Assembly: GCA_963663385.2 (NCBI GenBank)
Contig: CAXXXD010000001.1
Coordinates: 480,001-544,000, forward strand
Source: Oceanispirochaeta sp.
GTDB lineage: Bacteria; Spirochaetota; Spirochaetia; DSM-2461
Length of the DNA: 64,000 nt
Direction of reading: 5' to 3'
Part shown: positions 1-64,000 of the stretch, piece by piece
How positions within the stretch are numbered: the stretch's first letter is position 1
How the letters are laid out: each line of letters begins with the position of its first letter
Notes under the pieces: generated by a model
The model's input: only the letters and a program-made list of their open reading frames with translations
What the model was told of the DNA's origin: nothing
The model's database searches: none
Program-made: the position numbers and the translations under genes

Positions 1-85
1 CTTTTACCATTTGTAATATTTCGTCAGAGTAACCGCATTCCTGTGCTCTCAAGTGTATATAATCAATACTTTCCTGTTTTGTCAT
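1..85 (-). CDS. Possible 5' end of a gene running off the left window edge (MTKQESIDYIHLRAQECGYSDEILQMVK...)
   Basis: ATG at 85 with an open frame to the window edge, divergent from the next gene; no homology recognised. Confidence 0.3.
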   Translation of the reverse strand, partial: MTKQESIDYIHLRAQECGYSDEILQMVK

Positions 86-241
86 TTTCGGCTCTTAGTG
101 AATTGATTTTAAATATTGTAAGATAAAACAGAACATATGGGAATACTCGGAAATCCTTCTGGAGCTACTGTTTTCTATTTCATTTCAGGACAGCTTTCAG
201 TACAATAAACTGACAAAACATGCACTTAAAAGGAATATGAT

Positions 242-1225
242 ATGAAATATATGATGAAGGCTGTCGTTTGCAGTGCCGTCCTCCTGTTCCTGACAGGGTG
301 TTCCGGCTCTCTTTATCCTGTCTTTATTGATGAAAAAGTCGGGTACATCAATAAAAAGGGTGAAGAAGTTGTTTCTCCTCTTTTTGATAAGGGGGACCAT
401 TTTTCCGAAGGTCTTGCCATCGTATCCCTCAATGAGAAGCTGGGCTACATTAATTCCCGCGGTGAACTGGCTATCGACCATCAGTTTGATCAGGCGTCTC
501 CCTTTCATGAAGGACTGGCACTGGTTGTAGTGGATGAAAAGGTGGGTTATATCAATACCAGGGGAGAATATATTGTGGAACCGGTCTATATCAGGGGCGG
601 GAATTTCTCCGAAGGCCGGGCTTCTGTCCGGACGGAGGATGAAAAAACCTACCTGATTGATAAAAAAGGCAGACAGATTAAAGAGATCTCCTTTGAGTAT
701 CTTGGAGAATTCCATGATGGTCTGGCTTTAATAATCCGAAATGGTTTATGCGGATTTATAGATAAGAACGGTGAGGTTGCTATAGAGCCTCAATTTGAAT
801 ATGCAGGCAGTTTTTCCAATGGTCTGGCCCTGATAGTTCAGGATGGGAAGGGTGGTTATCTGGACAGGAAGGGGACAGTTCGAATTGAACCCCGATTCTT
901 CTATTCTGGAGACTTTTCAGATGACCGGGCTCTCTTCGTCGATGAGGAGAAAGCGGGTTTCATTGATTTGAAGGGGAATGTGGCTATTCCGGCACAGTAC
1001 GCTTTTGCCGGTAGCTTTTCAGAGGGGCTGGCCAAAGTTCAGGTCGGTGAGAAAATGGGCTTTATCGATAATAAAGGAGAAATGGTGATTCCGGCAGATT
1101 TCGAATACGGAGAAGATTTTCATGAGGGTCTGGCCATGATGGTTCGGGACGGCGCGATAGTTTATATCGATAGAAAAGGAAGAATTGTCTGGTCCGGCGG
1201 AACAGAGGATAAAGAGGGGGAGTGA
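242..1225 (+). CDS. WG (KWG)-repeat lipoprotein
   Basis: Lipobox LTGC; repeated GYI/GFID..G..VI.P.F....F.EGLA units. Confidence 0.85.
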   Translation: MKYMMKAVVCSAVLLFLTGCSGSLYPVFIDEKVGYINKKGEEVVSPLFDKGDHFSEGLAIVSLNEKLGYINSRGELAIDHQFDQASPFHEGLALVVVDEKVGYINTRGEYIVEPVYIRGGNFSEGRASVRTEDEKTYLIDKKGRQIKEISFEYLGEFHDGLALIIRNGLCGFIDKNGEVAIEPQFEYAGSFSNGLALIVQDGKGGYLDRKGTVRIEPRFFYSGDFSDDRALFVDEEKAGFIDLKGNVAIPAQYAFAGSFSEGLAKVQVGEKMGFIDNKGEMVIPADFEYGEDFHEGLAMMVRDGAIVYIDRKGRIVWSGGTEDKEGE

Positions 1226-2226
1226 TGGACGAAATTACTATCCGTAAACCCGATGACTTTCACCTGCACCTGAGGCAGGGGGAAAATATGGGAGAATATG
1301 TCAGGCAGAGCAGCCGCTGTTTTGAAAGAGCTCTTATTATGCCTAACATCATCCCACCTGTTTGTGATTCAGTTTCCCTTCTCCGCTATAAAAAGAGTAT
1401 TCTCACAGAGGCTGAAAATTTCAAACCCCTTATGACTTTTAAAATCCTTCCTGATATGAAGGCTGAAAATATAAAACCCCTGAAAGAAGCCGGTGCTGTT
1501 GCGGGAAAACTGTACCCGGCGGGAGCAACCACAAATGCTGAGGATGGTGTGACGTCTCTGGACCAGATAAAGGATGTTCTTTCTGCCATGGAAGAGGAGG
1601 GACTTATCCTCAGTATCCATGGAGAGGATCCGGAAGCGTCCATCCTTGAAAGGGAACAGGCGTACCTCCCGGAGCTGTCTAAGATTGCATCATCCTTCGG
1701 GTCTCTCAAAGTAGTTCTGGAACACCTCTCAAATAGGGAAAGCCTGGATTTTCTTAATGATCTGCCCGAAACCTTTGCAGGAACCATAACAGTACACCAC
1801 CTGCTATTTACACTGGACGATCTGATGGGAGGAGCCCTTAAGACTCATCTGTTCTGTAAGCCGGTCGTTAAGTCGGAGAAGGACCGGAAGGCTCTGGCTG
1901 ATGCTGTCCTGAGTGAAAACCCGCGGCTGTTCTTCGGTTCAGACAGTGCGCCTCACAGGAAGTGTGATAAAGAGAACGGAACGGCCAGCGCCGGTGTTTT
2001 TACTTCACCTGTCGCTTTGCCCCTGCTGGCGGATTTCTTTGCTAGAGAAGGCTGTCTGGATCGCCTGGAGGGATTTGTCAGTATTCGTGGAGCAGAATTC
2101 TATGATCTGCCTCTTAACAGGGATAATATAACCCTGTTAAGGGCCTCCTGGATTGTCCCGGAGCTGATAGGAGGCGCTGTACCTCTGATGGCCGGACAGG
2201 AGCTGGCCTGGAGGGTTCTCTCATAA
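1222..2226 (+). CDS. pyrC: Dihydroorotase, homodimeric (E. coli-like) type
   Basis: PDDFHLHLR, MPN, KLYPAGATTN, HGE, EH, CKP, GSDSAPH motifs; ATG at 1225 is an alternative start. Confidence 0.93.
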   Translation: MMDEITIRKPDDFHLHLRQGENMGEYVRQSSRCFERALIMPNIIPPVCDSVSLLRYKKSILTEAENFKPLMTFKILPDMKAENIKPLKEAGAVAGKLYPAGATTNAEDGVTSLDQIKDVLSAMEEEGLILSIHGEDPEASILEREQAYLPELSKIASSFGSLKVVLEHLSNRESLDFLNDLPETFAGTITVHHLLFTLDDLMGGALKTHLFCKPVVKSEKDRKALADAVLSENPRLFFGSDSAPHRKCDKENGTASAGVFTSPVALPLLADFFAREGCLDRLEGFVSIRGAEFYDLPLNRDNITLLRASWIVPELIGGAVPLMAGQELAWRVLS

Positions 2227-2253
2227 CAGGGAATTCTATAAAATGAGGATATT

Positions 2254-3000
2254 ATGATAATTATACCAGCAATAGATCTACTGGACGGCCAATGCGTCCG
2301 CCTGCTTAAAGGTGATTACAACAAGGTCAGTTCTTACGAAAAGAACCCCACGGTTATAGCTTCCCGGTTTCAGGAAATGGGCGTTCGCCGTCTGCACCTG
2401 GTAGACCTGGATGCGGCCAGGGGACAGGGGAAAAACAATAGAGAGAATATCCGGGCTATTCGCAAAGTGTTTACCGGTTTGATTGAAGTGGGCGGCGGCG
2501 TCCGGACAGAGGATGATATCAGAGAGCTTCTTGATGCCGGTGTTGATCGGCTTATTGTCGGTACCGTTCTGGCGAAAGATCCGGATCTTGTGGCATTTTG
2601 GATAAAAAAATATGGCCCCGTATTTATTGCCGGAATTGATGCGCTCAATGGAAAGGTTAAGGTTTCCGGTTGGGAAGAGGGTTCCACTCTGGGAGACGAA
2701 GTCCTTTCTGTAAAATGTGCAGAGATGGGTATCGGGAATATTATTTATACAAATATCGCCAAGGACGGGACCCTGGACGGGCCGGACCTGGAACGAACCA
2801 GCCGGATAGCCGAAGTTTCGGGGCTGGCCGTAACCCTTTCCGGAGGGATCAGTTCGGATGAAGATCTGGATTTTGTCTGCCGGGAAGGTCATGCCGGAAT
2901 CCGCGGGATTATAACAGGAAAGGCCTATTATGAAGGCCGGATAGATATAGAGGCGGTTATCGAGAAATATCAGAGTAAAGATGAGGAGATAGACTGGTGA
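2254..3000 (+). CDS. hisA: ProFAR isomerase
   Basis: IIPAIDLLDGQCVRL, HLVDLDAA, VGGGVR, YTNIAKDGTLDGPD, SGGISS. Confidence 0.95.
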   Translation: MIIIPAIDLLDGQCVRLLKGDYNKVSSYEKNPTVIASRFQEMGVRRLHLVDLDAARGQGKNNRENIRAIRKVFTGLIEVGGGVRTEDDIRELLDAGVDRLIVGTVLAKDPDLVAFWIKKYGPVFIAGIDALNGKVKVSGWEEGSTLGDEVLSVKCAEMGIGNIIYTNIAKDGTLDGPDLERTSRIAEVSGLAVTLSGGISSDEDLDFVCREGHAGIRGIITGKAYYEGRIDIEAVIEKYQSKDEEIDW

Positions 3001-3575
3001 GTCAGGGAATCGTACTGCCTCTGGTAGTAAACATTCAGGGTGGGAAAACAGGCGGTGCCCTGATGAATGACAAGAGCTATTCCAAGAGCAGAGAGAATGG
3101 AGTTCTATGGGTTTGTCACCCTGAAACAGGTCGTATCCTACCCTATAAAAAGGATCCTCATTTTATTATCCTTGAAAAAAGGACAAACTACTACTATGCA
3201 GAACTGGAAGAAGGGGCTTCGGAGGATGCCTATGATTTTGTTCTGGAATCGGTAGATGTGGAAAATCATGCTTCCGTTTCTCTCAGTACGGCAGATGATG
3301 AACATAGCGATATCCTGTCTCATTTAACAGATACGATTGCCAAACGCCACAGGGAGATGCCGGAGGGATCCTATACAACCCATCTTTTTCAGAAAGGTTC
3401 GGAAAAAATCCGGAAAAAAGCCGGAGAAGAAGCGATTGAACTGGTATTGGCTAAAACAAAGGAAGATCTTATCTATGAATCAGCCGATCTGATCTATCAT
3501 CTGATGGTTCTGCTGGAAGAGGAAGGGCTGTCTATTCAGGATGTTCTGCTGGAACTGAAAAAGCGGGACAGCTGA
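2997..3575 (+). CDS. hisE: Phosphoribosyl-ATP diphosphatase with a degenerate HisI-like N-terminal region
   Basis: C-terminal PEGSYTTHLF..KKAGEEAIE..ESADLIYHLMVLL. Confidence 0.85.
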   Translation: MSQGIVLPLVVNIQGGKTGGALMNDKSYSKSRENGVLWVCHPETGRILPYKKDPHFIILEKRTNYYYAELEEGASEDAYDFVLESVDVENHASVSLSTADDEHSDILSHLTDTIAKRHREMPEGSYTTHLFQKGSEKIRKKAGEEAIELVLAKTKEDLIYESADLIYHLMVLLEEEGLSIQDVLLELKKRDS

Positions 3576-3639
3576 GGAAACCTTCATTCCCGCCCTTTTT
3601 CTCCCAAAGGGAGAAGGGTTAAATTTTTTCTGAAAATGC

Positions 3640-3672
3640 AAAAGCCGGGTCCCCAGGGATTCCGGCTTTTTT
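3640..3672. terminator. Probable bidirectional intrinsic terminator between convergent genes
   Basis: AAAAGCCGG...CCGGCTTTTTT. Confidence 0.75.
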
Positions 3673-3766
3673 ATAGTTAAATTTATCTTGATGAATAACT
3701 CCCAAACCTGATTCAAGGTCTCACTCGACGCCTACGAAGGAGAGGTTCCTGAGCGAAGTCGAAGGA

Positions 3767-5257
3767 TTATTTTTCCGACAATACTTTATTCATGGCGGCG
3801 GCGGCTCTCCGGCCGTCACCCATTGCCAGGATTACTGTAGCAGCACCCTGAGAGATGTCTCCTCCGGCATAAACCATATCAAGAGATGTCTTCTGGTTCT
3901 CATCCACCACAACTGTTCCCCAATCTGTAAACTCCAGGCCGGGAGTTGTCTGCTGGATTAAAGGGTTGGAGGCGTTGCCGATGGCAGGGATACAGGTTTC
4001 AACCTCAATTTCAAATTCGCTCCCTTTGATGGGGACTGGCCGTCTTCTGCCGGAATCATCCGGTTCTCCCAGTTCAAATCTCTGACACTCAATGGCTCTG
4101 ACTCTGCCGGTTTCATCACCCAGAATCCTGACAGGGCTGGTAAGCATGTCAAAAATAACGCCCTCCTCCCTGGCGTGGTGAACTTCTTCCACACGGGCGG
4201 GCATCTCTTTTTCTGTCCGGCGGTAGATAATATGAACCTCTTCCGCTCCAAGACGTACTGCCGTACGGGCCGCATCCATAGCTACGTTGCCTCCGCCGAA
4301 AACCGCCACTTTTTTAGTCCTGTAGATGGGGGTTTCAGAGTTTTTTTCATCATAGGCTTTCATCAGGTTGGAACGGGTAAGGTATTCATTCGCCGAGAAT
4401 ACACCAACAAGGTTTTCTCCCTCTATGTGCATGAACTTGGGAAGACCGGCTCCTGTTGATATATATACGGCATCAAAACCGTCTTTTTCCATCAGATCTT
4501 TCAGTTTTCGGGTCCGTCCGACAAGGAAGCTGGTTTTTACCTCCACTCCCATTTCAATAAGTCCCTGAACTTCCAGTTCTACAATGCTTTTGGGCAGACG
4601 GAATTCCGGTATCCCATAGACCGTTACTCCGCCGGGTTTATGAAATGCTTCAAAAATGGTTACGCCATGTCCGGCTTTTCTGAGATCCGCTGCTGCGGTT
4701 AATCCGGAGGGGCCGCTGCCGATGATGGCAACCCTTTTACCTGTATCCGGTGCGCATTCCGGAGGCGTTACAGCATTATTCTCCCTTTCCCAGTCTGCCA
4801 GGTAGCGTTCAATACGGCCTATGGCAACGGACTGTTCCGGGTCTTTCAGGATTTTTCCCAGAGTACACTGCTCCATACACTGTTTTTCCTGAGGACAGAC
4901 ACGGCCGCAGATAGCGGGAAGCATACTGCTCTCTTTTATGACTCCGATCGCTTCTGAAAATTCACCTTTTCCCGAATGCCTGATAAAACGGGGTATATCA
5001 ATGCTGACAGGGCATCCTTTGATACAGGGGGCATTTTTGCACTGCAGACAGCGCTGGGATTCAACAATAACCTGCTCTTCCCAGTATCCCAGAGCTACCT
5101 CTTCCATATTATTCCTTCTGATGGAAGGATCCTGAGACGGCATGTCCTGCTGGGGGATCTCTCTTCTCTCTTTGGCAGTCAGGTCTTTTCCCTTCAGTCG
5201 TTCTGCAAGGACCGATGCTTCTTTATGTAATTCATCAGGTGTTTTGAATTCGCTCAT
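3767..5257 (-). CDS. nfnB: NfnB/GltA-like NADPH-dependent flavo-Fe-S subunit of an electron-bifurcating transhydrogenase
   Basis: RCLQC..PCIKGCPV, ICGRVCPQEKQC, GSGPSG, YGIPEFRLPK, GGGNVAMD; adjacent to nfnA. Confidence 0.85.
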   Translation of the reverse strand: MSEFKTPDELHKEASVLAERLKGKDLTAKERREIPQQDMPSQDPSIRRNNMEEVALGYWEEQVIVESQRCLQCKNAPCIKGCPVSIDIPRFIRHSGKGEFSEAIGVIKESSMLPAICGRVCPQEKQCMEQCTLGKILKDPEQSVAIGRIERYLADWERENNAVTPPECAPDTGKRVAIIGSGPSGLTAAADLRKAGHGVTIFEAFHKPGGVTVYGIPEFRLPKSIVELEVQGLIEMGVEVKTSFLVGRTRKLKDLMEKDGFDAVYISTGAGLPKFMHIEGENLVGVFSANEYLTRSNLMKAYDEKNSETPIYRTKKVAVFGGGNVAMDAARTAVRLGAEEVHIIYRRTEKEMPARVEEVHHAREEGVIFDMLTSPVRILGDETGRVRAIECQRFELGEPDDSGRRRPVPIKGSEFEIEVETCIPAIGNASNPLIQQTTPGLEFTDWGTVVVDENQKTSLDMVYAGGDISQGAATVILAMGDGRRAAAAMNKVLSEK

Positions 5258-6111
5258 TACTTTTGTTTCTCCATCAGTTTATCAGCCTGGGCATCAAGCC
5301 GGCAGCGGTGTTCCTCATGGGTGGTGTATGATTTCTGACGCAGCATCATGTTGTCAAAATCCACCAGATGACCATCAAATTCGGGACCGTCAACACAGAC
5401 AAATTTGGTTTTTCCTCCAACAGTTACCCGGCATCCCCCACACATGCCCGTTCCGTCTACCATAATTGTATTTAATGAAACCATGGTGGGGACCTTAAAG
5501 GGACGTGTTGTTTCTGCGCAGAATTTCATCATAATGGGAGGGCCTATGGAAAATACTTCAGCCGGAGGTGTATCGCTTTCACAGAGCTCCTTGAGGGGAA
5601 CTGTTACCAGATCTTTTCTACCGTAGGAGCCGTCGTCTGTACAGACTATCAGCCGATCAGCCTGGGCTTTCATTTCATCTTCCATAATAAGAAGATCCTT
5701 GTTACGGGCTCCCATAATAACAATTACTTCATTTCCCGCTTTTTTAAGGGCCTGTACTATCGGGTACATGGGAGCAACTCCGATTCCGCCTCCTACACAG
5801 ACAACAGGTCCTTCCCTTTTTTCAATATGTGTGGGCTGACCCAGGGGGCCCAGAACAGTTTCGACTTTTTCGCCAGCTTCCAGCCGGCTCAATTTTTTTG
5901 TTGTTGCTCCGACTGCCTGAAATATTATTTCGATAAACCCTTCCTGCGCATCCGCATTGGCGATTGTGAGGGGGATCCGTTCTCCATACTCCTTATCCAC
6001 CTGCAGAATAAGGAACTGTCCGGCCTTTCTTTCTTCTGCAATTAAAGGCGCATTGATTTTCATTCGGAAAACATCTGCTGAGAGTTGTTTCTTTTCTAGA
6101 ATAGTGTTCAT
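5257..6111 (-). CDS. nfnA: NfnA (SudB/PyrK-like FAD/NAD-binding 2Fe-2S subunit)
   Basis: GQF, ERIPLTIA, GPLG, GGGIGVAP, MVDGTGMCGGCRV, FVCVDGPEFDG; ATG at 6111 follows GGAG. Confidence 0.85.
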   Translation of the reverse strand: MNTILEKKQLSADVFRMKINAPLIAEERKAGQFLILQVDKEYGERIPLTIANADAQEGFIEIIFQAVGATTKKLSRLEAGEKVETVLGPLGQPTHIEKREGPVVCVGGGIGVAPMYPIVQALKKAGNEVIVIMGARNKDLLIMEDEMKAQADRLIVCTDDGSYGRKDLVTVPLKELCESDTPPAEVFSIGPPIMMKFCAETTRPFKVPTMVSLNTIMVDGTGMCGGCRVTVGGKTKFVCVDGPEFDGHLVDFDNMMLRQKSYTTHEEHRCRLDAQADKLMEKQK

Positions 6112-6323
6112 TTGGATCTCCAATATTTATAATAACTGAGATGCCTTTACAGGACAATTCTCTATAAAACAATCAATTTCTGAGATAGGTTCTGGATATT
6201 CTAATACTTTGAGCATGACTAATTTACCTTTTTTTAGGTAGAAAAGCAAATTTTTTAAAATCATCAGTTTATATAATGTGAATTATATTTCAATAAACCT
6301 GATTATGCGGCAGAAACGAGCTG

Positions 6324-6758
6324 TTAAACGTATTTGTTAAAGCTTTTAAGCATCAGAAAGCTTTCAGTTGATGTGACATTCTCAACGGCTGGAAGCTCTT
6401 CTGTCAGGAATCGGACCAGCCCATGGTTTGAGTCGATCAGAACCTGTATAAAGAGATCATAACGGCCCGTGGTAATGGATACATCCAGAACGTTGGGCAG
6501 GTCAGCTATCTCCTTTGCTTTGGACTCCAGGAGAGATGATTCCGATACGTTTACAGCAACTGTGGCTAACTGTTGATTTTCCAGGACTTCAGGGTTTATC
6601 AGAGCTCTGATCTTGACGATCCCGGCATCTTTCAAGCGTTTTAATCTTTGCCGGACTGTCCCCTCGGAAATGCCCAGAAGCCTTGCTATGGCATTGTTGT
6701 TCTGATGAGATTCCCTCAGGGTATTGATTATTTTCCAGTCTATTTCATCGGGTTGCAC
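6324..6758 (-). CDS. Lrp/AsnC family regulator, probably controlling ald
   Basis: [35 protein letters not shown]; overlaps the 3' end of ald. Confidence 0.88.
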   Translation of the reverse strand: MQPDEIDWKIINTLRESHQNNNAIARLLGISEGTVRQRLKRLKDAGIVKIRALINPEVLENQQLATVAVNVSESSLLESKAKEIADLPNVLDVSITTGRYDLFIQVLIDSNHGLVRFLTEELPAVENVTSTESFLMLKSFNKYV

Positions 6759-7867
6759 GGTATACTTTCCTCAATTGGAGTATACGGAAAATCCCATGCT
6801 TGGGCAACTCTCTCGCATGTCAGATGGCCGTTGTATGTATTAACTCCTTTCATTAGGGCAGAACTGCGGCAGACAGCTTCTTCTACACCAAGGTCCGCCA
6901 GCATCAGTCCATATTTCAATGTGGCTCCTGTGAGGGCCTGGGTGGATGTCAGGGCAACGGCTCCCGGCATATTGGCAACACAGTAGTGAACGATCCCATC
7001 TATGATGAAGACGGGATTATCGTGGGTTGTTGCTCTGGTTGTTTCAAAGCATCCCCCCTGATCAACCGCAACATCAACAATGACAGCTCCGGATTTCATC
7101 TCTTTCAGGTCCGTTTTGCTTATAAGATGGGGCGCTTTTGCGCCGGGTATCAGTACCGCACCGATTACAAGGTCGCTCTCTCTGATTACTTTGTGGATAT
7201 TCTCTTCCGTACTATACAGAGTCGTTACCTGGCCATGGAAAATATCATCCAGGTAAGCTAGGCGTTCAGCATTTATGTCAAGAATCGTTACTTCGGCTCC
7301 AAGGCCGACAGCCATCTTTGCAGCATTTGTGCCTACCACACCTCCCCCGAGAACGGCAACCCTGCCGCGATGGACACCGGGAACTCCGCCCAGAAGAACT
7401 CCTCTGCCTCCCTGAGGCCTTTCCAGAAACCGTGCTCCCTCCTGAACGGAAAGGCGGCCGGCAATTTCACTCATGGGGTTGAGACAGGGAAGTTTTCCAT
7501 GTTCTTCAATGGTTTCATAAGCGACGGCTTTTACTTTTTTCCTCATAAGAGCTTCGGTTTGAGCCTTGTCCGCGGCCAGATGCAGATAGGTAAAGAGGAT
7601 CTGCCCTTCATGAAAAAGATCATATTCGGAAGGTTGAGGCTCTTTTACCTTTATAACCATTTCCGCTCTGTCAAAGAGCTCTTTCTTATTGTCTACAATC
7701 TCTCCTCCGGCTTTTCTGTACTCCTCATCAGGGTATCCGGAAGAGGCTCCGGCATTTTTTTCAACCAGAACGGTGTGACCTCTTTTTGAATAGGCTTTGA
7801 CATTATCCGGAGTCAAACCTACACGGTACTCATGAGTTTTAATTTCTTTTGCTACTGCAATAATCAT
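6740..7867 (-). CDS. ald: Alanine dehydrogenase
   Basis: [56 protein letters not shown]; start re-called to 7867 after AAGGAG. Confidence 0.95.
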
Positions 7868-8010
7868 ACGAATCTCCTTTCGGGGACAATTTCTGGTTAG
7901 TGTTATCATGCTGGTATAATAAATCATAAAACGAAAATCGTAATATAACAAATAAAAAAGACGTAAAACGAATTCGGGAAGGGTTTAAAGGATTTTGTAC
8001 TTTAATAAGA

Positions 8011-8044
8011 AAAAGCCCCTGCGATTAGTATAAATGCAGGGGCT
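8011..8044 (-). terminator. Intrinsic terminator of the activase gene
   Basis: AGCCCCTGC...GCAGGGGCT hairpin followed by a U-tract on the minus strand. Confidence 0.7.
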
Positions 8045-8080
8045 GTAAATTGTTTCTATCAGGAAAACTCCGGAAGGCTG

Positions 8081-11000
8081 TCAGTCTCCGGCAACCATAA
8101 CCTCTTCTTCTTCAACTGGAGTGCTATGGTCGGATTCAATCAGATCCATGGAATCGGGATCGGATTTGAAGCGGAGTACATTCATCATAAAAATATTTAA
8201 TTTATTGATTATATTGGGAGGCAGCTGGTTGCCGTCTACCTCAATGGACATGGCTGGGTACTTCCTCTCTCTTGCCCAGGGTGTATACAGACCTTCGATT
8301 ACCCGGCCGATCAAACAGGCAAAGGGGGAAATGTTAATGACTCCCGAGTAACCCTCCTCCATGGCAGTAGCGGCCACACCGCTTGAAATGGCAATTTCAG
8401 AATTCAATTCCAGATTCAGAAAATTATCTGTTGTATTCTTCATTATCCTGTTCATATCATGGGGAGTATGGGGAATCAGGTCCGCATGACGGAGGCATTT
8501 TTTCACCTTACGTTCAATAGCATGCTTCCAGGCTTTTTCTATAGAGAGTTTTAAAAGGTCCCGCCTTTCTCTGCAGGTTGCCCGTTTATGCCAGGGCTGG
8601 AGTTTCAGTCTCTTGTTCAGATCGTAGTCCCTGACAAAATCCAGATAGTGTATCCACTCGGAAATTCCGGAAACTTTGGCAATGATGTTTTTACGGCTCA
8701 TCAGTTCCACCAGTTCATCAACCGCAAAATCATCCCGTCTCACATAGATCTCTCCCACGATCAGAACCCGTGGCACTTCGTGAATTGTCTTCTTCAGAGG
8801 GATTTTCGCAATTTCTTTAGCCACCTTTTCCAGAGCCGGATAGACGGTTTTAAAGTCCTTCTCTGCTGCGCTTGTCATTTCATGCCACAGTTCATTATAT
8901 TTCGCAATCGCCTCAGCCGGTTTCTCTGCACAGGCTCGCAGGGAGGTTTGTATATCCTTCATATAATCGGAAATAACAAGTCCCTGCCACATGTATTTAC
9001 TGAAGTTGGGACCCAGTTCCGTATAGGAGTTGTCGGCGCTCATGGTAATAACAACCACATTTTCCAGCCGCATATCCTTGAATAAGTTCTCGTAAAAGAC
9101 AAAGTACTGCCCCGTCCGGCAGGGGCCGGTTGTTATGGGTACGAAAAGAAGGTAGATCTCATCTTTTCTGTAATCCGGTGAATTGATGAATTTCAAAGCG
9201 CTTCCCAGTACCAGGTGGCTGGGAACACACTCCTTGCCGGAAGCGTGGCTTCTGGCAAGCTGCAGGGTTTTGGAATCGGCTTCCGGCATGGCTTCCGCAT
9301 TGTATCCGGAGGAACGGACGATGGACGCCATCATTTCTGTGGCCAGGTTACCCATATTGGAGAGCAGCATTTTTACACGGGGATTATTCCTGAACGGTAT
9401 TTTTTCTCCGGTGCTGGTATTCAATATATGAAGGTCTTCTTCTCCGTTATTAATAAACCGGAGGCCGTTGTCATAACGTTCCTCCTTTCCCCTGTCTTTT
9501 CGGGATCTGTACCCGTCAATAATATCGAGGAAGGCCTCGATCCGGGTATCCACTCCCGCGTCAGCTGAGTGAGAATCCAGCTCCAGAATCAGGAACGGTT
9601 TGGTTTCCATCATCCATTTCAGGTAATGGAGGATAAAAGAGTCCGGGGCACAGGAGAAGTTCGTTATATAGGTTACATAGATATTCGGCTCATCCTTCAG
9701 CATGGCTGCGGCTTTCATATCCAGCTGACCGTAATACCAGTACATATTGGAGAAAATCTTCTCCTCTCCAACAGGCAGTATATCGAAGGGGATAATGGAG
9801 TATCCCCGGCTGCTGAATTTCCGGGGAATACCCATATTGGCTTCCGGAGTAAACGCATTATAGGGTCTTCCAAGCAGAGCGATTACGGGATGATTAACCT
9901 CTCTGGCCTTGGCCAGGGCCTCTTTTCCAAGGTTTCTGGCTGCTTTCTGATAGGATTCCTGTTTGGAGAGTGCTTTTCTGAATGCCTTTTTGACATCGTC
10001 TTCAGACAGAGAAAGCTGTTCTCCCAGTTTAAGAAAGTATTCAAGGGCTTTTCCTTCTCCGAATTTAAAAGTAACGATCAGGGGCAGGAGTTTTTCTTCG
10101 GGGACATCGGGGAAGGCCTTCTGTATGTAGTAGGGCAGGCTCTGTGTAATGGGGCAGAAGTTGGCATGAACATCCTTTTCCATACTGGGCATGTCTCTGA
10201 AGTGCGGAACAAAGATATAGTCGGTTTTTTTATTGATTATGTCCTGTACCGCACCATGGGCAATTTCCGCCGGGAAACAGTAGGCACTCTCTACACGGGC
10301 TACTCCGTTGTGATCAATTTCATCGGAAAGAACGGTTTTTATACCCAATTCATGAAAGAACCAGGAGTAGAGGGGGTAGAGAGTGTGTACGGAGAAACAC
10401 TTGGGGATTCCAACAGAAAAGGGATGTTTCTGGGAGAAATCCTCGGCTTTCGGGGCATGGGTTTCAAACATCAGCTTATTCCGTTCGTCAATGTAATTAA
10501 CGACTTCCCCTTCGGGTTTAGTCTTATTGCTTGAGTTTGTATATTTGCTGCATCGTCCTCCGAACATATATCTATGTTCATTTACATTCAGTACCTGAAT
10601 GGGACAGTAGTTATCACAGCTCTTGCAGGTAAATACCTTGCCGTACTCAATCTGAGTATCCAGAACAGCTTCCAGATCAAAATTCCCCCGGTCCAGGAGT
10701 TCTTCCCGGTACTTCTGTCTGGCAAGAATACCAACTCCGAAACAGCCCATCAGTTCCGGTGCAGGGGGGACGAGAATTTCCTTATCCAGAAGCATGGCAA
10801 AAGCGAGGGGGACAGCCTTGTTTTTTGCCACACCACCCTGCAGGAAGATTTTCTTTCCGATTGTTCTGTTTCCAACAACGCGGTTCAGATAATTTGAAAC
10901 GATGGATGTTACGATTCCGGCAGTTATATCCTCCCTTCTGGCTCCCTGCTGAATGGCTTTACGGATATCGGAATTGATGAAGGCAGAACAGTGCTCGCCG

Positions 11001-12397
11001 AATTTCAGGGGATTATCTGCCTTCAGGGCAATCTCTCCGATCTCCCAGGCATGGGCAATATTTAAATCACCAGCTGCCGATTCTTCCAGAAAGGACCCTG
11101 TTCCGGCAGAGCAGGCTTCATTCATGGCGTAATCTATGGGAACTCTGTTTTCCAGGAGAACATACTTGGCATCCTGTCCGCCTATTTCGAAGATAGTGTC
11201 TACATCCTGGCTGAAAAAAGTTGTTCCGTGGGAGTGGGCGATGATTTCGTTGTATACCCCTGCGGTTTCCATGAATACACCAAGGATCTCACGGGAAGAT
11301 CCCGTTGTTGCACAGAGGGGAATCTTGATGGATGATTCGCTTCCGATATCCTTATGAATTTTTTTCCGCAGCTCAATTATACAGTTCTTAAGGGCTCTTA
11401 CAGGGTCTCCGTGTGTCCGACCGTAGTGCGCGGCTACAATTTCACTGTTCTCCATGTCGATGAGACAGGCTTTTGTTGTAGTGGAACCGCCGTCGATACC
11501 CAGGATATACTCGTGACCTTCTTTGACGGAGGCGAATTCCGTTTCCAGATAACGGACTTTTTCAGCTGCTGTTTTAAGATCTGTATAACGGTCAAAGCGT
11601 ATCCGGCTTTCTTTCAGGATGTTCTCTGTTTTCGGCAGGGGTGAACCTGCCTCTTCGGCCAGGTGAGCGGCTCCGAACGCTTCGAAGTAAGCTGCTTCTT
11701 CGGGAATAATATACTCGATATGGGGTGTCTTCTCTTTCATAAAACGGAGGATATGCTTATTCCTTGTAATCCCGCCGGTGAGCAATACAGATCCTTTCTT
11801 GATCCTTGCCCTGCTGAGAAAGTCGGCTACCTTGGTAGCCATAACATCGCTGAGGGAAAGAACAATATCGTCCTTTGTCGCCTGTTTTTTATTGAGCCTG
11901 TGGGTACAGTCGCTCTTCATAAATACGGAACAGCGGGAGGAAAGAGAGATAACCTGACTCTCTTCGGAAACGGTATTGACATTGTCCAGGGTCATATCCA
12001 TTCGGGCCAGCTGCTGTTTGAAGAACTCTCCTGTACCGGAAGCACATTTACTGCCGGAAAAGTTGTTGATGATCTTGCTGTCTTTATCAATCGTGTAAAC
12101 AACCAGATCCTCTCCGCCCATACTTACAACGGCATCCACTTTATGGCCTGTTACTTCCAGGGCTTTTTCGATACAGACTGGTTCTATAACAGAATTGGTG
12201 GCCAGAAGATAACGACCGTCAGTTCCTGTTGTCAGAGCTGAAATACCCTCTTCCGGGTTCTTCTCGTCCAATACATTTATAATGGCATTCTGAAAATCTC
12301 CCTCATGGGGGACTACCTTGTTCCAGACCTCTTTGCCATTCTCGATCAGAACAGTTTTCAGACTGGAGCTGCCTATGTTTATACCGATACATTTCAT
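8081..12397 (-). CDS. Large acyl-CoA dehydratase activase fusion (two BadF/HgdC-type ATPase domains plus DUF2229-like C-terminal domains)
   Basis: KCASGTGEF/SRCSVF, GIDGGSTTTK, EIGGQDAK, MNEACSAGTGSF, CKSCDNYC, GRPY, NFSCAPD; start re-called to 12397. Confidence 0.85.
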   Translation of the reverse strand: MKCIGINIGSSSLKTVLIENGKEVWNKVVPHEGDFQNAIINVLDEKNPEEGISALTTGTDGRYLLATNSVIEPVCIEKALEVTGHKVDAVVSMGGEDLVVYTIDKDSKIINNFSGSKCASGTGEFFKQQLARMDMTLDNVNTVSEESQVISLSSRCSVFMKSDCTHRLNKKQATKDDIVLSLSDVMATKVADFLSRARIKKGSVLLTGGITRNKHILRFMKEKTPHIEYIIPEEAAYFEAFGAAHLAEEAGSPLPKTENILKESRIRFDRYTDLKTAAEKVRYLETEFASVKEGHEYILGIDGGSTTTKACLIDMENSEIVAAHYGRTHGDPVRALKNCIIELRKKIHKDIGSESSIKIPLCATTGSSREILGVFMETAGVYNEIIAHSHGTTFFSQDVDTIFEIGGQDAKYVLLENRVPIDYAMNEACSAGTGSFLEESAAGDLNIAHAWEIGEIALKADNPLKFGEHCSAFINSDIRKAIQQGARREDITAGIVTSIVSNYLNRVVGNRTIGKKIFLQGGVAKNKAVPLAFAMLLDKEILVPPAPELMGCFGVGILARQKYREELLDRGNFDLEAVLDTQIEYGKVFTCKSCDNYCPIQVLNVNEHRYMFGGRCSKYTNSSNKTKPEGEVVNYIDERNKLMFETHAPKAEDFSQKHPFSVGIPKCFSVHTLYPLYSWFFHELGIKTVLSDEIDHNGVARVESAYCFPAEIAHGAVQDIINKKTDYIFVPHFRDMPSMEKDVHANFCPITQSLPYYIQKAFPDVPEEKLLPLIVTFKFGEGKALEYFLKLGEQLSLSEDDVKKAFRKALSKQESYQKAARNLGKEALAKAREVNHPVIALLGRPYNAFTPEANMGIPRKFSSRGYSIIPFDILPVGEEKIFSNMYWYYGQLDMKAAAMLKDEPNIYVTYITNFSCAPDSFILHYLKWMMETKPFLILELDSHSADAGVDTRIEAFLDIIDGYRSRKDRGKEERYDNGLRFINNGEEDLHILNTSTGEKIPFRNNPRVKMLLSNMGNLATEMMASIVRSSGYNAEAMPEADSKTLQLARSHASGKECVPSHLVLGSALKFINSPDYRKDEIYLLFVPITTGPCRTGQYFVFYENLFKDMRLENVVVITMSADNSYTELGPNFSKYMWQGLVISDYMKDIQTSLRACAEKPAEAIAKYNELWHEMTSAAEKDFKTVYPALEKVAKEIAKIPLKKTIHEVPRVLIVGEIYVRRDDFAVDELVELMSRKNIIAKVSGISEWIHYLDFVRDYDLNKRLKLQPWHKRATCRERRDLLKLSIEKAWKHAIERKVKKCLRHADLIPHTPHDMNRIMKNTTDNFLNLELNSEIAISSGVAATAMEEGYSGVINISPFACLIGRVIEGLYTPWARERKYPAMSIEVDGNQLPPNIINKLNIFMMNVLRFKSDPDSMDLIESDHSTPVEEEEVMVAGD

Positions 12398-12633
12398 ATT
12401 ACGACCCTCGTTCTCGATGAAAGATTCTTCCCGGAAAGAGATCTCCGGTAATGATGACAAAATTGATATGTTTGTCTTTTTCCTTTTGAATCAATGTTAT
12501 TATTGTGAAACTTTCCTGTTTTGTCTATGTTCTGAACCGGTGTTTTCTCTGTTATTCGATCCCTTTTTTTTTTTCGTTTTCCTGAACTCTCCAGCCTTGC
12601 TTTTCCCGGCATTCTCTGAAAAAATCCTTAGCC

Positions 12634-13686
12634 ATGAAGATTGCCTTACTATTATCAGGAGGAGTGGACAGTTCTGTTGCTCTCCGTCTCCTGCAGGAAC
12701 AGGGATATTCCGATATAACAGCCTATTATCTTAAAATATGGCTGGAAGATGAATTGAGTTTTCTGGGGGATTGCCCCTGGGAGGAGGATCTGGCCTATGC
12801 AAGGGCTGTCTGCGAGCAGGCGGAGGTTCCTCTCAAGGTTCTCTCTCTGCAGCAGGACTATTATGAACGGGTTGTTTCCTACACGGTTGATGAGCTGAAA
12901 AAAGGCCGGACACCCAGTCCCGACATCTTCTGCAACCAGAGAATTAAATTCGGAGCTTTTTACGACAAAGTGAATGAACAGTACGATAAGGTCGCTACCG
13001 GCCATTACGGTCTGGTAGAGGAGATTGACGGTTTATACTATCTTAGACGATCCCCCGATCCGGTAAAGGATCAGTCCTACTTTCTTTCTCACCTCTCCCA
13101 GAAACAGATTTCAAAGATTCTCTTTCCCATCGGAGGAATGATGAAGGAAGAGGTCCGGGCTCTGGCAGAGAAGTATGATCTGCCCAATAAAGACAGAAAG
13201 GACAGTCAGGGGATCTGCTTCCTCGGGAAAATTAAATACACGGATTTCATCAAACACTATCTGGGTGAAAAAGAGGGCGAAATACGGGAGAAAGAGACGG
13301 AGACTGTACTTGGAACTCATAAGGGATTCTGGTTTTATACAATAGGCCAGAGGCAGGGGCTCGGGTTGAGTAACGGCCCCTGGTATGTTACCGGGAAAGA
13401 TCTTGAAAAAAATATCATCTATGTTTCTTCCAGTATGAATGTGCTGGATCAGAAAAGGGATAAATTTACAGTTTGTGAACCTAACTGGATCTCCAGGAAA
13501 CCTTCCGTAACAGAATTGACTCTAAAACTGAGGCATGGTCCCAGACTCAATAACTGCACTATTAAGTGGCTGAGTCCCGACCGTCTGGAAGTTATTATGG
13601 ACGAAGGTGACAAAGGCGTCGCGCCGGGTCAGTTTGCCGTTTTTTATGAGGGTGATATATGCCTCGGCGGCGCTCGAATTGAATAG
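12634..13686 (+). CDS. mnmA: tRNA 2-thiouridine(34) synthase
   Basis: SGGVDS, TPSPDIFCN, ATGHY, KDQSYFL, DSQGICF, APGQ. Confidence 0.96.
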   Translation: MKIALLLSGGVDSSVALRLLQEQGYSDITAYYLKIWLEDELSFLGDCPWEEDLAYARAVCEQAEVPLKVLSLQQDYYERVVSYTVDELKKGRTPSPDIFCNQRIKFGAFYDKVNEQYDKVATGHYGLVEEIDGLYYLRRSPDPVKDQSYFLSHLSQKQISKILFPIGGMMKEEVRALAEKYDLPNKDRKDSQGICFLGKIKYTDFIKHYLGEKEGEIREKETETVLGTHKGFWFYTIGQRQGLGLSNGPWYVTGKDLEKNIIYVSSSMNVLDQKRDKFTVCEPNWISRKPSVTELTLKLRHGPRLNNCTIKWLSPDRLEVIMDEGDKGVAPGQFAVFYEGDICLGGARIE

Positions 13687-13691
13687 TTCTT

Positions 13692-14492
13692 TTAATTAAA
13701 ATCGGTTTGGCGGGCTATATCCCGAACAAGCTCTGCATTATCCGAGAAGATTCCGTCTATACCGGCTTTAAAGAGCCGTTTCATTTCGTCAGCCTCGTTT
13801 ACAGTCCAGATCTGGAGTATGAGGTTTCTCTTTTTGCACCAGCGTATAAAAGCGGGAGTGAGGATCTTCATGCCGTTATGGTATTCGGGTATTTGAATGG
13901 CCCGAACCTTTCCTTTTCTAATCACATCGAGATTCCCTCCTATCCGGTAATAGACCATGAGTTTTCTCAGTTCCAGTTTTGAAAGGGACGTTTCCGTTTC
14001 AGGAAGGATCCCTCTGAAAACCTTAAGAACATTGTGATGGAAAGATCCGATGCAGACCCGATGTTCCGCCTTTTCTGTTTCCAGAATTTTTTTCATCATA
14101 TAGGCCAGTTCGGGGATGTCCTCTTTGAGATCTACATTGAAGCGTGTCTCGGGGAATTTTCTTAGGGCATCCTGAAACAGAAAGGGGTGTATTCCTTTTC
14201 CCCTGAAGGGAAATGTTTTTCCGTCATCCCGTGTAAATCGGGCTCCCGCATCGACAGCCATCAGTTCGTCAGCTGTCAAATTGCGAATCTTCCGGGGATC
14301 TCCGGATACCCTTTCAAGGCTGTCATCGTGCCAGATGATGACCTTTTTATCGGCTGTGAGATGGACGTCCGTTTCAACCACATCCACTCCCAGTTTGACA
14401 GCTGCCTGAAAAGCCGGTTCAGTATTTTCGGGGTAGTTCCGACTGTCTCCCCTGTGAGCCAGGGAACGGGGTATGGGATCAAAGAAACTCAT
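13692..14492 (-). CDS. Glycerophosphodiester phosphodiesterase
   Basis: AHRG, PENT, ETDVHLTAD, HD, WTVN, GIFSD. Confidence 0.9.
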   Translation of the reverse strand: MSFFDPIPRSLAHRGDSRNYPENTEPAFQAAVKLGVDVVETDVHLTADKKVIIWHDDSLERVSGDPRKIRNLTADELMAVDAGARFTRDDGKTFPFRGKGIHPFLFQDALRKFPETRFNVDLKEDIPELAYMMKKILETEKAEHRVCIGSFHHNVLKVFRGILPETETSLSKLELRKLMVYYRIGGNLDVIRKGKVRAIQIPEYHNGMKILTPAFIRWCKKRNLILQIWTVNEADEMKRLFKAGIDGIFSDNAELVRDIARQTDFN

Positions 14493-15655
14493 CAGTAACA
14501 GTTTTCCAGAATCTCAAGAATTTCAGCATCGGAAAACGTATAGGGATTGTTCTTGTTTCCCGACAGTACAGCCGCCTTCTTTAAATCAGTCTTCTTGATG
14601 CCATACTCTTTTAAGGGAGGAAGTTTGGCCTGATCTGCCCAGATATCCAGTTGACTGATCAGGGCCAGAATGCTTTCCTCCAGAGATAGATCTGTGTTTC
14701 TTTTCAGATAGCGTCCCAAATCTGCAGCTTTCATCAGGGAAGGATGGGACGGGTTACGGTCCAGTAGGACACTCAGGGTCTGACGCATAACAGGAGGCAT
14801 CAGGAGACCGCAGGCCGATCCATGAGGGATGGGGAACAGCCCTCCCAGTACACCGGCGATTCCATGAACCGTTCCAAGTCCGGCATTGGCCAGGGTTAAT
14901 CCGGAAAGCGCTGCTCCCAGAGCAATATCGGCCCGTTCTGTTTTTGCTGCCTGTCCATCAAGGATCGCTGAGAAAGAGCGTAAGAAGGATTCCAGTCCGC
15001 TGCGGGCCAGGCAGTCCGTCAGGGGAGATGCCTGGGTTGACAGGTAGGATTCAAGGAGTTGGCTGAATGCATCCATCCCGCAGGATGCTCCGATTTGAGC
15101 CGGCAGTGACTCTGTCCAGTCCGGATCGATAATTGCCACATCGGGAATGTAGTTATCATGACGCAGGGATTTTTTAAACCCCTCAGGTCCGGGACTGCTT
15201 ATAACGGCGTTTTTTGTGCATTCGCTTCCCGTTCCGGAAGTGGTAGGCAGGGCATAGAAGGGGATCTTTTCTCCGGATGGATCCTTTGTTCCGATACCTT
15301 CCAGGTAATCAATAACGGAACCTTCTTCGCACAGCATGGCAGATACGGCTTTTCCCGCATCCAGAACACTCCCGCCGCCCAGAGCAAGAACTGTAGATAT
15401 GGTACAATTCCGGTAGGTATCCGTTATTCTGTCAATGATTTCAGGAGAAGGTTCTCCTTTCACAGTTTCAAAGCTTACTTGAATATCCGCATCTTTTAAT
15501 GCTTTACACAGGGATTCAAATAGGGGTGTTTCCTTTACAGAGTGACCTGTTAGAAATAGGACATTTTCTCCGGAGGTGAGCAGTGTTGTCAAAACAGATG
15601 ATTTGCCGCTTCCGAAGAGTATTTTTTTATTGGCGGCAAAGGTAAAATCTACCAT
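14492..15655 (-). CDS. Iron-containing alcohol dehydrogenase
   Basis: GGGSVLDAGK, PTTSGTGSE, DAFSQ..E, GTVHG, HG; start re-called to 15655. Confidence 0.9.
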   Translation of the reverse strand: MVDFTFAANKKILFGSGKSSVLTTLLTSGENVLFLTGHSVKETPLFESLCKALKDADIQVSFETVKGEPSPEIIDRITDTYRNCTISTVLALGGGSVLDAGKAVSAMLCEEGSVIDYLEGIGTKDPSGEKIPFYALPTTSGTGSECTKNAVISSPGPEGFKKSLRHDNYIPDVAIIDPDWTESLPAQIGASCGMDAFSQLLESYLSTQASPLTDCLARSGLESFLRSFSAILDGQAAKTERADIALGAALSGLTLANAGLGTVHGIAGVLGGLFPIPHGSACGLLMPPVMRQTLSVLLDRNPSHPSLMKAADLGRYLKRNTDLSLEESILALISQLDIWADQAKLPPLKEYGIKKTDLKKAAVLSGNKNNPYTFSDAEILEILENCY

Positions 15656-15957
15656 TCTGAAGGGTCCTCCGGAAAATGGGGGGTATGACATGTTCCCTTT
15701 CGGGGAACCGCCATCCAGGGGGCTACTGTATCCCGCCATTTTAAGTAATGAGCCGTTTGTTTATGGGTTTTTACCGCGTCTTCGGATGAATAGACTTCGT
15801 ATAGAAAAAACCGGGAAGGATCGTCCTGCTGCTGCAGCACATCAAAGCGCAGGTTTCCTTCTTCCTTTCGTGTATTCCTGTGATTCTCTTCGGTTGCATT
15901 AAGAAAATCATTTTCATGACCTTTTACAACGCTTACTTCAACACAATATACCAGCAT
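15649..15957 (-). CDS. Antibiotic biosynthesis monooxygenase-fold protein (LsrG-like)
   Basis: EEGNLRFDVLQ..F.LYEVY..HKQTAHYLKWRDTV. Confidence 0.85.
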   Translation of the reverse strand: MLVYCVEVSVVKGHENDFLNATEENHRNTRKEEGNLRFDVLQQQDDPSRFFLYEVYSSEDAVKTHKQTAHYLKWRDTVAPWMAVPRKGTCHTPHFPEDPSEW

Positions 15958-15980
15958 GCTATTTCTCCTTTGAATGTGTT

Positions 15981-17534
15981 TCAGGGAATTGTCTGTATTG
16001 TATTATAACAACTTTCTGTCAGCTGCTCATGGTTTTTCCGGTAGAATTTTATGGCATCCGGAAGAAACCGGATTAGATCCGAGGCTACAAGGCTTTCCGC
16101 CCCCAGCTCCTCGGCGGCCAGATCCCCTGCCAGTCCGTGGAGGAGCACCCCTGTTCGTACCGCATTACCCGTACCGAGCTGTTTTATCAGTCCCATGATA
16201 ATACCGGTTAGAACATCGCCGCTCCCGGCCGTTCCCATTCCGGAATTCCCCGTCATATTAATATATTCCTCTCCTCCGTGAAAGCAGATACGGCTATGGG
16301 GGCCCTTATAAACAGTAATGGCATTATAACTGTTTTCAATTGTACTATTATCGGACAGTTTTGCCAGAAGGGCTCTCTGCTCCCCCTTATGAGGGGTCAG
16401 AATTGTAGCTTCCCTGCGCTTTGAAGCCAGTGCCGGGTCTTCTGCCAGAACTGACAGGGCATCCGCATCAATCAGAAGAGGAGCCGGAATCCGGGGAATC
16501 AGTTCCTTTATAAGCTCCCGGGTTTGAGGGTTTCTCGTTATTCCCGGTCCGAGAATAACCGCATCATGACTTTTAGCCAACTCCAGAATCTTCTGAAGGT
16601 TGGAGGGATGGATGCTTCCGGCGCCGGTTGATTCAAGGGGTTCCAGAACTGCCTCGGTACAGAGCGAGGAAAAGGGAACCGCCATATAATCCGGAATGGC
16701 TGCCGTGACAAAACCGGCTCCGCTTCGAAAGATGGCATTGGCAGCCAAAGCCGGTGCTCCGAAGTAGTTAGATCCGCCCCCGATAAGCAGTATTTTACCA
16801 AACGAGTGTTTATATCCTTCGGGATCCCGTTCGGGAAGGGGAGGGGGCAGATTTATCTCTTTAGTATAGGTTTTACAGTTGTAATACTCGGGAGGAAAGG
16901 ATATATGAGAGCAGTAGAGTTTTCCCTGACGGGCAAATCCCGGATAGAGTACATTTCCCCATTTGGGATTTCCGAAAGTAATGCAGGCTTTTGCCGTAAC
17001 CGCTTCTCCGGAGATTTCACCGTTTCCTCCCTGTACACCGGAGGGTATATCTACTGACAGGACCGGTTTTCCGGATTTGTTGATAAAACGGATGATATTC
17101 CGACTGATACCTTCGACAGGCCGGTTCAGGCCGGTGCCGAATAAAGCATCTATCAGATACCCGGCCTGTCCTATCAGCTTTTCTGCCTGATCCATATCCG
17201 GGTTGACCAGCAGAGGAAGGGGTAGATTCTTCAAAATCTTCAAATTCTGTTCTGATACCGTGGAAAATCTTTCCAGGGAACCGAAGATCAGTACAGAAAG
17301 GGGTAAATTCAAAGAATGGATCTTTCTCGCCAGAGCCAGACCATCTCCGCCATTGTTCCCGGTACCGCATATAACTACGCCGCCCTGTTTCTGTAGAAAT
17401 GGATCTATTTCCTTTAACAGTACATTTAAAACGGCTGAAGCCGCATTCTCCATCAGCACCGCATCTGGAATTCCCAGTTCTTCAATGGCTGCTTGATCAA
17501 GATCCCGCATTTCTGCAGGAGACAGAATTTTCAT
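15981..17534 (-). CDS. nnr: Bifunctional NAD(P)H-hydrate epimerase/dehydratase
   Basis: LMENA, GNNGGDG, DALFGTG, DIPSG, GPG, IDADAL, TPH, AGSGDVLTG. Confidence 0.92.
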   Translation of the reverse strand: MKILSPAEMRDLDQAAIEELGIPDAVLMENAASAVLNVLLKEIDPFLQKQGGVVICGTGNNGGDGLALARKIHSLNLPLSVLIFGSLERFSTVSEQNLKILKNLPLPLLVNPDMDQAEKLIGQAGYLIDALFGTGLNRPVEGISRNIIRFINKSGKPVLSVDIPSGVQGGNGEISGEAVTAKACITFGNPKWGNVLYPGFARQGKLYCSHISFPPEYYNCKTYTKEINLPPPLPERDPEGYKHSFGKILLIGGGSNYFGAPALAANAIFRSGAGFVTAAIPDYMAVPFSSLCTEAVLEPLESTGAGSIHPSNLQKILELAKSHDAVILGPGITRNPQTRELIKELIPRIPAPLLIDADALSVLAEDPALASKRREATILTPHKGEQRALLAKLSDNSTIENSYNAITVYKGPHSRICFHGGEEYINMTGNSGMGTAGSGDVLTGIIMGLIKQLGTGNAVRTGVLLHGLAGDLAAEELGAESLVASDLIRFLPDAIKFYRKNHEQLTESCYNTIQTIP

Positions 17535-17854
17535 TTTATCAATTTTGGCTCAGTTCCCGAATACTGGAAAATTTCAGATTGTACCCACATGAAGTTTTTA
17601 TTTTCCGTAGGAACAAGAAACTGGGATGTTTCAACATTTGACTCATCTTCTGCAATAATGGTTACATCCTTAACAGCAAGAACAGGATAATCCTTGTCTG
17701 AGTGAAAATTCTTGGCAATTTTCATATACTCGGAAGATATATAGGGAAAGAAGTCTTTTCTTTGTTTTGTATAGTCTTCTCGTATTCTTACATAGAACAA
17801 ACCGGTTCTCATTTTATTGCTCCCAAAATTCTCTAATTTGCCATTATTATACAA
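17531..17854 (-). CDS. Hypothetical protein
   Basis: ORF overlaps the nnr start (ATGA-type coupling); true start may be further downstream. Confidence 0.6.
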   Translation of the reverse strand: MYNNGKLENFGSNKMRTGLFYVRIREDYTKQRKDFFPYISSEYMKIAKNFHSDKDYPVLAVKDVTIIAEDESNVETSQFLVPTENKNFMWVQSEIFQYSGTEPKLIK

Positions 17855-17889
17855 GAAGTCTAAAGTTTTAGCTTGTTTTTTTTTAAATA

Positions 17890-19689
17890 TTAACTGCTAA
17901 TTTCGGGTTTAGGTTCCGTATTTGAAGTTTCTGCCGGATTCTCCGGAGTTTCCTGACTATCTTGAACCGGTTCCGGATCGGCGGAAGCTTTCATGATCTG
18001 AATAATCTCCCTACCTGCTCTCTGCCGCAGCTTGACATAGAGAGTTTTATTAACAGAATCATAGACCCAGCCGTCAGAATACCGTTGAAAACGGGGATCG
18101 CTCTTCCAGCGGATCCCGTGCAGCAGGATACGGTCAAAGGGGTCGATACCGCTGATAATTATATGATGAATCTGCCCTTTGGGATATACGAGATCTATAC
18201 TGACAGATTCGTTATCAGAATTAATCCGGGTATCTTCCGCTGCAGTAAAAAGCCAGCTGCCGGCTCCCTCCTGATTTGAGAGATCAATTATCCGGGGATT
18301 GAAATCTCTGTTGAAAAAGCTGCTGTAAATATCTTCCGGTCTCAGGAAACCTTCTCCCTGAGATGCCCTTTCTCTTGAAAAAGTAATACGGGCAGGCAGA
18401 AATCCGTTCTCATCCGCTTTGGCCAGAACGCTTATCAGGATTTTCTGTCCAATCCGGATAAGTTGGTTACTACCGGTGATCTCCCCCGCTTTAATCAGCA
18501 TATCAGCGGCCTGGATATTCTGGGTCGAGTAGCATACGGGATTTTCCGGATGGAAGAGAAAAAGTCCCTCTTCAAGCCATACAATCAGGGGGTAGAGGTT
18601 CTCTTCAACCCAGGCTTCAATATCCAGCTCTTCTCCATTGTTTAATAAGGCGGCGAGCTCAAGAATCTCCCTATATGGGGGGGCTTCCGGATTTCCTTCC
18701 AACTGGAAGGTGTTTAACTGTCTTAGAAGCTGGATCGGGTTACCCCGCAGCAGAGGAGCTCCCCTGTTAACGATGTCCCCAGTAAAAGGAGCCGAATACC
18801 AACTGAGTCTGGAACTGTTTTTTTCTGCCGCTTTTAAGAGATCCGGCAGGAGAAGGGAGTACTCGCCCTGTTTTAAGGCTTCGCTGATTTCGCAGACAAG
18901 GATTTTTTCGTCAAAACTGGAGTTCCCGTCCGGTAGAGCCCATGTTCCCAGGTTTTTGTCAAAACGGGATTTCCATCCGTTATAAGAAGCCGCTATAAAC
19001 CGGGCAAGGAGCTCTTCGTACTCCTTCTCTGTTGATTCTTCTTTTGTGAGCCATTCCCGGACTGTTCTTCCCAGGCCGGGGGCTTCATCTTCCAGGGCCA
19101 GAGTTGCCGTTGTCCTGTCTACCATGGATATGGTAAGTATTTTACTCTTTGGATTGAATGAAAAATCCTGATTCATATTCAGAAAAAAAGAGCTGGTTCC
19201 ATCCGTCAGCATATACCGGTTTTCTTCATCTGCGGTTAATTGAAAAGGCTGCAATGTGTCTGTTTGAATTTGAAGTTCTTTAATGGGGGGGCGCGTCTTG
19301 GGAATTGTGAATTCCAGGGAGCTGTCATTGCTGACCGGATCGCTGGATATTCTGATGGATGTATCGTACTTGAAGGAGAGGAGAAGAGTGTTCTCATCCC
19401 GACTGATGTCCTGAATTTGTAGATTCCTCCTTATTCCATCTTCACTTATCATTGTGAGAGGGGCAGAGGCAGAAAAATTGACAGCCAGTCCATTGCTCAT
19501 TACGGTGAGTTTGGAAATCTGCTGCGGTTTAATACCACGGCCCTTTGTCATTGTTCCGTAGTATGAGACATTCTTCATTTGTCTGGAAAATTCTTCAAAT
19601 TGAGAAAAATGCAGAAATAAAAATACTAATATCAATAGGGCATATAGAACAGGGATGAATAATAATCCCGAACCTGTTTTTCTTTCCAT
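17890..19689 (-). CDS. Hypothetical N-terminally membrane-anchored protein
   Basis: 599 aa ORF with one N-terminal hydrophobic helix and an acidic low-complexity tail. Confidence 0.75.
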   Translation of the reverse strand: MERKTGSGLLFIPVLYALLILVFLFLHFSQFEEFSRQMKNVSYYGTMTKGRGIKPQQISKLTVMSNGLAVNFSASAPLTMISEDGIRRNLQIQDISRDENTLLLSFKYDTSIRISSDPVSNDSSLEFTIPKTRPPIKELQIQTDTLQPFQLTADEENRYMLTDGTSSFFLNMNQDFSFNPKSKILTISMVDRTTATLALEDEAPGLGRTVREWLTKEESTEKEYEELLARFIAASYNGWKSRFDKNLGTWALPDGNSSFDEKILVCEISEALKQGEYSLLLPDLLKAAEKNSSRLSWYSAPFTGDIVNRGAPLLRGNPIQLLRQLNTFQLEGNPEAPPYREILELAALLNNGEELDIEAWVEENLYPLIVWLEEGLFLFHPENPVCYSTQNIQAADMLIKAGEITGSNQLIRIGQKILISVLAKADENGFLPARITFSRERASQGEGFLRPEDIYSSFFNRDFNPRIIDLSNQEGAGSWLFTAAEDTRINSDNESVSIDLVYPKGQIHHIIISGIDPFDRILLHGIRWKSDPRFQRYSDGWVYDSVNKTLYVKLRQRAGREIIQIMKASADPEPVQDSQETPENPAETSNTEPKPEISS

Positions 19690-19807
19690 AACGCCCGAAT
19701 AGTATCAGCAGGAATCTAAAAAAGCAACCTTGTCCAAACGGAGCTCCATGGGTATATTTAACACACCGTATATTCAGTTAAGAAAGCAATCTCTTTAAGG
19801 AGACAAT

Positions 19808-21235
19808 ATGTTCGATAGTTTTTTCCGCTTCAGAAGCCTTTTGGTTTCTGCAGTCTTAATAACAATTCTGTTCGGAGGATGTTCTACGGTTTCCGAAAAA
19901 CCCGAGGGAGAGGGCATAACTCCAGAAACAGCAGGGAATCAGGTCGTGGAACAGCCGGAGGAGCAGGTTCCGGAGGAGACGATTACCCTGGCGGAAAAAC
20001 TGTCTACCGTGCAATCCGTTGATGATATTGATCAGGCGCTGGCTGTTCTTGAGGGAGCAGAGAGCCTGACAATAGAAGAGCAGATCCTCAAGGCTTCTCT
20101 GGAAATTGCAGAACAGAAACTGACGGAAGCCGGCCGGACTCTTGATTCTGTATTAAAGGAAGAGCCGGAAAATGCAGATGCCATTTATACTCTGGCCTTA
20201 CTGAGGGATGCGGAAGGTAATGGTGACGGCCGGGATCTTAATTTGAAAAAGGCCCTGTCTTTTGATCCTGCCCACAGTGATTCTCTTATTTTTCAGGGAA
20301 TGATTTTTCTTGGAAACAGGGATTATAGCCATGCTGATTCCAACTTTTCCAAAGTTCTGAAAACACAGCCGAATAATTTTCTGGCTCTTTCCGGGGCTGC
20401 CACGGTTCAGATGAACCTGGACAACCTGGATAAATCCATTGAACTGCTGGATCGGGCTATTGAGCTTGAGCCCGAATATGCCTACCTCTATGTAGACCGG
20501 GCCAGGGCATGGAAAGGATTGAAGAAGTACGGTAAAGCAGAAGATAATCTGACAGAGGCTATCAGGCTGGAGCCGGATATGGAGTGGCACTACCTTGATC
20601 GTGCCAGAATCAGAATCCAGTACTTTCATGATCTGGAGGGTGCCTGGGAGGATCTGACAGAACTGGACCGTCTGAACCCTGATAACTTTTTTGCCCATGT
20701 CTATATGGCCGGAATTCTGGATGACTGGGGCAGGTATGAGGACGCAGAGGAGTACTACCTTAAAATAATCGCTGCCCGTCCGAATTACGGATTTGCCCAT
20801 GAACCGCTGGCAAAAATAGCCTATATGGATGGCCGTTATGATGACGCCAAAAACCATTTCCTCCGGGCCTATGATTTTGAACAGAGAGACTTCTCTTACC
20901 TGCTGGCTGCTGCTATCTGTATGGAAAAGATGAATGACAGGCGGTCTGCGGAAAAAATGCTGAAAGAACTGGCCCCAAGGGTTCCCCGGGGAACTCTGGA
21001 ATATGAAATGTTCCGATACTACCTGTCTCCCGGTTCGGACTTCTTCATCATGGATAAGATCAAGAAGGAAGAGAATGAGGATCTTCAGAGCAGGATGTAT
21101 TTTTACCTGGGAGCCCGTTATGATCTGAACGGGTTGAGGCAGAGCGCTTTGGCTGCCTACGGAAATGTTATGGAAAAGAGTGATTTTTTTGAATCGGATC
21201 TGGCCGGATGGGAATTGAACCGGCCCGCTCAATAG
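19808..21235 (+). CDS. Tetratricopeptide-repeat lipoprotein
   Basis: Lipobox FGGC; multiple TPR-like units (AIELEPEYAYLYVDRA); RBS AAGGAG. Confidence 0.85.
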   Translation: MFDSFFRFRSLLVSAVLITILFGGCSTVSEKPEGEGITPETAGNQVVEQPEEQVPEETITLAEKLSTVQSVDDIDQALAVLEGAESLTIEEQILKASLEIAEQKLTEAGRTLDSVLKEEPENADAIYTLALLRDAEGNGDGRDLNLKKALSFDPAHSDSLIFQGMIFLGNRDYSHADSNFSKVLKTQPNNFLALSGAATVQMNLDNLDKSIELLDRAIELEPEYAYLYVDRARAWKGLKKYGKAEDNLTEAIRLEPDMEWHYLDRARIRIQYFHDLEGAWEDLTELDRLNPDNFFAHVYMAGILDDWGRYEDAEEYYLKIIAARPNYGFAHEPLAKIAYMDGRYDDAKNHFLRAYDFEQRDFSYLLAAAICMEKMNDRRSAEKMLKELAPRVPRGTLEYEMFRYYLSPGSDFFIMDKIKKEENEDLQSRMYFYLGARYDLNGLRQSALAAYGNVMEKSDFFESDLAGWELNRPAQ

Positions 21236-21243
21236 GGATCTCC

Positions 21244-22467
21244 ATGAGCAATACTTCAACACAGGATGTTATAATGACAGTTAGCAATGAGAGCGATACG
21301 GTTACCCGGATTCAGCTGGGTGAACGGGAAATTATATTGATGGGCACCGCCCATGTCTCCAGTGAGAGTGTGGAACAGGTTGCCGAAGCAATCCGTCAGG
21401 AAAGCCCTGATCGGGTATGCGTCGAAATCGACTCGGGACGCTATCAGTCCCTTACACAGAAAGACAACTGGCAGCAGATGAATCTGAACAAGGTTTTCAG
21501 GGAGAAAAAGGGATTTCTTCTCCTTGCAAACCTGGTTCTGTCCTCTTTTCAGAGAAAGGTCGGTATGAACTCGGGTGTGAAACCCGGGGAAGAGATGAAA
21601 AAGGCTGTAGAAGTTGCGACAGAACTGAATATCCCTTTTTCTTTCAGCGACCGGCCGGTACAGATAACCCTTCAGAGAGCCTGGGCCAGGAGCAATTTCT
21701 GGAATAAAATGAAACTGCTGGCTTCACTGATCAGTTCCGTTTTTTCAAAAGAGGAAGTGGATGCGGAAGAAGTGGAAGCGTTGAAACAGAAAGGCGCTCT
21801 GGAAGATATGATGGGAGAGTTGGCTGACTATCTGCCCACTGTTAAATCCGTTCTGATCGATGAAAGGGATCAGTTTCTGGCAACGAATATCTATAAGGCC
21901 AGGGGAAACAAGGTCCTGGCTGTAGTCGGGGCCGGTCATATGGCAGGTATGGTGGAATGGATCCGGAATCTTTCGGAAAACAGGGTCAGCGACGATCTGA
22001 GTGAGATTTCCAAACTTCCTCCAAAAAAGTTTGGCAGTAAAATTCTGCCCTGGGTTATACCAGTATTTATTCTCTGTATTATCACAGCCGGTTTTATTAC
22101 TTCAGGTGTGGATCTGGGTGTGCGGATGCTGGTTATCTGGATTCTCTCCAACGGTACCCTGGCTGCACTGGGAACTCTTCTGGCTCTTGGCCATCCTCTG
22201 ACTATACTGGGCTCTTTCCTGGCGGCGCCTATTACCAGTATGAATCCGACAATCGGTGTGGGAATGGTTTCGGGCATTATGGAGTACTTTTTCCGGAAAC
22301 CCCGGGTGGAAGATATGGAAAAACTGCAGGATGACGCTACAACATTGAAGGGCTGGTACAGAAACCGGATTTCAAGGGTTCTGCTTGTTTTCTTTTTCTC
22401 ATCCCTGGGCAGTTCCATCGGAACGTTTTACGCCCTTCCCCGGATTTCCCTGCTGCTCGGGGGCTGA
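21244..22467 (+). CDS. TraB/GumN (pheromone shutdown-like) family protein
   Basis: GTAHVS, VCVEID, PGEEM, DRP..ITL.RAW, LIDERD, VVGAGH plus C-terminal TM helices; start uncertain. Confidence 0.88.
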   Translation: MSNTSTQDVIMTVSNESDTVTRIQLGEREIILMGTAHVSSESVEQVAEAIRQESPDRVCVEIDSGRYQSLTQKDNWQQMNLNKVFREKKGFLLLANLVLSSFQRKVGMNSGVKPGEEMKKAVEVATELNIPFSFSDRPVQITLQRAWARSNFWNKMKLLASLISSVFSKEEVDAEEVEALKQKGALEDMMGELADYLPTVKSVLIDERDQFLATNIYKARGNKVLAVVGAGHMAGMVEWIRNLSENRVSDDLSEISKLPPKKFGSKILPWVIPVFILCIITAGFITSGVDLGVRMLVIWILSNGTLAALGTLLALGHPLTILGSFLAAPITSMNPTIGVGMVSGIMEYFFRKPRVEDMEKLQDDATTLKGWYRNRISRVLLVFFFSSLGSSIGTFYALPRISLLLGG

Positions 22468-22532
22468 AGCCAGTCCCTTGACCTCCCTCTAACCCTCTCC
22501 AGAAGAGGGGGCCACGGGGAGGCCCTGAATCT

Positions 22533-23906
22533 TTATCCTTTGGAGGGAGTAAACACCTTCCGGATACTCTCTTTAATATCTGTTGCGATAATGGGGGCTT
22601 GACCTTTCCATTCCTCACCTTCGGGGGGGAGTTTGGGAAGGAGTATTCTTTTGAAGCCCATCTCTCCTGCTGCGTTCATCCGTTTTTTCAGGTGGGATAC
22701 CGGACGAATTTCACCGGTCAGGCTCATCTCCCCCAGGGCTATCAGATCGGCGGGCAGGGAAATCCCTGTACGGGCGGAGTAAATTGCCAGAGCTAAAGGA
22801 AGTTCCATCCCTATTTCGGCAATCTTCATGCCTCCGGCCACATTAATATAGATATCCTGATCGGAAAAGCGGATCCCGGCGTGTTTTTCCATAATGGCAG
22901 CCAGACGGGAGATCCTTCCCGATTCAATTCTGTCTGAAAAAATCCGTGATACAGCGCCCTTGGCCGGAACTGTTAGAGCCTGAATTTCTACAAGAAGAAC
23001 ACGGGATCCTTCAAAAACCGGAGCTACAGCTATACCGGGAGGAAAAATACCGTCCCGGTCTTCCAGGAACAGTCCTTCCGGGTTCCCCACCTGTTTCAAC
23101 CCGTCCGATTCCATTCGGAAGAGGCCTATCTCATCAACCGAACCAAAACGGTTTTTAGTGGACCTCAGTACCCGCAGGTCATTTCCTGTATGATCGAAAT
23201 AGAGAACAGTGTCCACCATATGCTCAATGACTTTTGGACCGGCTATGGAGCCTTCCTTGGTGACATGAGCTACCAGGAAAAGCACGGACCCGCTCTCCCG
23301 GGCCCAGTTGATCAGTTCAAAGCAGCCGTACTTCAATTGATTCACCGTACCGGGGACCAGTCCCTGAGTGGGAGAGTGAAGGGTTTGAATGGAATCAATT
23401 ATAACCATAGCCGGTTTTCGGTCTTTCAGAACATTCAGTATCTCCTCAATGCCTGATTCGCAGAATACGGTCAGATTTTCATCATTAACATTCAGCCTGT
23501 CTGCCCGGATTTTGATCTGCCCGGGGGACTCCTCTCCTGATATATAGAGAACTTCTCCGTTACGGCAGGACTCCCGGGCAATCTGAAGCATCATGGTGGA
23601 TTTTCCGATTCCCGGTTCCCCTCCAAGGAGAATCGAGGATCCGGACACGAGACCGCCTCCCAGCACCTGATCGGCCTCCTGTATTCCGCAGGTGACCCGG
23701 GCAGCCGAGTCAGCTTCAATTTTCTGTATGGATTGAGGTTCTGTCGTCTTTCTGACCTGTCCGGCAGGGGAGACAGAAGGAGCGTGAATGGTCTGTTCCC
23801 GGAAGGTATTCCACTCTCCGCAACCGGGACAGTGCCCCAGCCACTTTGGTTCCTCATGGCCGCATCCGGTGCAGAAAAATACGGTTTTACTCTTTGATTT
23901 GGCCAT
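22533..23906 (-). CDS. radA: DNA repair protein RadA/Sms
   Basis: C4 zinc finger, GEPGIGKST, KNRFG, Lon-like C-terminus. Confidence 0.96.
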   Translation of the reverse strand: MAKSKSKTVFFCTGCGHEEPKWLGHCPGCGEWNTFREQTIHAPSVSPAGQVRKTTEPQSIQKIEADSAARVTCGIQEADQVLGGGLVSGSSILLGGEPGIGKSTMMLQIARESCRNGEVLYISGEESPGQIKIRADRLNVNDENLTVFCESGIEEILNVLKDRKPAMVIIDSIQTLHSPTQGLVPGTVNQLKYGCFELINWARESGSVLFLVAHVTKEGSIAGPKVIEHMVDTVLYFDHTGNDLRVLRSTKNRFGSVDEIGLFRMESDGLKQVGNPEGLFLEDRDGIFPPGIAVAPVFEGSRVLLVEIQALTVPAKGAVSRIFSDRIESGRISRLAAIMEKHAGIRFSDQDIYINVAGGMKIAEIGMELPLALAIYSARTGISLPADLIALGEMSLTGEIRPVSHLKKRMNAAGEMGFKRILLPKLPPEGEEWKGQAPIIATDIKESIRKVFTPSKG

Positions 23907-23914
23907 GAATCAGT

Positions 23915-24919
23915 TTATTGAAAGTCGATCAGTTCGATATCGAATATCAGCCAGGCATCGGGAGGGATGGGGCCGTAACCTTTGGATCCGTAGGCCAGCT
24001 CAGGGGGAAGCAGGATGGTTCTCTGTTCACCCGGCTGCATGCTGAGGGCCGTTTCCACCCAGCCCGGAATCACTCCGTCCTCTCCCAGAGTAAAAGAGAA
24101 GGGTTCGCCTCTCAGGTAGGAATTATCAAACTCCTGTCCGGAAAGAAGGCGCCCTGAGTAGTGCATCTGAACGGTATTTCCGGGGCGGGGATTTCCGCCC
24201 TTTCCTTCCTTGTGCACCTTGTAATAGATTCCGGTTTCACTCTTTTGTACCCCTTCGCCGAGAGAGACCAGTATTTCGGCGACAACCGGGTATTTGCGGG
24301 CGAACTCCTCCCGGCTTTTTTCTCTGGCATCTTCTATCAGGGCTGCTACGCTGTTTCTGTCGGGCTGAAAAGCCTCCGCTTCTGCTCCGATTCTGAGAAT
24401 TTCAATTTTTGCTTTACTATTTTCCCTGATTTTACCCAGGACTTCCTGACCCTGGATAATTTTGGCAAAAGCAGTATATTTACTGTCCAGAAAAGCATCC
24501 CCCCCAATGAGAATCATAAACCGGCTGCCATGGTCTTCTCCCTGGCGGGAGGCCATGGTAATCGCACCCGGAGTCCCATTGGAATACTGTCCCCCGTTTT
24601 CCCGGGGAAAGGTATAATCTCCTTTTCCGTTGTCTTCCGCTTCTCCGGAGAAGAGAGCGTAACCGGGTATGACTTTATAGAATGAGAGATCCTCATAGGA
24701 GGACGTTTCCGTTTTATCTTCCGCATTGGCTACGAAGTTTGAAACGGTTAAAGGCAGATTTTCATAATCCAGCTGGAAAAGCAGATCGCCCTTGGCAGTG
24801 GATATTTTTGCATAAACCCCGTCGCTTAAAGCAGCCGTTTCTTCAGATGCCAGCATAAACATACCGGCAGTCAGAGTGATGAGGGTTAAAAGGATTCGTT
24901 TCATATAGGGTCTCTCCAT
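23915..24919 (-). CDS. Secreted cyclophilin-FKBP dual-domain PPIase with a divergent cyclophilin domain
   Basis: Signal peptide; FKBP motifs HYSG..FDNS..VIPGW..LAYG. Confidence 0.85.
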   Translation of the reverse strand: MERPYMKRILLTLITLTAGMFMLASEETAALSDGVYAKISTAKGDLLFQLDYENLPLTVSNFVANAEDKTETSSYEDLSFYKVIPGYALFSGEAEDNGKGDYTFPRENGGQYSNGTPGAITMASRQGEDHGSRFMILIGGDAFLDSKYTAFAKIIQGQEVLGKIRENSKAKIEILRIGAEAEAFQPDRNSVAALIEDAREKSREEFARKYPVVAEILVSLGEGVQKSETGIYYKVHKEGKGGNPRPGNTVQMHYSGRLLSGQEFDNSYLRGEPFSFTLGEDGVIPGWVETALSMQPGEQRTILLPPELAYGSKGYGPIPPDAWLIFDIELIDFQ

Positions 24920-24927
24920 ATCTCGTA

Positions 24928-25959
24928 TTAGAAATCCAGCAGTTCTATCTCAAAAACCAGCCAGGCATTGGGAGGAATCACGCCGCCGGCTCCGCGGCTG
25001 CCGTATGCCAGCTCGGGAGGAAGGATGATCGTTCTCTTTTCGCCTTTTTTCATATCCAGGAGGGTTTCGTCCCAACCGGAAATAACCTGTCCGACACCAA
25101 CCTGCACATCAAAGGGCTGCCCTCTCTGAACGGAGCTGTCAAAAACCTTTCCGTCCATAAACATACCAGTGTAGTGGGCTGTTACCTTTGTTCCGACAGA
25201 GGGTTTGTTTCCGGAGCCTTCCTTCTCGATTATATAGCGGATTCCGGAATCACTTACCTGAGCATCGGGCCATTTAACTTTGATCTCATCCAGAACGGTT
25301 TTCTGAGCCTCTTCCATAGCTGTTCTCGCTGCGGCTGCCTGTTCGGCCTGAAAGGTGTCAAAAGCATCCTGATCATTCCGGAAGGCTTCCGCCCTGGCGC
25401 CGACACGGATAATTTCTACGGTCTTTATGGTATCGTTCTGTTTGATCTTGTCTACCACATCCTGACCTTCCACAACCGTGCCGAAGATGGTGTGTTTTCC
25501 CTGCAGCCAGGGAGTTTCCACATGGGTGATAAAAAACTGACTGCCGTTGGTACCGGGTCCGGCATTGGCCATGGCCAGCTTGCCGGGACCGTCGAACACG
25601 AGGGAATCGGCGATTTCATCACCGAATTTGTACCCGGGACCGCCTGTTCCGTTCCCCTGGGGATCTCCGCCCTGGATCATGAAATTGTCGATAACACGGT
25701 GAAATTTCAGACCATCGTAGAAGGGACCCTCTTTTACGGGGGTGTCCATTTTCCCTTCGGCCAGCCCGGTAAAGTTAATTACTGTCATGGGGGTTTTTTC
25801 ATATTCCAGAGAGATCAGAATCTCACCCCTGTTTGTATCGATCAGAGCGTATAGGCCATCGCTCAAGTTGCTTCTGTCTGCTGCGCAAGCACTCATAATA
25901 GTTGATATGAGCAGCATTCCTGATATGAGATTTTTTTTCCCGAATAAGGGCTTACTCAT
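24928..25959 (-). CDS. Cyclophilin-FKBP dual-domain PPIase, probable lipoprotein
   Basis: [51 protein letters not shown]; lipobox-like MSAC. Confidence 0.92.
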
Positions 25960-26087
25960 ACTTCCTCCTGTGTTTGGTATTCTGTTAAGGTAAACACCCC
26001 GGCAGGTAAAATGTTACATGTACCGGACTGTCTATCAGAGCATAACACTAATAGAAGGTTGAATCAATTCTGAAGATTCAGACAGAT

Positions 26088-27080
26088 ATGTATAGAAAAC
26101 AGAGGGAGCTAATAATGAAAACACAGCAGATAAAACAAAATCCCGGTTATCTAATTGCCATGCTCAGTGCACTGATTCTGTCAACAACAGGAATCTTTAT
26201 CGCATATCTGTCAAATGAGTTCTCCCTGCCTCCCATTGTTCTCTCTTTCTGGCGGGAGCTCCTGGTTTTCCTGGTTCTGCTGATTTATCTGCTGATCAGA
26301 AATCCCCGTGCTGTTGATCCTAAAGGAAAAAACTTTTCCCTGCTTATCCCTTATGGTGTGATTCTGGCGGTTTTCAATGCTTTATGGACCTTCTCGGTTG
26401 TTCTGAACGGAGCCGCTCTTGGAACATTCCTTGTTTATACCAGTCCGATTTTCACAGCGCTTCTCAGCCGCCTGCTGTTCAGGGATAAAATGAGTGCTCT
26501 CCATCTGATCTGCATTCTCCTGAGCCTTACGGGCTGTCTGTTTATTTCCGGGATTCTATCCGAATCGGGCGGGTCTGTTTCTCTATTGGGTCTGGTTATC
26601 GGCCTACTGGCAGGATTGGCCTATAGCGGGTATACCATTATGGGGAAACAGGCAGGTAACGGGGCCGCGGCGGACGATATCTGGGGAACCCTGTGCTGGA
26701 TCTTCGGGATTGCGGCGGTGTGCATGTTTTTTATGAACCGGCTGACTGCTTTTCTACCGTCCTCGGCCTACCCGCTGGGAGGAAGACTTCTGTATCTGGG
26801 CTCCTCTTACAAGGGGTGGCTTATTCTGTTTCTTCTGGCAGCCGTTCCGACTCTTACAGGATTCGGCTTCTATAACTTAAGCCTTAAGTACCTGCCGCCG
26901 CTAACTGTCAGCCTGATTGCTTCTTCAGAGCCGGCTTTCACAGCAGTTCTGGCCTATTTCCTCCTTAAGGAGAGGATGGATTCGTTTTCAGCACTCGGAT
27001 GCTGTTTGATCCTTCTATCGGTTATTCTGATTCAAACCGGGATTCCCGTATTCCGCCGGGCCGATTCCTTGACAGGATAA
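26088..27080 (+). CDS. EamA/DMT family transporter
   Basis: About 10 hydrophobic helices, YTSPIFT and SEPAFT motifs. Confidence 0.85.
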   Translation: MYRKQRELIMKTQQIKQNPGYLIAMLSALILSTTGIFIAYLSNEFSLPPIVLSFWRELLVFLVLLIYLLIRNPRAVDPKGKNFSLLIPYGVILAVFNALWTFSVVLNGAALGTFLVYTSPIFTALLSRLLFRDKMSALHLICILLSLTGCLFISGILSESGGSVSLLGLVIGLLAGLAYSGYTIMGKQAGNGAAADDIWGTLCWIFGIAAVCMFFMNRLTAFLPSSAYPLGGRLLYLGSSYKGWLILFLLAAVPTLTGFGFYNLSLKYLPPLTVSLIASSEPAFTAVLAYFLLKERMDSFSALGCCLILLSVILIQTGIPVFRRADSLTG

Positions 27081-27097
27081 TTGGCTGACGATACAAT
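27069..27097 (+). promoter_or_regulatory. Sigma70 promoter of the pheST leader
   Basis: TTGACA (27069-74), 17 bp spacer, TACAAT (27092-97). Confidence 0.8.
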
Positions 27098-27107
27098 ATC
27101 TCCCAAT

Positions 27108-27194
27108 ATGACAAAGCCCTTTTTCTTTTTTAATTTTTTTACTCACTTTTTCTTTTTCAGCTTTATAAGCGGGAAGAGGCCGGGGCTTTCATAA
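27108..27194 (+). CDS. Phe-rich attenuator leader peptide MTKPFFFFNFFTHFFFFSFISGKRPGLS (PheM-like)
   Basis: Manual translation gives 11 Phe in 28 codons, directly upstream of a terminator and pheS. Confidence 0.85.
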   Translation: MTKPFFFFNFFTHFFFFSFISGKRPGLS

Positions 27195-27211
27195 AGAACG
27201 TTTGTTCAAAT

Positions 27212-27269
27212 GAGCCGCAGAGGGTTTCTTCCCATAATGAGGATGGAAACCTGCTGCGGCTCTTTTTTT
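27212..27269 (+). terminator. Attenuator terminator of pheST
   Basis: GAGCCGCAG...CTGCGGCTC followed by T7; inner GGTTTC/GAAACC pairing. Confidence 0.85.
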
Positions 27270-27320
27270 GTCTGGTGTATTAAATGGAATCTAATATAAA
27301 TAAGGAATGAGAGGTCCAGG

Positions 27321-28364
27321 ATGGAACAGAATCTGGAAAATCTGAAAAATGAATTTGCCGAAGCCCTTGAAGCGGTGCAAGACCGTCCGGCGCTGGTAAA
27401 CCTGAAGGCGGATTTCCTGGGAAAGAAGGGAAAGTTGAATTCAATCCTTAAATCCCTGAAAGACGCTTCCCCCGAAGTAAAAAAATCTTTGGGAATGAAA
27501 TCCAATCAGCTGAAAGAGACAATACTGGCGGGAGTCGAAAAAAAAATGACCCAGCTGGAATTGTCTGAGATTAATGAGCGCCTGATGAAGAACTGGCAGG
27601 ATGTAACCCTCCGCGGATCAATTCGAGATAATGGTTTGAATGCAGCCGGCTATCATCCGGTAAGCATCATTCAGAGAGAGATAGAGGATATTTTTCTGTC
27701 CATGGGGTTTGAGATTCTGGACGGTCCCCATATTGAGGATGATTACCATAATTTTGAAGCCTTGAATATCCCCGAAACCCATCCGGCCCGTGATATGCAG
27801 GATACTTTCTGGTTTGCGGATATGCAGCACCTGCTGAGAACCCACACATCCTGTATTCAGGCCAGGGGAATGGAAACCCGGCAGCCACCCTTTAAATTCA
27901 TCGGTCCCGGTAAGGTCTTTCGCTGCGAAGCAACCGATGCATCCCATGAGGCGGCCTTTCATCAGCTGGAAGGGATGATGGTCGGAAAAGACATTTCCGT
28001 TGCCAACCTGATCTACTTTATGAAAACACTGTTGAGCGAGATTTTTCAGAAGGATGTCAATGTACGCCTTCGTCCGGGATTCTTTCCCTTTGTGGAACCG
28101 GGATTCGAACTGGATATCGAGTGCCTGATCTGCGGCGGCAAAGGCTGCTCTGTCTGTAAGCAGTCCGGTTGGGTGGAACTGCTTCCCTGTGGAATGGTTC
28201 ACCCCAATGTTCTGAAAGCCGGCGGAGTAGATCCGGAGGAGTATAATGGTTTCGCCTTTGGCCTCGGACTGGACCGCCTTGTTATGATGCGATACGGGAT
28301 TGATGATATCCGCCATCTGCACAGCGGAAATCTCTCATTCGTCTCACAATTTAAAGCGTACTGA
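27321..28364 (+). CDS. pheS: Phenylalanine-tRNA ligase alpha subunit (bacterial type)
   Basis: NFEALNIP..HPARDMQDTF, LLRTHTS, FHQLEG, FPFVEP, GFAFGLGLDR. Confidence 0.97.
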   Translation: MEQNLENLKNEFAEALEAVQDRPALVNLKADFLGKKGKLNSILKSLKDASPEVKKSLGMKSNQLKETILAGVEKKMTQLELSEINERLMKNWQDVTLRGSIRDNGLNAAGYHPVSIIQREIEDIFLSMGFEILDGPHIEDDYHNFEALNIPETHPARDMQDTFWFADMQHLLRTHTSCIQARGMETRQPPFKFIGPGKVFRCEATDASHEAAFHQLEGMMVGKDISVANLIYFMKTLLSEIFQKDVNVRLRPGFFPFVEPGFELDIECLICGGKGCSVCKQSGWVELLPCGMVHPNVLKAGGVDPEEYNGFAFGLGLDRLVMMRYGIDDIRHLHSGNLSFVSQFKAY

Positions 28365-28379
28365 TCGGGGGAATAAACA

Positions 28380-30797
28380 ATGTATATATCAATAGACTGG
28401 ATTAAAGATTATGTGGAACTGCCGGATCTTTCTCCGGAAGAGCTGGCAGTCCGCTTTACCATGGCCACCTGCGAGGTGGAGGAAGTTAAAACCACTGGAG
28501 CGCTGCTGGAAAAGGTCAGGATCGTACAAATTACTGAAATACAGAATCATCCCGATTCCGATCACCTTCACCTGGTGAAGTTTACAGATGGGAAAGGCAG
28601 CTGGGAAGTTGTCTGCGGAGCTCCCAATGTGGCTGTGGGAAAGAAAGTTCCCTATGCCCCACTGGGAACGACCTTTGCCGGAGGGTTTACCCTGGTTCCG
28701 AAAAAGATCCGCGGAATCATGTCCGAGGGCATGCTCTGCAGTGAGACCGAACTGGAAATCGGTAACGATGATTCGGGTCTGAAGATCTTCCCGGATGATG
28801 CACCTCTTGGGATTTCCGTTGCAGAATACCTGGGTGTCAAGGGCGATATCCTCTTTGATATTGATAATAAATCCATTACTCATCGCCCCGATCTCTGGGG
28901 GCACTATGGAATGGCCAGAGAGTTCGCTGCGGTTTTCCGGAATGAGCTTAAAAATCCTTTTAGTTTGGAGTGGGAGAAGAAAATTCAGGGATGGTTCAGC
29001 AGCGATAAACCTCCCGTGACGATTGAAGTGGATAAAGACTCTGCCAACCTGGGATTCAAAGGGCTTTCCATGGACAATATCACCATCAAGGACAGCCCCC
29101 AATGGATGCAGGAAAGGCTGAATGCCTGTGGGATGCGGCCCATTAATAATATAGTTGATATCTCCAACTATGTTATGCTGGAGCTGGGTATGCCCAACCA
29201 TATTTTTGACCGGGATACAAACCGCGGCGGCAGGATCGTTGTAAGAAGAGCCGGTGAGAACATGAAATTCACCACTCTTGATGAGGTTGAGCGGGATATA
29301 GTGCCTACTGACACTATGGTCTGCGATGCGGAAGGACCTGCCAGCATAGCCGGGATCATGGGTGGTCTGGATAGCGGTATTGCTGATACAACAAGCCGGA
29401 TTTTTCTGGAAGCGGCCAACTGGGTGGATGCGGAAGTCCGCCGTACTTCAACTCGTCTGGGGCTGAGGACCGATGCCCTGCAGCGCTATGAAAAATCTCT
29501 GGACAGCCAGATGCTGGATAATACCATCTACCGTCTGGTTGAGCTGATTAAGGAAAGCTGCCCGGAGGCTACTGTAGTAGGCGGTATTGTAGAAGATAAT
29601 ATGCCTGAATATACTCCGTTGGTTATTAAAATTTCTGCCAGCCGGGTTTGTCAGGTACTGGGTAAGGAAATTCCGGCAGAAGAGATTATCCGCATTCTGG
29701 AATCCCTTGATTTTGGGATTGCCCGGGAGGGAGACTCTCTGACAGTTACTGTTCCTTCCTATCGTTCTACCAAAGACATTGAGTGTGAGGCAGATATTAT
29801 TGAGGAGATCGGGCGGGTTATCGGTTACGATAATATTACCCCGGCTTCTCCCATGAATGCCATTACATCGGTTCGCCTTTCAGAGGCTCTCCAGATGTCC
29901 AGGAAAATCAAGGACTACCTTGTCTTAAACGGGAAATCCCTGGAAATCATGACCTACCCCATGGTAGGAGAAAAGCTTCTGGATCAGGCTTTCTGGCCGG
30001 AAAAAAATGAGAATCTGGTTCTGGTCAATGCTATGAGTCCGGAACATGACCGGATGCGTCCATCCATGATCCCCAGTCTTTTGAATACGGCGTCTCTTAA
30101 CCAGAAAACATGGAGCTCCTTCCGTATGTTTGAGATGGGACGCTCCTATATTCAGGATGATAAGGAATTCTCTAAAGAGCGGTATCAGCTTGGCGTGGTT
30201 TTTTTTGATAGGAAAAGGTCTCCCTTTATTGAGGTTGCTGATACCATGGAAGGTCTGATGAACAGCCTGAATCTTCCTTTCCGGATAACCACCGGTTACA
30301 ATAAGCAGAACCCCCTTTTACCGGAAGAGTGGCCCGGACGCCATCCCTCAGATTACCTGGATATTCAGGTAATGGGCGGAAGCTGCGGATTCATTACATC
30401 TGTTCATCCTCTGGTTTGCCGAAACTTCAAGATTAAGGGGCAGCTGGTTATGGCTGTTCTGGATTTGACAGACTTTCAGGATAAAAAGATGAAGGATAAG
30501 ACAAAGTATAAACCTCTGGCTAAATTCCCCTCATCAACCTTTGACTGTACCGTTGTTACAGACTCCCGGACTCCCGCTGAGGATGTGGTTAAGGCCATGG
30601 GAAGGATGAAGATGAAAGAGCTGGACTGGGTTCGAATCGTGGATATATTCCAGCTATCTGAGGAACAGAAGACAATAACAGTCCGAACCTCATTCAGCGA
30701 TGCGGAAAAGACCCTTTCGGGTGACTTTATCCGGGAAGCTGAAGACAAGGTTGTGGAAACCCTGAAAAAAGCAGGATTCCCCCTGAAAATGGGCTGA
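28380..30797 (+). CDS. pheT: Phenylalanine-tRNA ligase beta subunit (bacterial type, with tRNA-binding and C-terminal anticodon-binding domains)
   Basis: VVCGAPNV, RGIMSEGMLCS, RPINNIVDISNYVMLE, IEEIGRVIGYD; 805 aa. Confidence 0.96.
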   Translation: MYISIDWIKDYVELPDLSPEELAVRFTMATCEVEEVKTTGALLEKVRIVQITEIQNHPDSDHLHLVKFTDGKGSWEVVCGAPNVAVGKKVPYAPLGTTFAGGFTLVPKKIRGIMSEGMLCSETELEIGNDDSGLKIFPDDAPLGISVAEYLGVKGDILFDIDNKSITHRPDLWGHYGMAREFAAVFRNELKNPFSLEWEKKIQGWFSSDKPPVTIEVDKDSANLGFKGLSMDNITIKDSPQWMQERLNACGMRPINNIVDISNYVMLELGMPNHIFDRDTNRGGRIVVRRAGENMKFTTLDEVERDIVPTDTMVCDAEGPASIAGIMGGLDSGIADTTSRIFLEAANWVDAEVRRTSTRLGLRTDALQRYEKSLDSQMLDNTIYRLVELIKESCPEATVVGGIVEDNMPEYTPLVIKISASRVCQVLGKEIPAEEIIRILESLDFGIAREGDSLTVTVPSYRSTKDIECEADIIEEIGRVIGYDNITPASPMNAITSVRLSEALQMSRKIKDYLVLNGKSLEIMTYPMVGEKLLDQAFWPEKNENLVLVNAMSPEHDRMRPSMIPSLLNTASLNQKTWSSFRMFEMGRSYIQDDKEFSKERYQLGVVFFDRKRSPFIEVADTMEGLMNSLNLPFRITTGYNKQNPLLPEEWPGRHPSDYLDIQVMGGSCGFITSVHPLVCRNFKIKGQLVMAVLDLTDFQDKKMKDKTKYKPLAKFPSSTFDCTVVTDSRTPAEDVVKAMGRMKMKELDWVRIVDIFQLSEEQKTITVRTSFSDAEKTLSGDFIREAEDKVVETLKKAGFPLKMG

Positions 30798-30821
30798 TGA
30801 AAAAAGTTGAATAATTGATCG

Positions 30822-30847
30822 GGCCGGGAGAATATCCCGGCCTTATT
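30822..30847 (+). terminator. Probable pheST terminator
   Basis: GGCCGGGA-gaata-TCCCGGCC followed by TTATT. Confidence 0.6.
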
Positions 30848-30895
30848 TATTATAAAAAGCTGTTCCATTTGTTATGATTAAAAGATAACGAATTT

Positions 30896-31468
30896 TCAGC
30901 CTTTTTTTGTTTTGGCGTCTATACTCCCCATTATAACAAACCCATCGATGTGGATAAGGGGGCCGCTGCTTTCGGACTGTACTCTATTCTCAATAGATCC
31001 CAGGATGGGGACTCCCTTGGATGTTACCCGTACACCGGGAGGGAATTTCATCTCTATGCTGCCCATGAAGGCAAAGGCTTTTATGATGGTTGTTTCCGGG
31101 TAGAACCGGGCATCCCTGAAATCCAGGACCTGACTACCCAGTACGGCCGAGACATCCAGCTGTCTGGGTACATCCCACTGTCCTCGTCTGGTATTACTGC
31201 CCAGGAGTGTAAAAAAAGAGTCGCTCTCTATTTCACTCACCTGGAAATCTGCGGTTGTATGAGGCTGCTCATTCCCTTCAGGAAGAGGCAGGTCTTCCAT
31301 CAGAGAGAGGATTCCTGTTTTACCCTCTGTTCTGTTGAGAATATCCAGGCGCCTTTCCAGCTCTGTAATGGAAATATGGTTGTGCGCATAGGCCCACTGA
31401 AGCTGTTTCTCCGCCTCCTTCCGCAGTTCTTCAGTGCTGATATTCTGAAAATGGTGTAAAATGGGCAT
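30896..31468 (-). CDS. DUF1707/LiaF-like protein
   Basis: N-terminal LQWAYA..ISITELERRL; C-terminal beta-rich RRGQW..LDFRDA..FMGSIE..PPG. Confidence 0.7.
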   Translation of the reverse strand: MPILHHFQNISTEELRKEAEKQLQWAYAHNHISITELERRLDILNRTEGKTGILSLMEDLPLPEGNEQPHTTADFQVSEIESDSFFTLLGSNTRRGQWDVPRQLDVSAVLGSQVLDFRDARFYPETTIIKAFAFMGSIEMKFPPGVRVTSKGVPILGSIENRVQSESSGPLIHIDGFVIMGSIDAKTKKG

Positions 31469-31479
31469 TGTTAGCTCCT

Positions 31480-33405
31480 CTATTCGACGGGGAAATCAAT
31501 TAGAAATCCCAGGCCGCTTTCCATTTGCGTGTTTATCGTGATATTGCCTTTCAGTTTCTGATTAACAAGATTGTATACGATATGGAGTCCCAAACCGGTT
31601 CCTCCTTCTCCCCGGGCTGTGGTGTAGAAGGGTTCGAATAACTTGCCGGCCGATTCCTCATTAACGCCCTGTCCGTTATCGCTATAGTTCATAAGAATGT
31701 GATTTCCCTTCCGTTTACAATCGATACTGATAGTTCCCGAATCTCTGTTTTTAAATCCGTGTTTGATGGAATTCATAATCAGGTTGGATATTATCTGGGA
31801 AATGGTTCCCGGATAAGTTGTAATCTCAAGCTCTTCGGGACAGTTTACATTTATCAGACAGGGTTTCTTTTTCAGTTCCGGATGCAGGCTCTTTATCACT
31901 TCCTGAATATAACTCTTGAGGATAAAACGTCTGATCCCCTCATCCGATTGATCTACAGCAACCTGCTTAAAAACTTTGATCTGGCTGGCTGCTCTCTCCA
32001 GATTTGTCAGAATCATCGCAGATGATTCAACTGTGGTTTCCAGATAGCTATTGAATTCCTCTTCTGTGAGATTGTCCTCCTGAAGCATTTTCTGAATCCT
32101 TCTGGTTCTATCATCCAGATAGGAGGCGGCTGTTACGGATATACCAAGAGGGGTGTTGATTTCATGGGCAACACCCGCTACCAGGCGGCCCAGGGCGGCC
32201 ATTTTTTCGGATTGTATCAACTGCTGCTGAGTTCCTTCCAGATTTACAAGGAATTCTTCCATTTTTCCGGAGCGTTCCTCCACCTGTTTTTCCAGTTCCA
32301 GGTTTATTCTCTTCAGTTCCTTTTCTGCTGCCTTCAGCTTTGTAATATCCCGCCCTTCGGGCAGAATATAGAGTATTGCGCCTTTTTCATCCAGAATGGG
32401 AGTTATAGAGAAATCTACCTGAACCAGAGCTCCATCTGCATTGTTGTGAAAAGTGTTAAAGCGGACCGTTTCGCCTCTGTTGGCCTTCTGGATGGCTGTT
32501 TTCACCTTTTCCATCTCTTCCGTTGATTGAGACCACCAGGGCGTCTCCCAGAACTTCTTTCCAATTACATCCCTTTCGTTTTTTCCAATAAGGTCAAGAG
32601 ATTTGCTGTTTGCCTGAAGAACTGTTCCAGAGGGGTCCAGAATGCCCATAAACTGGAATGTATTATTGAAAATTCCTCTGAAGAGGAATTTCGTCTTCTT
32701 TTCTTCAGACTGAATGGAGAATCTTTCTTCCTCCAGTTTCAGTGTTTTTACAGAAGTGAAACCAAGAAGAAGAATCATTATGAAAAGGATAATAGCCGTT
32801 ATGTAGAGTATTTTATCTTTTATCTCTTCATTGGCGATCTCGAATTCATCCAGATAGATTCCTGTTCCAATTATCCAATCCCATGGTTCGAAAAGAGCAA
32901 CATAGGAAATCTTTTCAAAGGATTCGCCAGTGAGCTCTCTCTTCTGCCACATATACCGGACAAACCCCTGTCCATCTGTCTTTGCAATGGTAGTCATTTC
33001 ATTGAAAAGGCGTTTCCCTGAAGGGTCTTCGTATTCTCCGACATACATACCATTGAGATTCTTCTGGTAGGGGTGATAAATCATATCCGGCCTTGTTGTC
33101 GTAATCCAGAAATATTCGTCATGGTTTTCTCCATATCGAATATTGCCAATTACCTCTATTGCCATTCCTTTGGCTTCTTCTCTTGTATATTCACCGGATT
33201 GAACCTGTTTTTCATAGTTTTCAAGAATAGAGAGTGCCGACTGGACCATTTGCTTAACATGGCTCTTCTGTTTTTCCAGCATTACAGACTGCATTGTCGG
33301 AAGGAAAATTTTAAAAAAAATCAGGAACAGGAGCAGAATGCTGATTAAAATCGGGAGGAAGAAATGGATAAACCAGGTGGTTCTATGATCTCTCATAATA
33401 TACAA
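31480..33405 (-). CDS. Membrane sensor histidine kinase (single Cache + PAS + HisKA + HATPase)
   Basis: EYFWI..HP..FVRYMW..KISY..W.WIIGTG; GVAHEINTPLG; NLIMNS..H, DNGQG, FEPFYTT, GTGLGL. Confidence 0.92.
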   Translation of the reverse strand: MYIMRDHRTTWFIHFFLPILISILLLFLIFFKIFLPTMQSVMLEKQKSHVKQMVQSALSILENYEKQVQSGEYTREEAKGMAIEVIGNIRYGENHDEYFWITTTRPDMIYHPYQKNLNGMYVGEYEDPSGKRLFNEMTTIAKTDGQGFVRYMWQKRELTGESFEKISYVALFEPWDWIIGTGIYLDEFEIANEEIKDKILYITAIILFIMILLLGFTSVKTLKLEEERFSIQSEEKKTKFLFRGIFNNTFQFMGILDPSGTVLQANSKSLDLIGKNERDVIGKKFWETPWWSQSTEEMEKVKTAIQKANRGETVRFNTFHNNADGALVQVDFSITPILDEKGAILYILPEGRDITKLKAAEKELKRINLELEKQVEERSGKMEEFLVNLEGTQQQLIQSEKMAALGRLVAGVAHEINTPLGISVTAASYLDDRTRRIQKMLQEDNLTEEEFNSYLETTVESSAMILTNLERAASQIKVFKQVAVDQSDEGIRRFILKSYIQEVIKSLHPELKKKPCLINVNCPEELEITTYPGTISQIISNLIMNSIKHGFKNRDSGTISIDCKRKGNHILMNYSDNGQGVNEESAGKLFEPFYTTARGEGGTGLGLHIVYNLVNQKLKGNITINTQMESGLGFLIDFPVE

Positions 33406-33448
33406 TTTTCCAACATGAAATCTTCCCGGTCAATCAGGAAATTATAAA

Positions 33449-34102
33449 TCAGGCGATATCCTGTCTGGAGAACTCTCCGGCATGCAGAAAAAGGGTTGCG
33501 ATTGTTTCTTTATGATCCGTATCGATTTTTAATGCATCAGAATCGAATCCCAGGCCCTGCAGGAGCTGAATAATCATCACCAGTCCCAATCCGGCTCCCT
33601 CGGTTGAATCCTCAACAATCTTATAGGCATCGGGAATGGTCTTATGATCCTTCATGGTTTCGAACTTCCTGTTGATCCGGACTTTTTCCTCTTCTGTCAG
33701 TAGGGCGTTATTACGGACCCGGATCCGCAGTTTTTCATCCTGAAGATGGAAATCTATTTTTATATAGAGCCCGGCTTTCTTCTGAATGGACTGGAACTTC
33801 TCAATTTCCTCAAAGGTATCGGCACGGAATGTTTCAAGGCCGACCTTGTACTCTTCCGGATTGTTGATATTCAGTCCCTTCTCCATAAAGTAGATCCTTT
33901 TGGCATTGGCCCTGTTGGCATTTCCCGCCAGTTCATGGAGGCAGTAGGAAACCTGGTTTACAAGGTAGGGCCTTTCAATCTCATCCAGGTAGAGTTTCAG
34001 GATGTTGTCGATATAATTTCTTTCCCTCGAAAGGTATGATACCGTTTTGATGGTGAGGGTCTTGGATTCATGAATCGCATATTCGACCAGATTGAAATTC
34101 AT
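33449..34102 (-). CDS. Stand-alone GHKL/HATPase-like protein
   Basis: ELAGNANRAN (N-box-like) and EGAGLGL (G2-box-like). Confidence 0.65.
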   Translation of the reverse strand: MNFNLVEYAIHESKTLTIKTVSYLSRERNYIDNILKLYLDEIERPYLVNQVSYCLHELAGNANRANAKRIYFMEKGLNINNPEEYKVGLETFRADTFEEIEKFQSIQKKAGLYIKIDFHLQDEKLRIRVRNNALLTEEEKVRINRKFETMKDHKTIPDAYKIVEDSTEGAGLGLVMIIQLLQGLGFDSDALKIDTDHKETIATLFLHAGEFSRQDIA

Positions 34103-34259
34103 TTTTTTGAAGATTCCTGTTAAATGGGATTTTTTTATAGTATCATCTATACCCGGAATTTCAATTGTTTTTTTTCGGGATTAATGTTTTTTAATGGAGT
34201 TAGCTTCCTATTCGGTTGTTACCGGATCAGGAGTATTTTGGATGCAGAGGAGTTCAGGG

Positions 34260-34613
34260 ATGACACTGAATGAGGTAAAGGAATATTGCCTGTCCAAACC
34301 GGGAGTCAGACCGGATTTTCCTTTCGATGAGGAAACACTTGTTTTAAAATCGGGAAGCAAAATGTTCGCTCTGGTGAATATCAACAGGACTCCGGTCAAG
34401 GTGAATTTGAAGTGTGATCCTCTTTTGTCCCAGGATTTGAGGCAGCAGTATGAAGAGGTTGAACCGGGGTACCATATGAATAAAACCCACTGGAATACTG
34501 TCCGGGTGGACGGGGCTCTTGAGGATACACTGGTCAAACAGTTGATTGATATGTCTTATGAGTTGGTGGTGAAGTCGCTGCCGAGGAAGGAGAAAGCCGG
34601 TTTATCAATATAG
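34260..34613 (+). CDS. MmcQ/YjbR family DNA-binding protein
   Basis: YCLSKPG..FPF..KMFAL..NLKCDP..PGYHMNKTHWNTV..SYELV; start re-called. Confidence 0.9.
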   Translation: MTLNEVKEYCLSKPGVRPDFPFDEETLVLKSGSKMFALVNINRTPVKVNLKCDPLLSQDLRQQYEEVEPGYHMNKTHWNTVRVDGALEDTLVKQLIDMSYELVVKSLPRKEKAGLSI

Positions 34614-34793
34614 AGTTTCCGGCTATCAGTCTTTTGCAAATTAACACAAGTATATTGGTCCAGCAGAACAGCCCTGTCATTCCGCAATGTCGATGATAAC
34701 AAGTCAACTGTCCCCCGGTTTCAGAATTGATCAATAAGACTTTGATGCCTCATATGAAACCAGGGGGAGTTGTCCCATTCTGAAAAAACGAAT

Positions 34794-37700
34794 CTAGATA
34801 AATTCCATTTTCAATGTTTTAATCTCAAATCTGTCAAACCTCAGGGATAGTGTATTTTCCTGACAGGAAAGAGGTTGTCCCGCTCTTTCAAGCATATTCG
34901 TCTCTTCAGCCTTATGAATCGGTCTATTGAACGTTATGGCAGCCAGCTGCTCCATACCTTCCGCTTCGTAAAGCCTGAAAATGAAGCTTTTATTATCCTC
35001 GGATTTTTTAATGCTTTCAACAATTACGGCAGGGTTATCCACCTCCGCCAGAGAAAACCCCTGTTCCGGAATTTCGTTCGATGATGTTTCTGTTACCGTC
35101 AGGGGCTGATTCAGATCATAGGCCGGCCGGATGACCGTCTCCGCGGAGAAGCCGTCGCAGAAGGGCAGAATAGAATAGCAGAATGTATGCTGCCCCATAT
35201 CGGATTCGGGATCCGGAGCTTTGGATGATTTCAGCAGAGTCAGGTTAAGAGAATTCTCAGAGATATCATGGCCGTATTTGCAGTCATTCAGCAGAGCCGC
35301 CCCGTAATTGCCCTCTTCAAGACAGACCCACTTATGGGCGCAGACTTCAAATTGCGCCCGATCTGATGGCAGGTTCTCATGGGTATTCCGTGTTACGTAA
35401 CCGTACTGGATTTCACATTTCGCGGTTTGGGAATGGATGTTGAGAGGAAAGGATACTTTCAGCAATTTATGACTCTCTTTCCATTCAACCCGTGTCTCGA
35501 AATCTATCCTTCTATGATGGCTGTAGAGAATCATGTCCTGAAGTAGTTCCGAATTCTGCCCTATCTCAAATCGGCTTCGGATTTTTATTAAACAGGGCCC
35601 TGTCGAAACCACACTCCATTCGAGAAGCCGCTCTTCTTTGCTCATCTTCAGCCGATAATCCTCATCTATGTCCCATGCATCCCAGTAGACGGGAACATCT
35701 TCGGCGGATAGCAACGTATTAAGGGCTTGCCCGGGAGAGACAAACTCCTTCTCCCCGGCTTTATCCTTCAAACTGATAATTCTCCCCAGCCGGTCAAGTT
35801 TGATATGGTAGTAAGGAGTTTCCAGATCGCGGTTGTCAAGGTGAAAAGGGATTTCTGCAGGTTTAGGGAGAGGGTTTATCGAATAGGCAATCCCCCCGAG
35901 AGACGGGGCTTTCGGAAATCCGCATAACAGAACGTCCCTGTCAAAAGAGATATCCCGTTGCAAAGGATAAACATTCTCACCATCGGACAAAGCCAAAGGT
36001 TCTGAATGATTTTCCAGTTCCGGAAGAGCGATTCTGGAGTTCCTGGACCAGGAGAGAGTATTATAGACCTCAATAGAACTTACTTTGACTTCGGAGGATT
36101 CCAGTTCCCTGTAACAGTTCAAAATCCGGGCTTCAAGACGGTTAAGGTCCTGTTCCAGTCCCCAGTACTCCTCTTCCGCTTCAAGATTGACTTTCCGAAT
36201 TGAAGAACCGGGTATGATATCGTGGAATTGGTTTGTCAACAGGATTTTCCAGGCATCTTCCAGAGGCTTGAATGGATAGTTAAAGGTTTCTTTCGCGTTT
36301 TTTTCAAGGAGTTTCATCACCGCAAGGGCTTCAAGTTCCCGGAGTTTGAATTCCAGTCTCCTGTTATACCTTTTCAATCTGCTCTGGTTCGTATAAGTTC
36401 CCCGATGGAGTTCAAGGTACAGTTCCCCCTGCCAGTGAGGCAGTTCGTCAGGAGTCGTAAAAATCTCTTTAAGCCCATCACTGACCTTTGACCAACTCAC
36501 CCGGGGGCATCCCTCCAGATTCGCCATTCTTCGTGCCATTTCGAGGTCGGAACGGTGAGTCCCGCCGCCTCCGTCTCCTTCTCCTACAGACATGAGAACA
36601 CTATCCTGAATCTCTTTATGCTGAACGGCTTTCCAGGTTTTATCCAGGCGTTCCGGCTCCATAATGCCATTATAGCTGATATGCAGATAGGTGGTTTTTA
36701 TTCCTGTTCCATTTATTCCCTTCCAGAGAAATGTGTCATAGGGAAACCGGGTTGTATCATTCCAGTTTATTTTACTGGTTACAAAATACTCAATTTCACA
36801 TTTTTTTAAAATCTGCGGTAACGCGGCGGAATAACCGAAAACATCGGGAAGCCATAGAGTGTCTCCCTCATAGTTCAATAATTTTCGACTGGCCTTCTTG
36901 CCAACTAAAAACTGACGAACCAGCGCCTCTCCGCCGGGGATATTGCAATCGGCCTCTACCCACATTCCTCCATTTGGTTCCCACTGTCCTTTTGCATAGG
37001 CTTTTTGAATCTTCCTGAAGATGGTCGGATACTCATTGGCAATCAATTCAAGTTGACAGGGTTGGGATTGAAGAAAAACGAATTCCGGAAACTCTTCCAT
37101 ATAACGGCACATGTTTGAAAATGTTCTGGCAGCTTTCCGAATGGTTTCGGATTTAGGCCAGAGCCAGGCATGATCGAGATGGGCATGGCCTACAGCATGA
37201 ACCCTTGGGCTTGTCGAACCGTTAATACAGGATAAGAGCGGTTGAATTCCCGAGGAAGCCTCTCTGATTTGAGAAAAAAACTCATCATCACCGGCTGTAA
37301 AGTGAATTTTCATAAGGTTTTTATAAAGCTGCGACAGGATCCTGTTTCGGCGCAGAGAATCGTCCTCAAGAGTTAATGCCAGGTTGAATAACGTACGGAC
37401 GTCATAATAAAGCCTATAGACCTCTTCATTTTTTATACAAATTCGCGAATCAGAAAATGTATTGGGATATTCGGGGACGGAATCCTTGATGGCAAGGAAA
37501 ACACGGTCTTTTTCAAATGGATGGCATCCGGGGAATTTATGCCCCCCATAGGCCTCGATATGAATTATATACTCCCGTCCCGACTGACCGCATCCGGAAA
37601 GACGAATCTTGTTATGATGAGTATTCAGGGCTCCAACGGGCTCCCGATTGATAAAAACCAGACAATCCGAATGAGGACGCGCTTCAAAAAAGACCTGCGC

Positions 37701-37934
37701 CCCTTCCGCCTCCGGAGGAAGTTGCAGGGATGTCTCGAACCAGAATGAGGACCATTCCTGTCCGTATCGATAGGGCAGTTCAATGGATTTCCACTCCAGA
37801 TCCTCAGGGACTGTCCGGTACTCCCTATCCGTTTCGGCAACACTAAAGAACGGATACCCGATCGTTTGATATTTTCTATCATCAAGAAATTCCAGATATT
37901 TCCTGATTCTACTTTCAACTTTTCGTAAAAGCAT
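34794..37934 (-). CDS. GH38 alpha-mannosidase, cytoplasmic
   Basis: GHAHLDHAWLW, GGMWVEAD, WLPDVFGYS, GDGGGG, ELYLELHRGTYT, NQFHDIIPGS; no signal peptide. Confidence 0.93.
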   Translation of the reverse strand: MLLRKVESRIRKYLEFLDDRKYQTIGYPFFSVAETDREYRTVPEDLEWKSIELPYRYGQEWSSFWFETSLQLPPEAEGAQVFFEARPHSDCLVFINREPVGALNTHHNKIRLSGCGQSGREYIIHIEAYGGHKFPGCHPFEKDRVFLAIKDSVPEYPNTFSDSRICIKNEEVYRLYYDVRTLFNLALTLEDDSLRRNRILSQLYKNLMKIHFTAGDDEFFSQIREASSGIQPLLSCINGSTSPRVHAVGHAHLDHAWLWPKSETIRKAARTFSNMCRYMEEFPEFVFLQSQPCQLELIANEYPTIFRKIQKAYAKGQWEPNGGMWVEADCNIPGGEALVRQFLVGKKASRKLLNYEGDTLWLPDVFGYSAALPQILKKCEIEYFVTSKINWNDTTRFPYDTFLWKGINGTGIKTTYLHISYNGIMEPERLDKTWKAVQHKEIQDSVLMSVGEGDGGGGTHRSDLEMARRMANLEGCPRVSWSKVSDGLKEIFTTPDELPHWQGELYLELHRGTYTNQSRLKRYNRRLEFKLRELEALAVMKLLEKNAKETFNYPFKPLEDAWKILLTNQFHDIIPGSSIRKVNLEAEEEYWGLEQDLNRLEARILNCYRELESSEVKVSSIEVYNTLSWSRNSRIALPELENHSEPLALSDGENVYPLQRDISFDRDVLLCGFPKAPSLGGIAYSINPLPKPAEIPFHLDNRDLETPYYHIKLDRLGRIISLKDKAGEKEFVSPGQALNTLLSAEDVPVYWDAWDIDEDYRLKMSKEERLLEWSVVSTGPCLIKIRSRFEIGQNSELLQDMILYSHHRRIDFETRVEWKESHKLLKVSFPLNIHSQTAKCEIQYGYVTRNTHENLPSDRAQFEVCAHKWVCLEEGNYGAALLNDCKYGHDISENSLNLTLLKSSKAPDPESDMGQHTFCYSILPFCDGFSAETVIRPAYDLNQPLTVTETSSNEIPEQGFSLAEVDNPAVIVESIKKSEDNKSFIFRLYEAEGMEQLAAITFNRPIHKAEETNMLERAGQPLSCQENTLSLRFDRFEIKTLKMEFI

Positions 37935-37969
37935 AACTTACCTCTTCCGGCACAATCTGCCTATTCGTA

Positions 37970-38014
37970 CCTGTACGTACAGGATATGATAGCTAAAAGC
38001 CTCATCCTTGTCAA
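37970..38014 (-). promoter_or_regulatory. GH38 promoter with an AraR-type operator palindrome
   Basis: TTGACA (38014-09), 17 bp, TATCAT (37991-86); perfect palindrome CCTGTACGTACAGG at 37970-83. Confidence 0.75.
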
Positions 38015-38036
38015 GAAATTCCGGGAGCTGTTAGCC

Positions 38037-39161
38037 TTATAAACTTTTTCTACGAACCGATTCGCGAATAACCATCTCCACCGGGACTTTGATGGTCTTG
38101 CTTTCCGAAGGACCCAGTTTTATACGATTCAGTATCAGGCGGGCTGCCTCGATTCCAATACGGAAGGCATCCTGCTTCACAGTTGTCAGAGGAATGTAAT
38201 AGGATGCTCCGATTTCCCTGTTATCGAATCCGAATACTGATAATTTCTCAGGTATGGCAATTCCCTCAGCTCTGGCAATTTCCATCACAACCAGAGCCAT
38301 TACATCATTCATGGCTATAACGGCTTTCTGTTCGGGACCGGAACTCAGGAATTCGGCAATAGCACGGTATTCATCAGAATTGCCTGGAAGGGGGAAATCA
38401 CCGAAAGAAAGCTCACGATTCTTTTCTCCCACAAGAATCGGATCATGGGGAGAATAGCCGTAATCCTGCATAGCCTGTTTGTATCCTCTGAATCTCTCAA
38501 AGATTGATGTTATTGATAAAATGGGTCTGCCGAGGAAATAGATATCTCTAAAGTCCTGTTTGATAAGAAATTCAACGGCATTATAGGAACCGGAAAAATT
38601 ATCGCTTAGTACAGCATCAAAATCCATACCGGGAATCATCCTGTCAAGTAAGACAATCGGGATTCCACCTTTTTGAATATTCATCAGGAATTCCGGATCA
38701 TAAATATCCTGAATGGCAGGCCATAGTAGAATTCCTTTGACTCCAAGATCCCTGAATTGCTCAATAAGTTTCTGCTCTTCCAGAACATCCTGACGGGAGT
38801 TTCCAAATACAATATTGAACCCGCTTTCTCGAGCCTCGTTCTCCACGCCGAGGAGGATTTGCTGTTGATAGGAACGTTCAAAGGTTGAGGCAATAATACC
38901 GAGGAGGTTGGAATCTTTTGCATTTCTGGCTTGAACAAAACTACCCTTACCGACGATTTTTTCTATGAGCCCCTCATTCATGGCGGCCTGAAGGGCCTGT
39001 CTGACTGTGCTCCTGCTGACCCCCAACTCTTCCTGGAATTGATTTTCCGAAGGCAGTCTATACCCTTCAATCCATCGATTTGTTTTTATAAGCCTTTCAA
39101 TCTGCTCAAACAACTGAGTATGTTTCGGAATTTTACTATTGTGATCTATCTTGATATCCAT
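38037..39161 (-). CDS. GntR-HTH/LacI-sensor regulator (AraR-like)
   Basis: LPSE..LGVSRSTVRQAL..GKGSFV plus LacI-type C-terminus (ND..A, GFDN, LTTVKQ). Confidence 0.9.
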   Translation of the reverse strand: MDIKIDHNSKIPKHTQLFEQIERLIKTNRWIEGYRLPSENQFQEELGVSRSTVRQALQAAMNEGLIEKIVGKGSFVQARNAKDSNLLGIIASTFERSYQQQILLGVENEARESGFNIVFGNSRQDVLEEQKLIEQFRDLGVKGILLWPAIQDIYDPEFLMNIQKGGIPIVLLDRMIPGMDFDAVLSDNFSGSYNAVEFLIKQDFRDIYFLGRPILSITSIFERFRGYKQAMQDYGYSPHDPILVGEKNRELSFGDFPLPGNSDEYRAIAEFLSSGPEQKAVIAMNDVMALVVMEIARAEGIAIPEKLSVFGFDNREIGASYYIPLTTVKQDAFRIGIEAARLILNRIKLGPSESKTIKVPVEMVIRESVRRKSL

Positions 39162-39433
39162 ATTCTACCTATACCTACTACTACCTACAAGAGAGTAAAA
39201 TTGTAACTAGAAAGCCTGCAATACGCAAGTAATGTTCTGTTCCTTATCCCAGATAGCTGACCGGTATGTTTTTTGAGCCGGTGGTTGAATCTCTATCAAT
39301 TTGCTAACCAGCAGACAGGTTTTCCGGCTTTACATATTAACCATACAACTTCCGTCTGTTTGAATGCCGATTTGTATTGCAAGATTCTTTATCGGTGCTA
39401 GACTGGGACAAAACAAACAAATTGGAGGATTTT

Positions 39434-40399
39434 ATGAAGAAAGTTGTTTTGTCTATGCTGATCGGAATGTTCCTGAGCATGGGAGTCTACGCAAACGGAC
39501 AGAGCGAGAGCACGGATGTTGAAGCATGGCCCGAAGGTCCCGTTACCATCGTATGCCCCTGGGCGGTCGGAGGAGTTGCCGACATGGTCAACAGAAAAGC
39601 CGCAAGCTTCGGACCTGATTATCTGGGTGTTCCCGTACTGGCGACCAACGAACTGGGAGCCGGAGGAAATGTCGCTTTGACCAACTATCTGAAGAATCAG
39701 CCCAATTCAGATACCCTGATCTTCGGAGCAGAAGGAGCTTTCTCCATCGCCCCCAACATCGACGGTTCCGATGCTCTGCACTTCAGCTATGACGATTATG
39801 AACCTATTATCAACTTGTACTCATCTATCTTTGTTATGACGGCCGATGCCAAACTGGGTATCACAGATCTTGAATCTCTGAAAGCATACGGACAGAACAG
39901 GAAGGTAAAAGTAGCAGTAAACGGTATGGCCGGATCTGAAGCCTTCCTTGCCAAAGCACTGTTCGCTGAGCTGGGACTGGATCTGGAGCTTGTCAGCTAC
40001 AACGGTGCCAACCTGGCCCTGGATGCCGCTGCCAAGGGAGAAACAGCCTTTGCCATATCTCATCAGTCCCAGGCCAAGGGAAGCGTTGAGGGAGGAATCC
40101 TCAATCCCGTAGTTATGTTTGATGAAACCGGTGTAAACAACGAAGTTTTCCATAACGTTAAGGGAGTGGGAGAGTACGGTTACTCCGGATATTTCAGAAA
40201 CAGATGTTTTATCCTGGCACGTAAAGGAACCGATCCCCAGGTTATCTCCAAGGTAAAGAATGCCTACCTGGCTATTCTCAACGAGCCTGAAATGGTGGAT
40301 TTCTACAACTCACTGATGATAGAAGTGGATCCTCTGAACACCGAGAAGATCAACAAGCACATCAGCGATGTAACTGCCATCGTTAAGAACAATCAGTAA
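39434..40399 (+). CDS. tctC: Tripartite tricarboxylate transporter substrate-binding protein (TctC/Bug)
   Basis: WPEGPVTIVCPWAVGGVAD, N..GAGG, Y.G; signal peptide; start re-called to 39434. Confidence 0.85.
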   Translation: MKKVVLSMLIGMFLSMGVYANGQSESTDVEAWPEGPVTIVCPWAVGGVADMVNRKAASFGPDYLGVPVLATNELGAGGNVALTNYLKNQPNSDTLIFGAEGAFSIAPNIDGSDALHFSYDDYEPIINLYSSIFVMTADAKLGITDLESLKAYGQNRKVKVAVNGMAGSEAFLAKALFAELGLDLELVSYNGANLALDAAAKGETAFAISHQSQAKGSVEGGILNPVVMFDETGVNNEVFHNVKGVGEYGYSGYFRNRCFILARKGTDPQVISKVKNAYLAILNEPEMVDFYNSLMIEVDPLNTEKINKHISDVTAIVKNNQ

Positions 40400-40463
40400 T
40401 GTCTTGAGGTTCCGGGGCACCCCGCTTCCGGGACTGATTATCAGACTTAAAGGTAAATGTTTT

Positions 40464-41012
40464 ATGGATAAAAAAAAGTATAGCGCAGCGGCCCGGCTTG
40501 AGGATCTGCTCGATGTTATAGAAACAAAACTGGACTGCTGGGGAGATGCCCTGAAGAAGAAAAGACTCCGCCTCTATCCCGGTATAGCTGGTTCTATTCT
40601 GTTTTTGGCCCTATCGCTTCTTATCCTTCTGCTTATGCCGTCACAGGTTAAAATCAGGGAGGATCAGAACATTACGGCCCGGACTTTCCCCTCCATGATG
40701 GCTTCTATCATGCTGGGCGGCACGCTATTGAATCTGACTAAGGATGGTCTGAAACTGCTTCGGAAAGAAAATCTTCCCTCAATCGAACTGCAGCTGCATA
40801 CGGAACTTAAAGCCCTGATTCTTCTTGTAATGCTGATCATCTACGCCCTTCTGATACCCCTTATCGGTTTCAGTGCCGCTTCGGTAGTCTACGGGATTCT
40901 TATGTTGTTCTACTTCCGTATAAGAAACTGGAGATACTACCTTCTGGTTACGGCCCTTGCCTTGACCATAGGATTTCTATTCAAGAACCTGCTCCATGTC
41001 CGACTGCCCTAG
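40464..41012 (+). CDS. tctB: TTT small membrane subunit TctB
   Basis: About 4-5 TM helices, RTFP, GF..AS, C-terminal F..LL.VRLP. Confidence 0.8.
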   Translation: MDKKKYSAAARLEDLLDVIETKLDCWGDALKKKRLRLYPGIAGSILFLALSLLILLLMPSQVKIREDQNITARTFPSMMASIMLGGTLLNLTKDGLKLLRKENLPSIELQLHTELKALILLVMLIIYALLIPLIGFSAASVVYGILMLFYFRIRNWRYYLLVTALALTIGFLFKNLLHVRLP

Positions 41013-41036
41013 TGACTTTCCAATAAGGATTATGAA

Positions 41037-42536
41037 ATGAATTTGTTAATTGAAGGTTTTCAGCAGCTTTTTCAGTTGTCTAACTTTATAGCCATGAATA
41101 TTGGACTTCTTCTGGGTATGATTTTCGGAGCCATTCCAGGGCTGACAGTCATACTCTGTATCGTACTTTTTCTTCCCTTCACCTACTCCATGGGAGCCAT
41201 TCAGTCTTTTATGTTTCTTCTGGGGATGTACTGTGCCGGAAGCTACGGCGGTTCCATTTCTGCCATACTGATAAAAACGCCGGGAACACCCCACGCCACA
41301 GCCACCATGTTGGACGGATACCCCCTCTCCCAGAGAGGCCAGACTCACAAGGCCCTGAATCTGGCTCTTCAGGCCTCCACCTTCGGAGGGTGTGTCAGTG
41401 CATTGGTTCTTCTCTTCCTGGCTCCCCAGGTCAGTCTTTTCGCCCAGAAGATGGGAACCCCCGAGTATTTCCTGGTCTGCGCCTTTGGTCTTACCATCAT
41501 TGCCGGCGTATCGGGAAAGACCCTGACCAACGGTATCATAGCCGGAGCCCTGGGCCTTTTTGTGGCAACCATCGGACTTGATCCCATGACCAGCAACACC
41601 CGATTTATCTTTGATAACATCAACCTCTACTCCGGATTTGATCTTGTTATCTGCCTGATCGGTCTCTTTGCCCTGAGCGAAGTTCTGAACAAGAGCAAAA
41701 AAATAAAAAAGGTAAAGGAAGTGAATCTCCATAAAGAGGAGAAAGAGCTGAACGCCATCACAAAGGCGGATTATAAAAAAATGGCCCGTCCGGCCATACT
41801 CTCCTCCCTGATTGGCGTACTCATCGGTATCGTTCCCGGAACAGGTGCTTCTATGGCCTCCTTTGTCAGCTACGACCGGGCTAAAAGAATGAGCAAGACA
41901 CCCGAAGAGTTCGGAAATGGTTCCATCGAGGGCATTGCAGCCACCGAAACAGCCAATAATGCGGTAACGGGGGCCACCCTGATTCCCCTTTTGACCCTGG
42001 GGATCCCCGGCGACGCCTCGGTCGCCATTATGCTGGGAGCCTTGATGATCAACGGTCTGACTCCGGGGCCCAAGCTCTTCGCCGATCATGGGGTGACCAT
42101 GTACGCCATCATGCTGGGGCTGATCTTCGTTAATATCTTTATGTTTCTGCAGGGTAAGTTTCTGACCCGGCTCTTCGCAAGAATTATAAAGATACCCATT
42201 GCCGTACTGACACCGGTTATCGTTATTTTCTGCTTTGCTGGAGCCTACTCGGTCAAGTCTTCCCTGTTCGATATCCAGGTGGCTATCGTCTTCGCCGTCC
42301 TGGCCTATATTCTGAATAAGCTGCAAATGCCGGTTATCCCGGTACTCCTGGGGCTGGTTCTGGGGCCCATCACCGAAGAGAACTTCCGGCGGGCCCTGGT
42401 CCTTTCGGACGGAAGCTGGAAGATTTTCGCCTCCTCTCCTATCAGCATAGTCCTGCTGGCGGTTATCGCCCTCTCCCTGTTTGTCATTATCAAGGGAAAG
42501 ATCAGTGAGGAGACAGCAGAGCCGGAAGTCCCTTGA
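41037..42536 (+). CDS. tctA: TTT large permease TctA
   Basis: GAIPGL, YGGSISAIL..PGTP, DGYP, ETANNA, P.LTLGIPG. Confidence 0.93.
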   Translation: MNLLIEGFQQLFQLSNFIAMNIGLLLGMIFGAIPGLTVILCIVLFLPFTYSMGAIQSFMFLLGMYCAGSYGGSISAILIKTPGTPHATATMLDGYPLSQRGQTHKALNLALQASTFGGCVSALVLLFLAPQVSLFAQKMGTPEYFLVCAFGLTIIAGVSGKTLTNGIIAGALGLFVATIGLDPMTSNTRFIFDNINLYSGFDLVICLIGLFALSEVLNKSKKIKKVKEVNLHKEEKELNAITKADYKKMARPAILSSLIGVLIGIVPGTGASMASFVSYDRAKRMSKTPEEFGNGSIEGIAATETANNAVTGATLIPLLTLGIPGDASVAIMLGALMINGLTPGPKLFADHGVTMYAIMLGLIFVNIFMFLQGKFLTRLFARIIKIPIAVLTPVIVIFCFAGAYSVKSSLFDIQVAIVFAVLAYILNKLQMPVIPVLLGLVLGPITEENFRRALVLSDGSWKIFASSPISIVLLAVIALSLFVIIKGKISEETAEPEVP

Positions 42537-42587
42537 AGTTTGCAGCATCACATAAAGATATAAACTATATAGATAAGGATCAACAAA

Positions 42588-43979
42588 ATGCATAAGCCTA
42601 ACATAATATTTTACTTCTCCGATCAGCAGAGAGCCGATACCTGCGGCTGCTATGGTCAGGAGCTGGAAATCACCCCCAATCTGGACCGCTTTGCCGACGA
42701 GGGGATACGATTCGAACATGCCTTTACAGCCCAGCCTGTCTGCGGCCCCTGCCGCGCTCTTTTTCAAACGGGGCTTTATCCCACCTCTACAGGCTGTTTC
42801 CGGAATAATGTGGCCCTTCCTCTCGATGCGAAAACTCTGGGTCACTATTTTACCGATGCCGGCTATGAGACCGCCTATGTGGGTAAATGGCATCTTGCTT
42901 CAGACGGAGATCTGGAATCAAAGCCAACGGTAGATTATCACCACTCCGCCATCCCTCCCGAACGGCGGGGCGGATACACCGGTTACTGGCGTGTGTCGGA
43001 TGTCCTGGAATTCACCTCCAACGGATACGGAGGCTACCTCTTTGATGAGAATATGGAACGTCACGAGTTTTCGGGCTATAGAGTGGACTGCATCACCAGC
43101 TACGCCCTGGATTTTCTGAAAGGAAGAGCAAAGGACAAACCCTTCTTTCTGACAGTATCCCATATTGAGCCTCATCACCAGAATGATGCCGGACACTACC
43201 AGGGTCCTGAAGGTTCTAAGGAAAAGTTCAAAAACTATAAAGCGCCCGGAGATCTTCAGGGTCTGGAGGGAGATTATCAGGAAGAATACCCTGACTACCT
43301 GGGAGCCTGTGAAAGTGTGGACCGGAATTTCGGACGCATGATTAAATACCTGAAGGACGAAGGGATCTATGAGGACACGGTGATCATCTTCAGTTCCGAT
43401 CATGGTTCCCACTTTCGCACCCGCAACCAGGATGAGCATCTGTCCGGCTATGATGACTATAAACGGACCGGCCACGACTCGGCTCTCCGGGTTCCTCTGG
43501 TCATCAGAGGCGGAGCTTTTAAGGGCGGAAAGGTCGTTCGGGATCTGGTCAGTACGGCGGGCATACCCAAAACTCTTCTCTCCATAGCAGGGATACCGGA
43601 AGACGATAACAGGCCCATGGTGGGAGAAGATCTTCAGGAAGTAGCCGAAGGTCGTATCCCTGACAGGAAGAACGAAGTCTTCGCACAGATCTCAGAAAGC
43701 CGGGTGGGAAGGGTAATCCGAACCCCCGAATACACTTACGGTGTCTATGCCCCCGGAAAACATGGCGGAAAGGAGCAGAAGAGCGATGAATATGCCGATG
43801 ACTACCTCTATAATCTGAAGGCTGATCCGCACCAGAAGAAGAACCTTGCTGCGGATCCGGACTACCGGGAGGCAAAGGCAGAACTGAGAGAACGCCTTTT
43901 AAACTGGATCGCAGAGACCGAATACGGCGGAGACAGAACGCAGGTCAGAATCATAGATGATATTTCCGTCAGGAGCTGA
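42588..43979 (+). CDS. Cys-type formylglycine-dependent (S1) sulfatase, cytoplasmic
   Basis: KPNII..SDQQR, CGPCR (CxPxR) followed by TG, GKWHL, PH, SDHG; no signal peptide. Confidence 0.92.
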   Translation: MHKPNIIFYFSDQQRADTCGCYGQELEITPNLDRFADEGIRFEHAFTAQPVCGPCRALFQTGLYPTSTGCFRNNVALPLDAKTLGHYFTDAGYETAYVGKWHLASDGDLESKPTVDYHHSAIPPERRGGYTGYWRVSDVLEFTSNGYGGYLFDENMERHEFSGYRVDCITSYALDFLKGRAKDKPFFLTVSHIEPHHQNDAGHYQGPEGSKEKFKNYKAPGDLQGLEGDYQEEYPDYLGACESVDRNFGRMIKYLKDEGIYEDTVIIFSSDHGSHFRTRNQDEHLSGYDDYKRTGHDSALRVPLVIRGGAFKGGKVVRDLVSTAGIPKTLLSIAGIPEDDNRPMVGEDLQEVAEGRIPDRKNEVFAQISESRVGRVIRTPEYTYGVYAPGKHGGKEQKSDEYADDYLYNLKADPHQKKNLAADPDYREAKAELRERLLNWIAETEYGGDRTQVRIIDDISVRS

Positions 43980-44117
43980 CGTTGATTCCGGCCCCATATT
44001 ACCCGGCCTGGTTATATGGGGGCGGAGTTGAAGCTCCCCGAAGCAGGACCAAAGGCGCAAATGATCGGATTTGACATATGCTCCATTCCCCTGTAGCTTT
44101 GTAGTAAGGATCAGAAC

Positions 44118-45257
44118 TTGGCTGAAGTTGATGAATTGAAAGAGTTTCTCCCCCCACAGAAAAAATACCTCAAAGTTTACGAGTATCTGCTGGTCTATAT
44201 TGATCAGAATAAATTCTCAGAGAACAACAAGCTTCCCTCAGAGAATTTTCTCTGCCGAAAATTTTCAGTCAGCAGAGAGACCGTCCGCAATGCCGTAAGG
44301 CTCCTGAATGAGGAAGGACGGATTTCCTCGGTCAGGGGAAGCGGAAGCTATTTTGACAGGAACTTCGCCCTCAAGAAAAAGATGCAACATGACATAAGCA
44401 AAACACGCATAGGTTTTATAACACAGGGGCATGACTACAACACAAGTTCCAATCTGGCCAGGGGGATAAAGCATGCTTTGAATAAAGAGACAGTGGATTT
44501 GAAGATCTTTATGACAGATAACAAACTGAGCAACGAAAGGCTTTGCCTTGAATCCTGCTCCACCGGTTTCGACGGCCTGATCATAGACGGGGTAAAGGCC
44601 AGTATAATGAATCCCAACCTCGACTGTTATCAGAAGATAGACCGTCACGAAACCCGTCTTCTATTCTTCAATAACTACTATATGGGAACCTCCTATCCCC
44701 GGGTCATCATAGATGATGCTCTCTGTGCGGATGAACTTGTTCGCAGACTGACTGAAAAGGGTCATCGGCATATTGCCGGGATTTTCATGTACGATAACTA
44801 TCAGGGGCAGGAAAAGTATAACGGATTTATGAGATCCCTTTTAAAATACGGTGCGGTATTCAAGGATGAATATGTAAAGTGGTGTATTTCCGATGAAAGT
44901 TACGGAAAAAAGGCCTTTCCCCGCAGCCTCTGGAAGTTCATACATAATCTTCCCAAGGTTACAGCCGTGGTGTGCTGTAACTATATGATTCTCAAAATGA
45001 TTCAGGAGGTTTTCAGGGAAAGGAGTATTCGGGTACCGGAGGACTACTCGATTGTCTGTTTTGACTACTCAAGCACGGACTGGCAGAAAAGCCGGATCAC
45101 TGCTTCTGTCCATCCGGGCTTCGATATGGGGGTAAAAGTGGGACAGACTATTCTGCAAATGGTAGAGGACCCCGATTTCAGGAAGAGGGATTACTCCTAT
45201 ACGTTTCAACCGCGGATTCATGAAGGGTGTTCCATTATAGATATTGGTAAATATTAA
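44118..45257 (+). CDS. GntR-HTH/LacI-sensor regulator (AraR-like)
   Basis: KLPSENFL..VSRETVRNA..GSGS; VPEDYSIVCFD. Confidence 0.88.
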   Translation: MAEVDELKEFLPPQKKYLKVYEYLLVYIDQNKFSENNKLPSENFLCRKFSVSRETVRNAVRLLNEEGRISSVRGSGSYFDRNFALKKKMQHDISKTRIGFITQGHDYNTSSNLARGIKHALNKETVDLKIFMTDNKLSNERLCLESCSTGFDGLIIDGVKASIMNPNLDCYQKIDRHETRLLFFNNYYMGTSYPRVIIDDALCADELVRRLTEKGHRHIAGIFMYDNYQGQEKYNGFMRSLLKYGAVFKDEYVKWCISDESYGKKAFPRSLWKFIHNLPKVTAVVCCNYMILKMIQEVFRERSIRVPEDYSIVCFDYSSTDWQKSRITASVHPGFDMGVKVGQTILQMVEDPDFRKRDYSYTFQPRIHEGCSIIDIGKY

Positions 45258-45349
45258 AACAATTAGTATTCTAATAAAATACATGAGTATAAAATCTTTA
45301 CTTCCTTTTGCCTGGCCAATATGATAGAAATTATCAACCATGTTAGCTA

Positions 45350-45377
45350 TTGACATTTGTTTTGTGCACGATATAAT
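45350..45377 (+). promoter_or_regulatory. Sigma70 promoter of rpsU
   Basis: TTGACA, 16 bp, TATAAT. Confidence 0.7.
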
Positions 45378-45405
45378 TTCTACATTGTAAAGTAAGGAGT
45401 ATTTT

Positions 45406-45615
45406 TTGGCACATATAGAAATTTATGATGATGAACCTCTTGAAAAAGCACTTAAAAGGTTTAAGAGAAAAGTTGAAAAAGAAGGTATCATTAGGGAATT
45501 TAAAAAAAGACAGTATTATCAGAAACCCTCAGCCAAACGCCATGAACAGGAGAAGTCAAGGCAAAGGAAAGAGTTAAAAAAGCTTAGAAAGCTTGACCGG
45601 CGTAAGTTGTATTAA
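45406..45615 (+). CDS. rpsU: 30S ribosomal protein S21
   Basis: EKALKRFKRKVEKEGII.E.KKR.YY.KPS; TTG start after AAGGAG. Confidence 0.95.
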   Translation: MAHIEIYDDEPLEKALKRFKRKVEKEGIIREFKKRQYYQKPSAKRHEQEKSRQRKELKKLRKLDRRKLY

Positions 45616-45826
45616 GAATAATATTGGTTAAGTATCTCATCTTTTGCCAGTTTGGGGCTGTCTTGTGAGCTGTTGGGTAGACAGCCCTAATGTGTGTCAT
45701 TATTTCTTGTTGACATCAATTCCAGGTGTTTTTCTCCATTTCACCTGCTTATTCTGAAACAAACTGTCAACAGCGGTGAAAAAGTTCCTCATTTCAACGG
45801 TTTAAAAGTTCCGCTTCTGGGTAAAA

Positions 45827-46591
45827 TTAAACAGGATCAACGATCCCTATTTTCAACCGGTCTTTCATCCGGTATGAATCCCCTTTAAGACTCAGGACAT
45901 GTGCATGGTGAAGGAGCCTGTCTATAGTCGCTGTCGCAATGGCTTCATCATCCAGAATCTCAGCCCAACGACCGAAAGACTTGTTTGTGGTGATGATCAT
46001 ACTGCCTTGTTCATAGCGGGTGTTTACAATCTGAAAAAACAAGTTGGCCTGTTCTTTCGTCAGGTTCTCGTAGCCAACTTCATCGATAAGGATGAGATGA
46101 GGCTTTCTAAGCCAGGTAAGCCGTCGCTTCAACCGCCCCTGCTCCCGGGCATGGGTCAGATTCTCCATCAGATCGATGCAGCTTGTATACCATACAGTAT
46201 AACCATTCTGACAGGCTTTATGAGCCAGAGCTAGCATCAAATGGGTTTTACCCAATCCACTTGGCCCCATCAGTACTAGATTTTCCTTTCTTTCAATGAA
46301 AGCCAGACTAGAAAACTCTGCCAGTTGAGCAGCGGTCAATCCTCCCTTCAACCAGGATAGGTCGAAGTCCTCTAATAGCTTGATCGATGGCATTCCAGAG
46401 AGCTTCAGACGGCTTTTTGCAGCTCTCTCCTTACGGGGAACGTACTCCAGTTCCAATAGGTCTGCAATTGACTGAGAGAGAGTGTTTTCTGTGTGAGATT
46501 GAGCTTCAAGGAAGCTCTCCAACCCCGCCGCCATAAACTCCAGCCCTAAGTCGTTCATCCTGATCTCTATGGTCTCCTGCAGTACATTCAT
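45827..46591 (-). CDS. istB: IS21 helper ATPase
   Basis: GPSGLGKTH, LIDEVGY, TTN, A..DRLLHH, GDSYR. Confidence 0.95.
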   Translation of the reverse strand: MNVLQETIEIRMNDLGLEFMAAGLESFLEAQSHTENTLSQSIADLLELEYVPRKERAAKSRLKLSGMPSIKLLEDFDLSWLKGGLTAAQLAEFSSLAFIERKENLVLMGPSGLGKTHLMLALAHKACQNGYTVWYTSCIDLMENLTHAREQGRLKRRLTWLRKPHLILIDEVGYENLTKEQANLFFQIVNTRYEQGSMIITTNKSFGRWAEILDDEAIATATIDRLLHHAHVLSLKGDSYRMKDRLKIGIVDPV

Positions 46592-47871
46592 GCTGTTACC
46601 CCCATAAGCTTGTCGTAGCTTTCAGGATGGCGTGTATCAACCTCTGTATGCATCAATGATGACCTGGGAGTATTCTTTATTTCCGGGACACTGGCAACGA
46701 CATTCCTTTTTGTCATGCGATTCTCTTTCTTCCAGCGTTTAACCAGTGAGTCGGTATCAATCTTTCGGATAGATTCTAATTTCGCACCTTTTGTCAGAAG
46801 CTTGAAGGTTCTAACAGGGGCCCCATCAATGAAGATAGCGGCAGTTCTTGCCAGCGTATCTACTTTCAGTGTCGCAACTTGTCCTATGAAGTCCGCGGGA
46901 ATGCTGTACTTGTTTGATTCAAAACGAATAAACCCTTCTCTGGAGACAAGCAGTTCTTTAACCAGCCTTACATCTGGAGCTGCCTCAGGGTTCCAAGGGT
47001 TCATAAACTGCCTTTCGTACTCAAATCTCTCTTTTCGAGTCTGTTTAAATTGGCTCATCTGCTGTTCCACTACTGTTTTGATCCATTTGGAGACAGTCAG
47101 GTTTAAATCGTTTATTGAGCGGCTCTTCATTGCTTCTTCACGGATCAAGAAGTTGTGGCCCAGGTAACCGATAAAACGCTCTACCTTTCCCTTAGTTTGC
47201 GGTCTACGAACTTGGCAGCGAAGAGGAGTGAAACCACAGGCTGAAGCAAAGGCCAGGAGCTTTGAGTTCACGTGCCAGACACCGCCGTTGTTGTACCAGG
47301 CTGTTCTCATGTTGTCGTAAAGAATTTCCTTCGGAACAGCACCGAAGAACCGGAATGCCATCAGATGGGCTTGGAGCAATGTCGGCGAGGTCATATCCAA
47401 GGAGAAAAGGACAAACGGGATCCTACTATATCCCAGCAGCATGACAAATGCATATACTTTCTGAAGTTTGCCATCAATCTCCATTTTTCCGCATTCTTTC
47501 CAGTCAACTTGGGCCTGTCTTCCCGGCTCTGTTTCAAAGCGGATTACTGCTTTCTCAATCAGTTTCTTCCTGTACTTCCGGGCATAGTCACGTAGGATTG
47601 TCATTTTTCCAGAATAACCGGAGTTTTGTAGTCTCTCATGAAGATAAACGAGGTTGAAGTATGGATCATTTTCCAAGGTATCTTCTATTATGGGGTAGAA
47701 TGGTTTAAGGATGCTTTCCCGGGATTTCCTGGGACGGGTTCTGAAGTCCGGATTCAGGTATTTCCTTACCATCCGGTCGCTGACACCAAGATACTCAGCG
47801 ATATACTTTTGAGTATGGCCTTCGTTGGCCATGATGCGTGCTACATGCATGCGATCTTCCTTTTGACACAT
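46588..47871 (-). CDS. istA: IS21 DDE transposase
   Basis: RFETEPGRQAQVDW, LGYSR, YDN, PQTKGKVER. Confidence 0.95.
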   Translation of the reverse strand: MCQKEDRMHVARIMANEGHTQKYIAEYLGVSDRMVRKYLNPDFRTRPRKSRESILKPFYPIIEDTLENDPYFNLVYLHERLQNSGYSGKMTILRDYARKYRKKLIEKAVIRFETEPGRQAQVDWKECGKMEIDGKLQKVYAFVMLLGYSRIPFVLFSLDMTSPTLLQAHLMAFRFFGAVPKEILYDNMRTAWYNNGGVWHVNSKLLAFASACGFTPLRCQVRRPQTKGKVERFIGYLGHNFLIREEAMKSRSINDLNLTVSKWIKTVVEQQMSQFKQTRKERFEYERQFMNPWNPEAAPDVRLVKELLVSREGFIRFESNKYSIPADFIGQVATLKVDTLARTAAIFIDGAPVRTFKLLTKGAKLESIRKIDTDSLVKRWKKENRMTKRNVVASVPEIKNTPRSSLMHTEVDTRHPESYDKLMGVTA

Positions 47872-48101
47872 AGGGGCAGGTTCCTTTTGTAGTAGGTGTG
47901 GTAATCTCTACTTTAGGATATTTGCCCCTTTTTATGTCAGTAAAAGCGGAACTTTTTCGCCGCTGAATGTAGGAACTCTAGCACCGTTGCTCACACAAAC
48001 CTGTTTGAAGCGAAAATATACCTTTCGGGCTATCGGGTTTTTCTGTATCCGGGACTATCAGTGGATAGTTAAGAGGATGTGTATTTAAGGACATAAAATT
48101 C

Positions 48102-48155
48102 TTGAAAGATAACAAATCAAGTGTTATATTCTTCAATATGCGAAAAAATATTCGT
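48102..48155 (+). promoter_or_regulatory. Promoter with a possible operator (CGAA-N6-TTCG) for the wHTH-permease operon
   Basis: TTGAAA, 17 bp, TATATT with TG extension; short dyad downstream. Confidence 0.45.
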
Positions 48156-48169
48156 GAAAAGAGCTTCTT

Positions 48170-48475
48170 GTGAAAGAGGAGAAATGGACATTCTTTACAA
48201 ACTACTCACATATTCTGTTCTATGTTTACACTCATCCTGAGCTTCCCATGAGGGAGATAGCCTTGAAGGTGGGGATAACGGAGAGAGCCGTACAGAATAT
48301 TATCAGGGATTTAATCCAGGCCGGTATTCTGTCCATTGAAAAAGTGGGAAGAAACAACCGGTACAACGTGAACAAGGATATCCCGTTACGCCACCCGATA
48401 GAATCTCACAGAAGTATTTCAGATTTGCTTGAATTCATAAATAACAGGAAAGGAGGGGCAGATGGCTCATCTTAA
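48170..48475 (+). CDS. Small winged-helix regulator
   Basis: WTFFTN.SH..MREIA..VGITERAVQ.II.DL..G..K.GR.NRY..PLRHP. Confidence 0.85.
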   Translation: MKEEKWTFFTNYSHILFYVYTHPELPMREIALKVGITERAVQNIIRDLIQAGILSIEKVGRNNRYNVNKDIPLRHPIESHRSISDLLEFINNRKGGADGSS

Positions 48476-50300
48476 GAGAGAAATCAGTGCCTTTGGTGTT
48501 TTCAGTATAGCAGGAGGAGCCATGATCAGCTCCGGGATTTTTATCCTGCCCGGATTGGCTTATTCCATGGTGGGGCCGGGACTGTTTATCTCCTATCTTA
48601 TCGCCGGGTTTCTGGGATTAATCGGTATATTGAGCATGATTGAACTGGCTACAGCTATGCCCAAGGCCGGAGGGGATTATTACTATATCAATAAATCCTT
48701 CGGTCCCATGCTGGGGTCAGTATCAGGCTTTCTGGGATGGTTCGCCCTATCGCTGAAGAGCGCTTTCGCTATCTTCGGTATAACGGAAATCCTGTACCTG
48801 TCAACAGGTTTTCCGCCTCTGTTAAGCGGGGTTATCCTCTGTATCCTGTTTGTTGTTCTTAACATTATAGGTGCGAAAGAAGCCGCCGTATTTCAGATAG
48901 GCATGGTTCTTATGCTGCTGGGGTTGATGATCTTATACATTATAACGGGTCTTCCTCACCTGAACAGAGCGTATTTCGATCTGTCTCAGGGGGGCGATTT
49001 TAATACCCTTTTTATAACATCAGGTTTTATCTTCATTTCCTTTGGAGGATTGCTGAAGGTTGCCAATATTTCAGAAGAGGTGAAAAATCCTAAAAGGAAT
49101 CTCCCCCTGGGTATGATAAGCGCTATTATAGTTGTGACGGTTCTCTATGTTCTCATGATTATCGTTATGACTGGAACGCTGTCTCCCGAACTGTTTAAAA
49201 CCAGTACGACACCTGTAGCGGACTCGGCCAGGATTACTTTGGGGAACCCCGGTTACCTGATTATCCTGGCGGCGTCCACTCTGGCTTTTTTTTCCACAGC
49301 CAATGCGGGAATTATGGCGGCTTCGCGCTATCCCCTGGCCTTGAGCGCAGACAAACTCATACCGCCTTTTATGGGACGCATCAGTTCCCGGACGAAAACC
49401 CCGGTGCCGGCTATCATTATTACAGGAATATTGATTTTTATCGCTCTGCGGCTTCCTCTTGAGAGTCTGGTTAAAGCAGCCTCCACCGTTATTCTAAGTT
49501 CCTATGTGTTAACGAATCTGTCAGTGATTATCTTCAGAGAGAGCAAACTGACTAATTACTCTCCCAGCTACAAAGCCCCTTTATATCCCTGGCTTCAGAT
49601 TTTTTCCGTTTTACTTTTTTCTTTTTTCATAGTTGATATGGGGCTTTCTGCCGTTGAAATCAGTATGTCTCTCTTACTGATCGGTTTCGGCTCTTATGTT
49701 TTCTACGGTAGACATCGTGCCGATAAAGAGTCGGCTTTGATCCACCTCATGAGGCGGATTGCGGATGATCAGCTGGTAAAGGAAAGTTTCGAAGACGACT
49801 TCAGGGAGATTATTATCGACAGGGATAATATCGAACAGGATAATTTTGATCATCTGCTGAAAAAAGCGAAGATTATTGATCTTGAGGGTCATTATGACTA
49901 TCCAACCATGCTTAAGATTGTAGTGAAGGATATAGCCGATGAAGCGGGGATGCCGAAAGAGGAGCTGATAAAGAGGTTTGAGGAAAAACAGAAACGGGAC
50001 AATACGGCGCTGACCCCCTTTCTGGCCGTACCGCATATCATTATTGACGGAAAGGAAAAAATGTTTATGACCGTCGTAAGGGCGAAGGAAGGTGTATGCT
50101 TTACAAAAGAGGAAGACTCGGTAAAGGCTATTTTCCTTATGGGCGGTTCCTCAGATGTCAGAATGCTTCATCTGAAGACGATTGCAGCTATTGCGTCTCT
50201 GGTCATTCAGCCGGATTTTGAAAAGAAATGGCTTGAGATAAAGAATCAGGTGAAGCTGAAAAACCTCCTCCTGATTAACGAAAGGAGAAGGTATTATTGA
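48462..50300 (+). CDS. APC-superfamily permease fused to a C-terminal PTS EIIA (Fru/Ntr-type) domain
   Basis: GAMISSGIFILPG, ELATAMPKAGG, SEEVKNPKRNLP; C-terminal TA....AVPH and HLKTIAAIA. Confidence 0.85.
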   Translation: MAHLKREISAFGVFSIAGGAMISSGIFILPGLAYSMVGPGLFISYLIAGFLGLIGILSMIELATAMPKAGGDYYYINKSFGPMLGSVSGFLGWFALSLKSAFAIFGITEILYLSTGFPPLLSGVILCILFVVLNIIGAKEAAVFQIGMVLMLLGLMILYIITGLPHLNRAYFDLSQGGDFNTLFITSGFIFISFGGLLKVANISEEVKNPKRNLPLGMISAIIVVTVLYVLMIIVMTGTLSPELFKTSTTPVADSARITLGNPGYLIILAASTLAFFSTANAGIMAASRYPLALSADKLIPPFMGRISSRTKTPVPAIIITGILIFIALRLPLESLVKAASTVILSSYVLTNLSVIIFRESKLTNYSPSYKAPLYPWLQIFSVLLFSFFIVDMGLSAVEISMSLLLIGFGSYVFYGRHRADKESALIHLMRRIADDQLVKESFEDDFREIIIDRDNIEQDNFDHLLKKAKIIDLEGHYDYPTMLKIVVKDIADEAGMPKEELIKRFEEKQKRDNTALTPFLAVPHIIIDGKEKMFMTVVRAKEGVCFTKEEDSVKAIFLMGGSSDVRMLHLKTIAAIASLVIQPDFEKKWLEIKNQVKLKNLLLINERRRYY

Positions 50301-50344
50301 TGATATTCTACTTGAATGGGATATAGGTTATCAGACAGAGGATA

Positions 50345-50392
50345 AAAAATCGGAACTCAGATTTTTCATTATGAATCATAGGAGTTCCGATT
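50345..50392. terminator. Hairpin/terminator between convergent genes
   Basis: AATCGGAACTC...GAGTTCCGATT; U-tract on the minus strand. Confidence 0.55.
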
Positions 50393-50415
50393 GGAGGTGG
50401 ACGTATGAACTTTTA

Positions 50416-51273
50416 TTACTGAGTAGATAATTCAGTATTTGTCCCGTTCTGAACTTTCGGGATATGACTGCTTATATTCGTCAGGGCATGCCCATTCTCC
50501 AGTAATGCTGTGGTGATATCCGGATTTGCTGCTTCCAGTCTCCCGACAGCTTTTTTAGCATCAAAAATATAATCCTTTTCTCCGCAAACATATGTCAGAG
50601 GGACTTTGAGGTTTTTCAGTTCCCTGTCAGTAAAAAGGGCCGGATTGTCCATCCGGTACCTGAAATGCCTGGTTAAAAGGACCTGGAATTGAACGACTTC
50701 TTCCGGAACCGGAGCTCCGTCAAACATAATAGACAATAATTTTCTTATTCCCTTTTCCCCCTGTATGGAATAGAAGATGGTTTTTATCAGGAATGATATT
50801 TTCGGCTTTACAATCCCGGTTGGAGCCAGAGCGATGACGCCGGCTGTTTTTTCCGGATAAGTCAGTGCATAGCGGATGACCGCCCACCCCCCAAGGGACA
50901 ACCCTCCCAGTAAAGGTTTATCCAGAGCCAGTCTATTAATGACTTCATCGAGCCATAGACTGAAAGTATCGCCTTTTGTATCAAATCTTACAGCTTCGCT
51001 TTTTCCCGGTTCTCCCGGAATATCTAAACTGTATACCCTGTAGCTCTGACTGAGTTTTTCCATATCTCCCATCCACGCCAGTGAATTGGATCCTGAACCA
51101 TGCAGCAACAGAAGGGGGGGATTTTTTTCCTCTCCTGCCGAAACAATGAATGTAGTGCCGTATTTTGTTTCTATGAAGAAATGCTCAACCAGGGGGAATT
51201 GCTCCAGCATGTTATTGTAAAACCGGAGAATGCAGTCTTTTCCCTTTTCTGTTCTGAAAATCTCTTTGTTCAT
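50416..51273 (-). CDS. Alpha/beta hydrolase
   Basis: LLHG, GLSLGG nucleophile elbow, GEKD, GH. Confidence 0.9.
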   Translation of the reverse strand: MNKEIFRTEKGKDCILRFYNNMLEQFPLVEHFFIETKYGTTFIVSAGEEKNPPLLLLHGSGSNSLAWMGDMEKLSQSYRVYSLDIPGEPGKSEAVRFDTKGDTFSLWLDEVINRLALDKPLLGGLSLGGWAVIRYALTYPEKTAGVIALAPTGIVKPKISFLIKTIFYSIQGEKGIRKLLSIMFDGAPVPEEVVQFQVLLTRHFRYRMDNPALFTDRELKNLKVPLTYVCGEKDYIFDAKKAVGRLEAANPDITTALLENGHALTNISSHIPKVQNGTNTELSTQ

Positions 51274-51332
51274 ATTTCTCTCCTATAAAAAGTCAATCAT
51301 AAGCCTATTAACAAGCTTACAATTGAACCGGA

Positions 51333-52445
51333 TTACCCAGTTTTTACGGCATTGAATGCAGCCGCCTGCATCTTCAAGTACTTATCATCCGGAACCATCT
51401 TCAACGGATCAAAGGGTTCACGGGTTTTCAATATGGAGTACACTACCGTACTCATCTTTCTTGCAGAGGCGATAATACTCGTGCCGCTGCCCTTGTTCTT
51501 CTTCATCGCTCTGTACTTCGTCATGATACGGTAATTGCCAGTCGTTTTCCGAGTTCTAACCATTCCCATAACACACTGAACAAATGCCGTTCTCAGTTCT
51601 ACAGCCCCTCTCTTTGTTATATGCCCATGATGAATCGTCTCATTGGAGTTCTGCACCCATGGTACAAGACCGGCATAAGCCGAATACTTCTTGGCACTGG
51701 CGTACCGCTTGATATCATCCGTATAGGCCCTAATAGTCGATGCCGTTATCAATCCGACTCCCGGGATCGTCTGCAATAACTGTACATCCTCATCTTCCTT
51801 TACAAGTTCCAGCAGGACTTTCTCTAACTGCTTGACCTGGTTCGAAACCTGATCTATCGTAGAAAGCAGCGGTTCTATCGCTTTGGCAGCGCTTCCGAAA
51901 CTCCTATGGTCCACGAGACCGATGAGGATGCGCTGCCTTTCTTTTTTACTCTGCAGCGCAGCTCTTTTTGTTTCAATTCCATACCCTAGAAGCAGTCCGT
52001 GAACCTGATTCTTCAAAGATACGACTGATTTAACAAGGATAGTTCTGGATTTAAGAACTCTACGGATATCCTCACTCTCCTGAGAACAAAGCTGTGATTC
52101 GGGAAGCATATCTTTTTCCAAGAACTCTGCTAGAGTTCTGGCATCATGCTTATCCGTCTTTTTCACTGATTCATTTACAACTTTGAATTTCAGTGTATTC
52201 ACAACCACCACCTCAATCCCTGCTAGCAATAGCTTGTTACGGAAGAACCGGGCATTTCCTGTTGATTCCACTGCAGCCCTAACATCAAGGCCCTCTTCTG
52301 TATAGGACACTGCTTTCTCAAGAAATGCTCTGTAACCGTCCTCAGAGGTCGGATACATTCCTGATTCACAAATGCTTCTATCATCACTCAGGAAACAGAC
52401 TGTTAACTGGGATTTGTGCAGATCCACTCCGATACTCATCTTCAT
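51333..52445 (-). CDS. IS110 recombinase/transposase
   Basis: GVDLHK, VEST, KTDKHDA (DEDD), IPGVG, AYAGLVP..NS..GHITKRG; start re-called to 52445 (or 52439) after ATAGGAG. Confidence 0.95.
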   Translation of the reverse strand: MKMSIGVDLHKSQLTVCFLSDDRSICESGMYPTSEDGYRAFLEKAVSYTEEGLDVRAAVESTGNARFFRNKLLLAGIEVVVVNTLKFKVVNESVKKTDKHDARTLAEFLEKDMLPESQLCSQESEDIRRVLKSRTILVKSVVSLKNQVHGLLLGYGIETKRAALQSKKERQRILIGLVDHRSFGSAAKAIEPLLSTIDQVSNQVKQLEKVLLELVKEDEDVQLLQTIPGVGLITASTIRAYTDDIKRYASAKKYSAYAGLVPWVQNSNETIHHGHITKRGAVELRTAFVQCVMGMVRTRKTTGNYRIMTKYRAMKKNKGSGTSIIASARKMSTVVYSILKTREPFDPLKMVPDDKYLKMQAAAFNAVKTG

Positions 52446-52459
52446 ACCTTCGCTCCTAT

Positions 52460-52645
52460 TGCCTAAAACAGCGCCTGTACGGTGAATTGATTCCATTCTC
52501 CTATCCGGTCTCGAAGACCATTGAATGTTTCGGTCACGGCTCTTCATTCTCCTGTACGGTCTCGGAGACCAGTAAAAATGGCGAACAGTAACCTGGCTGT
52601 TCTAAACGATGTTTAGAACATTGTATCAATCCACAAGCCTATGAA
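52460..52645 (-). ncRNA. Putative IS110 bridge RNA
   Basis: Perfect 10-bp 5' hairpin, then two duplicated stem-loops carrying target- and donor-matching 7-mers; RNA ends are approximate. Confidence 0.7.
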
Positions 52646-52699
52646 GACTTTTTATCATTCCTCCTGTTAATGCCGAATAATTCTGGTAGGGGGCATTTC

Positions 52700-53155
52700 C
52701 TATTCATTGGAATTGTCCTGCTTCAATAGCTGATCAATTATCAGCAGCAATCTGCTTACCAGCTGGGGAGATCCGTGAAATATAATTTTCCCCTTCAGCT
52801 CTTCTTCAAAATACATAAAATCAAATCTGCCTTGACCGTCTTCCGGGAGTTTAGAGTTCATTACTGCATTTATAGTATTGGAAATTCTCATAGCCTGATC
52901 CTTTCCTCCAATAAAACAATCAATAACCGCTGTTGTAAGAGGGGACTCCCTGATTTCAGAACTCTCCGGTGTATATTGTGGTGATTCCCTGATCTCTTCA
53001 CCTGTATACACGCTTAAATCGTGTCCGCTTATCCTGTAACTTCTACCGACTTTTGTTGCCGTTAATTTGCCCTCCCGTATAAAACGCTGGACTGTTTTTT
53101 CATGAAGTTGCAGCAGTTCTGCTGCCTGTGCAACTGTATACCAGACTTCTTTCAT
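52700..53155 (-). CDS. Excisionase-like (HTH_17) DNA-binding protein
   Basis: YTVAQAAELLQLHEKTVQRFIREGKL.A.KVGRSYRI. Confidence 0.85.
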   Translation of the reverse strand: MKEVWYTVAQAAELLQLHEKTVQRFIREGKLTATKVGRSYRISGHDLSVYTGEEIRESPQYTPESSEIRESPLTTAVIDCFIGGKDQAMRISNTINAVMNSKLPEDGQGRFDFMYFEEELKGKIIFHGSPQLVSRLLLIIDQLLKQDNSNE

Positions 53156-53188
53156 TCCTTAAAACTCCTTAATGAGTTGCGATAAGTA

Positions 53189-53217
53189 ACATTAGGATGC
53201 ATTAGCCTTCTTGTCAA
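53189..53217 (-). promoter_or_regulatory. Sigma70 promoter of the HTH gene
   Basis: TTGACA, 17 bp, TAATGT. Confidence 0.6.
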
Positions 53218-53355
53218 GAAGTTTTGGGGAATCTTTTGGGGGAAATGAAAAATAATACCTGTTGTTTGTATCAAATCATTTGATCGGGTTTATTGATCAT
53301 CTGAGGGGTTAGGCAAACAACGGATCTGAGGTATTTCTTATGTGAGGAATTCGGA

Positions 53356-54021
53356 CTATCGTATCAGATGCCGGGTATATCCGGCATCAATAAGCAGCTT
53401 ATAGGCATTAAATACCCTGTCCGGAACATCCTGGACGGTCTGAAAACCAAGGGACGGGTATTCAATTATCCTCTGTAAATCTCCTGTCATTAAATGGATC
53501 AGTTCATCCCGGCTTATTTCATCATTCGGATACTCATCGAAGCTCAGGGGAGGGGATGTAACAATCAGCTCCTTCTCCGGCCAGTGTATTTTAATGGTGG
53601 CATAGGCCCGACGTTCCATATAGGGTTTCTGAACGGCCAGTATTCTGTGATGGGGAATTCCCCTCTCTTTCAGGATCTTTTCGGAAAGCAGAACATTCTC
53701 TCCTGTATTCTGAGCGTGGCATTCAAGGATCATCTTCTTCCGGGGAACTCCTGCGGCTGCGGCCCTGTCCGCAAACATCTCCGCTTCACTTTTCCTCCAG
53801 CCTGTCTCCAGTAAATCTCCGTGATGGGCCTCTCCCCCGGAAAACAGTATCCGGGGAGCCAGCCCGTTCAGGAACAGGGAGGCCCCATAATCCGCGACTC
53901 TCAGGTCATGGCTGCACAGTACAAAAATCAGGTCGGCATTTTCTATCGTATGATTTATATGGTGGTAATCCCAGAGAGTCCAGGCGGCTGCTTCAATTTT
54001 CATATCTTGTCTTTCTTTCAT
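53356..54021 (-). CDS. YdcF/DUF218 family protein
   Basis: SGG, SEAE.FA, E..AQNTGEN, VQKPYMERRAYAT. Confidence 0.88.
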   Translation of the reverse strand: MKERQDMKIEAAAWTLWDYHHINHTIENADLIFVLCSHDLRVADYGASLFLNGLAPRILFSGGEAHHGDLLETGWRKSEAEMFADRAAAAGVPRKKMILECHAQNTGENVLLSEKILKERGIPHHRILAVQKPYMERRAYATIKIHWPEKELIVTSPPLSFDEYPNDEISRDELIHLMTGDLQRIIEYPSLGFQTVQDVPDRVFNAYKLLIDAGYTRHLIR

Positions 54022-54259
54022 AGGTAAATCTTATTGTAAAATCGTTTTTTTTGCATCATTTCGGTTTGACTATCCATTGGATTTGTCATCAGGCCTTATA
54101 TATTCTGAAGAAGATAGGAATCATTCCAATGGTGTTTTTTCTAATCTTGTCTGCCGGCGGCAGGATGCCAGGTTCAGGGAATCCATATTGTGGTATCTTT
54201 CAATAATTTTCGATACATCTGTCTGTTGTTCTTCTCAGGTCGGAATAAATGTTTTAAGC

Positions 54260-54600
54260 GGAATCAGTTTTGCATTTTACCGGTTAATATCGACAGTCGG
54301 TCCAGAAGGCTGTTCCAATAATGTTTATGCAGATCACAGGCTGAAGAAGGATAAAGTAGCGCAAGCCTTTGACGGCTGTGGGGATAGTTGGCGTGGATGA
54401 ATGGATAAACATGGAGATAAAGAAAACAGGGAAGCTCTGCAGGACAATAAATACGATCATAGCAAAGCTTATGGATACCCTCGTTTCCATCACCAGGGAG
54501 TACTATTCTCATGTAGTTTTCGGTCAGACCCAGTACCTCGCTGTTGGCTCCAAAAAGGGTAAGAATACTAACTATAAGCAAGCAGGATAGTGATAAATCT
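54260..54600 (-). pseudogene. Probable degraded MATE efflux transporter remnant
   Basis: Fragments in different frames (ILTLFGANSEVLGLTENYMRIV; GLRYFILLQPVICINIIGTAF) resemble MATE helices; no full ORF. Confidence 0.45.
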
Positions 54601-54834
54601 TACCAATATCAAGAGATTTGAAATCTAACTAATAATAACATCAGATTTATCCAATTGAACATTGTATTTCAGTTGAAAATGACTTGAGGAAGTATATATG
54701 ACTGTTTTAATAATAAACAAATATTCCATATTATTCCTGGTTTTTTTATATACGGAGAGTTTTTTCCCCGGTAATCTGCCTACAGAAAGAAGTTACAATT
54801 TTATCCTTTCAATAGGATCCGTATGGATATTTTA

Positions 54835-54972
54835 ATAAGTGATGTAAGGGAAACAGGTTGGAATCCTGTACAGCAGCCACTGCCGTAATTGCTTACGATG
54901 ATACGTTATAACATTGGGAAACCGAGAAGTCGTGTCGGAGAAAAAAGCATAAGTCGGAAGACCTATCACGTT
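54835..54972 (+). ncRNA. Cobalamin riboswitch aptamer
   Basis: AGGGAA-ACAGG..AATCCTGT..GCCACTGCCGTA..CATTGGGAAACCGAGAAG..AAGTCGGAAGACCT (B12 box); upstream of ABC uptake and cbiK; ends approximate. Confidence 0.88.
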
Positions 54973-55020
54973 TTGGTAATTTTTCGGGCAGTGGAAAATT
55001 TATTACCAAATCAAAAGAGT

Positions 55021-55045
55021 AATGCCCGAGAGGGCATTTTTTTTT
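55021..55045 (+). terminator. Riboswitch-controlled intrinsic terminator
   Basis: AATGCCC-GAGA-GGGCATT followed by a T run. Confidence 0.85.
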
Positions 55046-55112
55046 AGTGCATATCATCAATATGGCTTAATTCCGCCATATCGGTTGAAAAATGTTTTAT
55101 AAGGAGTTTTAA

Positions 55113-56624
55113 ATGAGAAAACTGACATTAATTCTATTATGTCTGTTTGTTTCAGGCGGTATGCTTATTGCCGGAGGACAGAAAGATGTCCCCGTAGCGG
55201 ATACGGAGATAATTGCAGGGACTTATGAGGGCCTCAGCCATGGTTTTCACGGAGACCTTCCCGTAAGTGTTGACGTTGACAGTACGGGAAAAATTGTATC
55301 TGTTTCGGTTGGAAAAAACAGCGAAACAAAAAACATTGGAACTTTGGCCATAGACAGGATCCCCGGGCAAATTGTTGAAAATCAGTCCTTTGATGTTGAC
55401 TCCATCTCCGGGGCGACAGTAACAACCAAAGCCATTCTTGCGGCAACGGCGCAGGCTGTTGAGCAGGCCGGGATGAATCCAGCAGATCTGGGGTATGTGG
55501 CCCCTAAAGCACCTGCATTTGAAATGGTCAGATTTGATGCCGCTGCACTCCCTGTAAAGTCAGAAAAAACCGGGACGGTTACTGTTACCGATGCCAGAGG
55601 GCGGGAAGTTACCATCGAAACCCCCATTTCCTCCTATGGAATAAGTACTATGGATGTCATCGACTTTATTATCCCTTTTATGGGAGAAGAGGCATTTAAA
55701 ATGCTTGTAGCTGCCGGTCAGGACGGAGGGGGTGGTATTCAGCGCTATGCCCGTCTGTATTCACCCATAGTAGGAAATTACAACGAACATGTGGGACAGA
55801 TCTCCGAGCATAACGCCCCCTTTGATCTCGAGATGATACTGGCAACCGATCCGGATGTAATATTTATCAATGCCGCCATGGGCGCCCACGGGCATGCCAT
55901 GGATATTGAAGATCAGCTGGATGCGGCCGGAATCCCTTTTGTCTGTATCAGTATTCCCGGTAAGGATGTCAGCACAGCCTCTCAAAAGGCAATCGGTCTG
56001 ATTGCAAAGGTTTTTCAGAAAGAAGAGGAAGCACAGGACGTTATCGGTTTTATTGATGATCAGTTTGCCGTCATCAATGAGAAAGATCTCCAGAACCGGG
56101 ACGATAAACCTCTGGTTTACTATGAAAAGGGGGGGCATGAAGAGATTTTCGGCAGAACAAGTACCAGCGCTCCCGGCGGGTGGGGGCATCTTGTGACCTA
56201 TTCCGGAGGGTTCAATATTGCCGATCCCCTGCTGTTTGATACCATAGCCTGTAAAGCAACGGGAAATACACTTGATCCTGAATATGTTCTTGAAACCAAT
56301 CCGGATTATGTTGTGATGTCCGCGGCAGGAGATGCCTGGATGACAAACTTTTCTGATGACCCCACTCCTGATATCAGTTTCGACATTGTTAAACGTATCG
56401 GATGGAATGAGCTTAAGGCGGTACAGAATGATCAGGTGTATGACCTGTCTCATGCCATGTGGCGTTCTGTTTACAGTTTCAATGCCTGTCAGTTTATGGC
56501 CAAAAAATTCTATCCGGATCTGTTTACGGATCTTGATCCCGACGCTGTCATGGATGAGTTCTTTGAACGGTTTATGCTTACCGACAGCAGTATTACGCGA
56601 TGGACTTTCAGTATTGACGAATGA
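55113..56624 (+). CDS. ABC solute-binding protein (BtuF/Fe-siderophore class) with an N-terminal FMN-binding domain
   Basis: Signal peptide; GTYEG..GFHG..VDSISGATVTT; then VTDARGREV, E.IL..DPDV, PEYVL..NPD, AVQNDQVY. Confidence 0.85.
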   Translation: MRKLTLILLCLFVSGGMLIAGGQKDVPVADTEIIAGTYEGLSHGFHGDLPVSVDVDSTGKIVSVSVGKNSETKNIGTLAIDRIPGQIVENQSFDVDSISGATVTTKAILAATAQAVEQAGMNPADLGYVAPKAPAFEMVRFDAAALPVKSEKTGTVTVTDARGREVTIETPISSYGISTMDVIDFIIPFMGEEAFKMLVAAGQDGGGGIQRYARLYSPIVGNYNEHVGQISEHNAPFDLEMILATDPDVIFINAAMGAHGHAMDIEDQLDAAGIPFVCISIPGKDVSTASQKAIGLIAKVFQKEEEAQDVIGFIDDQFAVINEKDLQNRDDKPLVYYEKGGHEEIFGRTSTSAPGGWGHLVTYSGGFNIADPLLFDTIACKATGNTLDPEYVLETNPDYVVMSAAGDAWMTNFSDDPTPDISFDIVKRIGWNELKAVQNDQVYDLSHAMWRSVYSFNACQFMAKKFYPDLFTDLDPDAVMDEFFERFMLTDSSITRWTFSIDE

Positions 56625-57655
56625 ATGAAAATCGACTGATTTATAGTAAAATGATCAGCAGAAGGATCACTATGATAGTGGTCCTTCTTGTTGCAGTCTT
56701 CCTGCTTTTTCTGGTGAATATTTCCATAGGTTCATCCCGAATCCCGATGATGGAAATTTTACAGATTCTGTTTACCGGAGAAGGATCAGGTCATAAAGAT
56801 ATGATTGTTATTAATGTACGGCTTCCCATGGCGTTGATGACCATTGCCGTGGGGATCTGTCTGGGAATCGGAGGGTGTGAAATACAGACCATACTGCGCA
56901 ATCCTATAGCCAGTCCCTATACACTGGGTATTACCAATGCTGCAACATTTGGAGCAGCCCTCGGACTGATAAACAATACAACGCTGCCCTGGATTCCGGA
57001 AAAACTGATGGTAACCGGGAATGCCTTCCTTTGTGCCGTTTTCGCCTCTGTCTGCATTTTTGCATTTTCCAGAAAGCGGGGAGCCAACAAGAATGCCATT
57101 ATCCTTTTTGGAATGGCCATGAATTTTATGTTCAGCGCCCTGACAATGATTATGCAGTATATTGCGGATGATGAAGACCTGAAGAGTCTTGTCTTCTGGA
57201 GTATGGGAAGTATGCTGAAATCAACATGGGGTAAATTCTGGGTTGTTTTTGCTGTTCTTATTTTCAGTATCATTATTCTTGTTAAAAACAGCTGGAAGCT
57301 GACCGCCATGACCCTTGATGATACAAAGGCAAAGAGTCTTGGCGTAGATACGAATGTTCTGCGGCGAATGGTAATACTGATCTGCTCCCTGATTACAGCT
57401 GTTGCGGTTAGCTTTGTGGGAACTATAGGGTTTGTGGGAATCATAGCGCCCCATATAGCCAGGCAGCTTGCGGGAGAAGATCAGCGTTTTTTCATGCCCC
57501 TGGCGGCACTTATCGGTGCACTTGTTCTGTCTGTGTCTTTCGCTGTGAGTAAAGTGATTATTCGGGGAGTTATCTTTCCGATCGGACTTGTAACGGCGGT
57601 AATAGGTATTCCTGTCTTTATGTTTATAGTGTTTAAAAAGGCAAGGTCATTCTGA
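56621..57655 (+). CDS. FecCD/BtuC-type ABC permease
   Basis: VRLP, Q..LRNPIASPYTLG, AKSLGV, GTIGFVGIIAPHIAR. Confidence 0.92.
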   Translation: MNENRLIYSKMISRRITMIVVLLVAVFLLFLVNISIGSSRIPMMEILQILFTGEGSGHKDMIVINVRLPMALMTIAVGICLGIGGCEIQTILRNPIASPYTLGITNAATFGAALGLINNTTLPWIPEKLMVTGNAFLCAVFASVCIFAFSRKRGANKNAIILFGMAMNFMFSALTMIMQYIADDEDLKSLVFWSMGSMLKSTWGKFWVVFAVLIFSIIILVKNSWKLTAMTLDDTKAKSLGVDTNVLRRMVILICSLITAVAVSFVGTIGFVGIIAPHIARQLAGEDQRFFMPLAALIGALVLSVSFAVSKVIIRGVIFPIGLVTAVIGIPVFMFIVFKKARSF

Positions 57656-58503
57656 TGATTAAGGTCGAAAAGCTTACATTTTCCTATACAGGTATAAAGA
57701 GTTCCCAGCCCGTATTCAATAATCTCAGTTTCAGTTTCAAAAGCGGGTTTAATACCATTCTCGGACCAAACGGAGCGGGGAAATCCACCCTTCTGATGTC
57801 TCTGTTCGGCTTGTTGAATTACGAAGGAGAGATCTTTTACGGCAAGCGGAATCTTTCGGAAATGGGATCGGAAGAGAGGATCAGACAGATGTCCTATCTT
57901 CCGCAGATGGATATCGATACGTCCATGCTTTCGGTTCTGGAGATGGTTCTTCTGGGTCGTCTGCCCGAGCTGAAAAGAAAAATCTCAGACAGAGATCTGG
58001 ATATTGTTATGCGTATTATGAGACAGCTGAATATAGACTCTCTTGCTCAAAGAACATTCAGTGAGCTCAGCGGGGGACAGCAGAAGCTGGTCTTTATTGC
58101 CCAGACTCTTGTACGGGAACCAGGACTGATTCTTCTGGACGAGCCGATTAATTCACTTGACCTGCAAAAGCAGCTGGAACTCTGCCACCTGTTAAAACAG
58201 ATTGTAAGAAATGATTCTGTGGATATTATAACTGTATTGCATGATATTAATCTTGCTTCCAGATACTCGGATCACATTGTTATAATTGACAGAAACGGAG
58301 AGTATTACAACAGCGGGACTCCCGGAGAAACAATAACGGAAACAATGCTGCGGGATGTTTACGGGGTCATTGCATCGGTAAATTATGATGAGCATCAGAT
58401 CCCGATTGTGTCGCCCCTCCGGTCTGTCCGTATTGATGAGGAGGAAGTCCGGAAAAAAGAGATGGCCCGTGTTCCCGTGTTATTTTCAGGCCGTTCAATT
58501 TAA
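57655..58503 (+). CDS. ABC ATPase (FecE/BtuD-type)
   Basis: GPNGAGKST, LSGGQ, LLDEP, LHDINLA. Confidence 0.93.
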   Translation: MIKVEKLTFSYTGIKSSQPVFNNLSFSFKSGFNTILGPNGAGKSTLLMSLFGLLNYEGEIFYGKRNLSEMGSEERIRQMSYLPQMDIDTSMLSVLEMVLLGRLPELKRKISDRDLDIVMRIMRQLNIDSLAQRTFSELSGGQQKLVFIAQTLVREPGLILLDEPINSLDLQKQLELCHLLKQIVRNDSVDIITVLHDINLASRYSDHIVIIDRNGEYYNSGTPGETITETMLRDVYGVIASVNYDEHQIPIVSPLRSVRIDEEEVRKKEMARVPVLFSGRSI

Positions 58504-58538
58504 CAGATAAATCAGAAAATATTCAGGAGATAAATAAC

Positions 58539-59318
58539 ATGATTAAGAAAGGAATACTGCTGGCCGCTTTCGGAACTACCTACAATGCGACGGAAGAGAA
58601 GTGTATTACCCCTATGATAAGACTTACGGAAAAAATGTTTCCGGACTATAAGGTTTCAATTGCCTACACCTCGACCATTGTTATTAAAAAACTGGTCCAA
58701 AGGAACCGGAATATCTCCCTTCCTCTGGAGGAAGCGGAGAAAATGCTGGCTGCCGGTATTAAAGAACTTATTGTCCAGCCTCTGCATTTTATGAAAGGCC
58801 ATGAGTTTGATAAAAAGATTGTAGAACCACTTGAATCAGTCAGAACCCGATTTGAGAAATTTTCCATTGGGAATCCCCTGCTTTCGGAAGAGCAGGATTT
58901 TTTGGAGACAGCAGAAGTCATCAGGAAACTTTCCCTGTCTGTGAACAATGAAAAGATACTTCTTATGGGGCATGGAACGGATCACCCGGAAGACCGGGTA
59001 TACGGTTTGATGCAGGAGTCTCTGTACCGGAAAAAGGTTAATGCGGAAATTGCCACGGTGGAGGGGGGAATCACCTTTGAAGATGCTCTTGAACGAATAA
59101 AAAAAACCGGAACAGAAAAGGTGCACCTTTTTCCCTTTATGCTGGTTGCTGGTGATCATGCCAGTAATGATATGGCGGGAGATGACGATGACAGCTGGAG
59201 GAACAGACTTCTTCAGGAAGGTATTCAAGGGGTTCCCCATCTTCAGGGTCTGGGTGAGTCCGAACAAATCCGTGAGATGTTTATCTGCCATATCAAGGCT
59301 TGTATGAAACAGCAGTAG
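58539..59318 (+). CDS. cbiK: Sirohydrochlorin cobaltochelatase
   Basis: FGTT, AYTS, VQPLH..G.E, MGHGT, PFMLVAGDHASNDM, GLGE; no signal peptide. Confidence 0.9.
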   Translation: MIKKGILLAAFGTTYNATEEKCITPMIRLTEKMFPDYKVSIAYTSTIVIKKLVQRNRNISLPLEEAEKMLAAGIKELIVQPLHFMKGHEFDKKIVEPLESVRTRFEKFSIGNPLLSEEQDFLETAEVIRKLSLSVNNEKILLMGHGTDHPEDRVYGLMQESLYRKKVNAEIATVEGGITFEDALERIKKTGTEKVHLFPFMLVAGDHASNDMAGDDDDSWRNRLLQEGIQGVPHLQGLGESEQIREMFICHIKACMKQQ

Positions 59319-59329
59319 GGAGATGTAAT

Positions 59330-59743
59330 ATGGAAATAGTGTTCAAACCAATTGGCTTTATCCGGTCCCCTTATAAAGACAGGGCGGAAATCCCCAAACA
59401 GGGCGCACATACCGAAACGGAGGGAGAAGTGATTCTGCAGGATGAGCTTATCCGGGGATTGAAGGATCTCGACTCTTTTGAACATATTGTCATTCTCTTT
59501 AATTTTCATGGATCAGAAGGGTATGAACTGCTTCAGCACCGCAGGGGGGACAGAACAACAGAACCGGTAGGAGTCTTTGCGACCCGTTCTCCCTTCAGGC
59601 CTAATGGCATCGGAATGTCCATTGTTAAAGTTGTGGATATTGCTGAAAACAGAATCCGCTTTAAAGGTGTGGATATGCTGGATGGCACCCCTGTTCTGGA
59701 TATCAAGCCGTATATAGAGGGGCTTAATCCGGGCAATGAATAG
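59330..59743 (+). CDS. TsaA/TrmO-like SAM-binding protein (short, single-domain form)
   Basis: PIG.I.SP, GVFATRSP.RPN.IG, GVDMLDGTPVLDIKPY; start re-called. Confidence 0.85.
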   Translation: MEIVFKPIGFIRSPYKDRAEIPKQGAHTETEGEVILQDELIRGLKDLDSFEHIVILFNFHGSEGYELLQHRRGDRTTEPVGVFATRSPFRPNGIGMSIVKVVDIAENRIRFKGVDMLDGTPVLDIKPYIEGLNPGNE

Positions 59744-59977
59744 GGCGGGACTTGTTATAGCTGCCGTGTTATAATACAGCTGTGATTCTGCAACCCCCGG
59801 GGTGTAACGTAACCCGGATTATTATCCTTATTCCTTTTCTCCTGATTCTGAGTCTCCAACTGACTGCCCAGAGCGGCACAGATCATTCAGTATGGGTCTT
59901 AGTATTTCCCCCTATTACGATCAGTGATGTGTATCTGAAAAAAATGGGAACCTTGAAGGGTGAGAGGATTCCAGATC

Positions 59978-60445
59978 TTAACTGACAAATTCGGCCCCAA
60001 AGGCCTTAAAGCGATCTTCATCGGCCCGGGACAGGGACTTTCCCTTCGTTACGCTTGCAGGTGTTCCTGCCCTGCCTATAGGGCCATCCTTGTAATTATC
60101 GCATCCTTTGCTGCTCAAAAGTCTTCTGATATGATCCAGGGTGTTTTTTCCACCCGCAAAAGCATGAACGGCAAATCCTCCACATTTCTTATGCTTGAGA
60201 CATTCTTCGGGCAGTTCCTGAAGCACATTGACAATAGGCTTGGCCGCTGCGTCCTTGGCAATGACACCGGCCCAGCAGGGACTTCCAACAATAAAAGCAT
60301 CGCAGTCTTCAATCATAGAGTCTTTGAAATCTTCTGTGGTAACGACTGTAACTTCCGCTCCTGAGGATTTCAGTCCTTCGGCCATGGAAGTCACTGCTTC
60401 GAGGGTATGTCCTGTTTTTGAATAATAGAGTACGAGTACTTTCAT
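59978..60445 (-). CDS. Flavodoxin-like protein
   Basis: LYYSKTGHT, IVGSPCW. Confidence 0.8.
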   Translation of the reverse strand: MKVLVLYYSKTGHTLEAVTSMAEGLKSSGAEVTVVTTEDFKDSMIEDCDAFIVGSPCWAGVIAKDAAAKPIVNVLQELPEECLKHKKCGGFAVHAFAGGKNTLDHIRRLLSSKGCDNYKDGPIGRAGTPASVTKGKSLSRADEDRFKAFGAEFVS

Positions 60446-60519
60446 AATTTTATTCCTTTTCTGTATATAATTGTGTATGATTTAATAGAAACATAGTAAG
60501 TTATAAGTGTTTTGAATTT

Positions 60520-61626
60520 CTAACTTTTAAGTAAAACCCGTTCCGCCAGCACCGCAGCTCCCACCAGATTGGGGTTCATATTCTTTTCATCCAGTATGGA
60601 GGGCCGGAGGTAACTCATAATCCCCATCTTTCCCAGCAGCCGCTGGCAGGAGGGACCAAAGTAGGGTAGGGCATAACTCGGCTTTCCTCCCAGAAAAATC
60701 GGGATGCCTTCAGGGATGTCGTCCCTGGCCGCGGCTTTCAGCATATGCTTTGTCGCCTCCGCCAGGATCTTTCCATAGAGCCTGTCAGTTAAAATAGCCG
60801 ACTCTACACGCATGTTGGAAAGCTTGCTGATATGCTGCCCTGCTACAGAGGGGTCGTTGATCTGCTTTACCTCATGTATATCCAGAAAGCGTTCGTAGAA
60901 GGTATCATCCCCTACGATCGCCCGGAAAAGACGGCAGCGGCCGGGTCCGGACAGAATGACCTCCGCCCTCAGGGTGTCCGGGTTGCCTCCCGGTCCCAGA
61001 ATAACCGATTCCGGAAGGTCGGGATCGTCCTTCAGGTACTCTTCAAACAGATCGTAGGAGGCTCCCACTTCCAGAAACAGCAGGCGCAGCCGGTGCTTCT
61101 GCAGGGGAATGGCATAGCCCGGTTCATTGGTGTAATGCAGGCTGGAATCCCGGCCGTCCCAGTCATGGGCGGGGAAACGGACCTCTCCCTCCCGGCTGAT
61201 CCAGGCGCCGCCCCATCCGCCGCCGAAAACCCAGAAGAGGAGCTCCGTCTTCAGGATGCTCCACTCTGCCAGAGCGCCCGTATTGGCATCGTTATCGATG
61301 GCCGCGGGAACCTGGAACGCTTCCTCTAGAGCCTTGCGTATATTATGCCCGTTATACCGGGCGCAGTTGGCAAAGAGCTGAAAACCGCCGTCGGAACTGA
61401 GTATCCCCGCAGAGGAGATCCCTATGGAAAGCACTTTGCCGTGCGGAGGCAGGGCCTTCCGGATGGTATCTGCCATATGAGAACTGAAGTCCTCGAAATC
61501 CAGAGAGTACTCCTCAATGCCCAGCAGCTCTTCAGATACCTTCTCCTGGTTTTTATTGAAACAGGCAATTTTGGCGCCCCGTCCGGCTCCTATATCCACC
61601 GCAGCATAGTAGTGATCATGACTCAT
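60520..61626 (-). CDS. Divergent ROK family protein
   Basis: AVDIG, IGISSAG, DNDANTGALAE, GGGWGG, LVGAA. Confidence 0.75.
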   Translation of the reverse strand: MSHDHYYAAVDIGAGRGAKIACFNKNQEKVSEELLGIEEYSLDFEDFSSHMADTIRKALPPHGKVLSIGISSAGILSSDGGFQLFANCARYNGHNIRKALEEAFQVPAAIDNDANTGALAEWSILKTELLFWVFGGGWGGAWISREGEVRFPAHDWDGRDSSLHYTNEPGYAIPLQKHRLRLLFLEVGASYDLFEEYLKDDPDLPESVILGPGGNPDTLRAEVILSGPGRCRLFRAIVGDDTFYERFLDIHEVKQINDPSVAGQHISKLSNMRVESAILTDRLYGKILAEATKHMLKAAARDDIPEGIPIFLGGKPSYALPYFGPSCQRLLGKMGIMSYLRPSILDEKNMNPNLVGAAVLAERVLLKS

Positions 61627-61659
61627 GGCAGTCTCCTTCCTGTAAGTATATCATGCTGA

Positions 61660-62376
61660 TTAGAATTGTATTTCCCTGAGTACCCTGTCCAGTTCGTCTG
61701 CCAGAAGAGCGGCTCCGTTTCTATTCAAATGAACCCCGTCTGTTGTAAGGTGCAGCCCCCTGGACTCGGATACTTCCTCCGGAGCTGCTGCAGCCATATC
61801 AGCGGGAGAACTGAAAAGCCAGTCCGATCCGGGCTGCAGGGGAAGAAGCGCCGCTTCTGTGGCCTTTCCCATATCGGCCAGGTGGATGTGCAATTCATCT
61901 CCTCCCGAGTTCTGCAAACTCCGGATCTCCCGGTTCAGATGGTGTCGTTGTCTGTTCAGAGGATGAGTCAGATTTTCTGTAAGGTTTGGAATTGTCATCA
62001 GAATCAGATGTTTTATTCCGGCTTCCCTAATCAGATTCAGAATCTCCTCGAGACAGGCTCGGAATTCCTGCCTGTTTTCTACCGGGATACTCCCATGCCG
62101 GGCCAGTTTGCGGAAAAAGGGTCCCCACTCCTTTTGGTGGTGTCTGGTCATATAGGGGATCAGCAGATCATTCCCGCCTCCGTCAAGGATCAGAATATCC
62201 GGAGTAGACTGTGATTCCAGATAGCTTTTCAGATTACGGAGGATTCCCTTCAGGGGTGCTCCGTCCTGCCCATGGTTGATCAGTTTGAACCTTTGGATTT
62301 CCCGGGAGTATTCCAGAAAGGATTCTCCAATATTTCCGGCAATCAGGCTGTCCCCCAGGGCCAGTACTTTTTTCAT
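61660..62376 (-). CDS. SGNH/GDSL hydrolase
   Basis: GDSL, GGND, DGVHLN. Confidence 0.88.
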   Translation of the reverse strand: MKKVLALGDSLIAGNIGESFLEYSREIQRFKLINHGQDGAPLKGILRNLKSYLESQSTPDILILDGGGNDLLIPYMTRHHQKEWGPFFRKLARHGSIPVENRQEFRACLEEILNLIREAGIKHLILMTIPNLTENLTHPLNRQRHHLNREIRSLQNSGGDELHIHLADMGKATEAALLPLQPGSDWLFSSPADMAAAAPEEVSESRGLHLTTDGVHLNRNGAALLADELDRVLREIQF

Positions 62377-64000
62377 CTAACTTACTCCTCCCTCTTTCCA
62401 GCTGCAGTGGATCCGGCTGCCTTTCTCGGGCTGACGGCTGATTCCAAGCCATACATCCAGGTCCTGTCTCATCTCTTCCACATGGGATATAAGGCCTATG
62501 ATGCGGCCTTCCCGGCTGATCTGCCTGAGGGTCTCCATAACGGTCTCCAGGGTGTCCTTATCAAGGGTTCCAAAGCCTTCATCCAGAAAGAAGAAGTGAT
62601 CTTTTCCCTTCCCGGTCTGTTCTGCCAGAGCCAGGGCCAGAGAGAGGGCCGCCTGAAAAGTCTGTCCCCCCGAGAGGGTTTTGACAAACCGGGTTTTCCC
62701 CTCATTCAGATAGTCTCTTACCAGTATGACATTCTCTTCAAATACCAGTTCAAGGGTTCTTCCGCTGAGGGGGAAGAACCTTTCGTTGGCCCGGTGACAA
62801 ATTTCCTGAAGATAGATGGCGGCAATATACTCTGTAAATTTCTTCCCTTTAAACAAGCCGGTCAGCTCCTTGAGGTTCTCTTCCCGGATCAGTGTTTTCT
62901 TCAGGGCCTCTCCGGACCTGGCTTTTTCTTTCAGCCCAGAATTCAGATCCTCTCTCTGTTTTTCCATGGCTCCGCGGGAGGCTGTCAGCCTGTTTCTTTC
63001 AGCTTCTGCTTCTCCGATCAGGTTCCTGAGGGATAGAAGTTCCTCTTCCTTAAAAGGGCGGTCAGCCAGAAGAATCTCCAGCTGATTCAGACGATTCTCC
63101 AGGATAGTGCGTTCCTTTGTAAAATGCTCAATGGCTTTCTCTTCCTGTTCTATATTCAGATTCATGGTAAGGATCTGTTCAGCTTTCTGCAGCTCTTTCA
63201 ATCCGCTTTTCTCCAGGGCTTTCCGGATGGATTCAGTCTGTTCGGCTCCTCTCCGATTCAGATCTTCCAGCAAAGCCTCTATGGTATTCAGTTCATTCTC
63301 CGTTTTCCCAAGGGCTTTTTCCCTGATATCTTTCAGTTCAAGGGCCCGGGGATACTCCCGTTCGAGCCGGTTCAGATGATCCCGGAGTCGCTGCTGCTCC
63401 ATTCCGGCATTTTCGGGAAGGATTGTTTTATGCTCTTTGGATAACTGTTCCCGCCAGGTTGCTTCTGCTGCGCTCAGCTTTCCCAGCTCCAGATTGATCT
63501 CCTGTTCTCTTTTTTTGACAGATTCAGATGCTTCATGAAAATCTTTTAATTTCCCGTCAAGAATCTTGAGCTTCTGATAGTCCTCCCTGAGGTTTGCCTG
63601 AAGGGATTGGGCTTTTCTCTTATAGCGTTGAAATTCTTCCGGTTCATCAGCCTTATGGCCCTCCCAGAGAAAGGCGTTCAACTGCCCATTCAGGCGCTCT
63701 TCCATTTCTGCCAGCTGCTTTTCACAGTCAGGGAGCTTCCGGTTTATCCTGTCTCTGCCGTCGGTATAGCGGTTCCATATTTTCTGCAGGGCGGATAGTT
63801 TCTGTTCTATTTCAAGGAGCTCCCGGTCTGATGAGGCAAGAGCCTCCTCCTGTTTATCGAACGCTCCCGCGGAAAGCGGCTGGGGATGATCCAGAGACCC
63901 GCAGACAGGGCAGGCTTGTCCCTCTTTCAGTTCTCCTGACAGGGCAATCAGTCTCTTTTCAGTTTGCAGGCGAACCTCTTTTTCGTTCTGTTCCTGCTTC
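62377..64000 (-). CDS. sbcC: SbcC/Rad50-like SMC ATPase, 5' part outside the window
   Basis: Frame is open to the window edge and includes the zinc hook CPVCG upstream of the listed ORF; LSGGQ, FLDEGFGTLD, ISHV. Confidence 0.88.
   Translation of the reverse strand, partial: KQEQNEKEVRLQTEKRLIALSGELKEGQACPVCGSLDHPQPLSAGAFDKQEEALASSDRELLEIEQKLSALQKIWNRYTDGRDRINRKLPDCEKQLAEMEERLNGQLNAFLWEGHKADEPEEFQRYKRKAQSLQANLREDYQKLKILDGKLKDFHEASESVKKREQEINLELGKLSAAEATWREQLSKEHKTILPENAGMEQQRLRDHLNRLEREYPRALELKDIREKALGKTENELNTIEALLEDLNRRGAEQTESIRKALEKSGLKELQKAEQILTMNLNIEQEEKAIEHFTKERTILENRLNQLEILLADRPFKEEELLSLRNLIGEAEAERNRLTASRGAMEKQREDLNSGLKEKARSGEALKKTLIREENLKELTGLFKGKKFTEYIAAIYLQEICHRANERFFPLSGRTLELVFEENVILVRDYLNEGKTRFVKTLSGGQTFQAALSLALALAEQTGKGKDHFFFLDEGFGTLDKDTLETVMETLRQISREGRIIGLISHVEEMRQDLDVWLGISRQPEKGSRIHCSWKEGGVS

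Follow-up and report, generated by a model that had tools for sequence, protein, structure and literature searches.

Leader-peptide attenuation is textbook biology, documented mainly in Proteobacteria, Actinobacteria, and a few Firmicutes. In Escherichia coli, ribosome-mediated attenuation operates at pheM-pheST, where pheM is the leader peptide of the pheST-ihfA operon. T-boxes bind uncharged tRNA directly and do not need translation; those that precede pheS in Bacilli and Clostridia share with the element described here the same gene and a terminator/antiterminator choice that reports the charging of tRNA-Phe. A full-text literature search found no description of a spirochaete pheST leader, in agreement with the sequence-only reading of this locus, which knew of none; the work of Lopatovskaya et al. 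2010, outside the coverage of that search, is reportedly a survey of attenuation across bacterial phyla and may bear on any claim of novelty.

Among the pheS candidates in the supplement of PMC2965389, 27 of 59 are T-boxes; 46 pheS rows of its Table S2 (from the 59 candidates) cover Gamma- and Betaproteobacteria, Bacilli, and Clostridia only, and the ten peptide leaders among those 46 rows are all from Gammaproteobacteria. Synthetase genes are also controlled by short ORFs that contain codons for their own amino acid (PMC1262725; PMC8632094); the leaders in these two sources differ from the spirochaete element in amino acids, taxa, and sequences, and none of them is reported in Spirochaetota. 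As regards the position of the ORF, the transcript of trpL in Sinorhizobium meliloti starts at the start codon of the regulatory short ORF (PMC7298713), and the mycobacterial polycysteine short ORFs are leaderless, with cognate codons that report amino-acid supply (bioRxiv 10.1101/834739). These cases resemble the spirochaete element in having a regulatory short ORF at the transcript start with cognate codons as the gauge of supply, but they differ in amino acid (Trp, Cys), regulated genes, and phyla, and leaderless initiation in the spirochaete element is read from promoter spacing only.

The window, a stretch of 64,000 nucleotides of Oceanispirochaeta sp., carries upstream of pheST what is very probably a ribosome-mediated (leader-peptide) transcription attenuator, predicted to tie pheST expression to charged tRNA-Phe. 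The proposal that it follows the logic of E. coli pheM-pheST holds in that no element of a leader-peptide attenuator is missing and the elements are conserved along with pheS in relatives. The likeness extends to the operon that would be regulated, an antiterminator set against an intrinsic terminator, a short Phe-rich ORF (14 codons with 5 Phe in pheM), the pairing of a U-rich Phe tract with a purine-rich strand, and the behavior of ribosome-masking folds. However, the pheM ORF has a Shine–Dalgarno (SD) sequence and a 5′ UTR and lies downstream of infC-rpmI-rplT, whereas the spirochaete ORF is probably leaderless or nearly so, is about twice as long, has 6–11 Phe, and is found behind varied upstream genes. 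The spirochaete terminators are also longer (41–51 nt vs. ~24 nt in E. coli), and a helix between the 5′ end and the stop region, here termed P0, is an extra feature of the spirochaete leaders. A blastn search with the window leader against 5,426 E. coli genomes gave no match, and covariance model R1 on the E. coli locus (L081) reached only E = 2.4, at a site unrelated to the pheM leader; homology to the enterobacterial pheM was rejected on the lack of sequence or profile similarity, the lack of an SD, and the different gene context. T-box identity was likewise rejected, there being no T-box match at the window leader. A permissive Rfam search of 26900–27500 yielded eight matches within E = 10, every one of them well short of the gathering threshold; the top match placed a miRNA model on the terminator hairpin (28.6 bits vs. 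70.2 needed). At the gathering threshold, 14 loci without the leader gave no Rfam matches.

Layout and distribution of the pheST leader

The features of the leader are listed in Table 1, and the coordinates given in the sequence-only reading all match the sequence. No other pair of a terminator and an amino-acid-rich short ORF was found in the window besides the pheST leader.

Table 1. Positions of the pheST leader features and neighboring genes, numbered from the first letter of the window.
Feature	Positions	Strand	Basis or remark
Sigma-70-type promoter: TTGACA, 17 nt, TACAAT	27069..27097	+	11/12 consensus match
Leader ORF: 28 codons + TAA, 11 Phe (8 TTT, 3 TTC)	27108..27194	+	translation; orthologous ORFs
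Helix P0, 5′ strand: start codon + codons 2–5; predicted partner 27182-27192	27108..27120	+	MFE, duplex test, RNAalifold
Putative regulatory Phe-codon tract: codons 5–8, 10–11, 14–17, 19	27120..27164	+	codon indices, pairing, frame counts
Strand 1 of predicted 1:2 hairpin (3′ part of Phe tract)	27151-27158	+	MFE pairing
Region 2, predicted switch strand, ending at stop codon	27171..27192	+	MFE, masked folds, duplex tests
Small hairpin between stop codon and terminator: GAAC stem, 4-nt loop	27196..27207	+	folds
Intrinsic terminator: 51-nt bulged hairpin (27212-27262) + T7 (27263-27269)	27212..27269	+	folds, own scan
Region 3 of predicted switch (terminator 5′ arm)	27212-27233	+	duplex pairing
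pheS SD GAGAGG, 6 nt 5′ of ATG	27309..27314	+	sequence, SD tetramer check
pheS, phenylalanyl-tRNA synthetase alpha subunit, 347 aa; predicted regulated gene	27321..28364	+	Pfam
pheT, phenylalanyl-tRNA synthetase beta subunit, 805 aa; starts 15 nt after pheS	28380..30797	+	Pfam
EamA-family transporter gene, upstream neighbor	26088-27080	+	last codons overlapped by promoter

The pheS loci scanned among the relatives listed comprised 16 that were labelled as spirochaete and 62 non-spirochaete loci, with 457 further confirmed relatives outside the scan. A search of pheS upstream regions in relatives, which the sequence-only reading had named as a check on its proposal, recovered the same layout before pheS in 7 of the 16 spirochaete-labelled loci (L001–L005, L016, and L050; 6–11 Phe, 20–28 codons). 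One additional, weaker leader (L046) has 4 Phe and a higher TTY count in a frame other than that of the ATG. The element is absent from the other 8 of the 16 scanned spirochaete-labelled loci, and no Phe-rich leader was found in the 62 scanned non-spirochaete loci. Together with the window (WIN), L001–L005, L016, L050, and L046 make up the nine-leader set used below. The upstream neighbor differs between loci (EamA on the + strand in the window; a divergent PPIase gene in L001, L003, and L004; an MGMT-like gene in L005; GGDEF in L050), and the element therefore travels with pheS. A covariance model built from five close leaders and searched over 516 kb matched L050 (E = 6e-5) and L016 (E = 1e-3), with weaker matches to L046 (0.4) and L005 (0.9), and no further convincing + strand site in those 516 kb. 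Several candidates were rejected: L006 (Desulfogranum), whose YFFLF-containing ORF has just ATA where the start is expected; L044, L051, and L047/48, in which short F runs come without start or terminator logic; and L007, with 4 Phe, far upstream.

Promoter spacing and the Phe-rich ORF

In the window, the −35 hexamer TTGACA lies at 27069–27074 and the −10 hexamer TACAAT at 27092–27097. This promoter, already recognized in the sequence-only reading, is the sole promoter-like site in 26500–28000, a count of 1 against 1.7 expected in shuffles and thus not above chance; the same scan found no further promoter-like site in the interval from terminator to pheS. The leader ATG is 10 nt 3′ of the −10 hexamer in the window, and across the nine leaders it is invariably 35–40 nt from the start of the −35 hexamer and 6–11 nt after the −10 element. 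An SD-like tetramer precedes none of the nine leader ORFs, vs. 8 of the 9 pheS genes. Given the lack of an SD and the 10 nt between the −10 hexamer and the ATG, the leader ORF is probably leaderless or has a 5′ UTR of ~3–4 nt; the earlier view that there is no room for an SD, and that translation would be near-leaderless, extends by these measures to all nine leaders.

From the ATG at 27108 to the TAA at 27192–27194, translation gives MTKPFFFFNFFTHFFFFSFISGKRPGLS, the Phe-rich peptide that had been proposed from this start. TTY codons number 11 in the ATG frame of the window leader and 6 and 7 in the other frames; the ATG frame is the richest in TTY codons in eight of the nine leaders, with 5–7 TTY triplets in the other two frames of the long leaders. 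Gaps within the ORF among the five close relatives are all of 3 or 6 nt, that is, multiples of three. The sequence-only reading had stated that it would be refuted if relatives did not conserve the frame of the T-rich tract; by both the indels and the TTY peak, the frame is conserved. Of 79 scanned pheS upstream regions, 8 carry an ORF in which 12 residues include 6 or more Phe, and the Phe-rich ORF is beyond chance, since in the remaining 71 regions and on all 79 reverse strands of the same regions the count per 12 residues never exceeds 5 Phe. Eight of the nine leaders retain 6–11 Phe codons, and their other residues vary. A peptide outline comprising a Phe-rich core and a P-G-L-like C-terminus is shared by six of the nine, conservation outside the Phe runs is poor, and neither NCBIfam nor Pfam has an accepted family for the eight leader peptides searched. 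The 3′ end of the ORF is always within ~12 nt of the 3′ end of region 2.

Alternative RNA structures

The terminator placed at 27212–27269 by the sequence-only reading was recovered by our own scan, with the hairpin 27212–27262 at −32.3 kcal/mol followed by T7 at 27263–27269; a simple terminator scan misses this hairpin on account of the bulges in the stem. The distance from T7 to pheS is 52 nt. The minimum free energy (MFE) fold of 27104–27275 has −55.7 kcal/mol (z = −4.6; none of 200 shuffles as good), and RNAalifold independently predicts P0, the small hairpin, the terminator, and a helix joining the Phe tract to region 2. A terminator was found in all nine leaders; that of L005 is weak (−10.8 kcal/mol), and in this leader the antiterminator is held in the free MFE fold. 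The small hairpin is kept in both the terminated and antiterminated folds, and among the five close relatives its stem is invariant and its loops are variable. Across the nine leaders, 13 of 19 terminator pairs change on both sides in a model-fitted alignment (0/1000 shuffles as high). For the terminated state as a whole, a MAFFT alignment of the five close relatives was uninformative as to column-wise covariation, with 86.6% paired vs. 86.1% in shuffles (121/500 as high).

The pairing of AAAGCCC (27113–27119) with GGGCTTT (27183–27189), noted at the outset as possible, proved to be part of a conserved, covarying helix, P0. In the window, P0 has −16.0 kcal/mol (17/1000 shuffles as good), and it is present within the tested window of eight of the nine leaders with differing sequences. 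In the nine-leader alignment, which was fitted to the model structure and is therefore biased towards it, P0 is 78.8% paired vs. 67.3% in shuffles (0/1000 as high), and 8 of the 11 P0 pairs show changes in both partners (3/1000 shuffles). In the 1:2 hairpin, 27172–27179 pairs with the Phe tract; this hairpin is present in the window MFE fold, in the RNAalifold prediction, and in all nine leaders. In the model, P0, by which the 5′ end including the start-codon region pairs with the stop-codon region, belongs to the anti-antiterminator.

For the antiterminator, the sequence-only reading had proposed pairing of GGGAAGAGGCC at 27171–27181 with GGTTTCTTCCC at 27223–27233. The best duplex with the terminator 5′ arm (−27.4 kcal/mol; 2/1000 shuffles), in which the pairing strand is 27171–27188, is built around these strands. 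In this duplex test the upstream strand was shuffled 1000 times, and the tested window starts directly after the Phe run. Per leader, the duplexes have −15.8 to −29.9 kcal/mol, with at most 23/1000 shuffles as good in eight of the nine (WIN 2, L001 74, L002 1, L003 1, L004 17, L005 3, L016 0, L050 23, L046 0), and the terminator 5′ arm is complementary to the ORF 3′ end in all nine. When the tested window begins 13 nt past the last Phe codon, at most 32/1000 shuffles are as good in only four of the nine leaders, because the core of region 2 is cut off; once a ribosome occupies the final Phe codon of the main run, what is left of region 2 does not outperform shuffles in five of the nine (225, 291, 147, 161, and 449 of 1000). 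Covariation of the antiterminator was uninformative among the five close relatives (208/500 shuffles as high) and absent among the nine leaders (71.1% vs. 70.7% shuffled; 466/1000 as high). The predicted antiterminator thus has its support sequence by sequence, and not from column-wise covariation.

Ribosome positions were modelled in masked folds, for which transcripts were cut at the terminator loop and masked from the 5′ end to 13 nt beyond the A site. Stalls at Phe codons (excluding the last one or two per ORF) gave an antiterminator of −20.7 to −31.6 kcal/mol in seven of eight leaders, and a ribosome at the stop codon left a residual antiterminator of just −2.8 to −7.4 kcal/mol, so that in these seven the folding of the alternative structures, also named as a check, went the expected way: an antiterminator with a ribosome at a Phe codon and none with a ribosome at the stop codon. 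The eighth leader, L005, was mis-parsed; its antiterminator strand starts at the stop codon. The positive control, E. coli pheM, gave −17.0 vs. −5.7 kcal/mol. In full-length equilibrium folds with ribosome masks, the terminator was retained in every ribosome state, and read-through would therefore hinge on co-transcriptional kinetics. The truncated window transcript without a ribosome prefers the antiterminator (−30.4 kcal/mol), vs. approximately −22 kcal/mol for P0, the 1:2 hairpin, and the small hairpin together (derived as −54.3 in total minus −32.3 for the terminator); termination in the absence of translation therefore has no thermodynamic support.

Predicted mechanism, competing readings, and significance

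Taken in silico, the element is probably a real, conserved, Phe-responsive attenuator, and probably a leaderless one. In the proposed mechanism, the transcript would start at, or within ~4 nt of, the AUG, without an SD. By sequence and folding, region 2, the purine-rich end of the ORF, has two mutually exclusive sets of partners: the Phe tract and the transcript 5′ end (1:2 and P0), forming the anti-antiterminator, or the terminator 5′ arm, forming the antiterminator. When Phe-tRNA is scarce, a ribosome would stall on the Phe codons and cover or separate the partners in 1:2 and P0, leaving region 2 free; as RNA polymerase makes 27212–27233, region 2 would capture that arm, no terminator would form, and pheST would be transcribed. 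When Phe-tRNA is plentiful, the ribosome would reach the TAA at 27192 and cover region 2, such that the 51-nt terminator hairpin could form and transcription would stop at T7. Without translation, P0 and 1:2 would form first and should also lead to termination, a kinetic step that the thermodynamics do not support.

A bolder version, which we hold only tentatively and at less than even confidence, is that these leaders arose independently in Spirochaetota as a family of leaderless Phe attenuators, with the initiation of translation as a part of the sensor itself. The 5′-terminal AUG and first codons would then supply one strand of P0, whose other strand is formed by the last ORF codons, and this P0 3′ strand would also nucleate the antiterminator; ribosome loading on the 5′ end would open the gate, and release would close it and block a second ribosome. 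If this is true, each transcript would make a single-round decision timed by leaderless initiation.

That the element senses general translation capacity, or the coupling of transcription and translation, rather than Phe specifically, is very unlikely in our estimate. A leaderless start and a P0 that sequesters the start codon could make the outcome depend on the speed of ribosome loading, and the state without a ribosome is not clearly terminating in equilibrium folds; yet such a sensor would not need one codon family, whereas 6–11 Phe codons are kept in eight of the nine leaders as other residues vary, and every instance of the element is linked to pheST. The general and Phe-specific readings are compatible and not exclusive. 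We consider it highly improbable that a real switch is set by a protein, a tRNA (T-box), or a small ligand, with the Phe-rich ORF a by-product of a U-rich pairing strand. Since the poly-U/C tract pairs with region 2, structure by itself would lead one to expect some richness in T; the other frames of the long leaders also hold 5–7 TTY triplets, and the switch is tied to Phe by sequence and folding only. Against this stand the fixed spacing of the ATG (6–11 nt past the −10 in all nine leaders), the position of the ORF end (always within ~12 nt of the region 2 3′ end), indels in multiples of three, the predominance of Phe codons in the ATG frame in eight of nine leaders, the identity of the regulated gene as the Phe-specific synthetase, and the lack of a match to T-box and all other Rfam families.

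A functional role for the peptide itself seems to us scarcely credible: in that case the ORF would encode a small hydrophobic Phe-rich peptide (e.g., in the membrane), the hairpin would end a tiny gene, and pheST would be transcribed separately. The outline of a Phe-rich core and a P-G-L-like C-terminus is conserved in six of the nine leaders, and trans-acting leader peptides exist, such as peTrpL of S. meliloti (PMC7298713). However, the conserved C-terminal codons coincide with the P0/antiterminator strand, which indicates an RNA-level constraint; the peptide is poorly conserved outside the Phe runs and has no protein family match; there is no second promoter-like site between the terminator and pheS; and the terminator 5′ arm complements the ORF 3′ end in nine of nine leaders, a feature that a plain terminator does not need.

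A conserved spirochaete pheST attenuator without similarity to pheM would mean that the mechanism reaches another phylum, and would point to convergent invention. With respect to annotation, it would add two items overlooked by gene callers and Rfam, a gene of 20–28 codons and a regulatory RNA. It would also offer a compact natural case of a leaderless regulatory ORF with its start region built into an RNA switch, and may provide a handle on gene regulation in the mostly uncultured spirochaetes of marine and sediment environments.

Organization of the pheST leader

The layout that the sequence-only reading had proposed for the region upstream of pheST agrees with the sequence: a promoter is followed by a short ORF starting at ATG 27108, with 11 Phe codons (8 TTT, 3 TTC), and by a terminator. 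The promoter-like site is the only one in 26500–28000, where shuffled sequences lead one to expect 1.7, and its count alone is therefore not above chance. A simple terminator scan misses the hairpin because it is bulged. None of 200 shuffles matches the folding energy of the leader RNA, −55.7 kcal/mol (z = −4.6). The best Rfam match of the region, the mir-35 microRNA model on the terminator hairpin (E = 0.0027; 28.6 bits vs. a gathering value of 70.2), is meaningless, and is a reminder that microRNA models are drawn to long GC-rich hairpins.

Features of the pheST leader and its surroundings (window coordinates)
Feature	Position	Strand	Remarks
Cyclophilin-type + FKBP-type PPIase fusion gene	23915–24919	−	334 aa
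Cyclophilin-type + FKBP-type PPIase fusion gene	24928–25959	−	343 aa; tandem with the preceding gene
EamA transporter gene	26088–27080	+	last codons hold the −35 hexamer
Promoter	TTGACA 27069–27074, 17 nt, TACAAT 27092–27097	+	11/12 match
Leader ORF MTKPFFFFNFFTHFFFFSFISGKRPGLS	ATG 27108 to TAA 27192–27194	+	ATG 10 nt 3′ of the −10 hexamer
P0 helix	27108–27120 (nt 1–13) with 27182–27192 (last codons)	+	MFE and RNAalifold
Terminator	27212–27262, then T7	+	51-nt bulged hairpin, −32.3 kcal/mol
pheS	27321–28364	+	Shine–Dalgarno GAGAGG
pheT	28380–30797	+	3′ of pheS

Relatives were sought by a pheS-based scan with one genome per species, and the best 80 of 537 confirmed loci (L001–L080) were taken; 16 of these 80 are spirochaete-labelled, and the rest belong mostly to Bacteriovoracaceae and allies. 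The 450 nt upstream of pheS were scanned in 79 regions (78 loci and the window), L026 and L030 being left out as too short. This search, which the sequence-only reading had called for, recovered a short ORF reaching 6 or more Phe per 12-residue stretch in 8 of the 79 regions (the window, L001–L005, L016, and L050), vs. a maximum of 5 in the other 71 regions and in all 79 reverse strands. A ninth locus, L046, shares the promoter–ORF–terminator layout of the leaders, but has only 4 Phe. The element is absent from the other eight spirochaete-labelled loci (L007, L009, L040, L047, L048, L051, L054, and L062), and an Rfam search of seven of them (all except L048) gave no family match.

Upstream of the element lies a same-strand EamA transporter gene in the window; L001, L003, and L004 have a divergent cyclophilin–FKBP gene there, L005 has an MGMT-like gene, and L050 a GGDEF gene. 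Because this neighbor varies, the element belongs to pheS, and the hairpin is not merely the terminator of a neighboring gene. The cyclophilin–FKBP gene of these relatives is the same fusion that occurs in the window as two tandem copies, where the EamA gene lies between PPIase gene and leader. L001 (about 2171–2240) is without an EamA ORF of at least 80 codons at that place, and yet similarity to the 3′ end of the window EamA gene is seen in the ~35 nt that precede its −35 hexamer; this points to either a remnant left by a deletion or a difference by insertion.

The T-rich tract, proposed earlier to be coding, is conserved in frame: gaps inside the ORF are all 3 or 6 nt among the five close leaders (the covariance model alignment set), and the ATG frame holds more TTY triplets than either other frame in eight of nine leaders, the exception being L046 (in the window, 11 vs. 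6 and 7 in the other frames). Counted from the 5′-most base of the −35 hexamer, the ATG of all nine leaders lies 35–40 nt downstream, at 6–11 nt past the −10 hexamer, and none of the nine has a Shine–Dalgarno-like tetramer upstream of the ORF, vs. eight of nine upstream of pheS; the expectation of near-leaderless initiation thus extends to the relatives. The natural reading of this promoter geometry, as distinct from a mapped start, is that the leader mRNA would be leaderless or nearly so. Uninterrupted T runs of 8–10 nt occur in the leader ORFs of L001 (2279–2359; T10), L002, L003, and L050; such lengths could permit transcriptional slippage or ribosomal frameshifting, and PMC3082878 treats incidental frameshifting in E. 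coli pheL.

Folding and pairing of the predicted switch

Four elements are common to the MFE fold of the window leader and the RNAalifold structure of the five close leaders: the long-range helix P0; a hairpin (1:2) of the Phe tract with region 2, the purine-rich 3′ end of the ORF (27171–27192); a small hairpin (GAAC stem); and the terminator. Equilibrium folds of the full-length leader keep the terminator at every ribosome position, which would be expected of a kinetic device but is uninformative; therefore, transcripts ending at the terminator loop were folded instead, with everything masked up to 13 nt past the A site. A ribosome placed on any Phe codon but the final one or two lets region 2 pair with the terminator 5′ arm (27212–27233), at −20.7 to −31.6 kcal/mol in seven of eight leaders, whereas one placed at the stop codon leaves just −2.8 to −7.4 kcal/mol, in line with the alternative structures envisaged from the sequence. 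For L005, the antiterminator strand, which runs from the stop codon onward, gives a duplex of −15.8 kcal/mol with the terminator arm. The positive control, E. coli pheM, gave −17.0 vs. −5.7 in the same masked folds. With no ribosome, the truncated window transcript adopts the antiterminator fold (−30.4 kcal/mol), vs. about −22 for P0, 1:2, and the small hairpin together (derived from other fold energies). Default termination without translation would therefore have to be kinetic, and the no-translation state is the weak point of the attenuator model.

Shuffles (of 1000) pairing as well as each leader. AT, region 2 vs. terminator 5′ arm; AT13, the same with the strand from 13 nt past the last Phe codon; WIN, window leader
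Leader	AT	AT13	P0
WIN	2	225	17
L001	74	291	58
L002	1	28	5
L003	1	32	23
L004	17	147	0
L005	3	4	743
L016	0	161	5
L050	23	449	27
L046	0	0	3

The weaker AT13 counts indicate that most of region 2 would be covered by a ribosome stalled at the final Phe codon. The high P0 count of L005 arises because its P0 pairing, seen in another fold, falls just outside the tested range. For the five close leaders, column-wise covariation is uninformative (terminated-state structure 86.6% paired vs. 86.1% shuffled, 121 of 500 shuffles as high; antiterminator, 208 of 500); a slide control nevertheless prefers the given register (87% vs. at most 59% elsewhere). The covariance model built from these leaders, searched against 516,116 bases, recovered L050 (E = 6e-5), L016 (1e-3), L046 (0.4), and L005 (0.9); its only other hits were noise above E = 0.8 and matches to the palindromic terminators on the reverse strand. 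In the nine-leader alignment, where figures lean towards structure because the alignment was fitted to the model structure and the sequences are related, pairing exceeds that of shuffles for P0 (78.8% vs. 67.3%, 0 of 1000 as high; both-side changes in 8 of 11 pairs, 3 of 1000), the terminator (91.6% vs. 79.5%, 0 of 1000; 13 of 19 pairs, 0 of 1000), and 1:2 (82.0% vs. 76.4%, 7 of 1000; 5 of 12 pairs, 102 of 1000). The antiterminator gives no column-wise signal in this alignment (71.1% vs. 70.7%, 466 of 1000); its register varies from leader to leader.

The evidence fits a classical attenuation model, by which stalling on Phe codons would leave region 2 free to capture the terminator 5′ arm as it is made, and a ribosome at the stop codon would cover region 2, so that the terminator forms. 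The 3′ strand of P0 doubles as the part of region 2 facing those bases of the terminator arm that are transcribed first (GGCUU with GAGCC in the window; GCUUUUC with GGAAAGC in L016). P0 may gate antiterminator nucleation, and could also limit re-initiation by burying the 5′-terminal AUG.

PheS history and comparison with known systems

A quick tree of PheS was built with 79 rows, excluding L013 and L043, in which a stop codon interrupts the extrapolated N-terminus. Leaders occupy three positions in it: the window/L001–L004 group, with L046 nearby; L005; and L016 with L050. The deep branches are weak. The first 12 nt common to the L005 and L016 leaders, and the promoter-to-ATG spacing common to all, make a single origin with later losses plausible rather than shown. 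PheS of this spirochaete lineage is 65–74% identical to many Bacteriovoracaceae/Halobacteriovoraceae PheS among the best 80 of 537 loci, and spirochaete and Bacteriovoracaceae-side phyla interleave in the tree, with L009 and L051 among Bdellovibrionota rows; this suggests that pheS moved between phyla, on weakly supported deep branches. L005, a spirochaete MAG, and L006, Desulfogranum marinum DSM 2058, carry sister PheS sequences (SH-aLRT 100). The L006 upstream region, with a promoter-like site, a short ORF containing YFFLF (ATA at the would-be start), and a terminator-like hairpin 47 nt upstream of pheS, may be a decayed or variant leader. PheS of L076, on a contig labelled Sulfitobacter sp. 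(Roseobacteraceae MAG), falls inside Halobacteriovorax sequences (support 99) and shares upstream sequence with L064 and L066; the contig was probably misassigned to that MAG during binning.

The regulatory logic is the same as that of E. coli pheM–pheST, but the leader departs from it in ORF length, mode of initiation, and genomic context. Together with the lack of a sequence match, these differences place it outside the pheM family: a blastn search of 5,426 E. coli genomes with the window leader gave no match, its region had no Rfam family match, and NCBIfam and Pfam gave none for eight leader peptides. Leaderless leader ORFs are described for Sinorhizobium meliloti trpL (PMC7298713) and mycobacterial polycysteine ORFs (10.1101/834739), and leader-peptide control of synthetase genes for Streptomyces trpS and leuS (PMC1262725) and Rhodobacterales cysS (PMC8632094). 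The 46 rows examined of the 59 pheS candidates in the supplement of PMC2965389 are all from Proteobacteria or Firmicutes, and a full-text literature search, its scope exclusive of the possibly relevant survey of Lopatovskaya et al. (2010), found no spirochaete pheST leader. As judged from sequence and folding models, the leader is a real, conserved, and probably leaderless pheST attenuator of a spirochaete lineage, with a predicted response to Phe, and it adds to an already well-known class of mechanism.

Follow-up and report, generated by a model that had tools for sequence, protein, structure and literature searches.

The window, the whole 64,000-nucleotide stretch of DNA analysed here, contains an active-looking IS110-family element inserted in the Shine-Dalgarno (SD) sequence of a host gene. 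Judging from its sequence features, we consider it probable (about 0.8) that this element moves under the guidance of a bridge RNA whose programmed targets are translation start regions. The features on which this reading is built are listed in Table 1.

The element, its borders and the empty site

On the minus strand, the upstream junction reads ..attaAC-AGGAG-gaatgataaaaag (AGGAG at 52665..52661) and the downstream junction ..gactttttat-AGGAG-agaaat-ATG (AGGAG at 51284..51280, ATG at 51273..51271), exactly as given by an initial annotation of this DNA. That annotation had also claimed that removing the element restores the ribosome-binding site of the hydrolase gene directly behind the HTH gene. 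Removal of 1,381 bp indeed gives back attaacAGGAGagaaatATG, and with the element in place the hydrolase gene keeps AGGAG at unchanged spacing. The empty site itself is represented in public run X6 by a contig which joins 51279 to 52661 and skips exactly 1,381 bases (1,027 nt at depth 2, with a short side of 32 nt and 5 ambiguous letters shared at the junction). Orthologues of the HTH and hydrolase genes are adjacent in G017, the sole syntenic relative, which belongs to another genus with 70-74% identity; about 45 nt lie between them, ending in AAGGAGG-8 nt-ATG. The HTH-hydrolase flanks had no match in any of 10 same-genus genomes.

Table 1. Features of the insertion and its surroundings in the window; guide assignments and RNA structure are predicted.
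Feature	Position	Strand	Remarks
Host gene downstream: alpha/beta hydrolase, 285 aa	50416..51273	minus	
Rebuilt SD AGGAG, host spacer AGAAAT and hydrolase ATG	51271..51284	minus	AGG from the element; AG is the putative core
IS110-family insertion sequence, 1,381 bp including the right-hand AGGAG	51280..52660	minus	Ten near-identical copies and empty-site contig
Right subterminal inverted repeat GACTTTTTAT (51294..51285)	51285..51296	minus	Overlaps -35-like TTGACT (51296..51291)
Right-end hairpin followed by CUUUUUAU	51293..51326	minus	Terminator-like, weak (3 G-C pairs)
Transposase/recombinase gene, 370 aa	51333..52445	minus	From the ATG after GGAG
Predicted bridge RNA core	52482..52634	minus	Long-range closing stem GUGGAU (52634..52629) / AUUCAC (52487..52482)
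Putative left donor guide GG-AUAGGAG	52498..52506	minus	Same sequence as the element's last bases TATAGGAG
Apical hairpin 2, donor loop (helix 5)	52507..52519	minus	GC to AU in 11/23, CG to UA in 9/23
Putative right donor guide CAUUC	52523..52527	minus	Complementary to the element's first five bases, GAATG
Target loop, 3' strand GU-ACAGGAG (putative left target guide)	52549..52557	minus	Same sequence as the target top strand
Apical hairpin 1, target loop (helix 4)	52558..52570	minus	Compensatory GC to AU and UA to CG
Target loop, 5' strand CAUUUUUACU (putative right target guide)	52571..52580	minus	CAU-UUU part complementary to AAA-ATG
5' stem-loop of the non-coding RNA, stem of 10 bp	52598..52620	minus	
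Left subterminal inverted repeat ATAAAAAGTC	52646..52655	minus	10/10 complementary; overlaps -10-like TAAAAA (52654..52649)
Left target ACAGGAG, host-derived, the original SD	52661..52667	minus	Guide bases covary with flank positions -7 and -6
Host gene upstream: HTH_17/excisionase-type DNA-binding protein, 151 aa	52700..53155	minus	Stop 34 nt before AGGAG

The recombinase ORF carries an N-terminal RuvC-like DEDD domain (PF01548, DEDD_Tnp_IS110, 8.7e-21) and a C-terminal Tnp domain (PF02371, Transposase_20, 4.6e-19), and it scores 228 bits against NF033542, the IS110 family RNA-guided transposase, with a cut-off of 140. The left end comprises the 215 nt ahead of the transposase ATG, and the right end the 48 nt from the transposase stop to AGGAG. 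As is the hallmark of the IS110 family, insertion is oriented and sequence-specific, with neither terminal inverted repeats nor target duplication: one site type and one orientation were found in 10/10 copies of the genome.

The two ends also hold promoter-like boxes. TG (52657..52656) precedes the -10-like TAAAAA, with GATAAAA invariant in 23 element types, and TTGACTTTTTAT at the right end is kept in relatives. In the excised circle, the joint would place TTGACT of the right end 17 nt from TG-n-TAAAAA of the left end, an arrangement which resembles the IS621 junction promoter and may itself work as one; both boxes are conserved. The idea that a promoter at the right end points outward into the host gene was discarded after a scan of 51100-53400 gave no minus-strand promoter-like site. 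Relatives carry a hairpin at the same place of the right end. The initial annotation had further suggested that ribosome-binding sites may be low-damage targets which place the element within host transcripts; only 4/10 copies lie 65 nt or less behind the end of an upstream ORF with the same orientation.

Predicted bridge RNA and its covariation with the target

The left non-coding end is a predicted two-loop bridge RNA, supported by covariation. Its predicted structure comprises 29 pairs, with 95.6% of cells paired as against 19-44% in slid controls, and compensatory changes occur in 11 of the pairs. Thus a structured RNA is predicted in the non-coding end, with loops that match target and donor, as in the IS110 family. 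A search of Rfam 15 over 50000-54000 at E up to 1 returned no bridge RNA family, only two chance eukaryotic matches. A centroid fold with cross-pairing of the two palindromic hairpins was rejected, since element types whose hairpin 1 has AGCC/GGCU and whose hairpin 2 has GACC/GGUC could form local pairs only.

Two stretches of the target loop covary with the host flanks. The left guide base equals flank position -7 in 17/20 types (null 8.4) and position -6 in 20/20 (null 11.7), a sum of matches reached in 0/10,000 shuffles, and an unbiased scan of 56 RNA types returned the same two RNA positions for -7 and -6 (z 9.1 and 9.6). Extension of the left guide to -8 gave no signal (6/20 matches, 5.5 expected). 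For the right guide, compared with the three bases before ATG in 50 types and 97 sites, z was 3.3, 4.1 and 2.7, with a sum z of 5.8 that was reached in 0/5,000 shuffles; this covariation is confined to -3 to -1 and shows separately at every spacer length between 5 and 8 nt. As a statistical signal for the right guide it is moderate, and at single sites often no more than 1-2 of the 3 pre-ATG bases match. When the right guide was anchored at the core instead, at offsets -3 to +2, total z was at most 1.4 with no covariation adjoining the core, and the peaks at offset -1 coincide with the ATG register of 6-nt spacers. A contiguous IS621-like right guide was dropped because of this low core-anchored z. 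In the donor loop, the pairing of CAUUC with GAATG covaries strongly over 56 types, with z 9.4 for LE2-position 137 (56/56) and z 7.3 for LE4-position 135 (55/56).

In the mechanism that we propose, the 3' strand of the target loop (AC-AGGAG) would pair with the bottom strand of NN-AGGAG, and the 5' strand (5'-CAU-UUU..) with AAA-ATG, on the top strand a short way downstream. The bases read at SD and ATG would not have to be a set distance apart, with spacers of 5-8 nt all in use. In the donor loop, AUAGGAG would match the final bases of the element, whose first five, GAATG, would pair with CAUUC. Strand exchange would take place at the AG that ends AGGAG, so that the last two bases of ACAGGAG (52661..52667) are the likely crossover core. 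After insertion, host NNAGG-AG would stand to the left of the element and the element's own TATAGG-AG ahead of the unchanged spacer and ATG; the downstream gene would therefore keep a canonical SD at the same spacing, with the element always co-oriented with it. RNA-DNA pairing would be the cause of site choice, and the element or its host may benefit from the outcome.

Site choice and alternative explanations

The genome contains 10 copies of the element with 99.6-100% identity. The preference for ribosome-binding sites proposed in the initial annotation is borne out by alignment of their flanks, as 10/10 copies share their ends and have (N)NNAGGAG on the left and AGGAG + 6-8 nt + ATG on the right. 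The left flank is ACAGGAG in eight copies, GCAGGAG in one and AAAGGAG in one, and the ORFs behind the copies are 98-689 aa long. There are 1,462 ACAGGAG sites in total, and among the 1,454 unoccupied ones only 176 (12%) are in an SD-like context, defined as a start codon 4-10 nt downstream and an ORF of at least 60 aa. Thus, the placement of the element's own copies goes beyond chance; the probability that eight ACAGGAG copies all fall in SD context is 0.121^8 = 5e-8.

Occupancy in this genome was also classed by matches to the two variable left-guide bases and the three right-guide bases. Sites with 2/2 left matches are occupied in 2/7 cases when the right guide matches 3/3, in 5/43 at 2/3, in 1/74 at 1/3 and in 0/77 at 0/3; sites with 1/2 and 3/3 are occupied in 2/50 cases, and every remaining class in 0/1,722. 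More guide matches go with higher occupancy (9/100 vs 1/1,873; P = 1.5e-11, Fisher test). AAAAATG is found in 4/10 occupied sites and in 2.9% of 1,154 other AGGAG-ATG sites (P = 1e-4), and the AT fraction of the spacers is 0.89 in occupied sites and 0.65 in the others. The ACAGGAG at 25965-25971, pointed out earlier as a possible unused target, does exist: it reads ACAGGAG-GAAGT-ATG on the minus strand, with a 5 nt spacer and a 343-aa ORF. Its left guide match is full and its right guide match 1/3, a class with an occupancy of 1/74.

The same pattern is present in 101 distinct insertions of related elements from Spirochaetia, Desulfobacterales and other MAGs, and is repeated by Thiospirochaeta perfilievii plasmid pSpe and a distant Lentisphaeria subclade. 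One Spirochaetia MAG carries 15 copies and one Lentisphaeria MAG 12. The initial annotation had named different ends, or no preference for AGGAG upstream of start codons, as findings that would speak against it; what we found is an ATG within the 22-nt right flank of 99/101 related insertions, 4-9 nt away in 93/101. The spacer is 5-8 nt in 89/101 sites, with a mode of 6.

The two AGGAG copies might also be taken for an ordinary 5-bp target-site duplication produced by staggered cuts, by an element without an SD of its own. The identity of AGGAG at both junctions, seen in the window and in 114 of the 125 elements whose two ends were found by regular expression, would fit such a duplication. However, in 10 insertions the left 5-mer deviates at -5 to -3 (TGGAG, CGGAG, AAGAG, AGAAG, TAGAG; three further rows proved to be false matches) and the right copy is AGGAG; a right AGGAG despite a deviant host copy means that the rebuilt SD is element-borne, and the word rebuilding, used in the initial annotation, is literally true. 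On the strength of these unlike left and right copies, ordinary duplication was rejected. Moreover, the right-end ATAGGAG is invariant in 23/23 types, with its counterpart in an equally invariant AUAGGAG of the donor loop, and IS110-family elements make no target duplication, as is stated for IS900 in the relevant part of PMC8141618. A duplication is thus hardly credible.

Another alternative is that only the left guide (NN-AGGAG) picks sites, that the bias to gene starts reflects purifying selection, and that CAU is structural. Among non-SD ACAGGAG sites, 1,126/1,278 lie inside long ORFs, and some of the 10/10 placement must be due to the loss of intragenic insertions by selection. In the RNAalifold structure, the CA of CAU forms invariant pairs with UG in the conserved AAUG of the opposite loop strand. 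In addition, ATG at 10/10 target starts is not significantly above a crude background of about 81% (P = 0.12), so that start-codon usage was dropped as proof of ATG reading. Despite these points, none of the 152 ACAGGAG sites that are outside long ORFs and not SD-like is occupied, and occupancy among SD-ATG sites tracks the pre-ATG triplet and A-rich spacers. The triplet covariation is, furthermore, anchored at ATG, from -3 to -1, whatever the spacer class, a result not to be expected from composition or selection, and we regard site choice by the left guide alone as unlikely. It is less likely still that the recombinase protein or a host factor at start sites, such as the initiating ribosome, picks the sites in place of RNA-DNA pairing. 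AGGAG and ATG are invariant and hence beyond covariation testing, and a protein could read both; however, the variable bases covary with RNA positions exactly beside the RNA's AGGAG and CAU, and the family is known to be RNA-guided, according to the parts of PMC11208160 and PMC11187229 considered here. Beyond what the initial annotation had proposed, we therefore favour the reading in which the bridge RNA explains the site choice and probably reads the start codon region too.

Implications and comparison with known systems

It seems an even bet that these elements form a deep IS110-family clade, labelled as several phyla, with a bridge RNA hard-wired to the bacterial SD and start codon across a variable gap and with a donor that delivers a fresh SD. 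If so, the element could sit before hundreds of genes in any SD-using host while the ribosome-binding site is kept, and a weaker host SD would be replaced by a canonical one. SD regeneration would then be a built-in limit on harm and would fix the element's orientation relative to host transcription, in a natural design which regenerates a host signal because the sequence common to target and donor extends beyond the core. Among natural bridge RNAs it would also be the first to have a discontinuous, flexibly spaced right guide and a guide order reversed relative to IS621. The old, unexplained SD-ATG homing of IS900/IS901 could be linked to the bridge-RNA mechanism, for which candidate SD- and ATG-reading guide bases are identifiable here. 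For bridge-recombinase engineering, the reversed guide order, nested donor loop and variable-distance right guide bear on how rigid the synaptic geometry is. Copies of this clade may mark true gene starts in annotation, and the cultured carrier Thiospirochaeta perfilievii (plasmid pSpe) offers an experimental handle.

Among known systems, IS621 is compared here from parts of PMC11208160 (Durrant et al. 2024) and PMC11208158 (Hiraizumi et al. 2024). In these, the left guide of IS621 pairs with the bottom strand and the right guide with the top strand, with the core in both, the partners of the right guide being the core and the bases adjoining it, and a promoter spans the circle junction. Like IS621, the present element has a DEDD/RuvC-like and Tnp recombinase, a short right end and a long left end with a predicted two-loop RNA; target and joined element ends are each matched by one of the loops, with left guides that have the top-strand sequence and right guides complementary to that strand. 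A dinucleotide crossover core is likewise probable, and a -35 box at the right end and a -10 box at the left end would come to stand 17 nt apart in the circle, here by sequence. Unlike IS621, where the order is left guide, stem-loop, right guide, both predicted loops here run right guide, hairpin, left guide, and a long-range stem, which encloses the target loop as well as the 5' hairpin, closes the donor loop. The five bases AGGAG, more than the core, are common to left target and left donor, and the bases with which the right target guide covaries lie at a variable distance of 3-8 nt from the core. Because the guide order is reversed in both loops, IS621 geometry may not transfer. The natural target sites of IS621 are REP elements, as opposed to SD-ATG here. 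We know of no precedent for a right guide at variable distance from the core.

The element combines traits of both groups of the family. A long left end with the RNA and a short right end characterise the IS110 group (PMC11208160, in part), and the element has both. The guide RNA of that group has the bottom-strand match first and the top-strand complement second, as far as the parts of PMC11187229 and PMC11208158 used here describe it, an order not found in either loop of this element. Subterminal repeats are 2-3 bp in the IS110 group, IS621 included, and 7-17 bp in the IS1111 group (PMC11208160, in part); the repeat here is perfect over 10 bp, which resembles the IS1111 group with seekRNA (ISEc11 and others; Siddiquee et al. 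2024, PMC11187229, in part). Unlike in the latter, the predicted RNA lies upstream, in the long left end, as in the IS110 group.

The literature searched contained no bridge-RNA account of IS900 targeting, no statement of a bridge or seek RNA aimed at ribosome-binding sites, and no co-orientation, SD regeneration or reversed guide order; the supplementary tables of PMC11208160 and PMC11187229, which might list motifs, lay outside this search. SD-ATG targeting as such is already known from IS900/IS901, and the version which rebuilds the signal, along with the guide layout, looks undescribed. Doran et al. 1997 and Inglis et al. 2003 reportedly deal with IS900/IS901 of Mycobacterium avium, and the former, by its title, is said to have the IS900 arrangement serve expression of the antisense ORF hed. 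In the parts of the sources considered here, IS900 and IS901 are said to insert between Shine-Dalgarno and start codon (PMC2942039, PMC8141618), and IS900 is an IS110-family element without target duplication and with the motif SD + 6 nt + ATG, CATGNNNNNNTCTCCTT in element orientation (PMC8141618). The element described here is alike in family, in the lack of target duplication and in a target with SD and start codon about 6 nt apart. By its motif, IS900 is antisense to the targeted gene and parts SD from ATG (PMC8141618, in part). In contrast, no antisense insertion of that type was found here: the element is co-oriented with its downstream gene, appears to cut the SD at its 3' end, and restores AGGAG without a change of spacing.

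Target sites and junctions of the element

The element in the window is one of ten copies in this genome, which are 99.6-100% identical and share the same first and last bases of similarity. Its 370-aa ORF scores above the cut-off of the NCBIfam model "IS110 family RNA-guided transposase", and the junction sequences in the initial annotation agree exactly with the minus-strand reading. In all ten copies the left flank ends with NNAGGAG (ACAGGAG in eight, GCAGGAG and AAAGGAG in one each), and the right junction reads AGGAG, 6-8 A/T-rich bases and ATG, with ORFs of 98-689 aa downstream.

Features at the window element, in minus-strand order
Feature	Position	Strand	Detail
HTH gene stop	52700	-	followed by a 34-nt spacer
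Left ACAGGAG	52667..52661	-	directly before the element
Element start		-	GAATGATAAAAAG, after ACAGGAG; then 215 nt non-coding
370-aa ORF	52445..51333	-	DEDD_Tnp_IS110 and Transposase_20
48-nt stretch 3' of the ORF		-	ends with TTGACTTTTTAT
Right AGGAG	51284..51280	-	followed by the spacer AGAAAT
ATG of alpha/beta hydrolase gene	51273	-	after AGAAAT

The search for an empty site compared contigs of four public runs with window positions 50400-53200, and the element was present in three runs. A contig of run X6 (1,027 nt, depth 2) joins the hydrolase gene directly to the sequence upstream of the element, skipping 1,381 bases; five letters can be assigned to either side. The joined sequence, ..AACAGGAG-AGAAATATG, is the empty site, a thin observation from a single low-depth contig with 32 nt on its short side. 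Independently, the two host genes are adjacent in G017, a relative of the same family but another genus, where the intergenic gap of about 45 nt ends with AAGGAGG-8 nt-ATG. The upstream gene (52700-53155, minus strand) encodes an excisionase-type HTH protein (TIGR01764, HTH_17); since the other nine copies have different neighbours, it lies outside the element, and in G017 too its orthologue adjoins the hydrolase gene. The left junction (52628-52667, minus strand) creates AGGAGG-A-ATG, from which a 10-codon ORF extends into the bridge RNA region; this ORF is probably not functional, because the ATG is missing in relatives whose left end starts with GCACG.

One scan each of species-representative genomes and metagenomes found 156 loci with a related recombinase (32-79% amino-acid identity), labelled Spirochaetia, Treponema, Leptospira, Desulfobacterales, Dehalococcoidales, Dysgonomonadaceae, Lentisphaeria and two candidate-phylum MAGs; as several lie on short contigs, binning errors may account for some of these labels. 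Once truncated loci and duplicates were dropped, 101 distinct insertions remained, of which 99 have an ATG within the 22-nt right flank, with AGGAG-ATG spacers of 5, 6, 7 and 8 nt in 16, 52, 12 and 9 sites. No ATG lies there in L061, whose guide is aberrant, or in L158, where a TTG at 6 nt may be the start. A distant subclade (L067-L085; Lentisphaeria, Victivallales and rumen MAGs; 32-35% recombinase identity), with ends (left ATGGTATGATAAATA, right TTTATCATAGGAG) unlike those of the window element and at least 12 copies in one genome, sits between xxAAGGAG and AGGAG + 5-9 nt + ATG. Because so divergent a subclade uses the same site type, SD-ATG homing looks old in this branch. A further copy in this site type lies on pSpe, a plasmid of the cultured Thiospirochaeta perfilievii, where its only annotation is "IS110 family transposase".

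Two same-ended copies (L030, L034) are on contigs of 1.7-2.7 kb labelled as the candidate-phylum bacteria Gracilibacteria and WWE3, which may reflect mis-binning or real spread to very different hosts. In a Spirochaetia MAG with 15 copies (L011-L024 and L029), nine left flanks end with TTATAGGAG, resembling the element's own right end and not the left guide (UUUAGGAG). Three of its loci (L015, L016, L022) have a mini remnant of 108-143 nt, left end plus right end, directly upstream, and at L039 the right end is duplicated; insertion seems to recur at the rebuilt SD, giving tandem or nested copies.

Proposed crossover and origin of the rebuilt SD

A regular expression located both ends in 125 elements, and 121 of these have AGGAG as the final 5-mer of the right end. 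The left and right 5-mers differ in 15 rows, three of which (L029, L039, L156) were false matches of the expression. In ten rows (L040, L046, L061, L073, L085, L127, L152, L155, L157, L158; L152 and L155 are possibly duplicates of one site) the left copy departs from AGGAG at flank position -5, -4 or -3 and the right copy matches it. The AGG in front of the gene is therefore supplied by the element, and the earlier claim of a "rebuilt" SD was correct; in these ten insertions a canonical SD replaced a weaker host SD. The other two rows (L027, L159) have AGGGG on the right and AGGAG on the left, differing at -2. Position -1 is the same on both sides in all 12 true rows, which fits a dinucleotide crossover core AG. 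The second core base of IS621 hardly varies, the first somewhat more (PMC11208158).

An excised circle would place the ten bases AGGAG-GAATG between the 10-bp subterminal inverted repeats GACTTTTTAT/ATAAAAAGTC, and would carry TTGACT and TG-n-TAAAAA 17 nt apart. A weak terminator-like hairpin is predicted at the right end directly before the rebuilt SD, and the nearest co-oriented upstream ORF is more than 100 nt away or absent in six of the ten copies. Thus, the element may separate genes from their promoters.

Predicted bridge RNA guides and site choice

None of 200 shuffles folds as well as the left end of the window element (z -4.1). An alignment of 23 distinct left ends gives a consensus structure of a 5' hairpin, a long-range stem (GUGGAU/AUUCAC), a target module (basal stem, internal loop and apical hairpin), a second apical hairpin and unpaired strands beside the hairpins. 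In this structure 95.6% of cells are paired, compared with 19-44% with slid partners, and 11 pairs show compensatory changes, with a covariation score reached by 0/500 shuffles.

The guides are the unpaired strands. The left target guide, 3' of hairpin 1, is NN-AGGAG; among 20 types (three of the 23 having too short a left flank), its variable bases equal flank -7 in 17 and flank -6 in 20 (expected 8.4 and 11.7), with no match signal at -8. The left donor guide, 3' of hairpin 2, is AUAGGAG in 23/23 types, the sequence of the element's last bases. The right donor guide, 5' of hairpin 2, is CAUUC, the complement of the element start GAATG, and types whose left end begins with GCACG, GCATG or GTATG mostly carry CGUGC, CAUGC or CAUAC (exceptions L036, L057). 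An unbiased scan of all flank positions against all RNA columns (56 RNA types, 81 sites) recovers the left target guide (z 9.1, 9.6) and the right donor guide (z 9.4, 7.3), and finds the expected column for the base three before the ATG (z 3.6).

A third module of hairpin plus AUAGGAG (GGUCUCGUGGACC, then AUAGGAG), resembling the donor loop, lies inside the transposase ORF (51899-51928, minus strand). Its complementarity to each of the two guide modules is 77-78%, and the hairpin shows compensatory changes in relatives (GGTC/GACC, GTGC/GCAC, GTTC/GAAC) although it is coding. These features may reflect an RNA-level constraint or regulatory pairing with the bridge RNA.

The least secure part is the right target guide, 5' of hairpin 1, which reads 5'-CAU plus 7 nt in 22/23 types; its reverse complement is N7-ATG. 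With matches anchored on the first ATG of each target and shuffled pairings as the null, 20 types gave P = 0.005 for positions -3 to -1 before the ATG and P = 0.0004 for -5 to -1. For 50 types and 97 sites the pre-ATG z values were 3.3, 4.1 and 2.7 (summed z 5.8; 0/5,000 shuffles), with no signal at -7 to -4. The CAU itself could instead have a structural role, pairing with the conserved AAUG across the loop, and, being invariant, it cannot covary with targets. Host base composition as the cause of the pre-ATG signal is argued against by its anchoring on the ATG, its presence separately in spacer classes 5, 6, 7 and 8, and the registers fixed to the crossover point, none of which yields a total signal; the peaks at offset -1 coincide with the ATG register of 6-nt spacers. 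These sequence comparisons suggest that the right guide pairs with NNN-ATG and that its distance from the crossover can shift by a few bases.

Occupancy within this one genome, where host composition is no confounder, points the same way. There are 1,462 ACAGGAG sites, and 176 of the 1,454 unoccupied ones (12%) have a start codon 4-10 nt downstream (ORF of at least 60 aa); a further 152 are not SD-like and lie outside long ORFs, with none occupied. The left heptamer alone is thus insufficient for the pattern. AAAAATG occurs in 4/10 occupied sites versus 2.9% of 1,154 other AGGAG-ATG sites, and the guide of the window element predicts AAA-ATG. At full left-guide match, occupancy is 2/7, 5/43, 1/74 and 0/77 for three, two, one and no triplet matches, and 9/100 sites matching at 4-5 of the 5 variable positions are occupied versus 1/1,873 others (P = 1.5e-11). 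Five full-match sites elsewhere in the genome are unoccupied, and three of these precede ORFs of 128-553 aa. The main inference of the initial annotation, that the element targets RBSs and regenerates the SD, is supported. The possible unused target it named, at 25965, does carry an ACAGGAG SD, but the AGT before its ATG makes it a poor target by these occupancies. The 64-kb window has 19 copies of ACAGGAG versus 7.4 expected from shuffles (0/100 reach 19), two of them being the element's (guide at 52549, junction at 52661).

Comparison with known systems

Bridge RNAs of IS110 elements (PMC11208160, PMC11208158) and seekRNAs of IS1111 and IS110 elements (PMC11187229) are established, as is the targeting of translation-initiation signals by IS110-family elements (PMC2942039, PMC8141618). 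IS900 (Doran 1997) and IS901 (Inglis 2003) insert between SD and start codon, as cited in PMC2942039, and the IS900 target motif given in PMC8141618, CATGNNNNNNTCTCCTT, is SD-N6-ATG on the opposite strand. Full-text literature searches and term look-ups in the main texts of relevant bridge-RNA and seekRNA papers found no bridge or seek RNA described as RBS-aimed; according to section 2.4 of a 2026 preprint, which leaves start signals unmentioned, many bridge RNA models depart from the IS621 structure. The window element is an IS110-family bridge-RNA element of an IS900-like target class. Unlike the known systems, elements of the present clade point the same way as the gene behind them and restore its SD; a long-range stem closes their donor loop, and their right target guide lies away from the core. 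The clade shares the RNA in the left end with the IS110 group, and the 10-bp subterminal repeats and a guide order with the top-strand complement first with the IS1111 group as described. The predicted TTGACT/TG-n-TAAAAA arrangement in the circle would mirror the IS621 junction promoter (PMC11208160, PMC11208158). The guides of the window element are legible from its sequence, in an RNA layout that departs from the studied models.

Follow-up and report, generated by a model that had tools for sequence, protein, structure and literature searches.

Two described kinds of RNA-guided recombination system come closest to the element analyzed here, the bridge RNA of IS621 and the seekRNAs of the IS1111 family. 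In the accessible text of the IS621 work, the left target guide (A50-U58) comes before a stem-loop and the right target guide (G77-G80) after it, and a promoter is rebuilt across the junction of right end and left end in the circle (Durrant et al. 2024, PMC11208160; Hiraizumi et al. 2024, PMC11208158). The seekRNAs of IS1111-family elements (ISEc11, ISKpn4, and ISPa11; Siddiquee et al. 2024) carry the complement of the top strand 5' of the match to the bottom strand, and the available portion of that report gives the subterminal inverted repeats of the family as usually 11 to 13 bp long with extensions of 7 bp (left) and 3 bp (right) (PMC11187229). It further locates the RNA, along with a long non-coding region, on the downstream side of the transposase gene, and mentions exceptions with an upstream RNA (e.g., ISMtsp17) without characterization (PMC11187229). 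For many IS1111 orthologues, the donor nucleotides are described as lying in a multiloop (Durrant et al. 2024, PMC11208160, as far as its accessible sections go). Regarding target choice, excerpts of the literature report that IS900 and IS901 of Mycobacterium avium insert between Shine-Dalgarno (SD) sequence and start codon (cited in PMC2942039), and IS900 is assigned to the IS110 family (PMC8141618). In the parts of the literature on RNA-guided SD targeting that were available to us, we found no guide RNA accounting for the choice of IS900/IS901; the supplementary target motifs of the bridge-RNA work may list the clade described below.

Here we describe a 1381-bp element of the IS110 superfamily whose 215-nt left end very probably encodes the guide of the element's own DEDD recombinase, a bridge (seek) RNA. 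RNA-guided recombination of this kind is already known, and it is the predicted layout of the RNA and its target that are unusual. The whole insertion sequence lies at positions 51280 to 52660 on the minus strand of the window (the entire 64-kb stretch of DNA under analysis), with one copy of the shared core counted and the junctions taken from a comparison of 10 flanks. The genome holds 10 copies with 100% identity, and the empty site is found in another sample, where a contig of run X6 passes directly from position 51279 into 52661, omitting 1381 nt, with 5 letters in common. AGGAG is the sole sequence common to the junction pairs of the 10 copies, without any target duplication beyond the short core. 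One relative, L155, has GGAG in its target guide but GAAG in both its donor guide and its right end, and the core is therefore limited to the final AG.

The non-coding parts of the element comprise the left end, 215 nt upstream of the transposase ATG, and 53 nt of right end after the stop codon. The right end includes a hairpin and a T-run, which may terminate read-through. Between them, the transposase gene (51333 to 52445, minus strand, 370 aa) matches both Pfam domains of an IS110-family DEDD recombinase (DEDD_Tnp_IS110, PF01548, 74.8 bits; Transposase_20, PF02371, 69 bits) as well as NCBIfam NF033542, "IS110 family RNA-guided transposase" (228 bits at a cut-off of 140). As both the DEDD (RuvC-like) and the Tnp (Transposase_20) domain are predicted, the element is placed in the IS110 superfamily. 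The protein also matches the IS621 transposase in the PDB (E = 9e-16; phmmer 61.3 bits, residues 202-349) and the IS4321 transposase (BLASTP 78.6 bits, 31% identity over 237 aa), but these scores come from different programs and are not directly comparable for a grouping with IS110 or IS1111. D8, E60, D98, D101, and a G259-P262-S267 motif are invariant across the transposases of 22 relatives and are probably the catalytic residues. A search for relatives gave an N-terminal match in 134 of 137 loci and yielded 87 distinct ncRNAs. The clade is spread over Spirochaetia, Desulfobacterales, Treponema, and other metagenome-assembled genomes. Against plasmids, tblastn returned one close match (NZ_CP035808.1, Thiospirochaeta perfilievii, 75% identity), the other names being a generic "IS110 family transposase".

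The subterminal inverted repeats, ATAAAAAGTC on the left (52645 to 52654, minus strand) and its reverse complement GACTTTTTAT on the right, are 10 bp long here and up to 14 bp in relatives. A putative junction promoter overlaps with them: the right end provides TTGACT as −35 element (51285 to 51296, minus strand, together with the right repeat), and the first 6 nt of the left repeat, TAAAAA, with a TG located 1 nt upstream, would form the −10 element. The circle junction assembled in silico reads TTGACT, 17 nt, and TAAAAA with the TG (9/12 matches), which is a sequence match only and overlaps the inverted repeats. TTGACT is conserved in 70/72 elements and TGATAAAAA in 77/87 ncRNAs, while a promoter scan of the integrated left end gave no minus-strand promoter. 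If the AG core is assigned to the left end, an assignment made by us, the terminal extensions are AG plus GAATG (7 nt) and AGG (3 nt).

Read along the minus strand, the left end contains a perfect 10-bp hairpin with a 3-nt loop (TGTTCTAAACATCGTTTAGAACA, 52620-52598) followed by two similar units, CATT-TTTACT-GGTCT-CCG-AGACC-GT-ACAGGAG-AATG (unit 1, 52580-52545) and CATT-CAAT-GGTCT-TCG-AGACC-GG-ATAGGAG-AATG (unit 2, 52527-52494), whose two GGTCT arms are 51 nt apart. Comparison across relatives shows these units to hold four putative single-stranded guides, with a right guide 5' and a left guide 3' of each unit's hairpin. The left target guide (LTG), ACAGGAG in the 3' strand of the target loop (52549 to 52555, minus strand), is identical to the left target and core at 52667-52661 (ACAGG plus AG, minus strand), which is the Shine-Dalgarno sequence of the host. 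The left donor guide (LDG), ATAGGAG (52498 to 52504, minus strand), equals the left donor and core at the end of the element (ATAGG plus AG, 51286-51280, minus strand), where it constitutes a regenerated SD for the downstream gene. These two 7-mers differ by one base, and a single match proves little because each of them is common: ACAGGAG and ATAGGAG occur 19 and 17 times on both strands of the window, and ACAGGAG 1462 times genome-wide. What raises the matches above chance is their equivalent places in two repeated units, the defined junctions (10 copies and the empty site), and covariation across relatives.

The left flanks of the 10 copies read ACAGGAG in 8/10 cases and GCAGGAG and AAAGGAG in one each. 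Among 81 unique ncRNAs, the LTG equals the left flank at positions −7 to −1 in 68, 78, 77, 78, 81, 81, and 81 cases, and this agreement is reached by 0/20000 shuffles, though the shuffle tests overstate significance because they ignore relatedness among elements, many of which share AAAGGAG-type guides and flanks. Guide variants that occur with a matching flank are ACAGGAG, TCAGGAG, AAAGGAG, TTAGGAG, GAAGGAG, CACGGAG, and CACGAAG. An eighth guide position (−8) was rejected, with 15/81 matches being the chance level. Counting against the LTG, 9/15 left flanks in the metagenome-assembled genome OY776510 have ATAGGAG versus a TTAGGAG guide, a mismatch at −7. On the donor side, the LDG and the final 7 nt of the right end, counting the core, are identical in 70/72 elements, and the other 2 have GAAG in both. 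The coordinates and strings of the hairpin, both units, and the two 7-mers that the initial annotation had given are correct to the base by script check, and its assignment of ACAGGAG to the host flank and ATAGGAG to the element end is right, given 10 identical copies with defined junctions and the empty site in run X6. Its proposal of an IS110-type guide RNA receives strong support from the unit-1 7-mer covarying with the left flank and the unit-2 7-mer and CATTC covarying with the element ends, and the covariation of guide and flank across homologues that it had suggested as a check is indeed found (68 to 81 of 81 per LTG position).

The right donor guide (RDG), CATTC (52523 to 52527, minus strand), is complementary to nucleotides 1-5 of the left end, i.e., to the right donor GAATG (52656 to 52660, minus strand). 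Over 87 ncRNAs, 433 of 435 positions pair (425 Watson-Crick and 8 wobble), which 0/20000 shuffles achieve, and six compensatory types are observed, the left end/RDG pairs being GAATG/CATTC, GTATG/CATAC, GCACG/CGTGC, GAACG/CGTTC, GCATG/CATGC, GGATG/CATCC, and GAGTG/CACTC. The early caveat that the guides for the opposite side match only partly is largely resolved: CATTC, with these six compensatory types, is a real right donor guide, and the T-rich 5' strand of unit 1 is a loose right target guide.

The right target guide (RTG), GCCATTTTTAC in the 5' strand of the target loop (52572 to 52582, minus strand), appears to be degenerate and loose; its complement reads GTAAAA-ATG-GC, and the strand CATTTTTAC is thus a loose complement of the spacer and start codon right of the core. 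At this locus the right target consists of the spacer AGAAAT and the ATG of an alpha/beta-hydrolase gene (51271 to 51279, minus strand), with 6/9 positions equal to the RTG complement and the ATG in register. Across relatives, the RTG forms 249.8 pairs with cognate flanks and 217.1 with shuffled flanks (0/3000 shuffles reach the observed value), in a register that places the last guide nucleotide opposite the first nucleotide after the core. This effect is modest, about 3.6 versus 3.15 pairs of 8, and the two RTG positions adjoining hairpin P3 give no signal. Occupied sites have 5.4/9 matches to the RTG complement on average versus 3.06/9 at 146 unoccupied SD-like ACAGGAG sites, and 5 or more matches are seen at 9/10 occupied versus 34/146 unoccupied SD-like sites (Fisher p = 3.7e-5). 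The CAT of the RTG is conserved in SD-targeting members and lost in a retargeted clade that kept AATG; there, the 5' strand fits the new right flanks with 6-7 of 9-10 matches in 5/7 elements, the remaining two being L154 (5/8) and L065 (2/10). A complement of the AG core was looked for in RDG and RTG and found in neither, a difference from IS621 that counts against the bridge-RNA interpretation.

All 10 copies sit in an SD and are co-oriented with an open reading frame of 98 to 689 codons that starts 6 to 8 nt after the right end (in this locus, the downstream ATG at 51273 lies 6 nt past the regenerated SD), in agreement with the earlier suggestion of an RNA aimed at SD sequences. By comparison, merely 146 of the 1462 genomic ACAGGAG sites have SD context and about 90% lie outside it. 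An ATG exactly 6 nt past the core is found in 43/84 distinct flanks versus 21% of SD-like sites, a background taken from this one genome (p = 8e-10), and spacings of 5, 7, and 8 nt are also tolerated. We read the RNA as probably recognizing SD-N6-ATG sites, with the right end of the element restoring the SD.

The most serious alternative accepts the bridge RNA but has the 7-nt LTG alone choose the target, so that the SD-ATG context would be a product of selection, with coding ACAGGAG insertions lost and SD-restoring ones tolerated. We consider this unlikely, though well worth weighing. It draws on the roughly nine in ten genomic sites outside SD context, where insertion would mostly break genes, on the weak complementarity of an RTG that is A/T-rich like spacers in general, and on the 5- to 8-nt spacings that do occur. 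The CAT of the RTG could also in part be structural, given that it can pair with the AUG of the AAUG that lies 3' of the guide. Selection for SD context, however, leaves the differences within SD-like ACAGGAG sites (at least 5/9 matches at nearly all occupied but less than a quarter of the other sites) and the enrichment of the exact 6-nt spacing to be explained. Moreover, the retargeted clade lost the CAT and kept AATG, with a 5' strand that largely follows its new right flanks.

Comparison across relatives shows a predicted fold with five helices, P0, P1, P2 enclosing P3, and P4. P0 is a long-range closing helix between GTGGATTGAT (52625 to 52634, minus strand) and ATCAATTCAC (52482 to 52491, minus strand), which on alignment A2 is 86.9% paired with both-sided changes in 10/10 pairs. 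The 5' stem-loop P1 (52598 to 52620, minus strand) is 76.3% paired on A2 with 10/10 pairs compensatory. P2, obtained with RNAalifold from the alignment, closes the target-binding loop by pairing GGTTAC-T-GTTC (52583 to 52593, minus strand) with GAGC-C-GTGACC (52542-52532, minus strand; 96.4% paired). The hairpins of the units are P3 (TGGTCT-CCG-AGACCG, 52557 to 52571, minus strand; 93.1% paired), whose GGTC/GACC is swapped for GATC/GATC and AGCC/GGCT in relatives, and P4 (TGGTCT-TCG-AGACCG, 52506 to 52520, minus strand; 96.9% paired), in which two pairs are altered on both sides in 30-32/87 sequences. The target loop is accordingly an internal loop closed by P2, and P0 closes the multiloop that holds the donor strands. 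Overall, 89.1% of cells pair versus 27-47% with partners slid, and 365 cells show both-sided changes versus 134 in shuffles (reached by 0/500 shuffles). The fold of the single sequence recovers the hairpin and both units and only mildly beats shuffles (z = −2.27; 6/200 fold as well). An Rfam scan of 51000-53000 with E up to 10 gave three chance-level matches (E = 5-9), none within 52446-52662.

Two other arrangements were rejected. An alternative register for P3/P4 would pair the 3' arm of hairpin 1 with the 5' arm of hairpin 2 and put ACAGGAG on the 5' side in the manner of IS621, but the hairpins change independently and each keeps its own pairing (in L042, unit 1 has GGTC/GACC and unit 2 GATC/GATC). 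Closure of both units by CATT/AATG fails because the second base of AATG is A, T, C, or G without compensation; the actual closing helices are P2 for unit 1 and P0 for unit 2. Consequently, the order of 5' stem, target loop, and donor loop proposed in the initial annotation stands as an order of modules, whereas the closure of unit 2 by CATT/AATG does not, the donor guides instead lying in the P0 multiloop; the order within each module is the reverse of that in IS621, and P1 has a competing pairing. As for the two loops being an internal duplication, this looks the same as a shared constraint from one recombinase acting on both units, and the hairpins vary independently among relatives.

The competing partner of P1 is a segment directly 5' of the transposase SD (52463 to 52472, minus strand), which can pair with the P1 3' arm (52605-52596); this helix is 88.1% paired and compensatory in 8/9 pairs and thereby better supported than the hairpin itself, which counts against a simple 5' stem-loop. 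Such conserved long-range pairing upstream of the transposase SD looks regulatory, and the left end could in principle be only a 5'-UTR regulator of translation or stability of the transposase mRNA with no part in DNA site choice. We regard this as very improbable, since such a regulator offers no reason for the loops to track the host flank or either end of the element (nucleotides 1-5 on the left, the final 7 nt on the right). If transcription starts past the inferred −10 box, left-end nucleotides 1-5 and the right end would even be outside the transcript, and the protein belongs to the RNA-guided IS110 family. Scarcely any likelihood attaches to the units being double-stranded DNA sites for the transposase (subterminal repeats), with the 7-mers a protein-read motif common to ends and target. 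The units are repeated and AGGAG is common to target, donor, and both units, but P0, P2, P3, and P4 keep their pairing through both-sided changes as expected for a folded single strand, and the RDG is the reverse complement of the left-end nucleotides rather than a copy. Chance resemblance of short 7-mers in an AG-rich leader, for which their 17 to 19 occurrences in the window might speak, is refuted by the covariation across 81 relatives and the compensatory guide/left-end types and can practically be discarded.

Under the bridge-RNA interpretation, the excised circle would join right end to left end, as inferred from work on IS621 and IS1111, and both the RNA and the transposase gene would be transcribed from the promoter created at this junction (TTGACT, 17 nt with TG, TAAAAA). 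Dimers of the recombinase would keep the target loop at an SD-N6-ATG site and the donor strands at the circle junction, with strand exchange at the AG core. Because the right end terminates in ATAGGAG, insertion replaces the host SD by an equivalent one, and the asymmetry of the target means that the element is invariably found in the 5' leader and sense to the gene. Read-through from the host could then be a source of RNA and recombinase for excision; the accessible part of one report describes read-through transcription as supporting excision (PMC13626964).

Compared with what the available IS621 text describes, the element is alike in encoding the RNA in its left end upstream of the DEDD/Tnp recombinase (PMC11208160, PMC11208158), in the succession of 5' stem-loop, target module, and donor module, in left guides that are top-strand sequence including the core and right guides that complement the top strand, and in a circle-junction promoter (predicted here) without target duplication beyond the shared core. 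It differs from the same description by the order right guide, hairpin, left guide within each module, which is reversed in IS621, by right guides without core complement, and by donor guides in a multiloop closed by a long-range helix instead of a simple internal loop. Further differences are the core (AG versus CT), the subterminal inverted repeat (10 bp versus 2-3 bp), the target (SD-N6-ATG versus a REP sequence), and left target and left donor 7-mers that are here one base apart.

The likeness to IS1111 elements, again limited to the accessible text, lies in RTG and RDG preceding LTG and LDG, i.e., the top-strand complement 5' of the bottom-strand match (PMC11187229), provided that "top strand" denotes the sense strand of the transposase gene. 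It extends to perfect or near-perfect subterminal inverted repeats and, provided that the AG core is taken as part of the left end, to the 7-bp left and 3-bp right extensions (PMC11187229). A promoter made by the circle junction (predicted here) and donor guides in a multiloop are also shared. Unlike in the described IS1111 elements, RNA and long non-coding region are upstream and not downstream of the transposase gene, and the matches to the top and the bottom strand have no overlap at the core (PMC11187229). The predicted layout is thus IS1111-like in guide order, 10-bp subterminal inverted repeat, and multiloop donor, but with an RNA encoded ahead of the transposase gene in the manner of the IS110 type. 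The insertion of IS900/IS901 between SD and start codon is credited to reports by Doran et al. in 1997 and Inglis et al. in 2003, and, going by the title of the former, IS900 relies on signals of the host for a gene located on the other strand from its transposase gene. Here, by contrast, transposase gene and target gene point the same way, and the host SD is rebuilt.

Tentatively, as a proposal that may well need revision, we suggest that this clade represents a distinct bridge-RNA architecture that joins guide order, inverted repeats, and multiloop donor of the IS1111 kind with an RNA upstream of the recombinase gene. On DNA, the target loop would recognize a translation-initiation region in full, using the 7-nt left guide for the SD and a loose right guide with an anti-start-codon CAU for spacer and start codon. 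The SD look-alike at the element's end would swap the host SD and keep the gene translatable, so that the element, always sense in a transcribed leader, could borrow the host promoter for RNA and recombinase, and the competing pairing of P1 would couple the RNA fold to transposase translation.

Recombinases guided by bridge or seek RNAs are under development as programmable tools for DNA insertion. The RNA described here is compact and natural (about 155 nt from P0 to P0), with a guide order opposite to that of the solved IS621 RNA and an IS621-like position upstream of the gene, an indication that the order of the guides and the location of the RNA can change separately from each other. Mismatch tolerance, a very short left guide, and a loose right guide can be studied on the ten copies of this genome and on dozens of relatives that were reprogrammed in nature. 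The reported insertion of some IS110-family elements between SD and start codon may find an explanation in a preference that is readable from the RNA itself, and rebuilding the interrupted SD would amount to a low-cost insertion strategy.

The 1381-bp insertion sequence on the minus strand of the window (52660-51280) carries in its left end a putative bridge/seek RNA with a hybrid layout that is aimed at translation-initiation regions. Read from the sequence, the stretch 52667-51271 (minus strand) starts with a host SD, ACAGGAG, followed by 215 nt of non-coding sequence, a transposase gene of 370 codons (52445-51333) and 53 nt of non-coding right end terminating in ATAGGAG; the ATG of an alpha/beta-hydrolase gene lies 6 nt past this motif. 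The product of the 370-codon gene contains DEDD_Tnp_IS110 and Transposase_20 domains, scores 228 bits (cut-off 140) against NCBIfam NF033542 ("IS110 family RNA-guided transposase") and has a PDB match in the IS621 transposase (E = 9e-16).

The genome harbors 10 copies at 100% identity, and comparison of the ten junctions defines GAATGATAAAAAG as the element start and GACTTTTTATAGGAG as its end. Their left flanks are ACAGGAG (8 copies), GCAGGAG (1) and AAAGGAG (1), and on the right an A/T-rich spacer of 6-8 nt leads to an ATG that opens an ORF of 98-689 codons in each of the 10 copies, always co-directional with the transposase gene. Only 146 of the 1462 ACAGGAG sites in the genome have an ATG-ORF 2-12 nt downstream, compared to 10/10 copies. 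One contig of run X6, a sequencing run from another sample, joins 51279 straight to 52661, skipping 1381 nt with 5 letters in common, and is an empty site. The window copy sits between genes for an HTH_17 regulator (52700-53155), whose stop codon lies 32 nt ahead of the target SD, and the alpha/beta-hydrolase (50416-51273), both on the minus strand; these two genes may once have formed one operon.

Among 8000 candidates scored in a protein search, 2922 had E <= 1e-30, and the best 120 of these, the window's own protein aside, are 67-82% identical; within the same family, 3/38 genomes, among them that of the window, carry a match. We took 49 loci from genome contigs and the best 80 out of 378 relatives in metagenomes, with an N-terminal match at 134/137 loci examined. 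Own-genome copies (L002-L010) and duplicate loci (L014, L016, L018, L020, L022 and L024-L027) were left out, and loci were dropped where no left-end start could be recognised 195-260 nt upstream, on short contigs or with divergent ends (including L060, L061, L067, L068 and L074), giving 87 distinct non-coding RNAs (alignment A2). Element ends are near-invariant down to ~51% protein identity, and AGGAG terminates nearly all left flanks of the relatives. A 75% identical transposase gene lies at 31089-32186 of the 32.8-kb Thiospirochaeta perfilievii plasmid NZ_CP035808.1; this is the only close match in 72,556 plasmid records and shows that members of the clade can be plasmid-borne.

The initial annotation had proposed a bridge RNA here; all of its sequence strings and coordinates are exact when checked against the window, and its reading is borne out by the fold, four guides and target motif that emerge from comparison of the relatives. 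RNAalifold recovers P2, the stem closing unit 1, and the hairpins P3 and P4, all with compensatory changes, and to this structure we added a long-range closing helix P0 (GTGGATTGAT paired to ATCAATTCAC) and P1, the 5' hairpin. Across P0-P4, 89.1% of cells pair versus 27-47% with partners slid by 1-3 columns, and 365 cells show double-sided changes versus 134 in shuffles, none of 500 shuffles being as high. Unit 1, the target loop around P3, is therefore an internal loop closed by P2, and the unit 2 donor strands around P4 are single strands in a multiloop closed by P0. Across the 87 relatives the local P1 hairpin is 76.3% paired, and its 3' arm (52605-52596) also pairs with 52472-52463 (minus strand), the segment directly 5' of the transposase SD, at 88.1% with 8/9 pairs compensatory. 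These pairings are mutually exclusive, and P0 is crossed by the long-range helix, which may form a pseudoknot or act as a switch that couples RNA folding to translation of the transposase. Natural inserts in several RNAs (L130-L132 and L149; L102 and L071) show where additional RNA is tolerated: a 21-nt hairpin-like one lies within or right behind the left donor guide, and larger ones lie in the terminal loop of P3.

The left target guide comprises the 7 nt 3' of P3 and equals positions -7 to -1 of the left flank in 68, 78, 77, 78, 81, 81 and 81 of 81 distinct RNAs, a value attained by 0/20000 shuffles that, like all our guide shuffle tests, disregard relatedness among elements; position -8 matches in 15/81, as expected by chance. 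Several relatives show natural retargeting, with guides TCAGGAG (L012), AAAGGAG (5/6 copies in one genome, G020), GTTAGGAG (L077), GTGAAGGAG (L085), CACGGAG (L148 and L154) and CACGAAG (L147). The 7-nt left donor guide on the 3' side of P4 equals the element end in 70/72 cases, and in two elements a right end reading ATAGAAG is accompanied by ATAGAAG in this guide. Because L155 has GAAG in donor guide and right end and still GGAG in its target guide, the crossover should fall within the last AG. Units 1 and 2 look duplicated since their left target and left donor 7-mers are one base apart; a true internal duplication, as suggested initially, is indistinguishable from shared constraint. The 15 copies in MAG OY776510 (L028-L041 and L047) have the guide TTAGGAG, yet 9/15 left flanks read ATAGGAG, the donor 7-mer, and 4 flanks have at least 12 nt in common with the element's own right end, which suggests insertion beside right-end remnants or into donor-like sites.

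On the opposite side, the right donor guide CATTC, 5' of P4, pairs with left-end nt 1-5 at 433/435 positions, with the compensatory types GTATG/CATAC, GCACG/CGTGC, GAACG/CGTTC, GCATG/CATGC, GGATG/CATCC and GAGTG/CACTC. If transcription starts downstream of the predicted -10 box of the circle junction, these nucleotides precede the transcript, and the covariation would thus be RNA-DNA, not RNA-RNA. The right target guide is the 5' strand of unit 1; with its last nucleotide set opposite the first one past the core, cognate flanks score 249.8 versus 217.1 for shuffled ones (0/3000 shuffles). Its complement in nearly all SD-targeting members is 6 variable A-rich nt followed by ATG, and an ATG lies exactly 6 nt past the core in 43/84 distinct flanks versus 21% of SD-like sites in this single genome (p = 8e-10). 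In the element's own genome, agreement with this complement is 5.4/9 positions at occupied sites versus 3.06/9 at the 146 unoccupied ACAGGAG SD-like sites, with at least 5 matches at 9/10 and 34/146, respectively (Fisher p = 3.7e-5). Three points count against assigning this strand as the right target guide: the two guide positions adjoining P3 give no signal, spacings of 5-8 nt between core and ATG are tolerated, and one genome alone supplies the background spacing.

One clade at 54-58% protein identity (L145, L147, L148, L153, L154 and L155) is retargeted away from SD sites, with CACGGAG, CACGAAG or AGGGGAG as left target guides; CAT is gone from its right guide and the downstream AATG is retained. 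In 5/7 elements compared, the new right flank agrees with the 5' strand at 6-7 of 9-10 positions, with 5/8 in L154 (truncated flank) and only 2/10 in L065, a weak test because non-cognate pairs in the clade reach up to 7. The left-target 7-mer is often repeated in the right flank, 1-2 nt past the right end, and L145 has a tandem arrangement in which its right flank consists of a second copy's left end.

In IS621, each loop has its left guide before and its right guide after the stem-loop, the CT core is part of all four guides, and a promoter forms at the circle junction (PMC11208160, PMC11208158); our element has the opposite guide order within each module, and its right guides lack the core. 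This order and the donor site in a multiloop are shared with IS1111 elements, many orthologues of which have multiloop donor nucleotides according to Durrant et al. (PMC11208160). Siddiquee et al. describe for the IS1111 family subterminal inverted repeats of 11-13 bp, terminal extensions of 7 bp (left) and 3 bp (right) and a downstream non-coding region with rare exceptions such as ISMtsp17 (PMC11187229). Our element has a 10-bp inverted repeat (ATAAAAAGTC / GACTTTTTAT), and its extensions come to 7 and 3 when the core is assigned to the left end, but the RNA is encoded ahead of the transposase gene. The transposase is 31% identical to that of IS4321 over 237 aa (78.6 bits, BLASTP) and scores 61.3 bits, mostly over residues 202-349, against that of IS621 with a different program, phmmer. 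IS900, an IS110 family member (PMC8141618), and IS901 are cited as inserting between SD and start codon (PMC2942039); our literature searches brought up no explanation of this preference by RNA guidance.

Joining right and left ends in silico creates a candidate promoter, TTGACT, 17 nt and TAAAAA with TG upstream (9/12 matches); TTGACT is present in 70/72 elements and TGATAAAAA in 77/87, a conservation with two possible causes because the hexamers overlap the inverted repeats. A scan of the integrated left end found no minus-strand promoter. TGATACAAT (left-end nt 33-41; 52628-52620, minus strand) looks like an extended -10 box, is kept as TGATATA in many relatives and overlaps the P0 5' strand, but is probably not the main promoter because a start behind it would leave P0 out of the RNA. 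The circle junction would drive transcription, and a recombinase-RNA complex would bring the junction into synapsis with an SD-N6-ATG site and exchange strands at AG, replacing the host SD by the element's ATAGGAG end. Lying in sense orientation in a 5' leader, the element would be exposed to host read-through transcription, which supports excision of IS621 (PMC13626964). At the right end, a terminator-like hairpin (51326-51293, minus strand; 15 pairs, 3 G-C) followed by CTTTTTAT lies directly ahead of the regenerated SD and, if functional, would restrict read-through into the downstream gene.
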